Assembly: GCF_963921235.1 (NCBI RefSeq)
Contig: NC_086097.1
Location: 157,916,001-157,980,000 of the forward strand
Length of the DNA: 64,000 nucleotides
Direction: 5' to 3'
Source of the DNA: Mobula hypostoma
Lineage: Eukaryota
Below the pieces are notes generated by a model that was not told the origin of the DNA, did no database searches, and saw nothing but the letters and a program-made list of their open reading frames with translations. The translations under genes were made by a program, and so were the position numbers. This document shows, in pieces, positions 1 through 64,000 of the stretch; position 1 is the stretch's first letter; each line of letters opens with the position of its first letter.

Positions 1-109
1 TGACGTTTAGATCCCTCATATGAAGGAGTTCTTCTGATATCAGTTCTAATCTTAACTAGTTCATTTGTGCCTGACTATACATAAAGAAATATCCTGCTCT
101 GGCTATAAA

Positions 110-260
110 AGATTAAAGATTAGCTTTATTTGTCACACAGGTGTCAAAACAGTGAAATGCATCATTTGTGTCAAAGACCAACACCGTCCGAAAATGTGCC
201 CAGAGCAGCTTGCAATTGTCTCCGTGCTTCCAGCACCAACATTGCATACCCACAATTTAG
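110..260 (-). repeat. SINE-type repeat family (other copies about 11085-11240 + and 60450-60600 -)
   Basis: Shared atgttggtgctg.aagca.gg...aaatga.gca.ttcactgt...gtgacaaataaa.ctaatcttt. Confidence 0.7.
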
Positions 261-1469
261 TGACTACTGGACACTTGATGTTTATATGCATCGATGAGGT
301 GAAGTGTTTAACAGTGAAGGATCCAGAGACTAGCTTAATCAATAAGATGTTAACAGACAAAAGCTACAAATGAAGAGGGAACTGACTACATTGGTAAAAG
401 ATCATGACGGAATGATATACGAGTTAGATGTATCAACTTGAATAAATTGGATAAACATTAAATCAAGCCTGAGAGGAGGTGGACCAACTCATGAAGAGAA
501 ATTTTCAGCCTCCTGATTTATTACCTGAGATTAAGATGTAAGCATTGCAAGTTTTAGCCATTGCTTTTCTGGTTGAATTCAATTCTGACCATCTGATCTA
601 ACATCTTCCCATCGCTAACCTGACAGTTACAGCCATAACATTTACTACCTGGGAATTGTCTAGCTCATCAGCACATGGAGAAAAGTTGCCTAACCAACCT
701 TTATACTCACTGATGTCATTGCTTCCTTTATTTTTGTGACGGTTGTAGAAACCATTGGTGATGTCTCTCAGCTGTATGCATTTTCAGAATGGAGAGTGGT
801 CCACTTGCCCTGCTCCCAGACAGCTGAGAAACATCCCTGGCATTTCTACATCATGGGGAAAAAGTACTGGATGAATTCAAAATGGTAAATATTTAATAAA
901 TTATTAGAGCCAAATTATCTCTTCCTTTCATCTTTTAGCCAAAATACCTCCATCACATTGCCAGGTGTATTAAGTAATTACATATTCATATTACTTTTAC
1001 AGAATTCACTTATCACAATTAACTCCACACCACATGCCATGTTACAAAATGAGTCAGAGACTTTGGGAGTGCCTGGGATCTTCTTCAAGCAGAGATGGTC
1101 CACCACTCAGCCTTTCATTCACTGTAAAAGGTGCCAGCAGAGATGAATCACTGAATGGAAAGTCCTGATAGAAAAGGCCAGAACATTTAAGCTCAAGCAG
1201 TATGATGTGCACATCAAAGTTGGCCAGTGGGATGATCAGCAAATCACCACGCCAGTTGAGACACATTCCAGCCAGAAACAAAGGCAAGTCCCGCAGTTAC
1301 TCCCTCATTCTTATTAAGTGCACAACAGAGTCGATCAAACTCATGTTGCTGTTTCTGGCAGCATGTTAATCAGTTGTTACCAAAGTTCAAAAGGTATCAA
1401 TAATTTATATGGTAACATATGTACTTTATCAAAGTAGGTAGTGGGTAGTGGCTCCATATATCACTATTA

Positions 1470-1850
1470 CAGGGTGTGACGACCTTACCTTACACGAGTC
1501 CTGGGCTCAGCTGGCTCCAGCTGACAGGATCCGGTATGCATCCCTATCCAGGGTTACGGATCCCACTGCCTTGTGGGTATCTTCGGGAGAAGAGAAGGCT
1601 AAGGAGTAAACCCTACACAAATCCGGAGTGGAGCCCCTAAGGCGGTTGGATGACGTATCACATCACCTCCCTGCAGCTCCTGCAGCCAAGCTGATGCCAA
1701 ATGTACTGCTTCGCATTCCTTTGGAGCACATCCGTGAGGCCGAGAGGGGGGTCTTCATGTCCGGGCAGCCCAGGATCTCCATATTTATCACCCAGGTCTG
1801 CGCCCCAGAACAGGCGCATCCATTGTCTACTTAGACAGACGGAGCCATGA
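1470..1850 (+). mobile_element. GC-rich, hairpin-rich non-coding element, probably RTE-derived and non-autonomous
   Basis: Sharp GC/CpG rise inside AT-rich intron; several stems visible (see findings). The family assignment rests on recalled resemblance only. Confidence 0.5.
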
Positions 1851-4800
1851 TATGTTACCATATTCTAACTACTCTGACACTTATTTTCCTGCAGGCATTC
1901 AAAGTAAAACAAAAACATGCAACAGAATCAATGAAAACAAACACACAAATAAAGATTGACAAACAGCCAATGTGTAAAAGACTACAAAAAAACAAATAAA
2001 TAACAACAACCAGAGATTGACTTTGAGGCAAAAATCTATTCCATTGAACTCTGTATGAAGAGAGCATGAGCATGCACCTCCCAGTATTAAGATCACCCAT
2101 GCACAGCAAGAGTAAATGGACTGGAATTTTGCAGAGAGAGAGAGTAGTGAATAGTGAGAGTAATGGGAGCTCACTGCTAAAATAATAACAGCAGCTTCTG
2201 AAACATGCAGGTGCGCAGTTATGTGCAGAAATTTGGAAGCTGCATTCAAATATTTCTGCCTCTCCCAAAAAAGTTGAAGATTATTCCTTAACAATGGCAT
2301 TAGAACTGGCCGATGCTACTTACTCATCTGAAATATTAACTCAATGATTCATTTTACATTGACACTGTTGAATATGCAGGTCATTTATACCGTTCCCATT
2401 TTCATTGCAGGTTTCTACAGCAGCAATGACCTGCACTTCACAGCTTTAACATGTTTCTTTGTTTTCTCTCCCACTAACAGGCCCCATTAATCTATTATAC
2501 TATATATACTCCACATACTGCAGAAACCCCAGCCTTACCCTACCAGAGATATTCTTGTTGTCCAACCTATTCCTCATTTAGCCTCCTTGCACCCAAGAAC
2601 TAACTGATTTTCCCGCACTCCTCATTCTGACAAAGGGCTTTCAGACTGAAACATTGGTTTAAAAAGCATTTCTATTCAATATTTCCAGCATTTCCTGTTC
2701 AAATCTCTTTAGGCTTTGCTGTTTCGCCTCCTTCTCCAGAGTCATCTGGAAAAGTGTCATCAATAAACTGAAAAAAATACAAATTATATTTGCAGTTGAA
2801 AGAACCTCAAAAGATTTACTTCTATAAGATGGGAGCCAGATTTTAAATAAATGCAAATGTCTTAATATTGCTCATAAAAAGTCAGCCTTATAAACATTAT
2901 CATGTTTGACCTGTCAATCCCTGTTATTTTCTTTTCAAAATATTACATAATGAAAATATTTTACTTGAGTATTAAAAGTGTATGTTATTCCCTCAATGTC
3001 ATGGGTATGATGCAAACTTCATTCCATATATTTTAAAATCTTCAGAAATACAGTTATTGCATCTTTCTCCTTAGTTAGCAATGTTTCCAGTGTGATCGTC
3101 TACTCAACCTGTTTGATAGTATCAGTGCTGTTAGATTCATAGAAACTCTGGAGCTGAAACCTGGCACTATTAACACTGGAAATTGAGAAATCCAGAACAA
3201 AGTGATGGGTAGGCATTTGTAGCAAGTTCCATTCAAGGTCAGTGGCAATGAAAATCAAATAAAACTGCGGTTGCTGGAATCTGAAGCAAAAAGAGACATG
3301 CTGGAAGAAGTTGGCCAGTCAGATTGACTGAGTTCTGTTTCTGTTTCAGTGGAAATGTCATCTCTTTCAACTGAGCCACCAATATAATCAGAACAAGAGT
3401 TTGACCATCACTCCTAATCATTAAAATTAGTTTCAATAATTAAATTAAGTCAGCTTTTTCAATTTTTTTTCTAATACTGAGCATTGTAGAATTATCATTG
3501 CCTGCAAAATGACTGTCGACAGCTTAGTGTGAGGTGAGGAAAAGAGGAAGTAAAACAGAAAAATGAATAAAAAATTCCTACTTCAATGACTTCTCATTGA
3601 TTTCTATCAGGCATTATTTTCATGGTGAAAAGGTAATTCTGTTTAAGATGGGATTCACATGCTCAACTATTCATTGATTTAAGATACAATATATTTCTCA
3701 TCTCAGAACACATCAAATACATCTTGGTACAATCTCAATATTCCTAGAAAAATCATTACTTCCCTTGGATATAAATCAAAGTTGTCAACTGTGCATTTGA
3801 CATCCAAATTAGGTCAGTGAGCAGCAGCACACATCTGATAGGCAGCCTAACGGCTGGGAAATAATTGTTTCATTCCAACCTAATTAGGTGGAAATCAGAC
3901 AGTCAAAGCAATGAGCTCTTTTAGAAAATGTTTGAGGTGACATTTTTTTAACGAGAAATATTTCACCACTGATGAGAATATCTATACACAGTATTTTGGT
4001 CCTCCTGTGCCTGCACTACAACATTTCAAAATGGCATGCCTTTAGCTGCAGAATAAACATCCTTGTATGCTACCCTTGAATACGCTTTCTTAACCCCAAC
4101 CTCAGATGTACACAATCTATTCTTAAGCATCAGTGTTTCCGTTCTCAAGCCATATTGGTACCATTTTCATGCCAATGGCTGTCAAATCATGACAATTGTA
4201 CATTATGTCCTCATCCCAAATTAATTAATTGCATTTCAAGAGAAGTATATTTTTATATCATTAGGCTGTATTTGATTTTATTTCTGTCGTCAACATTAGA
4301 AAATGTAGAATAAAAATTAATTTGATTGTTATAAGCAAAGACTTGCATTTATGTAGCATTTTACACTCCCCTGTCTAAATATCCTTGAATATATTACTGC
4401 TAATGAGCTTATTTACTGTGTTTACTGTGGTTCATGAGTGGCCAGTTTAAGTTTAAATTTTTTTTGCCTTAGGATAAGCTTTTTCCCTGTTTCCACTGCA
4501 GTGCTTTCATTAACACGTTTTATCTACTAAGAGAGAAAGCCAATGAATTGAAAGGTGATAGAACCGTGACTTCCATGTAAGTTTTATTCAGTTACTTTCA
4601 CCACTTTCTGACATCAAGACAAACAGATTACCAAGATTTATGAATATTGTGCACGTTAGATATTCTATACTCTCTATTTCTTACATTGCGTCCATTTGTC
4701 TGCTCTATCTAGTCGTGTTTTGAAGTATCATACAAATTAGATCCAATGTCTACCACCGTCAATTCATACATAACTCCTTCATTCTTTTCAATTCCCAAAC

Positions 4801-5374
4801 TCTGTCAGTATGTAAGGTCCTTCAGTCATTCTTCCTTGAAAAAACTGATGGGCTTCTACATCCCATAGTCAATTCCTAGGCCTATCTCTGTCTCCTATTT
4901 ATATTGATTGACTCCTGTCTTTATTTATTGAAAAGCTGAGGGCAACAAAGGAGCAGTGCAAATCAAATTCTGGATGGAAAATGGAGAAGAATTTTTGTTT
5001 TTTGCCAAATAAAAGGTTTTTGATTGTACATGACAGTTAATTTTCATATTGGTGGTGTTGTTCGTGATTACGTTGAAAAACCAAATGTATCCTTTTCTCT
5101 TTGTAATCATTACTATCATGGATACTGTTGAAGGCCATGAGGCAGAAGGAGGGCCAGGAATCACTATAAGCTAGAAAATGAAATGGAGAAGCAATGAGAA
5201 AGGTCAAAGTTTCCTTCCAAAGAAAACACTGTCCTTTAGAAAGCAGAAGTTGGGAAAATGTATTTAAATTTTCTCTCCTCAACTGAATTTATGGTCAGCA
5301 CAGGAACAGTAAAGTTCCACTTAATTGATCTGACTACTGCTGAAAACTTATTCCATTTTTCCACATTTTTTTTA

Positions 5375-6850
5375 AACATAGAAGAGTACAGGCCCTTTGG
5401 CCCATGATGTTGTTCCAAACCTTTAACCTACTCCAAGATCAATCTAACCCTTTGCTCCAATATAGCCCTCTATTTTTCTTTCATCCATGTGCCTATCTAA
5501 AACCATCTTAAATGTCCCAAATATAACTGCCTCTATCACCAACCCAGCAGTGCATTCCACGCACCTACAATTCCCTGTGGAAAAAACCTGCCTCTGACAA
5601 CCCACAAAACTTTCCCCCCAACACCTTAAAGTTATGCCCCTTTTGTATTAGCCATATCCACCCTGGGAAAAGGTTTCTGACTGTCCACTTGATCTATGCC
5701 TCTATGTACACCTCTGTCAAGTCACCACTCATCCTCCTCCTCTCCAAAGAGAAAAGCCCTAGCTTGCTTAACCTACCGTCATAAGACTTTCTTCATACTT
5801 TCTGATCCAGGCATTATCCTGGTAAATCTCCTCTGCATCCTCTAAAACTTGCACATCCTTCCTATAATGAAAACAATATTCCTACTACGGTCTAACTAGT
5901 GCGTTGTAGAGCTGCAGCATAACCTCACAGCTCTTGAGAGGTAATCCCCGGGCTAATGACGGCCAACACACCATATATCTTCTTCACTACCCTGTCAAAT
6001 TCCGCTGCAACTTTGAGGGATCTGGGGACATGGACCCCCATGATTCGTCTGTTCCTCCACACTATTAGGAATCCTGCCATTAACCCTGTAATCTGCCTTC
6101 AAGTTCAACCTTTTGAACTGAATCTCTTCATATTTTTCTGATTAATCTCCATCTGCCACTTCTCAGCCCAGCTCTGCATCCCATTGCAACTAAACGGCAA
6201 CCTTTTATACTATTCGCAACACCTACACCATTTGGAAATTTACCACCCCACTCATCTGCAAACAAGAGAAAATCTACCGATGCTGGAAATCCGAGCAACA
6301 CACACAAAATGCTGCCTGGCCTGCTGAGTTCCTCCAGCATTTTGTGTGTGTCACTTCCTCATCATTTTAAAAATATCACAAAGAGTAGGGGTCTTAGAAC
6401 AGATCCCTGTGGAATACCATTAGTCACTGACTTCCAGGCAGAATATGCACCATCTACTACCACCCTCTACCTTGTGTGGGCAAGCCAATTCTGAGTCCAC
6501 ATAGCCAAGTTTCCATAAATCCAGTGCCTCGTGAATTTCTGAATGAGTCTACCATGGGGATTCTAATCAAATGCCTTATTAAAATCCACATACATTACGT
6601 CCTCTGCTTTGAGTTCCTCAATATGCTTTGTAACTTGCTTAACTAATTCAATCAAGCTCTTGAGGCACATCCTGCCCCTCACAAAGCAATGTTGACTATC
6701 CTGAATCAGACTATGTTTCTCCAAATGCTTGCAAATTCTGTCTCTCAGAATCATCTCTGATTATAAGTGACGCAAGAGTCACTTATAATTTATAGCGTTA
6801 TCTCTATTATTTTTCTTGTTCTAAAGAGTAACTTTTGCCACCCTCCAATC
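5375..6850 (-). mobile_element. CR1 LINE fragment with a nested Penelope-type foldback insert (about 6262-6351)
   Basis: RDRICKHLEKHSLIQDSQHCFVRGRMCL...YVDFNKAFD and GIPQGSVL motifs; CR1 3' tail near 5375. Confidence 0.88.
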
Positions 6851-8454
6851 CTCTGGCATTATTGTTAAAATCTACTCATTGATTGGGGCAATTGCATATA
6901 TTATCCTTTAAGGCAGAGATGCAAAATGATGAGGGACAAATATGTTCCACATCATGATAGAATCTGGACTTTACTAATGTTACTTGGGCATTTTTACATT
7001 AAATGTTTTTAGCTGAAATAGTGTCACAGGGACTCTAAAAAGAATGTAAATTAATAGGCAAAACCACAAATGATTTGCAATCTTATGAAAAGTCTTTTCT
7101 AGGACATTGTATTGTCAAGCTACAATTGGAATATATCCAGCACTGCAAAATTAAATTGTTTCATACAAGTCTCCGTTGAAATCATGTTCGTCATCAGTTG
7201 GTGCTATGTACAAACTGTTAAGGATATTAACAAAGTGTGAATATTTTTCTCTACTTTGTCTTGGACTTTGAAAGTTCTTTGTGATTTGTTCTCTAATTTA
7301 TGAGAAGTCATTTTTTTTTGTTGGAGATACTATTAATCTTTTAGCTGGAGCTTCAGTTAAATGAAAAACTCTGAGCATATACCATTAAATTCTAATTCAC
7401 AAGAAATTTCCATTTTCATATGCAATTTCATTTTTTATTCATCTTATTTTTCCCTGTCCTTTTCGACAGAAAGTAGTGAAGCAATAATAGATACAGACGT
7501 ATTAAAGCTACAGGTCTGAATCCACGGTCAAATATTCCCTTGATGCAAGTCAAAAATACCTATAACTCTACATCAACATAGTATCCCAATGTCCTTTAGA
7601 ACAAGCTTTCTATCTTAAACTGTGCACATAAAAATTACTTTAGTTCCTTTTAGCTGTTTCGTTTAGTCACAAATAAATCTTTGATCAATTACAATGGCTG
7701 CAAGTACATTTATCAGTGCATTTGTTTTTTTTTTCATTTATTATCAAAGTATGTATAAATTACACAACCTTGAGATTTGCTTGCTCACAGGTAGCCACAA
7801 AGCAAGAAACTTGAAAGAACCCAATTAAAGAAAACAAAGAATCAAAATAAAAATCCAACACTCAATGCACAAGAGAAAAGTAAACTAAAAATCATGCAAA
7901 CAATTGAAGCAAACAACAAAAGCATTCCAAATTAAAACTGAGTCCTCAGATCTGAACCCCAGTGCAGACCAGAGACGACCCAAAGTCTTGTTTATCAGTT
8001 CATCATATTAGCGGCCACAGAGCACAGTGGCCGGGGCAGTCTTCACAGTCTCAGTGCTGTGGAGAGAGGAGTGACCATCACGGACAGCGAGTGAAATCGG
8101 CTCTCATCCTGACCAACACCCAGAATGTTCTTTCACAGAACGTGGGTAACATTGTTAGGCCATTAGGTATTGCCCCACGACTGAGCAGATTTTTAGAGGG
8201 CAGTTAAGAATCAACCACATTGCTGAACAGGTGGGGTAATGTAAGATTCAAATTGTAAATGGTCAGCAGATCTACTTACCTTAGGGTACAGGATGCTTTT
8301 TGTATACTCACAGTAATTTCATAGTCATCCTTACAGAAACTAAGTTTTAAATTTCAGGCATAATTAATTAATTGAATTTAATTTCCACCTGCTGCTGAAA
8401 TGAGATTAGATCTTATGATCAACAGCCAAGAATTCTGGATTCCCATTAAACAGC

Positions 8455-9400
8455 CTAAGACTGAACATGGAGAACACAAACAAAATCATTGTGGACTTCA
8501 GGGAGGTGCAGACAAACCGTCCCCCTCATGGCTCCTCCATAGAGAGAGTTAAGTGCATCAAGTTCCTGAGGGTTCACATCATGGATAGCCTCACCTGTTC
8601 CCTTAATATCACCTCCCTGAACAAGAAGGCACAACAGTGCCTCCACTTCCTTAGAAGATCAGGGCAAGCAAGGCTCCCTCCCCACCCCCCAACCTATCTT
8701 AACTGCATTTTACAGGAGCACCACTGGGCACATTGTAACAAGTTGCATCTCCATCTGGTATGGGAGCAGTCGAGCTAAAGGTCCCTACAAAGGTCTGTGA
8801 GAACAGCTGAGAGGATCATAGTGGTCTCCCTACCATCCACTGGGGACATTAATCAGAAGCTTTGCATACACAAGGCCCTTAGTATTATTAAGGATCCCAC
8901 CCATCCATACAGCATCCTCTTTGACTTTCTACCATCAGGCAGGAAACCACAATGCATAAAAATGAGGATGGTCAGGATGAGAAGCAGTTTCTTCCCCTGG
9001 GCCATTAGGCTTCTGAACTCTCTGCTGCATCATATTTGAAGTATCACTAGTTAATCTCTTCCATACTTTACAATATTAAATATTAGCAACACACATCAAA
9101 GTTGCTGGTGAACGCAGCAGGCCAGGCAGCATCTCTAGGAAGAGGTACAGTCGACGTTTCGGGCCGAGACCCTTGCTTGCTTGAATTTCCAGCATCTGCA
9201 GAATTCCTCGTGTTTAAATATTTAATATTAATGCACTTTGTTATTTATGTGTGATTCATCTGTGGATTTTACCCTTACCTTCAGAAGTTATCGTGTGTTA
9301 TGTACTTTACACCCTGGTTTGAAGAAACTTTGTTTCATTTCTATATACATTATATACGTGTTTGTAGTTAAAACACAATAAACTTCACTTGACTTGACTT
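8455..9400 (+). mobile_element. Rex1/Babar-like LINE 3' fragment with a nested hammerhead-type insert (about 9086-9215)
   Basis: KIIVDFR...KFLRVHI...KKAQQCLHFLRR...RTAERII...IIKDPTHP...LPSGR...SFFPWAIRLLN; (CTTGA)n tail near 9385-9400. Confidence 0.85.
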
Positions 9401-10143
9401 GAATAACATAAGCACAATGCAACCAAAAGTCACTTTCTACAATCGCTACCTAGTATAGTTCACTACCGGAAACAGCAATATGCTCATGAATTGACAAATT
9501 AGAGGAGTAATTTTTGGCCAGGACCCCAAAGAGAACTCCTCTACTCCTCCAAAATTATGTCACCACAAAAACAAGAACATTTAGTTTGATTATCAGTGAA
9601 GAAATTATACCACAAACAGATTCAACAATGAAGACAGGATGTTATATAAATATCTCAAACAATCTACAGCTCATGTCAATCCACTTCTTTTGACAACTGC
9701 GAGTTTGACTCTGCCGCAGAGGGACTTGGAAGAGTTGAGAACCTGATAGATTTATTCAACTTCATAATTGGCATATGTGACGAATTTGGATCCAAATGGT
9801 GAAGTGGTGAATGGAAACAAGAGTCTACAATTAATGACTGAGTTTTCCTAGTGGATGTTGTTTCTTTGATCGGGGAAATATGGGCAAGGCTCCCTGTGAA
9901 GACTTAGTAAATTAATGTTTTGATGAAACAAATGATTGTACGTTCTAGTATCAATTGTTTGGTGGCAATAAAGTAAAGTAAATGTTAACTCTGTTCCTCT
10001 CTCCACAGATGCCAACTTAACAAATATGCTGCAATACAGATCCTAGTGACTTGGTTCTGCTGTTTGATCTCAATATTTGTTGTCAATTTTTCCCCTTGCC
10101 CATCTTCCTAATTCTAATCTTGTTCCTCACTCATTCCAACATG

Positions 10144-10665
10144 CACTCAATGGCCACTTTAGTAGGTACACCTGCTCATTAATGCAAATATCTAAACAAT
10201 CACATGGCAACAATCCAATACATAAGAGCATGCAGACATGGTTCAAAGGTTCAGTTGGTGTTCAAGCCAGACATCCAAGTGAGGAAGAGATGTGATCTAA
10301 GTGACTTTGACCATGGAATGATTGTTGGTGCCAGATAGGGTGGTTTGAGTATTTAAAAAACTGCTAGTCTCCTGGGATTTTCATGCACTACAGTCTTTAG
10401 AGTTTACAGAAATGATGCTAGAAACAGAAGTCAACCAGTGAGCAGCAGTTCTGTGGGTGAAAATGTCTTGTTTATGAGAGAGGTTAGAGGAGAATGGATA
10501 GACTGGCTCAAGCTGATAGGAAAGCGACTGTAACTCAAAGAACCACGCATTAGAACAATGATGAACAGAAGAGCATCTCTGAATGCACAACATATTGAAC
10601 CTTGAAATACAGCAGAAGACCACACTGGGTTGCACTGCTATACCAAGTACAGTGCCCACTGAGTG
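10144..10665 (+). mobile_element. Tc1-like DNA transposon, internally deleted (N-terminal HTH region only)
   Basis: Terminal inverted repeats cactcaatgg / ccactgagtg followed by TA; decayed CDLSDFDHGMIVGAR..GLSI...LLGFS.TTV.RVYR transposase N-terminus. Confidence 0.88.
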
Positions 10666-13600
10666 TACATCCAGGCAATGTAAGATTTTTTTTTAAACTG
10701 TAGATGTTGGAAACTTGAAATAAACCCAGAAATTTCTGTAAGTATTCAGCATTCAGGCAGCAACATGTAGAGAGATAACACTTCATGTCAATCTCTTTTC
10801 ATCAGAGTGCACAAATATGGAGCAATCCCTCATCTGATGACAATTTCCTACATACTAGCAAAAGCAGAGTTGATAATAAAAATCACATTATTTGAAGAAG
10901 GGAGTACCACAGCCAATCCAACAGCCACATACTTCTAAAATAGTAAACGTGGCTATGGCAGATTATTTTTGCAAGAAATGTGTCTAATGACAGCATACAA
11001 AATCACTGCAACATTGAAAATTATAATAATAGTTATCAAGTTTATATAGGTTTATGGATATCTTTAAGGTTAGTGTTAGTAAAGTGTGGGGAGTATTATG
11101 TTGGTGCTGCAAGCATGGTGATACTTGTGGGCTGTCCGCAGCACATCTTCAGAATGTGTTGATCACTAATGCAAATGACGCACTTCACTGTATGTTTTGA
11201 TGTTTCAATGGACATGTGACAAATAAAACTAATCTTTAATATTGGTTACAAATATTGTCTGTTTATTTTTATGTTCTGTAGCACTATCTTACCATTGTCA
11301 AACTGACATAGATGTCAAGAGTAATGCAGCATTCAAAGTTTGTCATCTACAGGATCTTCAACCACATTGCACTGAAAGATAACATTTGCTGAGACAAGTT
11401 CTACCATCACTGAGCAATCAAAAGCCTATCAGTTTAAATCTTCACTCTTAGTCATGCTGCTGCACGCTGCTCTGAACACATAAAGCTTATGCTTTATTCA
11501 GTGCACATTGAAATCTGACCATTTCCCACAACCTCAAGCAGTTCAGTAGAACCAAAGCAGAGCCCGTTTTCCTCATACTTAATTTCCTCTTCATGGATGA
11601 TGTGGGTATGCAAAGCAGATGCCTCTGAAATACCTGAGACACCCGTGAGGGTCAGAACACAAGGTGAATACAGTATAATTAACCCAATATCTGATCTTCT
11701 TAGGCTTCTCTGGAAGCCACTCCCTTACGTCATTATCAGGGCAGCAACATATACATGGACCATTTTTCCACAAGATGGTCCCACTTGCATCTTTGACCAT
11801 AGTGTACTTCAAGTACAAGTTCATACAGGTGCCTGCACTGCTGTCACAACTATCCTCAAGGTAGGCCCCCTCCCTCTGTATTTCATATCCTCAGGCTCAC
11901 TTTGCTCAGCAGCTGCAAAGTCACATCATCATGGGTTGCTGTTCGCTACTGTATTAGGGAGGTCATTAGCACTCTCTGCTACACAAACCAGATACTTCAC
12001 CTTCAGCCCACAGGAAAAGGAAGAACATCTATAGGCCTTGCTGCCTTTTCAGGCTTTTCTAAAGTGCAGCTGCTGACTGAAACTAAGCTTATGGCAATTA
12101 TAGTTCCCATTGTCAACACACAAATATTCATTTAGTTGGAGGGAGTGCAATTATCAGAAGGAAGAGAAAATGAAGATATATTAGGTGGTCCCACAGCAGT
12201 GTTAAAGTGTAAATGTTACATTTCAAAACTAAGCATGCATCATAACTATAATGCAAATACTTGTCATGCTTGCAACTTCTACCTTTTGGCAAATATTCAT
12301 TCCTGGATATGTTTGAGGGTATAACTTTGCACGTGTATCAGATTGCCAAATTCATGCCAAAGTCAGAACTCAAGATAAACTGTCATTTACTAACATGTTT
12401 GCAAGCAGCAAGAATTTTTAATGAAGCCTTAACTGACCTCTGACTACTAAGATTGAGTCCTGATCACAGATCTATGATATTGCAGTGGTAGGTGTTCTCA
12501 AAATTTAGGAACCTTCTGCTGCCTGACTAGTGTACTGCTGCATACTACAACACCTCTTTGTATTTGCCCTCTTAAATGTCTGGGATTGGGCAGTACTGGT
12601 GTCTTCATATATTTAAAAATATGCTTGTATTATATGCATGCAAATATGTGAGACAGGGTAAGAGCCAGAAATGTGGCAGTGTCACCTTGATATGGTCTGC
12701 TACCTTATGAAGGCTATATTTTCCAATCCATAAACTTTGGCAAGCTGATATCCCAGAAGACTACAACAGACCTCAGTAAAGTTTGTGTTATAGACCATTT
12801 ACAGCACCTGACTATTGTCCTAATTTAATGTCCTCCTGATACATGAAAAGTCCATTAATTGAGAATGGTTGAAAGTGTACGTCTTCGTTGATCTTCAGGT
12901 TAAGACATCTGTTCTGAAGAATAAGGCTGTGCTTAGATGCCGAGAAACCACATCTGGCAGATGACAGACATGGTCCACTTCTCCTGGGGCCGCTGGCTCA
13001 ACTCTTCCAGTATGTAGCACTTCAAAAGATTTAACCTCCTGATGAAGAGTCAACTGTTCATTCCCCTCAATAATTGCTGCCTGATTTGCTGAGTTCCTCC
13101 AGCATTTTGTGCATGTTGTTACTGTTCCGAGGTGGCCCCCTTTCACTCTGAAACATCATCTGTCAGTTCTTAGCAACCTTTGCGATAGAAAACAGTCCCA
13201 AAAGTTTACTGAGTGGGGAATATGTTCTTAGATGATTGTATGAAATAGATATGGGAAAAAATGTAGAAGAGTATATGTAGGGGGATTAGTGAAATGTCAG
13301 AGAAAGTGGGTTGATGAGTCAGTGAGTGGATGAGCTATGGTGAATATGTGTGCTGGAGGTAGAATATAACTGGGAGAAGGATCAGAGGAGCAGGATTAGG
13401 TCATAGAAAGATTGAAAGTAGTAACAGGAGTAGACTATTCAGATCCGCTAGTCTGCCCCACCATTCAATATGATTATGGCTGAATGCAGTATCTTGTTTG
13501 TAATTTCTCCCCATATCTCTGATCCTTTATTCCCTCCATGTCCCTTGATCCTTTTAGTAGCATAAATTCCTTCTAGATTATATTTCAGTATTTGGCACAA

Positions 13601-14039
13601 AGAAAGAAATGGAGCACAAATGACAGGGACAGACAGAGACAGGAATTTGCACTGAGGGAGAAGGATCATAGCAATGACTCAGAGAGCGAAGGGCACATGG
13701 AGTACAGTGGTGATAGGGAAAAATGACAAAAACATGGGGAAGAAAGAAAGAGGGGAAGGAAGAAAGAGGGGAAGAAAGAAAGAGGGAGTGTAACAGGGAA
13801 CTGAAAGTCACTATTTAATTACAGGACTGTCAATTTAAGATAAATGGTTTTCTTTTCTTTCTCATAGGGTTCTCTTTGGAGCTCTCTTCTTCAAAGGGTG
13901 GCTGGAAGCAGGGTGCTTGAATCATTTTAGAGCAAGGGGTGAAACTTCACAGCACTGAATGGGAACACTGATTTGAGGTTCTCATCAAGTCGACCATGAG
14001 CTTGCAGATAATGGAGAAGGCTTAAAGGTCAAGTCGCCT

Positions 14040-15400
14040 ATGTAGCAGGAGTGCTTGACAAATCTGCTTGAGTTAGTCAAAGAGTGATGTAGCATGGACA
14101 TGGGCCCTCTAAACTACCAATTCCATGCCAAACATCAAGCACCTAATTACACCAAACCTACACTCACCTGTTTTATTTGCCCTGCACTCCCAGTCATTTA
14201 AAGATGTAACAAAGTAGATAAAGGAGAAGCAATAGATGGAAACTATTGTTATTCTTACAGGGTATTTTGATAAGATGCTATATAATAGGTTACTGCACAA
14301 GATAAGGATGCACAGGGTTAGAAGTAACATAATGGTGTGGATAGTGGATAGACAAACAGTCAGGGGAAAAAAATCAGTCATTTTGGCATTCAGTAATAGT
14401 GGGGTGTGCTGGAACCTCAGTCATTTATAATAGGTACATAGATAGATAGACAGATATTCTTTATTGATCCCAAGGGAAATTGGGTAACCAAGTAAGTGAC
14501 TTGGATGAAGGGACTGAGTGTATTATAGCCAGACTTTTTGATGATATTCAGGTCAGTAGATTAGCCAGTTAGGAGATGGGCACAAAGAGCCTGCAGACGG
14601 GTATTGACAAGTGAAATCAACATCCCAGAATTTAACAGATGGAGTATAATGTAGGGAAATGTGAGATGACAACTTTGGAAGAAGAATGAAAAGCCAAATC
14701 ATTACTTAAATAGAATAAGAAAATAAGTTCTATGGACAGCCATGGATTATATGGCACATAATCAATGTATTTAAGCTACCTTCTGCGTCTATATTTATTA
14801 TGTCTTTTATTATTGTGTTCTTTATCTTATTATGGTTTTTTTGTGCTGCATTGGATCCAGAGTAACAATTTGTTCTTTTGTTCTCCTTTACACTTGTGTA
14901 CTCAAAAAGGCATTTAACAATCTTGAATTGATATGGTAATATGGTATAGAGGGATCTGGGAGTCCCAGAATATGAAACAAAAAAGAACATGGTTTATAGG
15001 TAATAGGAATTAGGAAGGAGAATGGATAGTTAGCACTCATGCAATGGATATGAAATAGGGAAGTTCTACAGAATGCTAATCTGTCCATATCGGGAGTACT
15101 TCATACAATTATGATTTCAATGTTTAAGGACTGATATATACTGGTAGCTCACAGAGTTACAGTGATGGAAATCAGGAGGAATTTCTTCTCACAGATAATT
15201 GAGATTTTTTTGAAATTCTCTACCACAGACAGATCTAGGAGTTGTATCATTGAACCTATTCAAGGTGGAAATTCAGTGATATTTGAATGACAAGGGATTC
15301 AATGCACACGAGAAACACACAGAAAAGTAATGTTTAAGCTAAAGTTGAATTAGCCATGATCTTACATTCTGAAAGGCAGGAGAAGCTTGAGGGGCTGATT
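14040..15400 (+). mobile_element. Degenerate CR1 LINE with a nested SINE-like insert (about 14740-14930)
   Basis: Remnants of FDK..RLLHKIRMH and WQMEYNVGKCE, plus an rrnffsqr-like 3' region. Confidence 0.65.
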
Positions 15401-16557
15401 TACCTTCCATTATTTATCTTCCAATCAAATAAATTCAGAGCTAACTATGACACTTTCCCTTGCAGTATATTTCAGTGCCAGACTGAACCATTTACTCACC
15501 CATTGAAGCACACAGGGATTTTAAACTCAAAGTACCATTCGGGGTTTTTAAGTAACAGCAATTAAGATTAAATGATTTTTTTTTCTCTATCACTGATGCT
15601 CCATTTATTATTCTGTTGGAAAACATACTCTGCCTGCAACCGACTGATTTGAGTGCTTGGCATCTCGGGATTTGTCACCACTATCAAGTACCAATATTTA
15701 TATTCCCACACAAGTGCAGTTCTTTTCTCCTCAACAATTGACTGCATATATTAAAATCCTTTGCTGAAAGGAATTTTCTGCAGACCACCTGATGTTCTTA
15801 GATTGTTGCACAGCAGTGACATTTTATCAACGGTTCAGAAAAATAAAATACGGCAAAGCAAACTTAAATATAGGTTAATTCTGACCTGCAGGCAGTTTGT
15901 TCAAATATAGTCATAGAAAGCTATTAAAAAATGGAACTTTAAAGTTAACAGTGCTATTTAAAGAGAGGCACACAATCATCATTTCCCTCACTTAATCATG
16001 TGTTTCATGTTCTTGCAACAACTTTGGCCAAAATTCTTTGCAACTTAACATCATCACAGCTAATGCATTTCTTTTTTCTCCTTCAAATATAATTTGATGA
16101 AGCCACAAGTAGAGCAGAACAAAAGTGACTGGACAACTAAAAATATCCTGCAGATTTACCTGTTAATTATCCCACCTTCAGCCCTTCATTAAGGCTTTTA
16201 ACATCTGCATCCAAGTCATGGCCTGTCTCCTGAACAAATCAATATTGCTGCAAGGAAGAAAAACACCAAAACTCCATCCAGCCTTTACATTCCTAAATTG
16301 TCGCCTGGGTGTTACCCAACCAACTTTAATTCATCCAGAAATCTTCTGCCTGCACCTAAAATACAGCTCATGAATCCATGGAATCACTGAAAACCACAGA
16401 AATCTCTTAAGAATAGGATTGAATCTTCACAACACACTGAGGCAGAAAATGCAAAAGATTCATCTCAATCCTAACCAACCTATCTCTTATTCTGTATCTT
16501 CTCCATCTCCATCTGAACAGAGATCCTCATTCTCATCTTATGCCTCCTATTTTAGAC

Positions 16558-16860
16558 TGGCACTATGATGTAGCTGCCAGAACTACTCCCTCACATCTCA
16601 ACAACCTGGTTCAATTCTGATCTCCAATGCTCTGTGTGTGGAGTTTGCTCATTCTCCCTGGGAGCACATGGATTTCCTCCATATCCTCCAGTTTCCTCCC
16701 ACATCCAAGGCTGTAGGTAGATGCTAAAATCTAAGAGAATTGAATGGGAATACTTGAAGAATAAAATGGGATTGATGCACCATTATTATAATTGTGTGCT
16801 TATGATCAGCGTGAACTCAAAGAAAGGGCTTTTTTCCTTACTTTATGGCAATACGACTGA
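16558..16860 (+). mobile_element. V-SINE (HE1-like) tRNA-derived SINE
   Basis: B-box-like ggttcaattc followed by the V-domain gtgtggagtttgc...ttctccc...tttcctcc...tccagtttcctcccacatccaa. Confidence 0.75.
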
Positions 16861-19800
16861 TTCTTTGTGTTCTGGATATCACACTTCAGGGAAACATCCT
16901 CTCAAAACCCTCTAAGCATGTCCAATATCATCTCTCATTCTTCCATTCTCCTAGTACATGCATACTCTTTTCAAACTTAGTGCAGACTTTAACCTCATTC
17001 ATGATACAAAGCCAATAGGTCAGTTCCCTGTTTTCACTCCCTCCTTCCATAAATCATGGGATCTCTTCCCCAAACTGAAGGAACCATTCTAGAAAATCGT
17101 TCTGAAAGGTGATAATCAATGCATCCACAGTCTCTAAAACCAACGTTTTCAAAACTGCAGTATATAGTTTATCAGATCCTTTGGATTTATTGGCTGTCAT
17201 CTCACAATTTAGTCATAAAGCATTACAGCAGAGAAACTGGCCCCTGGGCCTATCTAGTCCATACCAGCCTGTTATTCTGTTTCTTCCCCCCACTTCGCTT
17301 GTGCTTAAAAAAAATACATTATACTAACTTCCGTAAGTTCATCTTTTCAACTCTACCTGTTAATTCTGGCTTCTTCTTCTTCCACAAGGACAGACACAAA
17401 TATTTGTCTCATTTCTCTGCCATTTCCTTATTCTACCATCTGTCCAAGACAAGCTGGTATGTGATTTGAACAGGAAGCTCAAATTTATGACACGTTTTAA
17501 AGTTTAAGAGTGGTTGAGAAAGGTTTGGTAAATACTCATCAATCCCTTGCTAATAAAGACCTCTCTTTTTCTTTGGATAAGATAGACAGTTAATGACTGG
17601 CAAGTCATACTATAATCTTTGATTCTTGCACGCCATCTTTTTCAATTAACTTGCCAGCAGATAAAACATATGTGCCTTATCAAATTAATGCCATCTTTTT
17701 GTAATGTTAGAAGTAGACCCAAAAATTCCTTAGAGGCCTACTAGAAGTTGCATCCAGTCTGACATTCACATGATGGCTCATATATCTATTGACTAATAAC
17801 CATGCTCTGAAGTAGCCTAGTCAGCCATTTTGTCGTAACAAACTAGCAATCCAAAACCAACACTATCTGAGTCATAGTACCAGCCTTGCCTATCATGAAC
17901 TATCCCAAGAACATTTATTTTACCAAAAGAAATGATAAGTACTTTAATGAAATTATTTAAGTTGCACCTGTATTTGGAATATGTTCTATTTCAACATTTG
18001 GGCTTTTTGCCACATTTACACTGGTAGTCACTTTGGATATTATATTCGCACACTTCCAATCATCAAATTACTGCTGAATTATAGATATTTTAATTGTGTC
18101 CAAGAGAAAAGAAATAATAATTATGGAACTTTAACTCAGATTCTCAGACAACATTTCACCTCAAAGGAATTTCACGAAGGGAAAGCCAATGAAAATAATT
18201 CAAAGTTAATATCACTTTTTAGCTTGTACTCCTTCCATTTTCAACCCCGCCCCCAACTAAACCTTCTTATTCTGGCTTCCTCTTCCTTCATTTCCAGTCC
18301 TAATGAAGTGCCTTAGCCCAAAACATCAGCTCTTCATTCCTCTCTGTAGATGCTGCCAGACGTGCTGAGTTCCTCCACCATTTTGTATGTGTTGCCTATG
18401 ACATATTAGTTGAGAGTGGAAGTGTACTTTCAGAGTTCAAATCTTTATTTTCTCTTCCAATATTGTCTATCTCCTCATGTCCATCTTACTACACCTTTCC
18501 CAAGTCATTCTTGTTCAAATTAATTGAAAGTTAGTTTTGATAATTTTCAAGGACAAAGATATGGGAAGAAATCACAGATTGACATTTTTTTCTTAATTTT
18601 GTTACCTATTACCATAAATTCCTATCTTCCAATTATATCCTTGGGCCAGATAACTTAAAAAGTGCCAAATCCAGAATCAATGCAAATAAATATGATAAGT
18701 GCAAATTCTTTGTCTATTGATGAGCTGATAAAACCAGGAAAGCCAAGTAAGATTAAAAGAGCATTAATTTCAGTTGAATCTAATCAAATTTCATTTTTAT
18801 TAACTTACAATTGCACACATAGGAATCTTGGCTTCAGCGACTTGGGAAAAAAGTTCTAGGTCAATACCATTTGTGATATGTTAACTTACTTGGAGCATCC
18901 TCCAATCAGCAACATCAATACCTGTTGCCCTAATGATTTCCATTGGCTCATTTTGGAGAAGGTATGATTGTGATAGTACAAGAATATATCTGTCAGATTA
19001 ATCAGTCAGAATGTCACCTGTCACTTCTTGCTGAAAGAGATGTGTGTATGGGTATTTTAGATTACAAGAGGGAATGGCTATTTATATGGATGGGAATGCT
19101 ACACGCGTTCTCTCATTTTCTAAGCTGTTATTTGGTTGCTCAACAAGAATGGCACAGAGTATCTCTACTGCCTCATTCAACTGACTGGGTTCCAGGGTCT
19201 TGTAATATGCTGAGGTACCCACATATGATGGGAGTTATAATGCACAGGCCCTTGGGAGTTGTTGAAATTTGGGTTCTTCAGAATACACAAAGCACACAGC
19301 GGAAAACTGAGCCAGAGCAAAAAAAAAAGGCCTTGCCAATATTACAGAATCTCTTTCTTTCATTAGCCACGGATAGCACAAGTACTTGAATAAACAACTA
19401 CTGAGAAGGCATCCAGAGATTTCTTTTCATTAAAGAACACTCCTTCCACACATTTCCAAATGTCACGCAAACCATAAATACAACATAATTCCCCAGTTAC
19501 CAAGCTCTGTAAAACATGTACTGAAATGCTCAGCTTTTTTCTTACAGTTTATTAATTAGCAAACCTATTTGCGGTAGCACAATACAATTCAATCTAATTC
19601 GGGAAACTGTTTCCTTTAGCACTTCCCTGTCTGCTGGTACCAGAAACAATAAGTTACTTGAAACACATGGTAATTTAAACCTAACTCTACAGAATGTTTT
19701 TGCTGTTCCAATGAAAAAGCTCTCAAAATACTCTGCTTTCTCTATAGTCTTCTACATGTTTCCTTTTCATGTATTTCTCCAATTCCCTTTTGAAAGAAAC

Positions 19801-22800
19801 CATTGAGTTTGCTTCCACTGCCCTTTCAGAGAATACATTCCAGATCACAATAACTTCTGACTAAGGTTAGGCTAAAATGACCTCCAATCTGTACTGTGGA
19901 TGCAGTAAGCTGAAAAGGACAATACCAGATAAGCTTCTGACTACACACTGCACCACTTACAGCACTGAATGGAGGAATGTAATAAGGGTTGTCCATAGCT
20001 TTGTTTGGATTTATAACACTGATTGTAGTTGTCAGAAGCAGAGACTAGCCAGTGAGTGATCCTTAGGTACCATTTGCAAATACATAGTGCAAAAATATCA
20101 GTTCAAATCAAAGTCCAAATAATTATCAATTATGGATACAAGAGTTAATGTTTCTAAAGACATTGATTGGATCCACTGAATGACAATACTGTCTAAAACA
20201 CTACATAATTTGATTCATACAATGCAAAAATATATTCATCATTCAAAAGGTCAGAGGTTAGGGGTAAGTCTAACTTGATTTTTTTTGGTGGTGATAACAG
20301 AGGATCGATATATAGAATGTGTTTGATGGAGAATAAATGTTTCAAATGCCCCACATAGCGGTTCTGATTGGAAAAATGAACCAAAGTTAGATTCAAAATA
20401 GACTTTAAAAATCAAATGAAAATAATAAAAAGATGTTTTGGTGCCTGGAAAGCTGGATGCCATTGGGTTACTATTACACCATATTGTTCTATATTATCAC
20501 TCATTTATTTCAAGTACAAGTTCAAGTTGAATTATCATTCAACCATATATGAACACCCATGAATACGGGCAAATGAAAGAGTGTTCCTCTAAGCCAAGGT
20601 GCAAATCACAGTACCAACCCTGATATACAGCACAAGGCATGTCTACGATAGCAGTAAACATACAGTCACAGACAAAAGTATATATGGCCCAAGTCCCAGT
20701 CATATGTCCTGTATATTGTTGGGCATGAATGTTGTTGGCAAGAACAAGCAGTTCTCAACAATCCGCATACAAACAAACATACGTACACAATCCAGCTAGT
20801 CTTCCATGGAGCCAACACTGGAGAGCAGCACCAATGGGAGACCCAGCCCCAATCCAGCATGGAAGCAATGCCACATCACCTCCGGCATCTCGCCTAACTG
20901 GACTGCCGCAATAAGCAAGCCTACAGCACAAGGTCTTGTCCTCGCTACAACTGAGACCATACAGCTCCCCCGCCGTCAATCTCACCAATAAACCAGTGAA
21001 CTGATCTTGCGGTATTTCCAACAGGGCCTTGTGGTCACAAGAAAAGTATCCAAGAGATTCACTGGCTGTTAGGCAGCACACTGCCTTTGTCCACTAACCC
21101 CAATGCCTTTCTGAAGCAGGCAGCAACACGTCCATACAGTCGAATCGAGAGCAGGAGCCACTTCATAGAGATTGATGTGACTGACTAAAACCTGAAGATG
21201 GAGTTGGGAAACATAAAAGTTTTAATTCACACAGTGAACCTCCAGGAGGAACAGAGACAGCGATCCAATAGAATCTCACTCTTCTGACACAATGTTTTTT
21301 CACTCCTTCAATACAAAGGTAACAATAAATAATTAATTACAGCTTCAATTGCTATGATTGCTGACTTTTTGGAATATAGTCGGGTAAAATTACGGAATTA
21401 TATATTTAATTAGTAGCACATTCCGACCTCTGAGTATTCAATGTTTGCATCTGTTCCAAAAGCCAGACACCCAAAATATACCCCTTTTTTGAAGAATGGT
21501 GCCATGAGTAGACAACTAACCAAAAAGTGTCAAAACAGATCTGTGCTAAACCATGCTGTAAATGGCAGTGATACACCTTTAACAATATGCTAATAATAGA
21601 AACATTCACCCATTGTCTTTCCCAATATCATTACAGTGGAACAGAATCAGAATGATTGGTTTCATGAGCTACAAAGCATCAGTTGGAACCTAAATTCTGC
21701 ACATTTTATTTCCTGAACACAGGCTCTAATTATCATTAATCCATAATTATGCTATCCATGATAATGTAATTCCAGAATGATCCCTAACAGATGTAGTTAA
21801 ATTGCTTGTGTTATACTTCTGTGCATATATTTTTGGCAAATAACTTTGAAAATGCCTGCGCAACAATAATGCACACAATTAATAAGTTTTACTGCAATAA
21901 GTGAGGGGTTCGAAATTTTAACAAAACAACACTAGATATTTTATCTTAGACAATGCTAATAATATTCTACATACATCTATGAGCCACAGTAGCTCAGCTC
22001 TTTGATTTTCATATTCTGATTTAATTAGCTCAAAATGAATTTTGACCACTAAACAACGTGCATCTCTGTCTAACACTGCTAAAAGTGTTAACAGATCATC
22101 AAAGCTGCTGGCTGATTAGACTTTTTTTTTGTTTTGGCCCTGGCTGTTCTTTTTCCTTCTTCTTCATATGATCATACATTGACCAGTTATTTCACATCCC
22201 CAAGAAAATCAGTGTCCCCTTCCTGATCATCTTAATTTTAAGATTAAGTTAGAAACCATGTGTATTTCCTCCAGAAACTCAATTTTCTTCTCCCATCCCA
22301 ATAACGAGCAGGTTGGTAGGTTAGTTGGCTTATGTGCCGGTGGAAGGTAGAATCTAGAAAGGAATTGATAGAAAAATTATGGGAATAAAGTGGATTAGTG
22401 TAAGGCTAGTGTCAAAATGGTGGCAGATGGCCAGCATGGATTTGGTGGGCCAAGTGACCCGTTTCAGTGCTCTATCTCTTTTTGACCTTAAGGTGACAAT
22501 GACAGCAGCAAGGTTTCAAGTTTAATTAGAGGCAAGGAATAGCATAAGATTGGTGCGACTCCAGGAATCGTGTTTGGAATGAAAGTCAAGTAGGAGCTGT
22601 ACCATTACGTATGCTGCTTCTGATTACTGCCGAGCTTTCGTTTTCACTTGAGCCAGGTTGCTTTAGATATACACCCAGGCACGCACTTCTGATCTGGAGA
22701 AAATAGGTGCTCTCTGAAAAGGCAGCTGACGCCTGAGCAAACAAATATTCTCACACACTATTTTTACTGGTTTCTCTATAGTACTGGCATTCTTTCTCCG

Positions 22801-23714
22801 CTTATCTTTTATATGCTAAGAACATCTCAGCAGCTTACCCAAGAAGCTACTCTTCAAGTGCCTGGCCTAACAACTTCAGCAACTTGCAATTATGCAGAAC
22901 ATTAAAACATAAAATAATATATAGTATTCTGACATCCTCCAATTCAGTGACACACTTCAGAATGTCCAGATGTATCCTCTTGCCCAAGAGTAAAAAAATC
23001 AATGGCACATTGATTGATAACCTGGAAATCATTATACTGCAATGACTGGCGCTGGGATCAGCTGATTTGTGTGATTCAGGACAACAGCAGATGGTGGTTT
23101 TCTCTATTAAATCGTCATAGAAGCTAATAACATGCAAAAATTACAAGTCAGAATGCAGAGGCAGATCCTTGAAGACAAATATTTTCTGAGTGTTTTCTGA
23201 TTGCCTGAAAAGAAGCACAGTTCAGTTGTTCCTTCTCCTTTCTTTGCTTGGCTCTGTTAGAAAATGTATGTGCATTATCCAAAACAGAAAAGCTTTTGTA
23301 AAATAGCAGTTTAAATTATTTTCCACTTGCAGTTGTGTGAGTAAGAATGTTGCATGTTCCCCTTACCAATGTAAAACTAATTTCCAATGTTGGCCGGAAA
23401 GAACTACAATCCACAAATCAGGAATAAGACAAGGAGAGTGGAAACAGACAAAGCAAAAACTCCTGTTCGTGCCACATGTTTGCAGGAATGGAGGCTGCCA
23501 TTTTATGAGACTGTCCTTGTAGTTGCCGTTTTGTGACTAGTATGGTGAACTGATTCTTGCTCCTGGATAACTGAATCCCACAGCAAGAACATGAACACGA
23601 GTTTTCAGCTGAGACCACTTTCAAATAAGAAGCTCTTTGTTATGCCAAATGCAGGCTTGCAGAAGGAACAAGCTGTCTTTCATTCTTTGGGGCACTCCTC
23701 TGTTGCTCCTCCAA

Positions 23715-25330
23715 CCTGGGTTGGAGAGCGATACCAGTCTAGGCTTGGATCATACACTGTTCCACATAGTCGACAAAAAGGAAAGCATAGCTAGGGCCCA
23801 TGCGAGTGCCCACGGCTACACCTTTGGTTTGAGGCAAATGTGAGGAGCCGAAGGAGAAATTATTGAGAATGAGGAGCAGTTCTGTCAGACAGAGTAGAGT
23901 GGTTGTGGAGGGGAACTGGTTGGGTTTGTTGCATAGAAAGAAGCAGAGAGCTTTAATGCCCTCCTGTTGGGGGATGGAGGTGTATAGGGACTGCATATCC
24001 ATGGTAATAAAGAGACAATTGGGGCTAGAGAACTTGAAGTCATTGAGAAGATCCAGAGCATGTCACGGATGTAGGTAGGAAGGGACAAAACCAGGGGGGA
24101 TAAAACTGAGTTGAATGGGGCAGGAACAAGCAGAAACAATGGGTCTACCTAGAAAGGAAGGTTTGTGGACCTTTGTTAGGAGGTAGAAATGGAAGGTGTG
24201 GGGTAAGAGAACTACAAGGTTGGTGGCAGTGGATGGGAGATCCCCAGAGTTAATACGGTCAGTGATAGTGTGGGTGACAATTGCTTGGTGCTCCTTACTG
24301 GGGTTCTGTTCAAGGGGTAGGTAATGGGAGGTGTCTGAGAGCTGTCGCCTGATCTCAGCAAGGTAGAAGTTAGTCTGCCTAACTACTCCCTTATCTACAG
24401 GTTTGATGGTGAGGTCAGGATTAGTGAGGAGAGAGTGGAGAACAGTACGTTCAGAAAGGGTGAGGTTAGCATTGGAGAGAGGAGTGGTAAGATCAGGATG
24501 GTTGATATCTCGTAGGCAGTTAGTAATGAAAAGTTCCAGAGCAGGCAGAAGACCAGAGCAGGGTGTCAAGGAAGAGGAGGAGTGTTGAGGATGGGAGAAG
24601 GGGTCATCAGTGCGGGCTGGACAGTCCCTGCCAAAGAAATACGCATGGAGACAGAGGCGGTGGGAAAAGAGCTCAGCGTCACGGCAGGCGCAGAGCTCAC
24701 TGAGGTGCAGGCACAGTGGGACAAACGTGAGGCCATTACTGAGGACAAAATATTCTACCTCAGGGAGGGAAGGTCAAAGGGAATAGTGAAGACCTGACAC
24801 AGATGAAAGTTCAATAAAGCAGACGTGGAAGAGGGTTGGTAATGTCTGAGGAGAGGGGTGGGTTACGGTTTTCGGAGAAGGTGGAGTGGGAGGAAGATGG
24901 AGTCTCTGAGAATCCAAGAGGGACCTAAGACATGCAGGATTGCAGAGTGGTGGTGGAGGGGGTTGGGGGGAGGGAGATTGGGGTTCCAGTGCAGCACATA
25001 AAGTTCTGGCCTGGAGGTGCTGTCAGTCAAGGTCCAGGCTGGAGTTGGAGTTTGAGGTTGTGCAATAGTTACTGTGGTGTTGTTGGAACCTGCATTGATG
25101 ACCCAAGAGGCATAGAGCAATACTACTTGCAGCCTTGGGCTACTTCCAATAAGAAGCAGACCCAGGTCAGTCATATAATCTTCAGCCAATGAAACAGAGA
25201 CATTGAGACATCATAAATTGAACTGATAAGGAAAAGGATAAGAATAGAGAATTTTGGGAGCAGGCAGTAACAATTCTATGGAGAGCAATGTTCGCAGAAG
25301 TGGATGACACCACATCAGAAATGTGAAGGC
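23715..25330 (-). mobile_element. Penelope-like element, RT region (frameshifted)
   Basis: TIKPVDKG.VV; FYLLTKVHKP..GRPIVSACSCP; MDMQSLYTSIP; NNFSFGSSH.PQTKGVAVGTRMGPSYA. Confidence 0.9.
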
Positions 25331-27539
25331 ACTGTGATCAAGAAGAATATCTACCAGCGCAGACTCCTTTTCAAGAATATTACCTTTTCTCTTCTTTGAC
25401 TGTTCACTGAGGGTCAGGGAAACCTCATTAGTGTACACACAGGAATTCAGCTGTGTAAATTCACGTGCCTGTGAACTGAGCCAATAAGGGTACTTGTCAG
25501 CAAATACCAATTCTTTCTTTGCCTGACTGATCATTATTATCAAGGGTTAATGCTTTTAAACCGAGGAAGATAATACTATGCAGTGACTGGGAGTTCTGCT
25601 GAGTGTTACACTACACTTCATGTTGTACCAGAGTCTCCAGGGAACTAATTTAAAGATTGTGAGACCCAAGGAAAAGAACAAAAGCTTAATTCCAAATATT
25701 TAAGAACACAATATCAAGTGGAAGAAGTTCCCATGATGTGCAGAAGTCAACTGCAAATACAATTCAGCAAATCCCACTGTAAAATCCAGGTGAATAAATC
25801 TTGGCAAATTAAGATTATCTGTCGAAAATTAGTACGTATTGTTGCTGAAAATATTAAGCACTGGTGTTAGAGTATTAGGATAGCTGGATACAAGATCAGT
25901 GTTTTGTTTAAATCAGAAAAAAATATGAATGCAAAGTAATTTTCTTTCACACCAATTAATAGACTATTGAAAGGAAATAGTCTACCTCAAGGAAGCATAT
26001 CATTCCTCTTTCACTCTGATATCTGATTGCATTTTGAACATGCTTAGTATCTGAAAGGTAATTCTCTCTGATTAGCACACTCAAAGTATTTTTTTTTTGC
26101 TATGTGTTTTCAACTTAGTTCTCCAATTGTTTAAGTGTTTTCCTCTACTCTCACTCACTTTAATGTCTGGGTTTATTTTATAAATAACTCAAGAACCACA
26201 GGGAATTTAAAAGCTTTTGTCTTGGCAGAGTTACAGTATTTGGTACAAAATTAAAGTCTTCTCTTCCTGCCTCTGCTGGTTTTAACAGTTTCAAGTGAAA
26301 GAAATTCATGACTGTCAACTCAGGCTTTTATCAATAGCATGGCAATGATAAGCAATTGTCTAAAATGTCAATAATATTTAAAATGAAATGATATGTTCTT
26401 GAAAAACATGACAGTATTGACTTGAACAGAAAAGATAGCATTAATTATGGGGTCATGGAGTGAATTAAGTTATGAAACATAAAAACAGATACTGAAAAAA
26501 ATTGTTCATGCAAGGGATGGTTAAAATTTGGAATATTTTGCAAAAATGATGAATCAATAGAAATGCTTCAATTTACGTAGCACTTTTCAACATCTCCTGG
26601 TTCCACTTTGCCGTCATGCAGTTGACAGCACTCTCTCCTTAGAGTTAGTAGTCTGTAAAATTATTGAAAATTTAAAACAGAGGAAGCTAACCATTCACCT
26701 TTCAATTGGATCTCAACTGATCCTTTATCTCTGTAACATTTTCCCACTCCCCCCCCACCACTTCATAGATTTTGTGTCCAGAAATAAACTTATTTCCTTA
26801 AATATACTAAAAGATGTGGCCTCCACAGCTTTCTGTAGAAGAGAATTCCACAGGTTCTCAGAGAGAAGAAAACTCTTCCCAGCTCAGTTCAAAATGCCTT
26901 AATCCATATCCCGAGGCTGCAACTTTTCCAGCTAGCACTGCTCTCCCCTATGCACCACACCGTACCCCCCACTCTCACTAGAAGGAGGCATGGTACTGCA
27001 TTCAGTCTGTGTCAGAAGTTGGTACATTTGTGTGAGATCGCCTATAATTATACTAAACTCTAGTGAGCCAGGTCTCATCAACCCAACATCTCCTCACACA
27101 ACTGATCCTCCTCCTCAGAAATCAGTCTTGTGAACATTGTTTGCACTTGCTCTCTAACAAATGTCAAGTTAGTACCCTCTCAAACACTAAATTTATGCTG
27201 ATGCTCCAATGGAGTAGTGAACTGCACCAGGGACACACCTTTCAGATGACATGTTAAAGCAAAGATCTACCTGCTTTCTCATGTGAATATGAATAAAGAT
27301 GACACTACTTTATCTGTAGCAACACAATTTCCAGCATCTGCAGATTTCCTCATGTTTGGGATTTTACTTAATCTGTGGTGCCTTAGCTAGTATTCATCCC
27401 TTAAAGAGTTCAGCTGATGGACATTGTCACATGGTGGGAATTTCCATGTGCTAATTGAATACTGCATTATAAACTGTGTTACTGTTTTTTAAAATTATTT
27501 TATTTCATTGTCTCTTCTCTTGCACCTCATATTCCACCT

Positions 27540-28610
27540 TGGTAGTCTGCAATGTTTACAGCATAAACATCAATTTCTCTAACTTCCAGCAACCACTCCG
27601 TTCTGTGCCCTCACAACCACCACCCCCCGGTTTGATTTCCCTTATCACATCGACCCCATCATCTTTCTCTTCCCCTCCCTGCCTTCTTGATCTGCCATCA
27701 CCCACATATTTCTCCCTCCGGTTCTCTTCCTCACCTCCTTCCCTTTATTCCATGGTCCATTATTCTCTACTCTTAGGTACATCTTCTTCAATCCTTCATC
27801 ATTTCCACCTACCACCTCCCTTTAAAAAAAACTCTCAGCCTCTCCCACTTGCTGATCTTCCTCCTCTCACCTGGATTCACTTATCACCCACCAGTACTTA
27901 CTCCACATCCTCCCCTACACTTTCATACTGACAATCATCCCTCTTTCCAGTCCCTGATTAAGGGTCTCATCTTAATATAGTAAATGTCCATTTCCCATCA
28001 TAGAGGCTGCCTGATCCACTGAGTTCCTCCAGTATTTTCTTTCTTTCTTCATTAATCTTTTTATTGATTTAAAAACATAGATACAATCAAGAGGAGAATT
28101 AGTTAAAATATATATCAGTAACCAAAATTAAAATAGACACTATCAAAATCAAAGATATTGTTAAACTAGTATAAAATATATAATAAAAAAAGAAAATAAC
28201 AGTTCTCCTCTTACTAGTTAGAAGGAGAAAGGAAAAAAAATGGGTTTGAAATAGAGAGGAAAAGAAAACCCACTACACTATATAAAAAAAAGAACAAACA
28301 TAACAAAAAAAAAGGGACTGGGCAGTCCATTTTGAGGATACAACCAAAAAAAGAGAGAAAAACTTTCTGATCAAATCTAAAACCTCGAAAAAAGAACTTG
28401 AAAGAGTAATAAATCAAATTGAATGAAAATATTGGATAAAAGGTCGCCATATTTGTTCAAATTTAAAGGATGTATCAAATGTCCAACTTCTTATTTTCTC
28501 TAAAGTTAAACAGGACATGATGGAGGAGAGCCAATAAAAGACCGTAGGTGGATTACCTCCAGTATTTTGTTTGTTGCTCCAGATTTCCAGTATCTGCAGT
28601 CTTTCTTGCA
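27540..28610 (+). mobile_element. Penelope-type tail (pyrimidine-rich spacer, decayed hammerhead) interrupted by an L1 3' end
   Basis: Same tail sequence as 37140-37465; split at 28038/28556. Confidence 0.75.
28039..28555 (-). mobile_element. L1-clade LINE 3' end with a 13-bp target-site duplication
   Basis: NPPTVFYWLSSIMSCLTLEKIR...KFEQIWRPFIQYF* then 3'UTR, AATAAA and A-rich tail; TSD cctccagtatttt at 28026-28038 and 28556-28568. Confidence 0.9.
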
Positions 28611-29019
28611 TCTTTAACACTTTCCTTACACAGGTTAAGAAATGTATCATGTAATTCTGGGTTATTTTCTTTCACTAAAGTACCAAAGCTGAGTCAATCA
28701 TTGCATTCCAAGCATATGAATGCAAATAACATTAGAATTGGTAGCTCTGACCTGAAGCTAGCATCAGAGGAGACAAAAGAAGTCAAGATTGTCCCTTCCT
28801 AAACTACATTTTTAGTGACTGGCACTAGTTAAGTTTTTCATTCAACATGACATTAATGATGATTGTCTGTGTATTCAAAAAGTCAGACATTTCCAAATGT
28901 GAAGGTGAAAGAGGCATATCTCTTTCAGCAAAGTTAAAAGCATTCAGCAGAGCTGTTTTGGTGGTTTTCCAGATGAGTCATGCATTAGGTAAAGCCGAAT
29001 TTGTACCCACATATCGATG

Positions 29020-29520
29020 CAGCTACAAAGGAGACAATACAGTAGCTACAGTATATTTCATTAGGAGTTTGAGGAGATTTGGTAAGTCACCAAAAACACT
29101 TGCAAATTTCTACAGATGTACTGTAGAGAGTATTCGAACTGGCATCATCACCGTCTGGTGTGGGGATTGGAGGCTACTGCACAGAATCAAAGCAAGCTGC
29201 AGAGAGTTGTAAAATGAGCCATCTCCATCATGGGCACTAGCCTCCATAGTATCCAGGTCATCTTCAAGGAGTGGTGCCTCAGAAAGGCAGCATCCATCAT
29301 TAAGGACCTCCACCACCCAGGGCATGCCCTCTTCTCATTGTTACTGTCAGGAAGGAGGTACAAAAGCCTGAAGGCACACACTCAGCAATTCGGGACCAGC
29401 TTCCTCCCCTCTGCCATCTGATTTCTGAATGGACATTGAACCCATGAACTCTATCTCACTACTTTTTTTTTTAGTTTCCTATTTTTTGCACTACTTATTT
29501 AAGATCTATATATCAGAGAA
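29020..29520 (+). mobile_element. Rex1/Babar-like LINE 3' fragment
   Basis: YFIRSLRRFG..PKTLANFYRCTVESI..G.ITVW; KAASIIKDLHHPGHALFSLL.SGRRY. Confidence 0.85.
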
Positions 29521-30140
29521 TTATTTTATATTACTATTTATTTATCACAATGTTGACAGGAAATACCAACAAAATTCCTAGAGAAAGTCCCTAGAAGTTT
29601 CCCAGCATCCAAAAAAGACTGCATCTGTACAAACATTTAATATCAAAAGTAGGTGATTCAAATTTTGACTGATTGCTCTGCCATTCTATTAGGATGATTC
29701 AGACCTCACGTAAACTTACTTAGTTCTGATTTGACTGTTAAATCCAACATTTAATCCTTTGCCATGACCATTCACTTTCACCGCCACAACTTTGCCTCCA
29801 TTGATCAGTTCAGTATCAATCAGAGCAAAATTGGCTTTCTTACTCAGTCATGTGCCGGTTCCAAGGTTGCATCTGCTATCTTCCCCATACCTCACTCACA
29901 GCTCTAATGGATCTGTTCAGTCAGCATCCCTAGCATTCACATTCTAACCATGATACTGCCCCTTTCATCTATCACATTTAATATATTCACAATCATCTAA
30001 AAATATCCCCCTCCCTATTAGCCTTGCCCCTCCTGCATTTTACGATCTCATATTGATACACTTCATTCTTTTAACCCCAATCTCTAATTTCACACACTTG
30101 TGTTCCATTTCTAAAATATCTAGACTCACTTTCCTGAGCA

Positions 30141-30324
30141 AACATAGAAACACAGAAACATAGAAAACCTACAGCACAATACAGGCCCTTCAGCCCACAA
30201 AGTTGTGCTGAACATGTCCCTACCTTAGAAATTACTAGGCTTACCCATAGCCCTCTATTTTTCTAAGCTCCATGTACCTATCCAAAAGTCTCTTAAAAGA
30301 CCCTATCGTATCTGCCTCCACCAC
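30141..30324 (-). mobile_element. Short CR1 3' end, same subfamily as 59213-59836
   Basis: Near-identical aaaacctacagcacaatacaggcccttcagcccacaaagttgtg...gcctccaccac. Confidence 0.9.
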
Positions 30325-30854
30325 TTCAGACAACTTCACCTGGGCTCTTCTTTCCAACTTCTGCATTTATTTTTTCTGCACCTATTCATTGGGAACCTTG
30401 AAGCATTTCAGATGAATACATGCTGTCATTATTTTTACCTTTATTCTTCTTAACTGGGAGCTCTAGTGTTTGATAGAACATAGACCATTACAGCACTATA
30501 CAAGACCTTCGGCCCAAATTATTGTGCAGACCTTTTAACCTACTTTGAGATCAATCTACCCTTCCTCCTACATAACCCTCCATTTACTTTTATCATCCAT
30601 GTGCCTATCTTAGAGCTTCATAAATGCCCCGAATCTATTGTAATGGCTGGGTTTAACACGAACAGTTGTTCTCCATGTTGGCATTGGATATATTGGGTAT
30701 CCAAAGTGAGAAACTCTTCTGGCTCCTGAGAATAATTCACATATTTACCCCTGTAACATTCCTGGAAGACAATATTTGCATTTATTTTTAATGCCCAATC
30801 GACAGAAAGGGGAACATTCATGTTGCATGATTGAAAGATAGAGGGAGCTGCCCA

Positions 30855-31330
30855 CAAGTCCTTACAACGGACTGCAAGGACTGCTGAGCGGATCATTGGG
30901 ATCGCTCTTCCACCCATCTGAAATATTTATCAGGAGCGCTGCATACACGGGGCCCTTAGTATTGTCAACGATACCTTCTATCCATCCCACAATCTTTGAA
31001 CCCCTCCCATCAGGCAGAAGGTACCATAGCATTAGGACAAGAACTGTAAAAAAGAAAAACAGCTTCTTTTCCCAGGCCATGACACTTCTGAACTCCCTGC
31101 CACCACCTAGTGCTCATTGTGTATGAAAAACTACTAGTGTAATACGGTTTACTTTCTAAACTTGTGTCATAAGTGCACCTTATAGTAATATTATTTGTTA
31201 ATTTATTTATGGTAATATTACTTTGTGTTAGATGTGAGTAATATGTAATGTGCTTTTCACCTTGTCCCGGAGGAACTTTGCTTCATTTGGTATACATGTA
31301 TATAGTTAAATGAAAATAAACTTGATCTTT
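30855..31330 (+). mobile_element. Rex1/Babar-like LINE 3' fragment
   Basis: FEPLPSGRRYHSIRTRT...NSFFSQAMTLLNS plus a tail like that at about 9220-9400. Confidence 0.8.
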
Positions 31331-31865
31331 ACTTGGGTTCACAAAAACTTACCAGGTAGGAGCAGCAAATACTTGAGAAAAAAAATGGTACAAAGGTTTT
31401 TATTATGGGGAGTCTTAGAAAGAGGGGAGTATTGTTACATCTGTGCGTGCTTTTGGAGAGGCCCATTTGGAGTGCCGGGCATACTTTTGGTCTTCTTATA
31501 ATAGTATACACATTAGTCCAAAAGAATTCACCAGGCTAATTCCTGGGATGAAAGCTTTGTCATATCATGGGAGGCTAAAGTTTGATCTATATTCTTTGGA
31601 ACTTTGAAGAATGAGAAGTGACCTTACTAAAACGTACAAGATCATAAGAAGCATGACAGGGTTGAGCTGTTTCCACTTGGGGCATCAGTACAAAATAAAT
31701 TGCTAGCCATTTAAAAATAAGTTGCAGAAAAATTTCTTCTCAGGAAGTGGCAAATCTTTGAAGTTCTCTGCTCTGTGGTACTCAGCAAGTATTCAAAAAA
31801 AATTGGAAACATTTTTGAAAGTTTGGAGAATTGAGGTCAATAGCGAAATGGCACATGACGAGATA

Positions 31866-31990
31866 AGCAACACACACAAAAAGCTGGAGGAACTCAGCAA
31901 TCCAGGCAGCATCTACAGAAAAGAGTAAACAGTTGATGTTTCAGGCTGCGACCATTCTTCAGGACTGATGAAGGGTCTCGGCCCAAATCA
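31866..31990. repeat. Penelope-type short repeat with two opposed hammerhead remnants
   Basis: Minus strand CAGTC CTGAAGA atggtcgcagcct GAAA CATC AACTG (31967-31930); plus strand CTGATGA agggtctcggccc (from 31965). Confidence 0.75.
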
Positions 31991-32086
31991 GATTTATTAT
32001 CCACTGAGATACAATGTGAAATCCCTTGTTTTTCAGAAGCATTACAAACACATAAAATTGACATACATTACCAAAATAGTATTAAA

Positions 32087-33087
32087 TATATTTTTATTGA
32101 AGGAATGACACAATGCAGAATACATAATGGATTACATTTTCCTCCATTTTGCTTTTATATCTTACCCCTAAACAAATCTCCCCTCACCCGCCCTCCCTGA
32201 ACATACCATGGCAGCTAATGTATTTACAATACAACAATTCACAAATACAAGTACGGACATTTCACAGCCATACCCCCACACTACTTCAAGACAAAAGCCC
32301 ACACACATCAACAACATGTCAGGTGATCCAAAATACACTCATATTTACAATGCATCAACCACCCTGTGAGGTAAACAATATGCGTGCTAAAAGGGAGGCA
32401 ACTTCCCAAGTACAATCAAATGCCCTCAACTAGTAGGTAATTCCTTAAGACTCGCAAAATATGACAAGAAAGGTCCTCATTTTGAGTAGAATTTTTTCAC
32501 AGACTCCCTTAAATTGAATTTAATCTTTTCTAATTTCAGAAAAAACATTACGTCCTCTACTCAAGCAGCAGCCGATGGGGGAGTGGCAGATTTCCAGACC
32601 AGCAAGATTCTCCTATGGGCCAAAAGTGATGTAAATGCAATGATATCCGACTGGCTTGCATTTAAACCCAAAGCATCATCTGCCACACCAAATACAGCTA
32701 TAAGCGGGCAAGGTCTCAGTGTCATCCCCAAACCCTCACTGATAATTTTAAAAACCAGTGCCCAATAACCATCAAGCTGAGGACAACACCAAAATGCATG
32801 CACTAAATCAGCCGGAGAGAAGGAGCACTTGTCACAGCCAGCATCTGTCCTGGGATATATGTCAGCAAGCCTGGCTTTACTAAAATGTACCCTGTGTAAA
32901 ACTTTAAATTGTATGAGCCCCAGTCTAGCACATGATGATGTGGAGTGAACCCTATTCAATGCTTTTGCCCAATATTCCTCAGCCAGATCCATACCAAGGA
33001 CATCCTCCCACCTAGTCTTAGTTTTGTTTAGATCTTGAACTCCCAAAGACATCAGCTGAGAGTATAGTACAGAGATCAGCCCTTTAT
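32087..33087 (-). mobile_element. L1-clade LINE ORF2 C-terminus (CCHC region) plus 3'UTR
   Basis: WEDVLG...SSCARLGLIQFKVLHRVH...CDKC...LVHAFWCCPQLDGYW; candidate TSD tattaaa at 32080-32086 and 33088-33094. Confidence 0.9.
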
Positions 33088-33094
33088 TATTAAA

Positions 33095-35000
33095 GCTAAG
33101 AGTGAGTTAAAAATAGTGCAAAAAGAAGGAAATAATTAAGTAATGTCTGTTCAGCACTCTGATGATGGAGGAGTAGAAGCTGTCCCTGAATCATAGAGTA
33201 TGGTACCTCTGGCTCCTGTACCTCCTCCATGATGGTAGTTATGAGAAGGGGGCATAGTTTGGATTGTGAGGGTCCTTAAAGATGGATGCCAAATTCTTGA
33301 GGCACCGCTTCTAGAAGATGTCCTCATTGATGGGGAGGTTGGTGCCCGTGATGGAGCTGGCTTAGTCTCGAACCTTCTGCAGCCTCTGAGCTGATTATTG
33401 ATCACAGGAGAAAGAAGCCCCAGTCCTCATTAGGGCATCAGAGGTGGAGAAGGTCGGTAACTTTAAATTCCTTGGCACTATCATATCCGACAATCTGTTC
33501 TGGGATTGGCACATAAGTGCAATCACAAAGAAGGTATGCAAGATTGAAGACAGAGCGGAGTGATGATAGTGGTAAACAGCTACTCCTTTGCTTGCATCTT
33601 CAGAAACTGCTCTATTTCTATCTTTAATATCTTTATTTTTCCCTTTCAGGGTTCTTTTGAAGACCTTGACCGGGAGTTACATGCTGACTATGGTTCTTCG
33701 TGGGAATAGGACTCGATCTTGGAATTTCAGGACTGGCCATTGTTTGGAACGCCAAGGACTTGGCCTAAGTATTCGGCTCGGCTTTGGAAGCCTAGGATCT
33801 TGGGCCTCTGGAGGCAGGCGGTTCAAGGATCGCTGTCACAACAGGAAACCCATGTGTCATCAGGGGAGTCAGAATATCTGCGGCTGTATGCCCAGTGACT
33901 CGTAATCTTTGGGCACAGAGCTCGAAAAAAGCGACGTGGCAGATTTTTAACGTTGTAAACCAGTGAGTTCTTTGTATGTCTCCCCACTCGCTGGGAAAAC
34001 AGAAACACCTCTTTCTCACTTATTAGGGAGAGAGAGAACCTGTGGTATGTCGAATACCGGGTGAACAATGTAGTCTTTGGGGTAACTGCAAGTCTGTGTC
34101 TTTATTACTGCTTTGCTCACACTTGAGTGCTCGGTGGCGGGTGTCAATGCACCTTTTTTTGCCAGTGGGGGGAGGGGATTGTTGCTTGCTGCAGTTTACA
34201 CGCAGGAGGCGAGAGCTGGTGGGGGATTTCGGGGTTCTGACATTTGATTGTCGTTCATTCTTTGGAGCACTCCTCTGCTTTTGTAGATGGTTGCAAAGTA
34301 AAAGCATTTGAGGAGGTATATTGTATACATTTCTCTGACATTAAATTGTTATCTTTGAAACCTTTGAAACAACGCCCATAAAAGTTTGCATATATTCAGC
34401 ATGGCACCAAAACGTCGACAAAATTCTGTAGATACACAGTAAAGTGTAACCTAAAATGTTGCATTACAGCCTGGTACAGAAATACTAATGCCCAGGAATT
34501 GAAAAGTCTATTGAAAGTGGTAGATACAATCCTGTCTATCACAGAAAAGCTCTCCATAACATTGAGCACATTTACAGGAGCGCTGCCACAAAAAGGCAAC
34601 ATCTACCTTCAAGGACTCCACCATCCAGGCCATGCTCTCTTCTCACTGCTATGATTGGGCAGAAGGTAGAGATGCCTGAGATCCTGCACTGCCAAGTTCG
34701 GAAACCATTATTACCCTACATTAGGCCACTGAATCAGTGAGGATAACTTCACTCATCAGAACTCTGAACTGATTCACAGCCTACAGACTCACTTTCAAGG
34801 ACCCTACAACTCATGTTCTCAATATTACTCATTTTTGCTTGTCTTCTTTTGCACATTGGTTGTTTGTTAATCTTTATGTATACTTTTCATAAATTTCACC
34901 ATTTATTTCTCTATAAAAGCCTGCAACAAAATGAACCTTAGTGTAGTATATGGTAGCCTATACATACCCTTGGATAATAAATTCACTTTGACTTTGATGT
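33095..35000. mobile_element. Rex1/Babar-like fragments (minus about 33095-33385; plus about 33388-35000) with a non-autonomous retro-insert at about 33540-34368
   Basis: Minus strand: SILKDPHNP...LPSWRRYR. Plus strand: EVEKVGNFKFLG...TKK, resuming after 34370. The insert ends in a CTTTGAA-repeat tail. Confidence 0.7.
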
Positions 35001-36459
35001 GGAATTGCCCTTTTCCAATGTTAGAATGGTGTCATCTGCCATCTTCTGTTGGGAATTCTTTGAACATAGCAGTGGGACTAATGATGTCACTGCTGGCCAA
35101 GCGGCTGTCAGACCAAAGACTCCAAAGAGACAGCAAACCAGGAAGCAAAATTAAAAAGGAATCGTCTGTACCTACGTGCCTTTGATGCTGCTGCAATGCT
35201 CTAATTGTACCTGGACCTCAGCATGGTTGTGCTCATGACAAGAAATTTGACGACTTGAAAAACCTAATTTTTACAAATTCTTAAGCATTTAGAGAGCAAA
35301 ACAAAAATTAGTGCATGATTTGTAATAAAATATATCTTAAGTAAACACAAAAATAAAGAAACATTTTAATTACTTTCAAATCTGCGATTTTGAGATAATA
35401 GTTTATGAAGGTATGCAGCTCAATAAATGCACAACCTGAGTATCAGAAACAGTGGGGTTTATTTGCGGCTCAGTAAGCATTTGGAATCTCATTTGCATCT
35501 CATTTAGCAATGCATAAAGTTTTCAATTAACTAATAGTGTGACAAGTGCAAAAAATTTTGCTGTTCACAATAAGTTGGTGAATGTGTGACATATTTCTGA
35601 GCGCAATACAAATTAAGTATCAACAACAACTTCTGATTTTCCACATTTAAACGTGAATGTGGAAGAAAGAAGTTGCAGACAGATGGAAAATGCTAGGAGT
35701 TTCACTGCTGTTAAACAAAATCCTGAACAATGGGAAGGACAGTATAGAAGTGGCTTAATATTCAATTATCCCAAACAAATCTTCTGGCAATATTAACTAT
35801 CAATTATTTGTTATGTTATGGTTTCTCCCAATAAAGTCATCTCAATAAATTATAATCAATTGATTTAGCTACATTAGGGTTAGAGTTATACCATTAAGAA
35901 CATAATGAAGTACCCCGAAGTCTTCTAAAAAAGACAAACAGAAATTAAAATTAGTCAAATATGGATGATCAAGAACTTATTAACAAGGTAGGATTTAAGA
36001 AATACTGTAAAAGGAAGAAAGGGAGGTAAAGGAATTTAAGAAGGGCATACCAGAACTAACAGAGGCAATTTTCACACCAATTGGAAATACCAGTGATGAA
36101 ACCAAACATATTACGTATCAGTGCCATTACTTTCCTGCAACATTACAAATAAGAATTTAAGAGGGAGCAGAGGAAAGGGCATTTGAGCTGCTCCTAGCTG
36201 ATCTTCCACCATAATTCCATTCTCCTTTCTTTATCTTCATTTCCCATGACACTGTTAATGTCTAAAAGAATGATTATGAGTTCCACATTCTTAAAAAAAT
36301 TGCAATAATGCATGGGAAAAAAGTTTCTAATCATTAAATTTGCATGATTTGGTTTTGTTATACACGATCTTGTGTTTTTATGTTGCACATTGGTTGTCCA
36401 CCCTGTTGGGTTCTATTGATTCTATTGTGTTTCTTGAAATTACTGTGTATTTATTATGT

Positions 36460-37465
36460 TTCCGGCATTCCCCTCCTCCACCATTGATACTGCCGGAGTT
36501 TCCCTTCCTCCACCTTTAACGCTGCCCTCACCTGTATCTCCTCCATTTCCCAAAGATCCGCATTCATATCAACCTCTTGATGCCTTAACAGTAAAGGAGT
36601 TCCTCTTGTCCTTACCTACCAACTCATGAGGTTCCGCATCCATGCACCATCCTCCACAAATTTCACCATCTCCAAAAGGATCCTACCACCAAACATATCT
36701 ACCTTCCACACCTCCGCTTTCTGCAGGAATCACTCCCTCCATGATTCTCTTGTCCATTTGAGCCTAATTCCCAGCACTTATCCCTGCAAGTGGCCAAACT
36801 GCTACATCTGTCCATTCACTTCCTCCCTCACCTCCATTCAGGGCCCCAAACAATCCAGGTGAGGCAACACTTCACCTATGACTCTGCTGGGGTCATCTAT
36901 TATGTCTGGTGTTCCCAATGCAGTCTTCTCTATGTTGGTGAGACCAGTCGCAAATTGGGAGTCCGCTTCATCAAGGACCTCCACTCCATTCTCCAAAAGC
37001 ATAATTTGGCAGTTGCCAAACATTTTAATTCTCATTCCCATTCCAACATCTCAGTTCATGGCTTTTTCTCGTGCCAAGGTGAGGCCATTCTCAGGGTGAA
37101 GAGCAACACCTTATATTCCATCTGAGTAGCCTCCAGCCTAATGGTATGAATATCGATTTCTTCTTCTGTTGCCCTCTTCTCACCTGCCTGGGTCACCTTC
37201 TCTTTCCCCTTCTCCTATGGTCCATTCTCCTCTCCAATCAGATTCCCCCTACTTCAGCCCTTTACCTTTTCCACCCACCTGGCTTCACCTCCCCCCACCT
37301 TTTTCTTCTGCCACCTTCCCCTTCCTTTCCAGTCTTGAAGAAGCGTCTCTGCATGAAATGTCAACTGTTTATTCATTGCCATGGAGGCTGCCTGATCTGC
37401 TCAATTCCTCCAGCATTTTGTGTGTGCTGCTTTGGATTTCCAACATCTTCAGAATTTCTTGTGTT
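36460..37465 (+). mobile_element. Penelope-like element 3' part: GIY-YIG endonuclease remnant plus hammerhead-bearing tail
   Basis: QVRQHFTYDSAGVIYYVWCSQCSLLYVGETSRKLGVRF...VAKHFNSHSH, then a pyrimidine-rich spacer and a decayed hammerhead at 37330-37367. Confidence 0.88.
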
Positions 37466-39109
37466 TATCAGTTGCTGTGATTGCCCACAAGAAAATGCAA
37501 CTCAGGGTTGTATGTAGTGACATGTATGTACTGCAATAATAACTTTACTTTGAACTGCTTCTTTCTCCCTTGTATTCCTCGCCTTGCATGAAATCAACTC
37601 TGAACCACAATCTCATGGTAGAAGTTTCATGTAATTAAACATTCACTGCATATTTATTCCACGGAACAACAGCGGAAATTGTACTGGAGCCTTTATACAA
37701 AGACCCACCTTACATGCTATTTTCTGCCACTCCACTAACACATTGTATAATATTTTCTCTGCCAGGTGACTCAATCCTAGACGTCAGCATCTATTAAGAG
37801 TTACCAAATCATGCACAAGACTGCTGACTTGTTGCAGTAGATAATTGACCTTACAGATGGACTTAAATATTTCACTTGGCACCCCACCCTACCACATTAA
37901 AATTCATATAGTCCATCGAATTACTTTACATAAAGAGCAGAATCTGTTCAGTCAATTGTGACCTCTTATTTTAATCAAAAAAAAAGTTAATTCATAATTG
38001 ATTGACATGCCAGGATTTTTTGATAAGGTTACAGGAGAATACAGACATGTGATCCTGCAAAAGCAATTGAGTGAAAGATGTAACTGCAGTGGGCATGATT
38101 CAATCCTGACTGGTGCCAAATTCACAGACTGCATTCCTATCAACTAAAATGGACAGAGGCTATAACATTCAGCAACTGCTTGAGCAGAACAGAATGAGAA
38201 CACCTCCCTGATCTTTCTTTCTCTCACTCTGGTTTCACACCAACAATCCTGCATGCAATAATTCCAAGTGAAAGGAAGACACCACCATTCAACCTGTTCC
38301 CTGCATGTTTCCTCTCTGAGAGAATGATGAGATGAAGCCCTGCCTGGAATCATGCTCACCAGTCTCAGCCTGGGACTATATTGTATTATCTTCATGATAA
38401 TAAGGACGATGCAAGTTTTAATTTTTTTTCTACAATTCTCCAAACATAACACAAAGGGTAATTTATAATAATATTTGATTGGACGATTAATTAACATACT
38501 ATTGATAACTTTGTATAGTGTTAAACCTTCCTGACTGGCTCCTATAGTTGAGCATTTACCAGTTTCTACCAGGTGAAGGGCTAACAAAGAGCTATTTATT
38601 GTGATGCTGCACTCACTGCTGACATGATGTGCTGTCCCCAAGTTCACAATCTTTAGCTTTTTGCCAAATGATTTCCTTCCATTTTATAATAAGCATGTTT
38701 ATGAAATTATCTAGTAGCAGCGGGAAGTACTCATTACTCAAGAACAAAGCATCCAATTGAAGATTCGGCTGTGAAAAAAGAGCTGCTGGAGGAACACAAT
38801 AGGCCAGGCAAATCTGTGGAGGGAAATGGACAGTCAGTGTTTCAGGTCTAGACCCTTCATCTGGACTTGTAATAATTCAGGTGGCAATAATTTCACACAG
38901 CCAAAGCACACGTTTAATTTAATCTACCGTTAGTTGCAAAATGACAACTGAAAACAATCATTTCACAAGATGGCTTGAAAAAGTGCAAAGAGCCTCCTCC
39001 TTTGCTCTGGAACAAAAATCACTGCCCTGAAGATACTGGAGAGTTTGGTGGCCAATGACAGCCAGCAACAACACAAATAATACAATTTGCTGATGCCAAT
39101 CCAAAGTAG

Positions 39110-39460
39110 TGGAGATAAGGCGGTGAAAGGCGCTCCTTTCCTCCGCCAGCCTACAGGTCACCTTTGGGCAGGGTGTACAGCTGGTTAGCCCCCCCTCCCC
39201 CATCAGGTTGACGTGATGCCATGGGAGCAGGTGGTGGATGGTCGTATGAGCGCTGGTGCTTATCACAGGTCCTCTTTACTTGACCACTGGCTCCAGGCGT
39301 ACATCCTCTGAAGAGTATCGCTAATAGCTGGGGTCACCCGTCTTGTAAAGACTCTGCCCAGATGAAAGCAATGGCAAATCACTTCTGTAGCAAAATTTGC
39401 CAAGAACAATCATGGTCATAGATAGGCCATCAACGCCCACGTCAGACGACACGGCACATT
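39110..39460 (+). mobile_element. RTE/BovB-tailed SINE-like element
   Basis: The 3' part gcaatggcaaatcacttctgtag..tttgccaagaacaatcatgg resembles the RTE/BovB-type motif; strong 5' hairpin at 39119-39147. Confidence 0.6.
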
Positions 39461-41250
39461 ACCAGAAATCCGAAGTAGTAGACGCGCACTTCCAATAATT
39501 TTCACATCTCCTGTTTTCATATTGTTATTCACACCATTATTATGAGACGTCTAAAGCATTCCTAATCTACTACAGTTTCTATGCTATAAATCATGATGTC
39601 TCTCTCGACAAATAGCAACGTCGTGTACATGTGGTGGAAGCTGAAGTGTTAGTACGAATTCATAATTATCCTTCTGGAATGGTCCTAAAAACGTCGCCGT
39701 TTTATTGCACCACAATACAAACAGTAAAAGAAAGACATGTTTGGCGTTATAACAAATAAAATGTAATATCATGTACCACCTGTCCTGGTCTTATACCCGC
39801 GGGTATTGTTAAAGTAATGGAAATCCCTTGCAGGTGCACTGAACAAATAAACCGGAAGGATATAATCTAAGATTACAACGCACTTCAAAATAAAAGTTAA
39901 ATGTATATAGTACGAGATTTTTGTTATAATATTGACTTTGAGGCTTATTTTAACGTTTGCCATCTAACTGCGACATGTATTTAAACACTGAACTGAGTCG
40001 TTCATTTGCTTCCGTGTCTGTTTCTATTCCTTCACCGTACGTATATTTACCGCACCTTCCTCCCGATCTGCGGTAAGATCCAAGTTTAGCGCGTTAATTT
40101 TGTCTATTCTATCCACAGAAGAAACGTGGTGCGCTGCGTGATTTAAGCTAGGTGTTCGACACCGTCAGATTCTACAGTCCTGTATTTAGTTCTTTGTTGT
40201 ACATTTGTCACGCACAGTTTGGTGACTGGCGTCTACAACATCACGGGAATGTAGTGAAAGTCAGTGATCCGAGAGGAATCGGTACAAGAGAAGCAGCGAT
40301 TTGAAGGAGCTAATAATGAGAAAGTTGCAGCATTCTTAATGACTGTATTTTATAACTTAGGGAAGTTGACTTAATTAAGGGAGAAACGCCAGACAGTAAT
40401 ATTTAATCACACTGAATGCTGTTCTGTACAGTGTCTGTACGCCACCCTTGGGTAGGAACTGAATGCCAACAATCGTCATTCCTAAATCAGGTTTTACACA
40501 CCAAAAAAAAGGTGTACAGGTATCGTTATTTTCTGAATCCCGTGACCTTTAAGCGTCTATACTAGTTGAGAAGTATGCAGAAGATAAATCAAAATATGTG
40601 ATTTTCCCACAAGTCTGAGTTGTTTTCAAACGATTACAACACCCCCAGCCAAAGAACAAGTAATGATTATTACAGGAAGAGAAAGGCGCATCTGCAAAAG
40701 AATCAACAAGTCAATTCTAACGGTCGGAAAGTTTAACTTAAAACTAGTTGACAGAAATACCAAACTCGGATGATACAATCACTCTAATTGCAATCAGGTG
40801 GATTTATGGGTCCAGTGAGAATAAAACTGAAATGGATTGATTTAATTGTATGAAATAGTACCTTTAACTTGCACACTGAATGATAAATCAGCGAGCGACC
40901 CTCTGATAATGCTCAATTAAAGCTTGTATGCCCGCCTCTAACGGGTTTCCCGGCTGATCGTTGATCAATAACACCTCAACGTCTTCACCTCCAAACTAAT
41001 TGACCATTCGGTCTCTATACAGCTCAGAATTCAGAATCAGGGCCAGTGGAGGTCCCGTTTATTGAAATAATCACTGCATTTCAAGGCAATTGATAAGAAG
41101 CTCCTTTGTTAATACGCGTAAAAAAAACTGCAACAGGAAATTTTAAAACAAGCCCCGACATTTCAAGCTAAAGCATCAATCTAAACGAGCCCTTGTTGTT
41201 TTTACTGCTAACCGAGCCTCGAGGAGAGTACGGCGGTTACGTTCACTTAC

Positions 41251-41983
41251 CGGCAGAATCCGCATCGATGCTGCCTTTGGGGTTCTTGATGCAATGCTCC
41301 AAGTAGACGCCGTCTTTCAAGCAGCTATCTCCCTTCTTATTCAAGCCCAACATTTCAGTGGACTGACCCATACTGTCGGCCCTGGAGCACTGACAGGGGG
41401 TTTGCATGATGCCGCAGGGTCGGGCGCTGGTACTGATGGCCAGACAAGTCTCCAGCCACTTGCAGAGCATCTGACAAGCCCCTTTGCTGGGGTTTCTGTT
41501 GCCTACCACTAAATATTCGGCCGTGAACTCCTTGTCTTTGATCCTGCCGCCTCTCCCCTTTGCCCGGCCAAAGACACCCCCTGAGACCTGCTTCATTTGC
41601 AGGTACTGCTTGCTGGACTGAAGGAAGGCATAACGGACCGTGGAGTCGCAGAGCCTCAGCACTTCGTCGAAGCTCTCCATGCCCAAATAGGTGCGGGTGC
41701 TTGTCAGAAAAGAATCGTACTGGTAGGTGCGTATCTGGCGTCTCTCACATATATTACTGGTCTTGGCTACCTTCATGTACAGCGTGTATCTCCTCGGGTC
41801 GGGGTTCTGGATAATCCAGGAGCAGGCAGAGTTGTTGGAAGCAAAGACCATTGAAGAGGAGAAGTAGCCGAATAGTTTCCCCTGGACCAGAGTGGTACAA
41901 GGGGTTTGGCCGGCGTCAAACCCGCTGACAGTCCACAGCGCGGCGGCTAAAATCACAATCACCGCGGAATCAGTGATCCTCAT
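41251..41983 (-). CDS. ADGRB1: Adhesion GPCR B1 (BAI1), first coding exon: signal peptide plus N-terminal extracellular domain (244 codons + 1 nt)
   Basis: Translation MRITDSAVIVILAAALWTVSG...PCTTLVQGKLFGYFS...NPDPRRYTLYMKVAK...TRTYLGMESFDEVLRLCD...EYLVVGNRNPS...CQMLCKWL...PCGIMQTPC matches the BAI1-type N-terminus. Real ATG at 41983 (the ORF track starts at an upstream GTG) followed by a hydrophobic signal peptide. The exon ends at a strong donor CCG|GTAAGT (41250-41245), phase 1. Confidence 0.95.
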
Positions 41984-42045
41984 CCTAGGTCGGTTATCCC
42001 AAGAAACGCCAAAGAAATAGCAGCAACAGCCCAGATCATGGACAT
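41980..42045 (-). other. uORF (MSMIWAVAAISLAFLGITDLG*) whose TGA overlaps the ADGRB1 ATG
   Basis: Direct translation ATG TCC ATG ATC TGG ... CTA GGA TGA; TGA is 41982-41980 and the main ATG is 41983-41981. Confidence 0.7.
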
Positions 42046-42307
42046 AACAGGACCGACTTTTACAGAAAGACACCAGCAGATGATTTCATTGCAATCTTTG
42101 TAGTTTTGTCCTCGGTCTCCCCCTTGTGGTAAATTCCTTGAAATCGTATATATTTTCTTTTAAAAAAAAACCCTAGTCCCAAAAGGAATACCCCTCCCCG
42201 GCGCTGTATGAGGCCACAGTTTATTCGGTGTATTCGCCAACTAATTTACAAATTAAACACAAAATTCTGCAGACGTTGACACTTCAGACAGCCCGTCAGA
42301 AATGAAT
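41984..42307 (-). other. ADGRB1: 5'UTR part of the first coding exon of ADGRB1
   Basis: Minus strand reads a polypyrimidine tract and acceptor TGTC(T)9ATCATTTCAG| at about 42330-42308, so the exon would begin at 42307. A weaker CAG lies near 42269. Confidence 0.6.
42060..42089 (-). other. Short uORF MKSSAGVFL* in the ADGRB1 5'UTR
   Basis: ATG AAA TCA TCT GCT GGT GTC TTT CTG TAA read directly on the minus strand. Confidence 0.55.
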
Positions 42308-42924
42308 CTGAAATGATAAAAAAAAAGACAGGTATCACTTTCTTTTAATGCTCTCGGATTTCACGAATTCTTACAATATCATTTGGAGTCATTCTTTACG
42401 AGCTTTGTTAGCAGACTTTTGACTATTTCTCATAACATTTTTTCGCGTGGGGGAAACGCTACCAGAGCGTTCCATCAGCTTAAACCGATGATTAACCCCT
42501 GTCTAGTAGTGGCCACTTCAAAATATGCATCCTACAATAAACTTGGTCTCGTACAGATTAATCTGCACCATATGCCCTGGCCATGTCTAACTGTACTTGA
42601 AATGCGTCCTCGCATATTTTCAAACATTTTTATAATAACACTGATTAATGTACAGCTATTTTCTCCTGATTATCGGGTAAACATCCAAAAAAACTAAATG
42701 CCGTTTACTGACTTACACACTGCAGTTATTAACTATTAAAAAGGCATTTAGTAAACCTCGTAAAGCGTTCCAATAAACAGAGATTTTCCTGTTATTCAAA
42801 TGTAACTATTTAACTTATCAAAGCCACCATAGTTATTCTAGTTTATGGATAAAACCAACAGTTTAAGCAAAACGTATTTTTAAAGATCAGGTTGCAATTA
42901 TTTCGAAATATTCTGAGATAAATA

Positions 42925-43102
42925 CAATCTTTGTAGTTTTGTCCTCAGTCTCCCCCTTGTGGTAAATTCCCTGAAATCGTATATATTTTCTTTTAAGGAA
43001 AAGCCCCTCGTCCCAAAAGGAATACCCTTCCCCGGTGCTGTGTGATCCGCGGCTGATTCGGTGTCTTCACCAACTAAATTAGAAATAATACACAAAATTC
43101 TG
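42925..43102. repeat. Direct dispersed duplicate of 42092-42269 (ADGRB1 5'UTR segment)
   Basis: Both copies run caatctttgtagttttgtcctc...cacaaaattctg, 178 bp each, roughly 85-90% identical by eye. Confidence 0.95.
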
Positions 43103-45961
43103 TCCTATGCGCTTTATACTATAAAACCCGTAATGTAGAATTCGCAATATGATAGACAAGGTGCATTTTGTATGTACTATACCGTCAGTAGTCACAGACT
43201 CGGCCTTCTGTGGCTTGCGTGCTGACTGAGCACATTGATCTTTTAAATTCAAAATTGGGATTTCGCTTGGATTAATTGTTTTGCCACTGCCGTCTTCTCT
43301 CGTGGATATATGTAAATTGTAAACTCAGATGGTCTTTCAAGATTTTGCCCAATTTAAAAGCACACATTTTTTTAAATGCTTGTGATTGACAAGAGTAGTG
43401 TCAATTAACAGTGCTCGTTCTTACAATTACTTCCACATCATATCTTCCACAGAAATGAAGCTACCTTCTTGTTTCATCGGGACTCATTTTGGATTGCGTG
43501 CACTGACTTTGTTCCTCTAATAACCTGCTGGACTGTGACAGATACAGGAACCTGTGTCCCCTTTCGCTTCGAACCACCCCCCCCCCCCATGTGGCTGTGT
43601 CATTCCCTGATTTAAAAGGAGACGCGCATCAGGGAAACATTAAACCCGTGAAAAGCAATGTAATCCCTTAACCTTCTAATAGGGGGATAAACATCGTGAC
43701 TGGTACCTGCGTGAGAGAGAGTGGTCTACGATTTGCTCGGTTATACCTATTTTAACCTGTGCATTGACGGCACATTGTTCTTATCGCTGCCGGGTTCAGA
43801 CCAAGACGCGCTTCCCCCCTCTGGGAATTGTTCGCTACGAGTCTATCAGGCGTTCAGCATTCGAACGACTGATTGCATTTCATCTCTCGTAATCCTGAGA
43901 CGTGCTTGTGCAATACCTATGCAGATCTCCGTTCATTTGCGCGCGGTGGAGCAGCAGTAGTTTAAGGGGATGTATAGGGCGGGAGCTTTGGTGACTGAGG
44001 TTACTGGACACAGGACCACTGGTGTCCATAATTTGGAGCTCCTAGGAGATTGACGGTTGTTGGAGATGAACAACGCAAAACACAAGGGGGGTGGAGTGTG
44101 AAATATGCAATGTATACAGCGGGGTGTGGAAACAGATCGCATACTGACTCATAATGCATCAACATATTGTTAAAAGTTACTGTGTTATAACAAAGCCATC
44201 TGTACGAACTGAAAGAGAGGAGGCAGTGTGAGGCGGCAGTCTTAGCATTGGAGTGTTTGATGGGCGCATTATTAAGACTGTAGAGTGGTTTGCTGAGAAC
44301 GCGTTCTTCCGTTTGCCCGTATTTTAAGCAGAACATTGCGTTTATTGAAGATAGCAACCGGCATTTTATTTTGTTTTTGAAGATTGAAGCTAATAGCATG
44401 CAGGTGTTAGTGGAGAATGGACTATTTGTGGCCGTCAAGGCTGTGACTGAATACAGATCGTTGTCACCCTGCTCCGATTTGGTGAGAGCTGTTTGCTGAG
44501 GAGGTGCGTTGCATGCAAGCAGCCAGTTTCGCTTCGGCGAAACCTAATGATCAGGAGCTTGCTAGATTTAATTTATTATATTTGCTGCGCGGTTTCGCTC
44601 CTAAACGACGGCATGTCGTCGGTTAGAAGCGAAGTCCATTATGAAGCAGTGGTCCGACGGGGCACATCGCCCCCACAATCTCCCCCGATATCTTCTAGGT
44701 ACCAAGGTGCTACCGCTCGCTCCCATTTAAGTGACATCCAATCCTTGGCGAAGGAGTTAACAGAACCGAAGTGACTCAAACTCAGTGAAAGATTCTTAGC
44801 GTCACGTTCTGCCTTGGTGGCTGCTAATTACTGTGTAATTATCCCCAATTATTTTATTCCAATGCAGACCAACTTAGTTGGTCCTATCTGTTACTAAGAA
44901 ACGACTGCGTTGTTACATGTAGTTGGGGATCCCTCTGGCATGCTGCATCACAACTAATGTCTAACAGGTTTACACCCTGAACCACAGTTTTCTCCCAGTA
45001 GTAAGAATCACAAAGTCTGCTTTTTGATCCAATGACACGATAATGCGTCAGATTAATTGGCTGTCAGTGGGTTAGGGATTATTGAAATGGTGTAATATAA
45101 ATGTGTTGTTTAATATAAACGGGACGCATTTCACTCACTGTGTCGCTGGAGCTGGTAGAAGTGAAGCAGATTAGATCTTGCTATCAGCTATATGCGATTA
45201 ACCCCTGATCTGTTGAATTCATTTTGGAGCAGTATTTTAACAGGCTGACGACCAAATCGTGCAAAGTGACACTACAATCAAATAGGCCCAGATAGGGAAT
45301 TAGAGGGGGGCATGGATGTTCATTTTAATAACTGGGATTAAAGCTATACAATGATCAGCATCAGAGTGCATAAAAGAATCACGCCGTCCCGAGTTTTGCA
45401 GTTTACTAATTGGATAGATTTCAGAAAACGGTTCGGAGCGCTGAGTTGTTTGATAGTCCACACTTCTAACGATTACTGTTTGAATCTAATAGTCCCCAGT
45501 GAACGTTGCACTGACCATGAACCTCTCTGCGTCGCCCATTGCTAGAGGGATAAGCTAATTCAGCAAAGACTTGCAGAGTCGAGAGATTCTTTAGGTGACA
45601 TTCCCAAGACATCGTTTGAGCGCTCGGACTCGAGAAGTACACGGACCATGATAGGAGCGTCGTTGATATGTGTGTGCGCTCTCCAAAAACATCAGTCCGT
45701 TATCCTGTAACGATCTGGAACGAGGGCGGTCTAATATCCACTTTCAAACGAGCACGCTGTATGGTTTTGCTGCACCGATTCTACCAGACATTGTCACCTG
45801 CACATTCCCCCTTTAAAGGTGTCTGCTTAAATGGTGTATTTGGTGACAGAGCTTCTCCCTCTCCCCTCAGAAAACCCCAGCACGCTGTATAAAGTGGATG
45901 TGCACAGACCCATTTTTAGAATAATATACATAACCTGTAGGTATTTCCGTGTCATCCTTAC

Positions 45962-46330
45962 CTCAAAGTTTCTGAGCAAATATTTACACCTTTTCTCCTG
46001 GTGCATTCACCAGCAAGCTCCGCGTAAACAGTAGGATGATGACCACCATGGTTTGCGGCTGGGATCCCCACACGCACACAGCCACACACACAGGCTGGAG
46101 TAAAAGGAAGGTTTTGTTTCAGGAAAAAAAAAGAAACGGGGAGTTGGGGGGGGGGGTATCTGGAGGCAGAAAGGAGGGGGTGGTGGGAGATCGTTCCTTT
46201 GATTAATCCGAAAGATGCAACAGTCCAAGTGCCTCGGAGTTTAGATCCAAGATCCGCGCTGGCTCCCCCGACTATCGATGTATCCTTGTGGGAAAGTGGT
46301 GTTGGAAGGGACGGCTGGGGTAGGAACTAG
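45962..46330 (-). other. ADGRB1: Putative non-coding upstream exon of ADGRB1 (5' end uncertain)
   Basis: Consensus donor GAG|GTAAGG at 45962/45961 inside the CpG-rich region. The coding exon starts at an acceptor, so an upstream exon is required. Confidence 0.45.
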
Positions 46331-46429
46331 AAGTGGCGGTGAGGTTGCAAAAGATCTGACAAAGCGTCCTGGTCTCCTTCTGATTTCCCACCTACTGAAA
46401 GCAGAGCGTTGTAGCTAAGAGCGCAATAG

Positions 46430-46500
46430 TTACGTCAGGCACCCACAGCTTTCCCAATCGCGCGTTGGAGGAGGAAAACTCTACCAAGGCAATATATAAA
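46430..46500 (+). promoter_or_regulatory. CRE-like / CCAAT / TATA core promoter cluster
   Basis: TTACGTCA 46430-46437, CCAAT 46454-46458 and TATATAAA 46493-46500, in canonical order on the plus strand. Confidence 0.5.
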
Positions 46501-47529
46501 AAAGCAGCGGAATCGACTGGGTCGACTAGGAAGCGGAGCCGACCTAAGCCGCGGAAAACCGAGGAAGCCCACCCCCACCCCCGGTCATTTCTCCGCTGTG
46601 TTATCCACACACCGCCACTCCGGATTTCTTTTAAACAGTCTGTTTTCCTTTCGTCATCTCTACATATCTTTGCTATTTTGCGAAATGGAAATGCGAACAA
46701 AATTCTGAGACCACTCATATTCCATTTCCAGCGCAGTTTTACAGGACAATTATCGCTGTTCACCCAGCAGGTTTATCATTAAACAATATAACCGACTGCA
46801 ATGCAATTTGTGCAGTCTATTTGCTTCAGACACATGTCTGATTCGCTTTCCATTACCGGACTAGAATCTGGATTTTATAGCTCTCCATCTGGTTGTAGTG
46901 TTTAATAAATTTACAGTCTGAGGTAGATACGCAAAGGGAGACTCATGCTACGGTCATTTAAAACCACGTTCCAATGCTGATCCAGTGTCTTTTCAAACAC
47001 CTTTATTAATTAAAAAAAATCACCGCAGCCGAATTTCCAAAGTGGGGGCCTCCAGAATTGCTTTATGTTATCTAATGTCTCAAAGCACCCTGCAGTTTGT
47101 GGGCACATCATCCATTTTCAGGGTAACAGTAATTGGTTGTGTTCAGCCAGTCCAGGAAGGTCTTCATCCCTAAACTACCCCACCCATTTTTCCTCTTCCA
47201 GGTCTCCCCTGCTCCTTCCAACCGGGGAACTATTCCAACGGCTATCGCTATTGAAACGCTCATTTAGGGGGAGCGTGGAATTTTCACAGTGGAACTGGCC
47301 ACTCGGATTACTGGCGCTGAAACTCCCGCAGCAAAGCAATCCTGAGCGCGCAAGTTCCCCATCCACTCTTATAAGGGAAGTTATAGCCGCACCAGCTGTC
47401 TCGAGTGGGACAAACCAGGTATGATCTGTTATTTTATTAGTCTAAGTATCGTTACGCAAGTGCCTGAGTAAAAGGCAACCTGAATGGCACAAACTGAATG
47501 AGTCCGGACTCATCCCGATCCGATTTATC

Positions 47530-47775
47530 TTAAACACAAGAGAAGCTGCAGGAGCTGGAATTCCAGAACAACACAAACAGCGTGCTGGAGGAACTCAGCA
47601 GCGAGGGAAGCATCTATGAAACAGTCAGCATGTCTGGCAGAGACCACTCTCCACGAATGGAAAGGAAGGGGAAGAAGCCAGAATAAAAAGGTGGGGGGGG
47701 GGAGATGGAGGAGGTGTTTGATAGGTGAAGCCAAGTGGGTGGGAAAGGTAAAAGGCTGGAGAAGAAGGAATCTGA
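47530..47775 (-). repeat. Penelope-type tail repeat (decayed hammerhead)
   Basis: gctggaggaactcagcag...agcatctatg plus purine-rich spacer, the reverse complement of the 37200-37460 tail. Confidence 0.7.
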
Positions 47776-47989
47776 TACCCTACAATTCAGACATATGAAT
47801 GAATTTTCCTCTTCTCTCTCCAGCGCAATATGTGGCAACCAAAACTGCGCACAGTGCTCATATCCTGTCTTACTCGTGTTTTGTAAAGTTGCAACATAAT
47901 GCTCCAACTTTTGTATTTGATGACCCAAACAATAAAAGCAAGCATGCCATGTTCCTTCTTCACTATCTTCTTGTGTTGATACTTCTAGG

Positions 47990-49430
47990 GAGCTGTGGAC
48001 TTGAATCCCAAGGTTCCTTTGTCAAACAACAAAGTATCTGTATTTTATTAGCATATTGTGGCTGTTCTCCCCCTTTTGACTTCTCATAATTCTCCACCTC
48101 ACACTTATCGGGATTAAATTCCATTTGCCAAGCTTCCTTACTATCCACAACACCCCTGACTTTTGTGTCATTGGCAAACTTACAAATGATACTACCTACA
48201 TTAACATTCAATTGATTAATATGTATCCGGCAAACCACCAGTCACAGATTTCCAATCTTTAAAGCATCCTTCCAGGATTACTCTCTGCCTGTATCACCAT
48301 GGATAATTTTGAGTACTACAGTATAATGAGCAAAACAAAAGATCTGTGAATTGACAAAGTTTGTCAATCAGTAGTATTAACTTGCCTCTTCCTTTCCAGA
48401 GATGCCAGCTGTTTAAGTACCTCCAGGAATTATAATGTTTATTTTGAATTCCCAGCAACCAGTTTATATTGTGTTTGTGCATTTTAAAGAGTGGTAGTGG
48501 TAGCCGGTTTCCACAGAGTACATCCCTACAATAATATTGATATCATGACCTGCTTTAGTTATATTCAGGAACGAATAGAGTCATAGTACTATAGAGTAAT
48601 AGAGCATGGAAACTGGTCTTTCAGCACAAATGGCATCCTCCTCACTAGTTTCAATTGTCCATGTTTGGCTCATAACCCTCCAAGACCCTTCACTCTAAGT
48701 ACCTCTACAAATGTCACTTCAATATTATCATTGTTCCCACCTCAACGACTTTCTCTGGCACCTCATTGCTCATTGCTCATATTCATTGCTCTCTAGTTCT
48801 GGACTCCCAACCCTGGGAAAAGACAATGACTTTCCACCTTATTCAAACCTCTTGTGATTTTACAAACTTGTGAGGTTATCCCTCACTCTCCTGCCTCCAA
48901 GGATTTAAGATCCGGTGTGGCCAACCTCTTCCTATAACTTGGACCCTTTGGCCCAGTTAGCACCCTTATATATCTCTTCTGCACCCACTTCACCTTGACA
49001 ATGTCTTTCCTATAACAGGACAACCAAAACTGTACACAATATCCTACATGCAGCCTCACCAGTGACTTATAACTGCAACATAATGTCTCTACTCTTCTGG
49101 AAATTTGCCAGTGGCTAACTGTTCCTTTGTTTTTAAATAGAGTCACCCAGTTGACCCCAGCTTGACCCTACCCAATGACTTCAAATTTTGCCCTGCTCCG
49201 GTTCAGGACATTAATCTGTAGACCTGTTCTATCTTTTTCCATATCTATTTTAAAGTTAATAGAATCATGGTCACTAGACCCAAAGTGCTTCCCAAATGCC
49301 ACCTCAGTTATTAGGTCTGCCTCATTCCCTAAGAAGAAATCCAGTGTTGCTCCATCCTGAGTAGATGCCTCTAAATATTGCGCAAGGAAACTGTCTTGCA
49401 GGCACAATACAAATTCTGTCCCATCAAGGC
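47990..49430 (-). mobile_element. CR1 LINE fragments (RT and endonuclease)
   Basis: ICKFANDTKVRG..WQMEFNPDKCEV; YKSLVRLHVGYCVQFW; endonuclease ATLDFFLGNEA...HFGSSDHDSINF. Confidence 0.85.
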
Positions 49431-50631
49431 CCATTGCATTCTGGGTGCTCCAGCAGATACTACCATCTTTCCACTGATACCACTCTCAAGTCCCATACAC
49501 TTACCAATCTAGTCCAAACCCATACTAGTGGCAAAAACAAATTTCACCGCTAGGATATTGGTCCCCCTCTGGTTGAAGTACAACCTGTCCCTCTTGTACA
49601 GGTCACCTCTACTCCAGAAATGACCCCAATGATCCAAGAACCTGAATTCCTGCCCCCTGCATCAACTCTTCAGCCACACATTCACCTGGTCTATCTTTTT
49701 TTTCCTATACTCACTAGAAATGGCACCAAGAAGAGGGCATATTTTGAAGAAGCTAACTTAAAGCAACAATGACATGATATACTGTCTACTATACCATACT
49801 CCAAAATGGTACATCAGTGCTATAGAGTATCCACACAAACATCATGTCTATTCCTTAACAATTACATGTTTCCACTTTCTACTCTAATGTAGGTTCTGCA
49901 GTTTCACTTACCAGATAGAAAGATCTCTGCTCTATCTTTTATTCAACTGTGAAAAGCAAAGCCACTTACAGGCAACACCAACTATGACCTATGCAGAGTC
50001 CTACGGACATGAGTCACCCTCTCCAATAGAACTTCTTTGTCGAAGGACTGGATGAATTCACTCACGCTTCATCTAACGTATTTCAAATTTGTTATGTGCC
50101 TATTTCAGATAGCTATTCAGAAATTATCTTTCCAAGCACTCAAAGCTTCCAGTATAGATGGAGAAACTTTGTGGAGCTGAATATTAAATTTAAATTAAGT
50201 ATCTGGTCTATAATAGACTTCTGTCTATTAAAGTACATATCTTTAAAAATCTAGTGAATGTTCCAAACTTTTCCTAGACAATATCTTATGTCTGTTGCGT
50301 TGCTGGATCAATACTTCCTGCAGAAATTATTACCGGCAAAGGACCTGAAATTGAAATCCTTCTGGAGGTCACTCCGGAAAGTGCCTATAGACACTTGCTT
50401 CAATATTGTGTAGTTTTCACCCTTGTAGATATAAAAAGAAATGGTGAATGGTTTCTGCCATCTCATGTTTCTATTAGCTCTCTTCAATGTGGTTTATTTG
50501 CCTTTTTCTTATCGCTTCAGATATCTAGCCTTTAACCTTGTAAATGAATAGCATTGAATCTTTCTAATTTGTGACTCATTTACTCCTCATTGAGAAAGAC
50601 AGAGAGGACAATGGAAGGGATTATCAGAATA

Positions 50632-51357
50632 CAATGGATTCCACTTAATTGGGGCACATCTGGACCAGTATATTTTGGCCCTATTAGGTGGCTATCCCAA
50701 TTAACTGTAGCTTCATGGAATTAGTTAAAAGGATAAAAGACAGATTACTGTTTAACTAAAATATGATATTTGTATTTCAATGAAATACAGAACAAGTTAG
50801 AACACTACCAATACCTCTGTAGTACTATAAAATGGTGTATTATTTCCTAATAGTTATTGTCAGAGGTATTCATCTGCTGTGTTTTTTTTAATGACTGTAA
50901 ATGAACAAAATCAGCACAGGCACCTAGTACCGATAATTTGCTGCCTTCATATAATATTTTAAACAATTGCATCCTCCAAATCTTCATTTTCATTGTAACA
51001 TTCAAGATGATTTTCGATACCTTCATAATTACTAACTTGTTAATGTAGTAAAATCATTTTACTTTCACTCACTGCTGTTTCTGGCATCTCTAAGCCTGAA
51101 TGCTTGAAACGGCAATAGCAAAGCAGTTCTGAATTGTTTTACTGCTTATTTCTCGACAACTATCAGTGACAAAGATCACTGCTTTTTGAACAGAAGCACA
51201 CTGAAAACTGATGGTTCTAGGCATGGACTAGTGTCTAATGGCCACACAAGTGCTCACAACTGACATTACTCAGAAACTATTCGGCAACAGTATCCTGCAC
51301 CAATTAAGCATCATAATGCCCCACATAAATGGCTGCCCAATTAACCAGAATCCATAA
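50632..51357. mobile_element. Tigger/pogo-like non-autonomous DNA transposon
   Basis: TA|caatggattccacttaattggg ... cccaattaaccagaatccataa|TA imperfect TIRs; acidic transposase-tail remnant (ENHLECYNENEDLEDAIV) on the minus strand. Confidence 0.75.
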
Positions 51358-52300
51358 TATTTATTTTCAGCTCCACCCAGAGCTTCTGCAAGAGGTGGTA
51401 ACTGGGTCAGTTATGTCATAATTGATACAAAAAGACATGTTTATATCAATTATGACATTCGGTGTTCTTTGAATGCATGGTATTTAAAATATACCATCTA
51501 TTCAAAGCTATGTATTTATAGATTTAAAGCAAAGTACCATGGATTTAAGATGCTAACTGCAGGCTGTTCTAGTCATCATTGTAGCTTTCCCCACACCCCT
51601 CCACAGGCCAATCTACCTTACATATCCTCTAGAAAGCAGTCCCAACTGCTTCTAACATGTCAGTTTGTCATCCCTATGTAATGAGTCTATCGTCTTCCCA
51701 GAATATATAAATAGGTTTGGCTCAGATTACCATGTTCTAGTAACAAATTGATCTCCTCATTTGGGTTTGCACTTTCCATTTATTCAGTCTCTGTTTCCCT
51801 CACCTGAGGCCATCTGACACCCTGACAATTTTGCATTTTCGCTTTCCATCTGTATCCTCCATCCTTCACTATATCTTCTTCCAAACAGCTATCTAATCAC
51901 CTCCTATCCTTGGTGACACAAGAGACTGAAGATCCTGAAATCTGGAGCAACAAGCCATCTGCTGCAGGAACCCGTTGGGTCAAGCAGCATCTGTGGGAGG
52001 AAAGGAATTGTCAGTGTTTCAGGTCAAAACCCAACACAAGGACTCCCCTCCTTCATTGCCCATTTCACCTTGGCTGAGATTTTCCTCATACACAAAGCGA
52101 AGCCCGTGCTGGAAATCTGAATACAAGCAAAAGATGCTGGAAATATTCAGATAACCAAGCAAAACCTTTGCAGAAAGCAGCACAGCCAACATTTCAGATT
52201 TGAAAACTCTCAGAATACTGAGTTACTATAGTAAAATTCTGGCCCATTGAAATTCTCACATGAATGGTGTATTTTCTGTTAACTGCTCTCGTTCCTTTCT

Positions 52301-52449
52301 CTTTCTTTTTCAATCTCTTTATTAAGTTTCAAATTAATAAACATAATAATAATAATGATACATAGAGATCGGGATTACATTAAAAATGGTTAACATGTAC
52401 AACCACAGAATCCAAGTAACAAATGTAGTTTAGCCTCCCAAGCTGTTGC
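52301..52449 (-). mobile_element. Short poly(A)-tailed retro-insertion (probably L1 3'UTR)
   Basis: T-rich tail plus tttatt at the left end; candidate TSD tcctttct at 52293-52300 and 52450-52457. Confidence 0.55.
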
Positions 52450-52964
52450 TCCTTTCTGATTCATCTTTTTTTATGATTTTTATTCTTTCATTGTTAATGT
52501 TTAAAGTTGTTCACTTTTCTCATCTTTTCTTCCTATGTCAGACCAATTGGCAAAAAACTAATATTTGTGAATATTAGAAATATTAAAAACAAATCTAAAA
52601 TAATACAAATAAAATAACATTTAAACAACTGGAAAAACTAAGTTACTTATACGTAATCAGCAACCACTCCTTTTATTGAAATTGATATAGAAGTGATCCC
52701 TACATCCAATTCAGACTGGTGCAAGTTCTTTGAATGAATTCAGGGTAAGTAATGAGTAAGTGCTGCATCTTCAAGCTCTCTTAAAAACTTTTTAAAGAGT
52801 CCATCATAGAGAACACTTCTGTGAAAAATACTGCAAACAGCTCATGATAAATTTGAAATCTGTTCACTAGGTGATCCAAAGTTGCTTCTAGTTATGTTGG
52901 CAGTTGCTCAAAGAACTGTTGACATTTTCTTAAGATGTCCAGGCAATTAAATTCCAGGATGATA

Positions 52965-53160
52965 TTTCTGGTATTCTGGGCAATATTTATTCTTCAATCA
53001 ACATCACTTAAAAAGAAATTATCTAATCATTATCACATTGCTACTTGTGGGAGCATACTGTGCGCAATATGACTGCTGGGTTTCCTACATTGCAACTGTG
53101 ACAACATTAGATCAGTACTGTAAAGTGGAAGTGATGTGAAAAGTTCTGTATAAATGGAAA
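52965..53160 (+). mobile_element. SacSINE1/Deu-SINE-like ancient SINE fragment
   Basis: caatatttattcttcaatcaacatcact...attatcacattgct..tgtgggagc..ctgtgcgcaa...tttcctacatt resembles the SacSINE1 body as I recall it; related pieces at about 27190-27480 (+), 4335-4450 (-) and 9510-9620 (-). Confidence 0.7.
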
Positions 53161-54999
53161 ACATTTTAAGAATCAAACCCACTGACTTGCCAAGTTTATT
53201 TGTTATTTTTCATGTTCTAAAGCTTTGCAGTTTTTTCCCCCCATTTATCTAGTTTTGGTTGCTAATTTATGCAGAATCAAAGGCACTTGCTATTGAGACA
53301 TTCTTAGAAAGTATTGATGCATAAGACTCCTGACTACATTTGCTGTGAAAATGACAGCAAAGCTCATCATCTCTTGCTAGAATGTAGCCGTGTGATCTAC
53401 TTCACTAGAGGCCTATCTCACACTACCTGGCCTCATACTGTTTGGCTTAGCTGAATGGAAACTAGCTTTTGAAAAAAAAACTAAGCTCTGTTGGATTTCA
53501 TGCTTTTAAATTTCCTGCAGGGTTTTATTAATGTTCTGAAAGAGTGGATCTTGTCATCTTCAGTCACAAATTTCAGGTATTTACTTTTAAGAAGCACTAC
53601 TCTTTGCACATTCTACACAAATGCATTGCCTTTCTCTTCGGTAAACTCCTTGTAGGCATTGCAGCAGAGAACTTGCCAGTCGCAATTTTCACAACCCATA
53701 TCTTGGTTCCAGGCTTTCAATGTGTCACTGGAAATGAAAAGCTGGAAACAATCAGCCATAAGCCCAATCTGTGGAGAGATAAACAACTAAGTTAACATTT
53801 CAGAATTGACCTGAGATATTAAACATGTTCACTGCTCCACAGATACTGACTGACCTACAAAATATTTCCACTTATTTTTACTTCTTATGTTCAACATCTC
53901 CAGTATTTGGCTTTTGGATTAGTGTATTATCTATTTATCATACAAAACATATGTGGTTTGCTACTGCTTCACAGACTGCACTCCAAATGATGTGACTCCA
54001 GACCCAACAGATTGCCTCACTTTTTCACTGCCTCTGAATGGGCTCAGCAAACTATTCAACTGGACTAAAAACAATCAATAAAGAGAAACCAAATGAATCC
54101 CACCCTGTTGTAAACTTTCATACTGAACACCACAAAGTCCAGTCAACTCCATAAGGTCCCCCTCATCATTATCTGAGAACGCATTCCAAAATTGGGAGAA
54201 TTATCCCAACACACAGTCAAGCAAGAGGCTGATATAATCATATGAAATCATGACATTCTGCCCACAATTCAGTCTTTGCAATAACCTGGGCACGTTCTGC
54301 CCTATTGGCAAAATAAGCCTCTGAGGATTTATATATTGAGGATGGAGTGGCCCTGAAAATCCCCAGCATTGACTTGGGAATGATATCAAGTATGGACAAA
54401 AAGGTCTTTGCTGATTACTACCTATTGTTTTCCCTCATGCAATCGACCAATTTTCCTCTATGTTGAACATCAGTTAGAAAGAGTAATGGGAGAACCGTGG
54501 GCATAGAATGTACTTTTGTTGTCAGTTTTTGAGATCAGCACCTGGAGTGGGTCAGTAGCACGAGCAATCATCAAGATGGCTTCGTTCTGAAAACCATGAC
54601 TACCAAACTAGAGCAATAACTGATTTTGAGAGATCCAAAACACAAAAAACCTACTTGGTTTTGTCCGCACCAGTATACATACACCAGAGATGTGACTATC
54701 TATTATACTACAGGTAGAGTGACCACATTAGTGTCCTTGTTGAAACAAAGACTCACTCTAAGGTTACCTTCTAATCCAGTGAATCTCTCTACAACGGAAG
54801 AGAGTCAGAACAGATCCCGCTGCTCAAATTGAAGTACCCATGGGATACAGTCTACCAATTTATAACCTAATTTTCCATATTATCCCTCATATTTATTGTT
54901 CCCAGCAAGACAAGTGATCATAGTTGACAAACGTGGAAGAGCATGCCAGGGACAGCACTAGTCCCAACTTAAAGTGCAATCATGTTAGACCATAATGCA

Positions 55000-55546
55000 G
55001 AATTAGGCCATTTGGTCCATCGAGTCTGCACTGCCATTCAATCAAGGTTGATCTTTTTTTTCACCCTCCTCATCCCCACTCCTGGCATTCTCCCCGTAAC
55101 CTTTCAGACAGTGTCCAATCAAGAACCTGTCAAGCTCTGCCTTAAGTCATTGACCTGGCCTCTGTAGCAACCTGTGGTAATAAATTCCACAAATTCACCA
55201 CTTTCTGGCTAAAGAAATTTCTCCACATCTCTGTTTTAAATGGACGCCCCTCTATTGTGAGGCTGTGCCCTCTTGTCCTAGACTCCCCCATCATGGGAAA
55301 CATTCTTTCCACATCTACTCTGTCTAGGCCTTTCAACATTTGAAAGGTTTCAGTGAGATCCCCTTCATCCTTCTAAATTCCAGCAAGTACAGACCCAGAG
55401 TCATCAAACGTTCCTTGTATGATAACCATTTCATTCCTGAATCATCCATGTGAACCTCCTCTGAACCCTCTCCAATGCCAGCACAAATTTTCTTAGATAA
55501 GGAGCCCTAAACTGTTCACAATTCTCAAGGTGAGGCCTCACCAGTA
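55000..55546 (-). mobile_element. CR1 LINE 3' fragment
   Basis: MLKGLDRVDVERMFPMMGESRTRGHSL...RNFFSQKVVNLWNLLP. Confidence 0.9.
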
Positions 55547-55649
55547 TTGAAGATATAGTTACATGCATGCCATCAACCTGGTGAAGCAATCTCATCAGTA
55601 AAGGATCAGACCAGAGCTCTAGTTTTTTTCATATCCTGTCCCCGAGGCC

Positions 55650-57178
55650 TGACAGAATATTCCCCAGGCTGCTCCACAAGGCGAGGGACGAGATTGCTGA
55701 GCCTCTGACTAGGATCTTTATGTCCTCGTTGTCCACGGGAATGGTACCGGAGGACTGGAGGGAGGCGAATGTTGTTCCCTTGTTCAAAAAAGGTAGCAGG
55801 GATGGTTCGGGTAATTATAGACCAGTGAGCCTTACGTCTGTGGTGGGAAAGCTGTAGGAAAAGATTCTTAGAGATAGGATCTATGGGCATTTAGAGAATC
55901 ATGGTCTGATCAGGGACAGTCAGCATGGCTTTGTGAAGGGCAGATCATGTCTAACAAGCCTGATAGAGTTCTTTGAGGAGGTGACCAGGCATATAGATGA
56001 GGGTAGTGCAGTGGATGTGATCTATATGGATTTTAGTAAGGCATTTGACAAAGTTCCACACGGTAGGCTTATTCAGAAAGTCAGAAGGCATGGGATCCAG
56101 GGAAGTTTGGCCAGGTGGATTCAGAATTGGCTTGCCTGCAGAAGGCAGAGGTTCATGGTGGAGGGAGTACATTCATATTGGAGGGTTGTGACTAGTGGTG
56201 TCTCACAAGGATCTGTTCTGGGACCTCTACTTTCTGTGATTTTTATTAATGACCTGGATGTAGGGGTAGAAGGGTGGGTTGGCAAGTTTGCAGATGATAC
56301 AAAGTTGGTGACGTTGTAGATAGTGCAGAGAATTGTCAAAGATTGCAGAAAGATATTGATAGGATGCAGAAGTGGGCTGAGAAGTGGCAGATGGAGTTCA
56401 ACCCGTATGAGGGTGAGGTGGTACACTTTGGAAGGACAAACTCCAAGGCAGAGTACAAAGTAAATGGCAGGATACTTGGTAGTGTGGAGGAGCAGAGGGA
56501 TCTGGGGTACATGTCCACAGATCCCTGAAAGTTGCCTCACAGGTAGATAGGGTAGTTAAGAAAGCTTATGGGTTGTTAGCTTTCATAAGTCCAGGGATAG
56601 AGTTTAAGAGTCGCGATGTAATGATGCAGCTCTATAATACTATGGTTAGGTCACAATTGGAGTACTGTGTCCAGTTCTGGTCGCCTCACTATAAGAAGGA
56701 TGTGGAAGCATTGGAAAGGGTACAGAGGAGATTTACCAGAATGCTGCTTGGTTTAGAGAGTATGCATTATGATCAGAGATTAAGGAAGCTAGCGCTTTAC
56801 TCTTTGGTGAGAAGGAGGATGAGAGGAGACATGATAGAGGTGTACAAGATATTAAGAGGAATAGATAGAGTGGATAGCCAGCACCTCTTCCCCAAGACAC
56901 CACTGCTCAATACAAGAGGATATGGCTTTAAGGTAAGGGCTGGGAAGTTCAAGGGGGATATTAGAGGAAGGTTTTTTACTCAGAGAGTGGTTGGTGCATG
57001 GAATGCACTGCCTGAGTCAGTGGTGGAGGCAGATACACTAGTGAAGTTTAAGAGACTACTAGACAGGTATATGGAGGAATTTAAGTTGGGGGGTTATATG
57101 GGAGGCAGGGCTTGAGGGTTGGCACAACATTGTGGGCTGAAGGGCCTGTAATGTGTTGTAATATTCTATGTTCTATAG
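55650..57178 (+). mobile_element. CR1 LINE, 5'-truncated ORF2 RT and C-terminus with few lesions
   Basis: [16 protein letters not shown]...[11 protein letters not shown]...GSVLGPLL...KFADDTK...LEYCVQFWSPHYKKD...FTQRVVGAWNALP; ends in a TTCTAT microsatellite tail. Confidence 0.95.
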
Positions 57179-58034
57179 GAATGATCGTGTGTAATTCTAT
57201 TAACCAGAACAGGACAAATATAGAACCATTTTGAGCCAGAAATGCGAAGATAAGGACCCATCCACAGAATTCAGACAATTTAGCTCACTTAATGTCAGAA
57301 GGCAATTCAATTCACTCCATTGGTAATCAAATCTATATAACTTCCAACTCTACAGACCAAGAACTGAGGAGGGAGACCAACATAGATTATAGCTTCTTGG
57401 CCAGTATGGACACACAATGAACATAATTACTTCTTTCTATGTTGTCCAACTCTGTGCTTACAAGACTGTGTAATGGATGCAGTAATGGTTGTGGGTCCCA
57501 ACAACTTCCTAGTTATGGTGCTGAACTAGCTAGGACCCTAAGCCCAGCTATTCCAGGGAGTTACGGCACTGTCGTCTGCCCTATAGTTCAGAAAGTATAG
57601 CCATTAAAAGTACAACAAATCTAAACTAAGTAACAATTATCAGATAATTATCAATTATCTAGGTTTCTTCTGGGCTACTCCGCTCTAGTCCCCTTTATAG
57701 CCTTGGTCTAAACATGACAAAAGAACCAAATTCCAGAGGAATTTTGCTGAGAGGGAATGGACTTATCACTAAAGTAGAATTTGACCAACTTGCTCTCATA
57801 AGTTGCTCTCGTAAACGTGAAGTTGCTCTCATAAACCTGAAGTAACTGTAAGTACCATCTTTCACTGGCTGGAACAAACTCAGTCTTCTTCCATTGGGTA
57901 GAAGATACAACAACCTTAAAGCATGTATCACCAGGCACAAGGACAGGTTTTACCCCACTATTATATGATTATTAAATGGTTTCCTAGTATGATAAAATGG
58001 ACTCTTGACCTCACAGTCTACCTTGTCAAGATCT

Positions 58035-58175
58035 TAAACCAGAAAAAATCTGCAGATGCTGGAAAGCCAAGCAACACATACACGCACACAGCTGGAAGAA
58101 TTCAGGAGGCCAGGCAGCATCTATAGAAAAGAGTACAGTCAATGCTTTGGACCAAGACCCTTCATCAGGACTCTA
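58035..58175 (-). repeat. Penelope-type hammerhead-bearing short repeat
   Basis: Minus strand agtc CTGATGA agggtcttggtcc aaagcatt gactg (58172-58136), nested in a Rex1-like tail (about 57890-58380). Confidence 0.7.
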
Positions 58176-59212
58176 ATAGTAAGGTGTTAAGATCTTACAC
58201 TTTATTGTCTACCTGCACTGCACTTTCTCTGTAGCTGTTACACACTTTATACTGCATTGTTAATGTTTTACCTTGTTCAACCTCATTACACTATATAATA
58301 ATTTGATCTGTATGAACAGTATGCAAGCTTTTCACGGTATTTCTGTACATGTGACAATAATAAACCAACTTCAATTCCAATTTCAGTTCTTTCATTTCCA
58401 CAGTTTGTGCTTGTATACACTTCGTTAAGACTTACTCTAGTGGATTCTATATAATATTTACTTCACAGAAGTGCCAAGCCAATAGGTTTCTTCTGAAACA
58501 GTCTGACGATGCTAGTTTAGCTTTCAAAGGCATTGCAAGTACTGAATCTCTCACCATTCCAGGGTCATTGTTCGACACAGAGCTGGGGTGCGTCAGGACG
58601 CATAAACACCGTGCCTACAAGAACAGCTCAGAGGCTGTGTATTATTTGCTCACTGATTCATTTGATTCCCAAAGCTTTTCCACATTAAGAGTGGAAGGAG
58701 CTAATCCACACATGCTTAGATGTCAGAGCACCAACAACATTAAAGAAAATCAACAAGGTCGAAGAAACTGTACGATAGATACCTCATTCCCCTTAAAAAA
58801 CCTTTCTTATTCTGTCACTGACATTCTACCATCTGCAAAATGCATTGGAATAATGCACCAAGACTTGCCTATGAATATATTCCTAACTGCATTAGCTACC
58901 ATCTTGAAAAGTAGCATGTGTAAGGGAAAATCACACTGGCAAGTTCAACATTAAAGATGTATCAACCTGTCTTAGAATTATATCACCAAACTCCCAGCCT
59001 CACAAGTCAAAGTCTTGGAACTCCCTACCCGAGGGCATTGTGGAAGGTCCCCTTACTCTAAGATTGCTTCATTTGGATGTGGACTGCTTACGTAACTGTC
59101 TCATTACTTTCAAGGACCAATGGGATGGCAGATGCCGAGAATGCCATTAGCACTCTTACGCTCTTAAAACTGCACTATGCATTCACAATCTGCAGATATT
59201 TAACACTTATAT

Positions 59213-59836
59213 AGAAAACATAGACATAGAAAACCTACTGCACAATACAGGCCCTTCAGCCCACAAAGTTGTGCCGAACATGTCCCTACCTTAGAAATTA
59301 CTAGGCTTACCCATAGCCCTCTATATTTCTAAGCTCCATGTACCTATCCAAAAGTCTCTTAAGACCCTATCGTATCCGCCTCCACCACCATTGCCAGCAG
59401 CCCATTCCACGCACTCACCACTTAGTAAAAAACTTACCTCTAACATCTCCTCTGTACCTACTCCCCAGCACCTTAAGCCTGTGTCCTCTTGTGGCAACAA
59501 TTTCAGCCCTGGGAAAAAGCCTCTGACTATCCACATGATCAATGCTTCTCAGCATATTATACACCTCTATCAGGTCACCTCTCATTCTCCGTCGCTCCAA
59601 GGAGAAAAGGCCGAATTCACTCAACCCGTTTTCAGAAGGCATGCTCCCCAATCCAGGCAACATCCTTGTAAATCTCCTCTGCACCCTTTCTATGGCTTCC
59701 ACATCCTCCCTGTAGTAAGGCGACCAGAACTGAGCACAGTACTCCAAGTGGGGTCTGACCAGGGTTTTATATAGCTGCAACATTACCTCTCGACTCCTAA
59801 ATTCAATTCCATGATTAATGAAGGCCAATACACCGT
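59213..59836 (-). mobile_element. CR1 LINE 3' fragment (young subfamily)
   Basis: MLQLYKTLVRPHLEYCAQFWSPYYREDVEAIERVQRRFTRMLPGL; its 3' end is near-identical to 30141-30324. Confidence 0.93.
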
Positions 59837-60599
59837 ATTTTACATGTGAAATTACCTTCCAATATCCAACTTTAAAAAATATAAAGGTTTTATTGTATGT
59901 TAAATTAGCTGTGGAACCCCAGCTAATCTTGTAAAGTACTCAAGCACAGTATTATGGTAATTTCAAGTCCTAGGGGTTCATGAAGATTTCTGTGCCCAAT
60001 TTTGGGAGTTCATTATAGCAGTAGTAGGGAACTAACTCTGACATTTTTAATGTTTAGGAAATAAACAATAATATACTATTTTTTGAAAGCAGAGTGGTGA
60101 ATTGTAAGTAACTGCACCAAACTTTTATTCATGCTCTCCAGTATGAATGAATTTAGTTAACTCCATAATATCAAATAGGTATACTAATTGCCATTTGTTA
60201 ACTGAAAAATTTTCAGAGGTCTAATAATAGACCTAACCTACATCAGCAGAGCATATTTTCTGCTTTTGAAATAGATATAGGTTAATGTTGCTGCGTGCTA
60301 CTTAATTAGAAAGGATTCTTCATATAATATTAATAAAAAATTAATACTTCCTTGCTGCCCTGCGTTTCTTTCACCAAATAAGCAATTCCAAACTTTATTG
60401 AAAAGTTAAAGTTTTTTAAATTTAGCTTTTCTTCCTCCCCTTATCTCGATTAGATTAGATAAATTCATTAATCACATGCCAATTAAAACACCCAGTGACA
60501 GGCATCGCTTGCATTAATAACCAAAATAACCTGAAGATAGGCTGGGGGCAGTCCATATCTATTGCCATATATTCCGGCAACAACACAGCCTATCCATAA

Positions 60600-61762
60600 C
60601 AAGTCACAGGAGCAGAATTATGTCATTCAACCCATTGAGTCTGCTCAACCACTTCTTCATGGTTGATCCATCATCCCTCTCAAGCCCATTCTTCTGCCTT
60701 CTCCCTGTAACTTTTGACACCGTGATTAATCAAGAACTTATCAACTTCCACTTTAAATATACCGAATGACTTTGCCTGCACAGATGGCTATGTGAGTGAA
60801 TTCCACAGATTCACCACGCTCTGGCTAAAGAAATTTTTCATCATCTCTGATCTAAGTGGACGTCCCTCTATTCTGAGGCTGTGCGCTCTGGTCCTAGAGT
60901 TCCCCACCACAGGAAACAGCCTCGCCACATCCATTCTATCCAGATCTTTCAATATTCAAAAGGTTTCAATGAGATCCCCCTCGTTCTTCTGGACTCTAGC
61001 GAGTACAAGCCCAGAGCCATCATACGCTCCTCATATAATAACTCTTTCATTCCCAGAATCATTCTTGAAAAATCTCCTCTGGACCTTCCCCAATGCCAAC
61101 ACACCTTTTCTTAGATAAGGGGCCAAAACTGCTCACAATATTCCAAGTGCAGTCTGACCAATGCCTTATAAAGCCTCAGCATTATACCCTTGTTTATATA
61201 TTCTCACCCTCTTGAAATGAATGCTAACATTGCATTTGCCTTCCTTACTAGCAGCTCAAGATGCAAGTTAATCTTTCGGGAATCCTGCCCAAGGATTCCC
61301 AAGTTCCTCTGCAACTTTGATTTTTGAATATTTCCCCATTTAGAAAATAGTCAATGCTTTTATTCCTTGTGCCAAAGTGCACTTCCCTACACTATATTCC
61401 ATTTGCCACTTCTTTGCCCATTTCCCCAATCTGTCTAAGTCCTTCTGCAAACAATACCTGTCCCTCCACCTACCTTTGTATCATCCGCAAACTTGGCCAC
61501 AAAGCCATTAATTCAGTCAACCAAATCATCGACATAAAATGTGAAAAAAAACAATCCCAACACCAACCCCTGCAGCCAACCAGAAAAGGCTGCCCTTATA
61601 CCCACTCTTTTCCTCCTGCCAGTCAGCCAAACTTCTATCCATGCTAGTACATTTCCTGTAATACAATACTCTTATTTGTTAAGCAGTCTTATGTGTGTCA
61701 CCTTATCAAAGGCCTTCTGAAAATCCAAATGAACAACATCCACTGACTCTTCGTTGTCTATC
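60600..61762 (-). mobile_element. CR1 LINE 3' fragment, interrupted by the Gypsy LTR
   Basis: VDVVHLDFQKAFDKVTHIRLLNK followed by typical CR1 3' sequence. Confidence 0.85.
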
Positions 61763-61990
61763 TGTGGTAAACTATATATATGTTGTAACTGGGTTAACTG
61801 TCTAGACACGCCCCTCTGCTGACTGCCCCTGTGGCTCCTCCCACAGTCCCTGAATAAAGGCGATTTCGCCTTGCCCCTCCCCCTCCGTCCAGGGGCAGAC
61901 ACTCAGTATGGAGGTCACATTTTACCGCAAGTAAAAGCCTTTCGGTATTTACCCTACTTCTAGTCTTTTGGAGTTATTGATGGTGTATCA
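61763..61990 (+). mobile_element. 5' LTR of a Gypsy retrotransposon
   Basis: Begins TGTGG exactly where the CR1 RT sequence breaks off and ends ...TATCA 25 nt before the gag ATG. Contains a TATA-like gaataaagg and a poly(A)-signal-like agtaaa. Confidence 0.75.
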
Positions 61991-62015
61991 ATTTTATTTG
62001 CAGTAATTTTAAAGC

Positions 62016-64000
62016 ATGGAACGCGCGCTGAGATCCGACAAGTTAGATCTTGACCTACAAACACCTGAAGCTGGAAACGCTTTGGAAATCTGGCTGGCCT
62101 GCTTCAAATCATACCTGGAGGCGATTGAAGTGACCTACTCCAAGGCAAAGCGCAGAGTTCTACTGTCCAGAATCAGTCCACGGGTCTACTCGATGATCAG
62201 AGACCGGCCGAGCTACGACGGCACGATAAGCGCACTCAAAGGACAATACCCACGGCCGGTAAACACCATCTACGTGTGGCATTGCTTAGCGACTTGGCAC
62301 CAGCGGCCTGGGGAATCAAGTGCTGAGTTTGTCCGGGCACTACAGACGCTCATGTGGGCCTGTGATTGCCAGGGGCTGATGGCAGGACAGCATGCAGAGC
62401 TCCTAGTGAGAGACGCCTTCGTCACGGGGACCAGGTCAGTGTCTGTGTGTGCCAGCGGCTGTTGGAAAAAGTTGATCTTACTTTAAGTTCGGCGATCGAG
62501 CTGGCCGACACACTGGAGGCTGCTCTGCACAATTCTGAGGCTCTCCAGGCAGGCGATCCCCCGATGGCCTCATCAGCACCACAGACCCCGCAACCCGCCA
62601 GCGAATCGACCTCGGCTGCTGCCAGTCGTGAGTCTGCGAAGTGCTACTTCTGCAGACTCGAGAAGCACCCCTGGAAACACTGCCTGGCCTGAGAAGCTAC
62701 CTGCTCCAGCTGCGGAAAGAAGGGCCACTTTGCCAAGGCCTGAAAGTCCAAACCGCAAGTGGGATCGAGCAGCGCCGCGTGCGAGATATGGGGGTCGCCA
62801 TCTTGCCTGCCGCCATCTTCCCTGCACGCCACCACCACGTGTGAGACATGGGGGCGGCCATCTTGGTCAGCGCCACCTCTCACTGCCTACGATCAACGTG
62901 TGCTCATGGGGCACCCCACCACGCCGGACCAAGACAGCGACTCAACCCTGGCCTCCGTGACCCTCGACCAAAGCGCTCCCCACCAGCTCGCAAGGTCAAT
63001 GATGGACATGCTGGTGGAGGGGCGCAGGACAAGCTGCCTGTTTGACACAGGCAGCACAGAGAGTTTTATCCACCCGGACACGGTGCAGCATTGCGGATTC
63101 GCGATATGGCTGGTAAGTCAGAGGGTCGCCATGGCTTCCAGGTCACGTACAACAGACATCCGGGGGGGTTGTGTAGCGACACTAGTGGTGCAGGGCACAG
63201 AATATCGAGACTTTACGTTACTGGTCATGCCTCAACTGTGTGCCCCTGTGCTATTGGGGCTCGACTTCCAGAGCCACCTGAAAAGCGTGACAATGAAGTA
63301 TGATGGGCCCATCCCACCAATTACTGTCGTAAATCCCCAGTTTTGTGGGAATATGTCACATACCCCGCTATTGACCACACACACAGACCGATCCACACAT
63401 CCCACCCAACACCATGCCAATTGCCACACTACCGACACCACTTGCGGCCTCTCCACCCTCAGGATCCCTCCCCCACCGCTGTTCGCCAACCTGACCCCCG
63501 ACTGTAAACCTGTGGCAACTAAAAGCAGGAGGTACAGCGCGGGGGACAGAGCCTTCATTAAGTCGGAGGTGCAACGGCTGCTCAGGGAGGGGATCACTGA
63601 GGCAAGCACAAGTCCTTGGAGGGCGCAGGTGGTCGTTGTTCAGAACGGGGAGAAAAATAGGATGGTCGTGGACTATAGCCAGGCCATCAATAGGTTCACA
63701 CAGCTCAACGCGTACCCTCTACCCCGCATCGCGGATATGGTCAATCAGATAGCACAATACAAGGTGTACTCGACCATAGACCTAAAATCCACTTACCATC
63801 AGCTCCCCATCCGCCGGGAGGACCGCCCTTACACTGCCTTCGAGGCGGACGGCAGGCTTTATCACTTCCTGCACGTCCCCTTTGGTGTCACGAATGGTGT
63901 ATCTGTCTTCCAGAGGGCAATGGACCGGATGGTGGACCAGTGCCAACTGAAGGCCATGTTCCCATATCTGGATAACATCACCATCTGCGGTCACGACTGG
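62016..64000 (+). mobile_element. Gypsy gag-pol, disrupted (frameshift near 62440, stops at 62690 and 62741); protease and RT frame open to the window end
   Basis: Gag with two zinc knuckles (CYFC..H..C and CSSCGKKGHFAKA*). Protease LFDTGS at about 63038-63055. RT SPWRAQVVVV...RMVVDY...AYPLPRI...IDLKSTYHQ...YTAF...PFGVTNG...YLDN. The frame is open 62744-64000 and is missing from the ORF track because it has no stop. Confidence 0.93.

Follow-up and report, generated by a model that had tools for sequence, protein, structure and literature searches.

A 21-codon upstream open reading frame ending on the ADGRB1 start codon of Mobula hypostoma, with place and length conserved from cartilaginous fish to bird and mouse

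The window analysed here is a stretch of 64,000 nucleotides from Mobula hypostoma (assembly GCF_963921235.1, contig NC_086097.1, positions 157,916,001 to 157,980,000), whose minus strand carries the beginning of a gene together with its leader, laid out as follows, with the bird sequence referred to in the last line being described below.

41252..41983, minus strand: first coding segment of ADGRB1, with signal peptide and AGRB_N domain, ending at a GT donor
41984..42307, minus strand: exon-2 portion of the 5' leader, 324 nt, its acceptor at 42307 taken from the splice joint and an acceptor scan
45962..46300, minus strand: 3' part of non-coding exon 1, with donor at 45962 and upstream ATGs (uATGs) at 46049 and 46006; the exon continues past 46300
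41980..42045, minus strand: the conserved overlapping upstream open reading frame (uORF), 21 codons and a TGA, its uATG at -62 in a context of G at -3 and T at +4
42039, minus strand: second in-frame ATG of the uORF, fish-specific, in a weak context (T at -3)
42060..42089, minus strand: short uORF of 9 codons in another frame, stopping 14 nt 5' of the conserved uATG and not matched by any uORF at the equivalent bird position

The main ORF matches the Pfam family AGRB_N (PF19188, E 3.6e-66), and its best match among 120 homologues is from the catshark Scyliorhinus torazame (83%). Those homologue matches that are named are ADGRB1/BAI1 or generic ADGRB N-terminal entries, and proteins of the ADGRB2/3 type are ~30-38% identical to an ADGRB1 query. 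Signal peptide, AGRB_N domain and closest similarity together indicate that the gene is ADGRB1 (BAI1). A simple motif scan of the minus strand across window 1-41250 found no thrombospondin-repeat exon, which suggests that the second ADGRB1 intron is longer than 41 kb. Elsewhere in the window the ORF fragments at 55858-57115, 59415-59939, 23739-24773 and 62013-62960 are presumably LINE reverse-transcriptase or retrotransposon gag remnants, which they resemble by motif.

The structure of the leader comes from contigs of four of the 19 listed sequencing runs (X1, X2, X4 and X6), which were compared with 41880-46300. None of the listed runs is recorded as RNA and their RNA origin is presumed, although the clean skipping of the intron fits a spliced transcript. 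Run X1, which is near-identical to the window, has an exact joint 45962>42307 with GT..AG ends, a single contig of run X2, from a relative, passes from exon 1 over the joint and the uORF into the coding region, and the loose ends of run X4 are compatible with the same joint; no contig of run X6 matched 41880-46300. As the joint lies at 45962>42307 and the X2 contig is continuous through the uORF, the uORF lies in spliced exon 2 and thus in the mature 5' leader, which answers the concern, raised when the sequence was first read, that this segment might be spliced out of the mRNA. The same joint rules out an intronic pyrimidine tract misread as a hydrophobic ORF. No joint was seen in the contigs, which lose rare forms, at the candidate acceptors 42240, 42136, 42056 and 41984. 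The uORF is free of indels in X2 and X4, where all gaps fall outside it, and going by the exon-2 differences that were viewed (7 of 11 and 2 of 4) its start and stop are likely to be intact in both fishes.

Other parts of the leader and of intron 1 have a history of their own. A change in X4 at 46006 abolishes that exon-1 uATG. Approximately 190 nt of the exon-2 leader (42081-42269) is duplicated at 82% identity within intron 1, at 42914-43102 and 833 nt upstream; the duplicate does not reach as far as the uORF, has no equivalent of the 42089 ATG and lies in the sequence passed over by the splice joint. Several intron-1 blocks within 43598-45787 are covered by the X2 and X4 contigs of related fishes; these blocks may be conserved non-coding elements, or the runs may simply contain unspliced RNA or DNA.

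Read from 42045 to 41980 on the minus strand, the uORF translates as MSMIWAVAAISLAFLGITDLG*. It ends in GGA-TGA, its TGA (41982-41980) forming bases +2 to +4 of the ADGRB1 ORF, whose ATG lies at 41983 in a context of A at -3 and A at +4. The uORF is out of frame with ADGRB1 and stops within the main coding sequence in fish, bird and mouse alike. Translation and coordinates confirm what the sequence-only reading had proposed, a uORF with two in-frame ATGs (42045 and 42039) and a TGA over the main ATG; that reading had overlooked the additional uATG at 42089, which opens the 9-codon uORF, as well as the two exon-1 uATGs. An alternative signal peptide produced by readthrough was considered and rejected, the uORF frame reaching a further stop at 41961.

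In a single genome such a layout is ordinary and within chance. When the 324-nt exon-2 leader was dinucleotide-shuffled 5,000 times, given the ATGA, a uORF ending there arose in 18% of shuffles, with at least 21 codons in 7% and exactly 21 in 0.4%. As the layout is unremarkable by this measure, the case for the uORF depends on its conservation.

A metagenome scan returned 335 pattern matches that reduce to two loci, L001, which has a leader, and L002, which is teleost-type and has none; a scan of genome contigs gave two weak and unrelated bacterial matches and a scan of viral contigs gave none. L001 is a bird-type ADGRB1 with an N-terminus near-identical to that of named bird proteins. At L001:1439-1504 it carries a uORF of 21 codons, MSRIWRLLDIYFEFQRTRDLG*, at an offset of -62, with the same ATGA and a gapless alignment to the fish. 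Shuffles of the bird leader place a uORF of 20-22 codons there in 0.9% of 5,000. In a second sauropsid-type sequence, P0183, the uORF frame can be read off directly, with one residue of 21 changed relative to L001. Between fish and bird two blocks stand out:

42031..42051, minus strand: 5' conserved block, -6 to +15 about the uATG, 20 of 21 nt identical between fish and bird; similarity starts here
41974..41991, minus strand: 3' conserved block, fish and bird identical at 18 of 18 nt, comprising the last uORF codons, a TAG at -4..-2 in the third frame, the main ATG and the TGA

In a blastn comparison of L001 with window 38001-48000 the sole significant alignment starts at 42051, 6 nt before the uATG. 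Within the uORF, fish and bird share 14/15 nucleotides in codons 1-5, 18/39 in codons 6-18 and 12/12 in the final stretch that runs from codon 19 through the stop, a pattern that bears out the earlier claim of conserved termini and a variable middle. Synonymous sites are unchanged at both ends of the uORF, and third positions in the coding domain are 55% identical; if this 55% is taken to approximate the neutral rate, P is ~4e-4 for the uATG block, ATG excluded (17/18 identical), and ~9e-3 for the 8 nt 5' of the main ATG, both blocks having been picked after the alignment had been viewed. The middle would stay stop-free by chance with a probability of 68%, and its openness alone is weak evidence. 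An N-terminal extension, or the remnant of an old coding sequence, is ruled out by two stops in the bird main frame across the uORF stretch and by the lack of an upstream in-frame ATG in the fish.

Further features of the two leaders can be set beside this comparison. In the string TAG-G-ATG-A (window 41987-41980; L001:1497-1504) both non-coding frames stop within 4 nt of the main ATG, as they also do in mouse to judge from the coordinates. A predicted bird acceptor with a long pyrimidine tract, L001:1328, aligns near window 42136 and the fish splices at 42307; with the bird acceptor a prediction, the start of exon 2 has apparently shifted between fish and bird whilst the uORF kept its place. 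Ahead of the conserved uORF both leaders carry further short ones, at L001:1337-1384 in the bird and at 42089-42060, 46049 and 46006 in the fish, which are not homologous. The start of the bird uORF, M-S-R-I, resembles the main start, M-R-I, through a common AGGATC (L001:1439-1453 and 1501-1512), a likeness that is not found in mammals and that may reflect chance or an ancient duplication of the start.

For mammals the evidence comes from Ribo-seq tables, which list the uORF as translated in both mouse and human. Mouse transcript ENSMUST00000042035.16 has its main ORF at 900:5649 and an ATG-started overlapping uORF at 835:904 (PMC13396407), coordinates that give 22 codons and a stop, a start at -65 and an overlap of exactly 4 nt. 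Mouse rows for uORFs in other frames end at 899, which implies a stop at -4..-2 (PMC13396407). For human transcript ENST00000643448.1 an ATG-started overlapping uORF (ouORF) of 69 nt is listed at 830:899 (PMC10908861, Supplementary Data 5), in line with the human uORF of similar length that the sequence-only reading had proposed; the human 4-nt overlap is inferred from equal length and class, the main start standing outside that table. The human catalogue admits ORFs with at least two RibORF calls >0.6, and this one scores 2 with RiboTish and RiboTricer and 0 with RiboCode and PRICE, a score of 2 being taken as a full match from the methods of the catalogue (PMC10908861). The mouse call is permissive, with a cut-off of 0.3 and at least 11 reads, and the ATG row is one among at least 18 Adgrb1 rows, is not marked representative and carries no adjusted P; at least 11 near-cognate (CTG/TTG) rows cover the same bases in another frame (PMC13396407). 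After chemical LTP in mouse slices the tabulated log2 fold change is 0.39 for the uORF, without an adjusted P, and 0.18 for the main ORF (adjusted P 0.80), and no significant activity-dependent change is listed there (PMC13396407). ADGRB1 does not appear in the supplements of PMC10032668 covered here, the Ribo-seq ORF list included, and in those of PMC6528255 BAI1 is present only as an mRNA. Human ADGRB2 has a 16-aa uORF that is classed as young and de novo (PMC10032668) and hence is not a counterpart of the ADGRB1 uORF.

The upstream main-frame extensions that gene callers add to proteins were also used to constrain the overlapping frame, extensions which permit but cannot prove a uATG. Eight amniote proteins had such extensions, two of them too short, and an out-of-frame ATG is possible at -21/-22 codons in 6/6 of the testable extensions (5 clusters), at -21 in the squamate-type P0004 and at -22 in the mammal-types, and nowhere else in the nearest 40-65 codons. 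Sixteen teleost-type proteins have extensions, nine of which reach at least 22 residues; by the same protein-level inference an ATG at -21/-22 is permitted in 0/9 of these, for which the start Met was picked by eye and the extension may be intronic. Two teleost-type extensions allow an ATG at -23/-24, where residue 2 excludes ATGA. Among distinct N-termini, 42 of 44 from non-teleosts have Arg at residue 2, as do 3 of 53 of teleost type, many of these sequences being close relatives. These protein sequences suggest that the uORF was lost, and apparently dispensable, in teleosts.

The place, length and stop-start overlap of the uORF are conserved between cartilaginous fish, bird and mouse, with a counterpart of the same length as that of mouse in human. 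Cartilaginous fish and mammals diverged roughly 450 million years ago. The proposal that the uORF is conserved across jawed vertebrates holds for position, frame, length and ATGA overlap in fish, bird and mouse and appears too wide where teleosts are concerned, none of whose nine testable extensions allows the ATG.

What has been conserved would appear to be the position and not the peptide. The fish peptide has a GRAVY of 1.69, a value reached in 3.1% of 10,000 composition shuffles, and that of the bird has -0.39; positions 4-5 are I-W in fish and bird and are restricted to H/L/P/R and G in mammals. The hydrophobicity pointed out in the sequence-only reading is thus correct for the fish and does not extend to the bird, or to mammals with their Pro/Arg/Gly-type peptide; by sequence it is a lineage-specific trait of the fish, the mammalian peptide being of Pro/Arg type. 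Codons 6-18 give a pN/pS of 0.48/0.71 (~0.67) between fish and bird and the coding domain 0.16/0.68 (~0.24), both uncorrected and near saturation. It has been found as a rule that the start codons of uORFs are conserved and their peptides neutral (PMC7889888), a general pattern that the kept ends and free middle of the ADGRB1 uORF match. A functional peptide, be it a nascent stalling peptide or a small membrane microprotein of the conserved-peptide (CPuORF) kind, is in our view highly improbable. The fish shares nine of 21 residues with both sauropsid sequences, themselves 1/21 apart, and pN is below pS in codons 6-18, as such a peptide would predict; seven of the nine residues, however, lie within the end blocks, the ratio of 0.67 far exceeds that of the coding domain, hydropathy changes sign between fish and bird, mammals cannot encode I-W at positions 4-5, run X4, from a related fish, carries an F14L change, and the peptide has no Pfam match. 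Purifying selection on the peptide across the whole range does not appear from these sequences, given the ratio of ~0.67 against 0.24, the incompatible mammalian residues and the changed hydropathy, whilst within sauropsids alone the peptide may be constrained.

We think it probable that this is a putative cis-acting overlapping uORF that limits ADGRB1, with the receptor being made through leaky scanning. Ribosomes that start at the uATG would terminate atop the main ATG and mostly be lost, and ADGRB1 would be made by those leaking past the uATG, whose moderate context (G at -3, T at +4) may catch part of the scanning flux. Selection would hold the two initiation contexts and the frame, not the peptide. 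On termination of the uORF the P site covers bases -2 to +1, the A site holds the TGA and the main AUG is 2 nt ahead; a 40S subunit at that stop would have no time to reload initiator tRNA. This reading is favoured because an overlap of even 1 nt is likely to preclude ordinary reinitiation (PMC5972666) and because out-of-frame overlapping uORFs are typically negative and bypassed through leaky scanning (PMC10275272). Of the two possible frameshifts, one would create a fusion of the uORF with the signal peptide, which could partly explain retention of the frame without any coupling. Against this reading, it is not evident why simple repression should call for a constant length and for so precise an ATGA overlap. 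The ATGA may owe its retention in part to the signal peptide, by way of Arg at residue 2.

The main rival, coupled termination-reinitiation, would give a better account of why length, AUGA and TAG are all so strictly kept. It supposes that factors are retained, that the ribosome stops on AUGA and slips 2 nt to the main AUG, and that the uORF feeds or buffers ADGRB1, and we regard it as rather unlikely. The exact AUGA and a length of 62-65 nt are kept in fish, bird and mouse, the sole length change observed is one whole codon, the last codons and the second stop, TAG at -4..-2, are invariant between fish and bird with a stop implied there in mouse too, and AUGA is a recognised stop-restart geometry for which cellular cases without TURBS are known (PMC5972666). 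TURBS motif 1 usually lies 40-90 nt upstream of the stop (PMC5972666), and here the core UGGGA is found at fish positions -198 and -18 and at bird position -133, none of these being shared or within that interval; the AUGA overlap of TURBS systems is therefore present in fish, bird and mouse, but the motif in its usual place is absent from fish and bird. Folding of the two available DNA sequences gave nothing significant or common to both (z -1.14 and +0.35), Rfam gave no match, known efficiencies are low (3-20% in viruses; PMC10275272), and a Met-Arg start readily gives rise to ATGA by itself. More specifically, ADGRB1 might be translated at least partly by a TURBS-independent cellular stop-start relay as old as the jawed vertebrates, in which a uORF of fixed length would bring ribosomes to the AUG that it overlaps, and translation in either non-coding frame would come to an end in the TAG-G-ATG-A cassette, no more than 4 nt from the start. 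This we consider unlikely; if true, it would be a rare endogenous and deeply conserved substrate of coupled termination-reinitiation in neurons.

The two blocks might also be nucleotide elements with some other job, such as a CTAG|G acceptor, a protein-binding site or local pairing, the uORF being incidental. Synonymous sites and non-coding bases are conserved as well, the 3' block matches the YAG|G acceptor consensus at 41984, and the blocks pair weakly with each other (-8.1 and -10.3 kcal/mol). Both blocks, however, centre on an ATG and the 5' one begins at the Kozak window, the mammalian flanks have changed and yet ATG, frame and overlap are kept, the pyrimidines before 41984 are weak (11/20 against 17/20 at the acceptor that is used), and fish and bird pair in different registers without covariation, all of which makes this a very unlikely account. 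A GA-rich termination-pausing motif has been described elsewhere (PMC13341110).

A literature search, with subscription journals and some conserved-uORF catalogues outside its range, found nothing that joins 'ADGRB1' and 'uORF'. The human and mouse ADGRB1 uORFs are known only as rows in supplementary catalogues (PMC10908861, PMC13396407), and a 2026 review of BAI1 treats promoter, epigenetic, microRNA and proteolytic control, the word 'uORF' not being found in the part of it covered here (PMC12860997).

If the uORF does limit ADGRB1 then constructs that carry only the coding sequence would be without uORF control, and a meaning could be given to leader variants in which the uATG is lost or its frame shifted. 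ADGRB1/BAI1 has a role in the shaping of synapses and dendrites, and a uORF held in place for ~450 million years points to an overlooked layer in the control of its dosage. With so exact a geometry, the locus would also offer a clean natural experiment on what short cellular uORFs that end in AUGA do, repress or pass ribosomes on, as has been asked for SLAMF1.

Amongst known systems, genes of the ATF4 type combine a short uORF1 with an overlapping uORF2, giving delayed reinitiation and induction under stress, upon phosphorylation of eIF2-alpha. The fish and bird leaders likewise each have short uORFs ahead of the overlapping one; unlike in ATF4, these are non-homologous in place, frame and spacer (14 and 54 nt), no conserved short uORF1 at a suitable distance was found between fish and bird, and the overlap is only 4 nt. 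The AUGA geometry is that of the TURBS stop-restart sites of caliciviruses and influenza B (PMC5972666, PMC10275272). Unlike in those viruses, the upstream ORF of ADGRB1 has 21-22 codons and does not encode a long protein, no motif lies 40-90 nt upstream, and the main AUG can be reached directly by leaky scanning.

A closer likeness is to the 29-codon uORF of the long leader of human SLAMF1, also the last short uORF in a leader with several, where the stop overlaps the start codon of a membrane protein and the mechanism is debated between repression and hand-on (PMC5972666). There the overlap is UGAUG and in ADGRB1 it is AUGA, and ADGRB1 differs further in having no UGGGA-like motif at a shared place and in its deep conservation. 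With the class of overlapping uORFs variously termed oORFs, uoORFs or ouORFs it has in common an AUG in the spliced leader, out of frame and with its stop inside the main coding sequence, and a start conserved beyond the peptide (PMC7889888). Only 1.82% of human uORF peptides of at least 10 aa are traceable in fishes, although by a different measure (PMC7889888). The ADGRB1 uORF is a real and unusually old member of this class, unlike typical oORFs in that its overlap is minimal, at 4 nt, and that position, length and overlap have been kept from cartilaginous fish to mammals.
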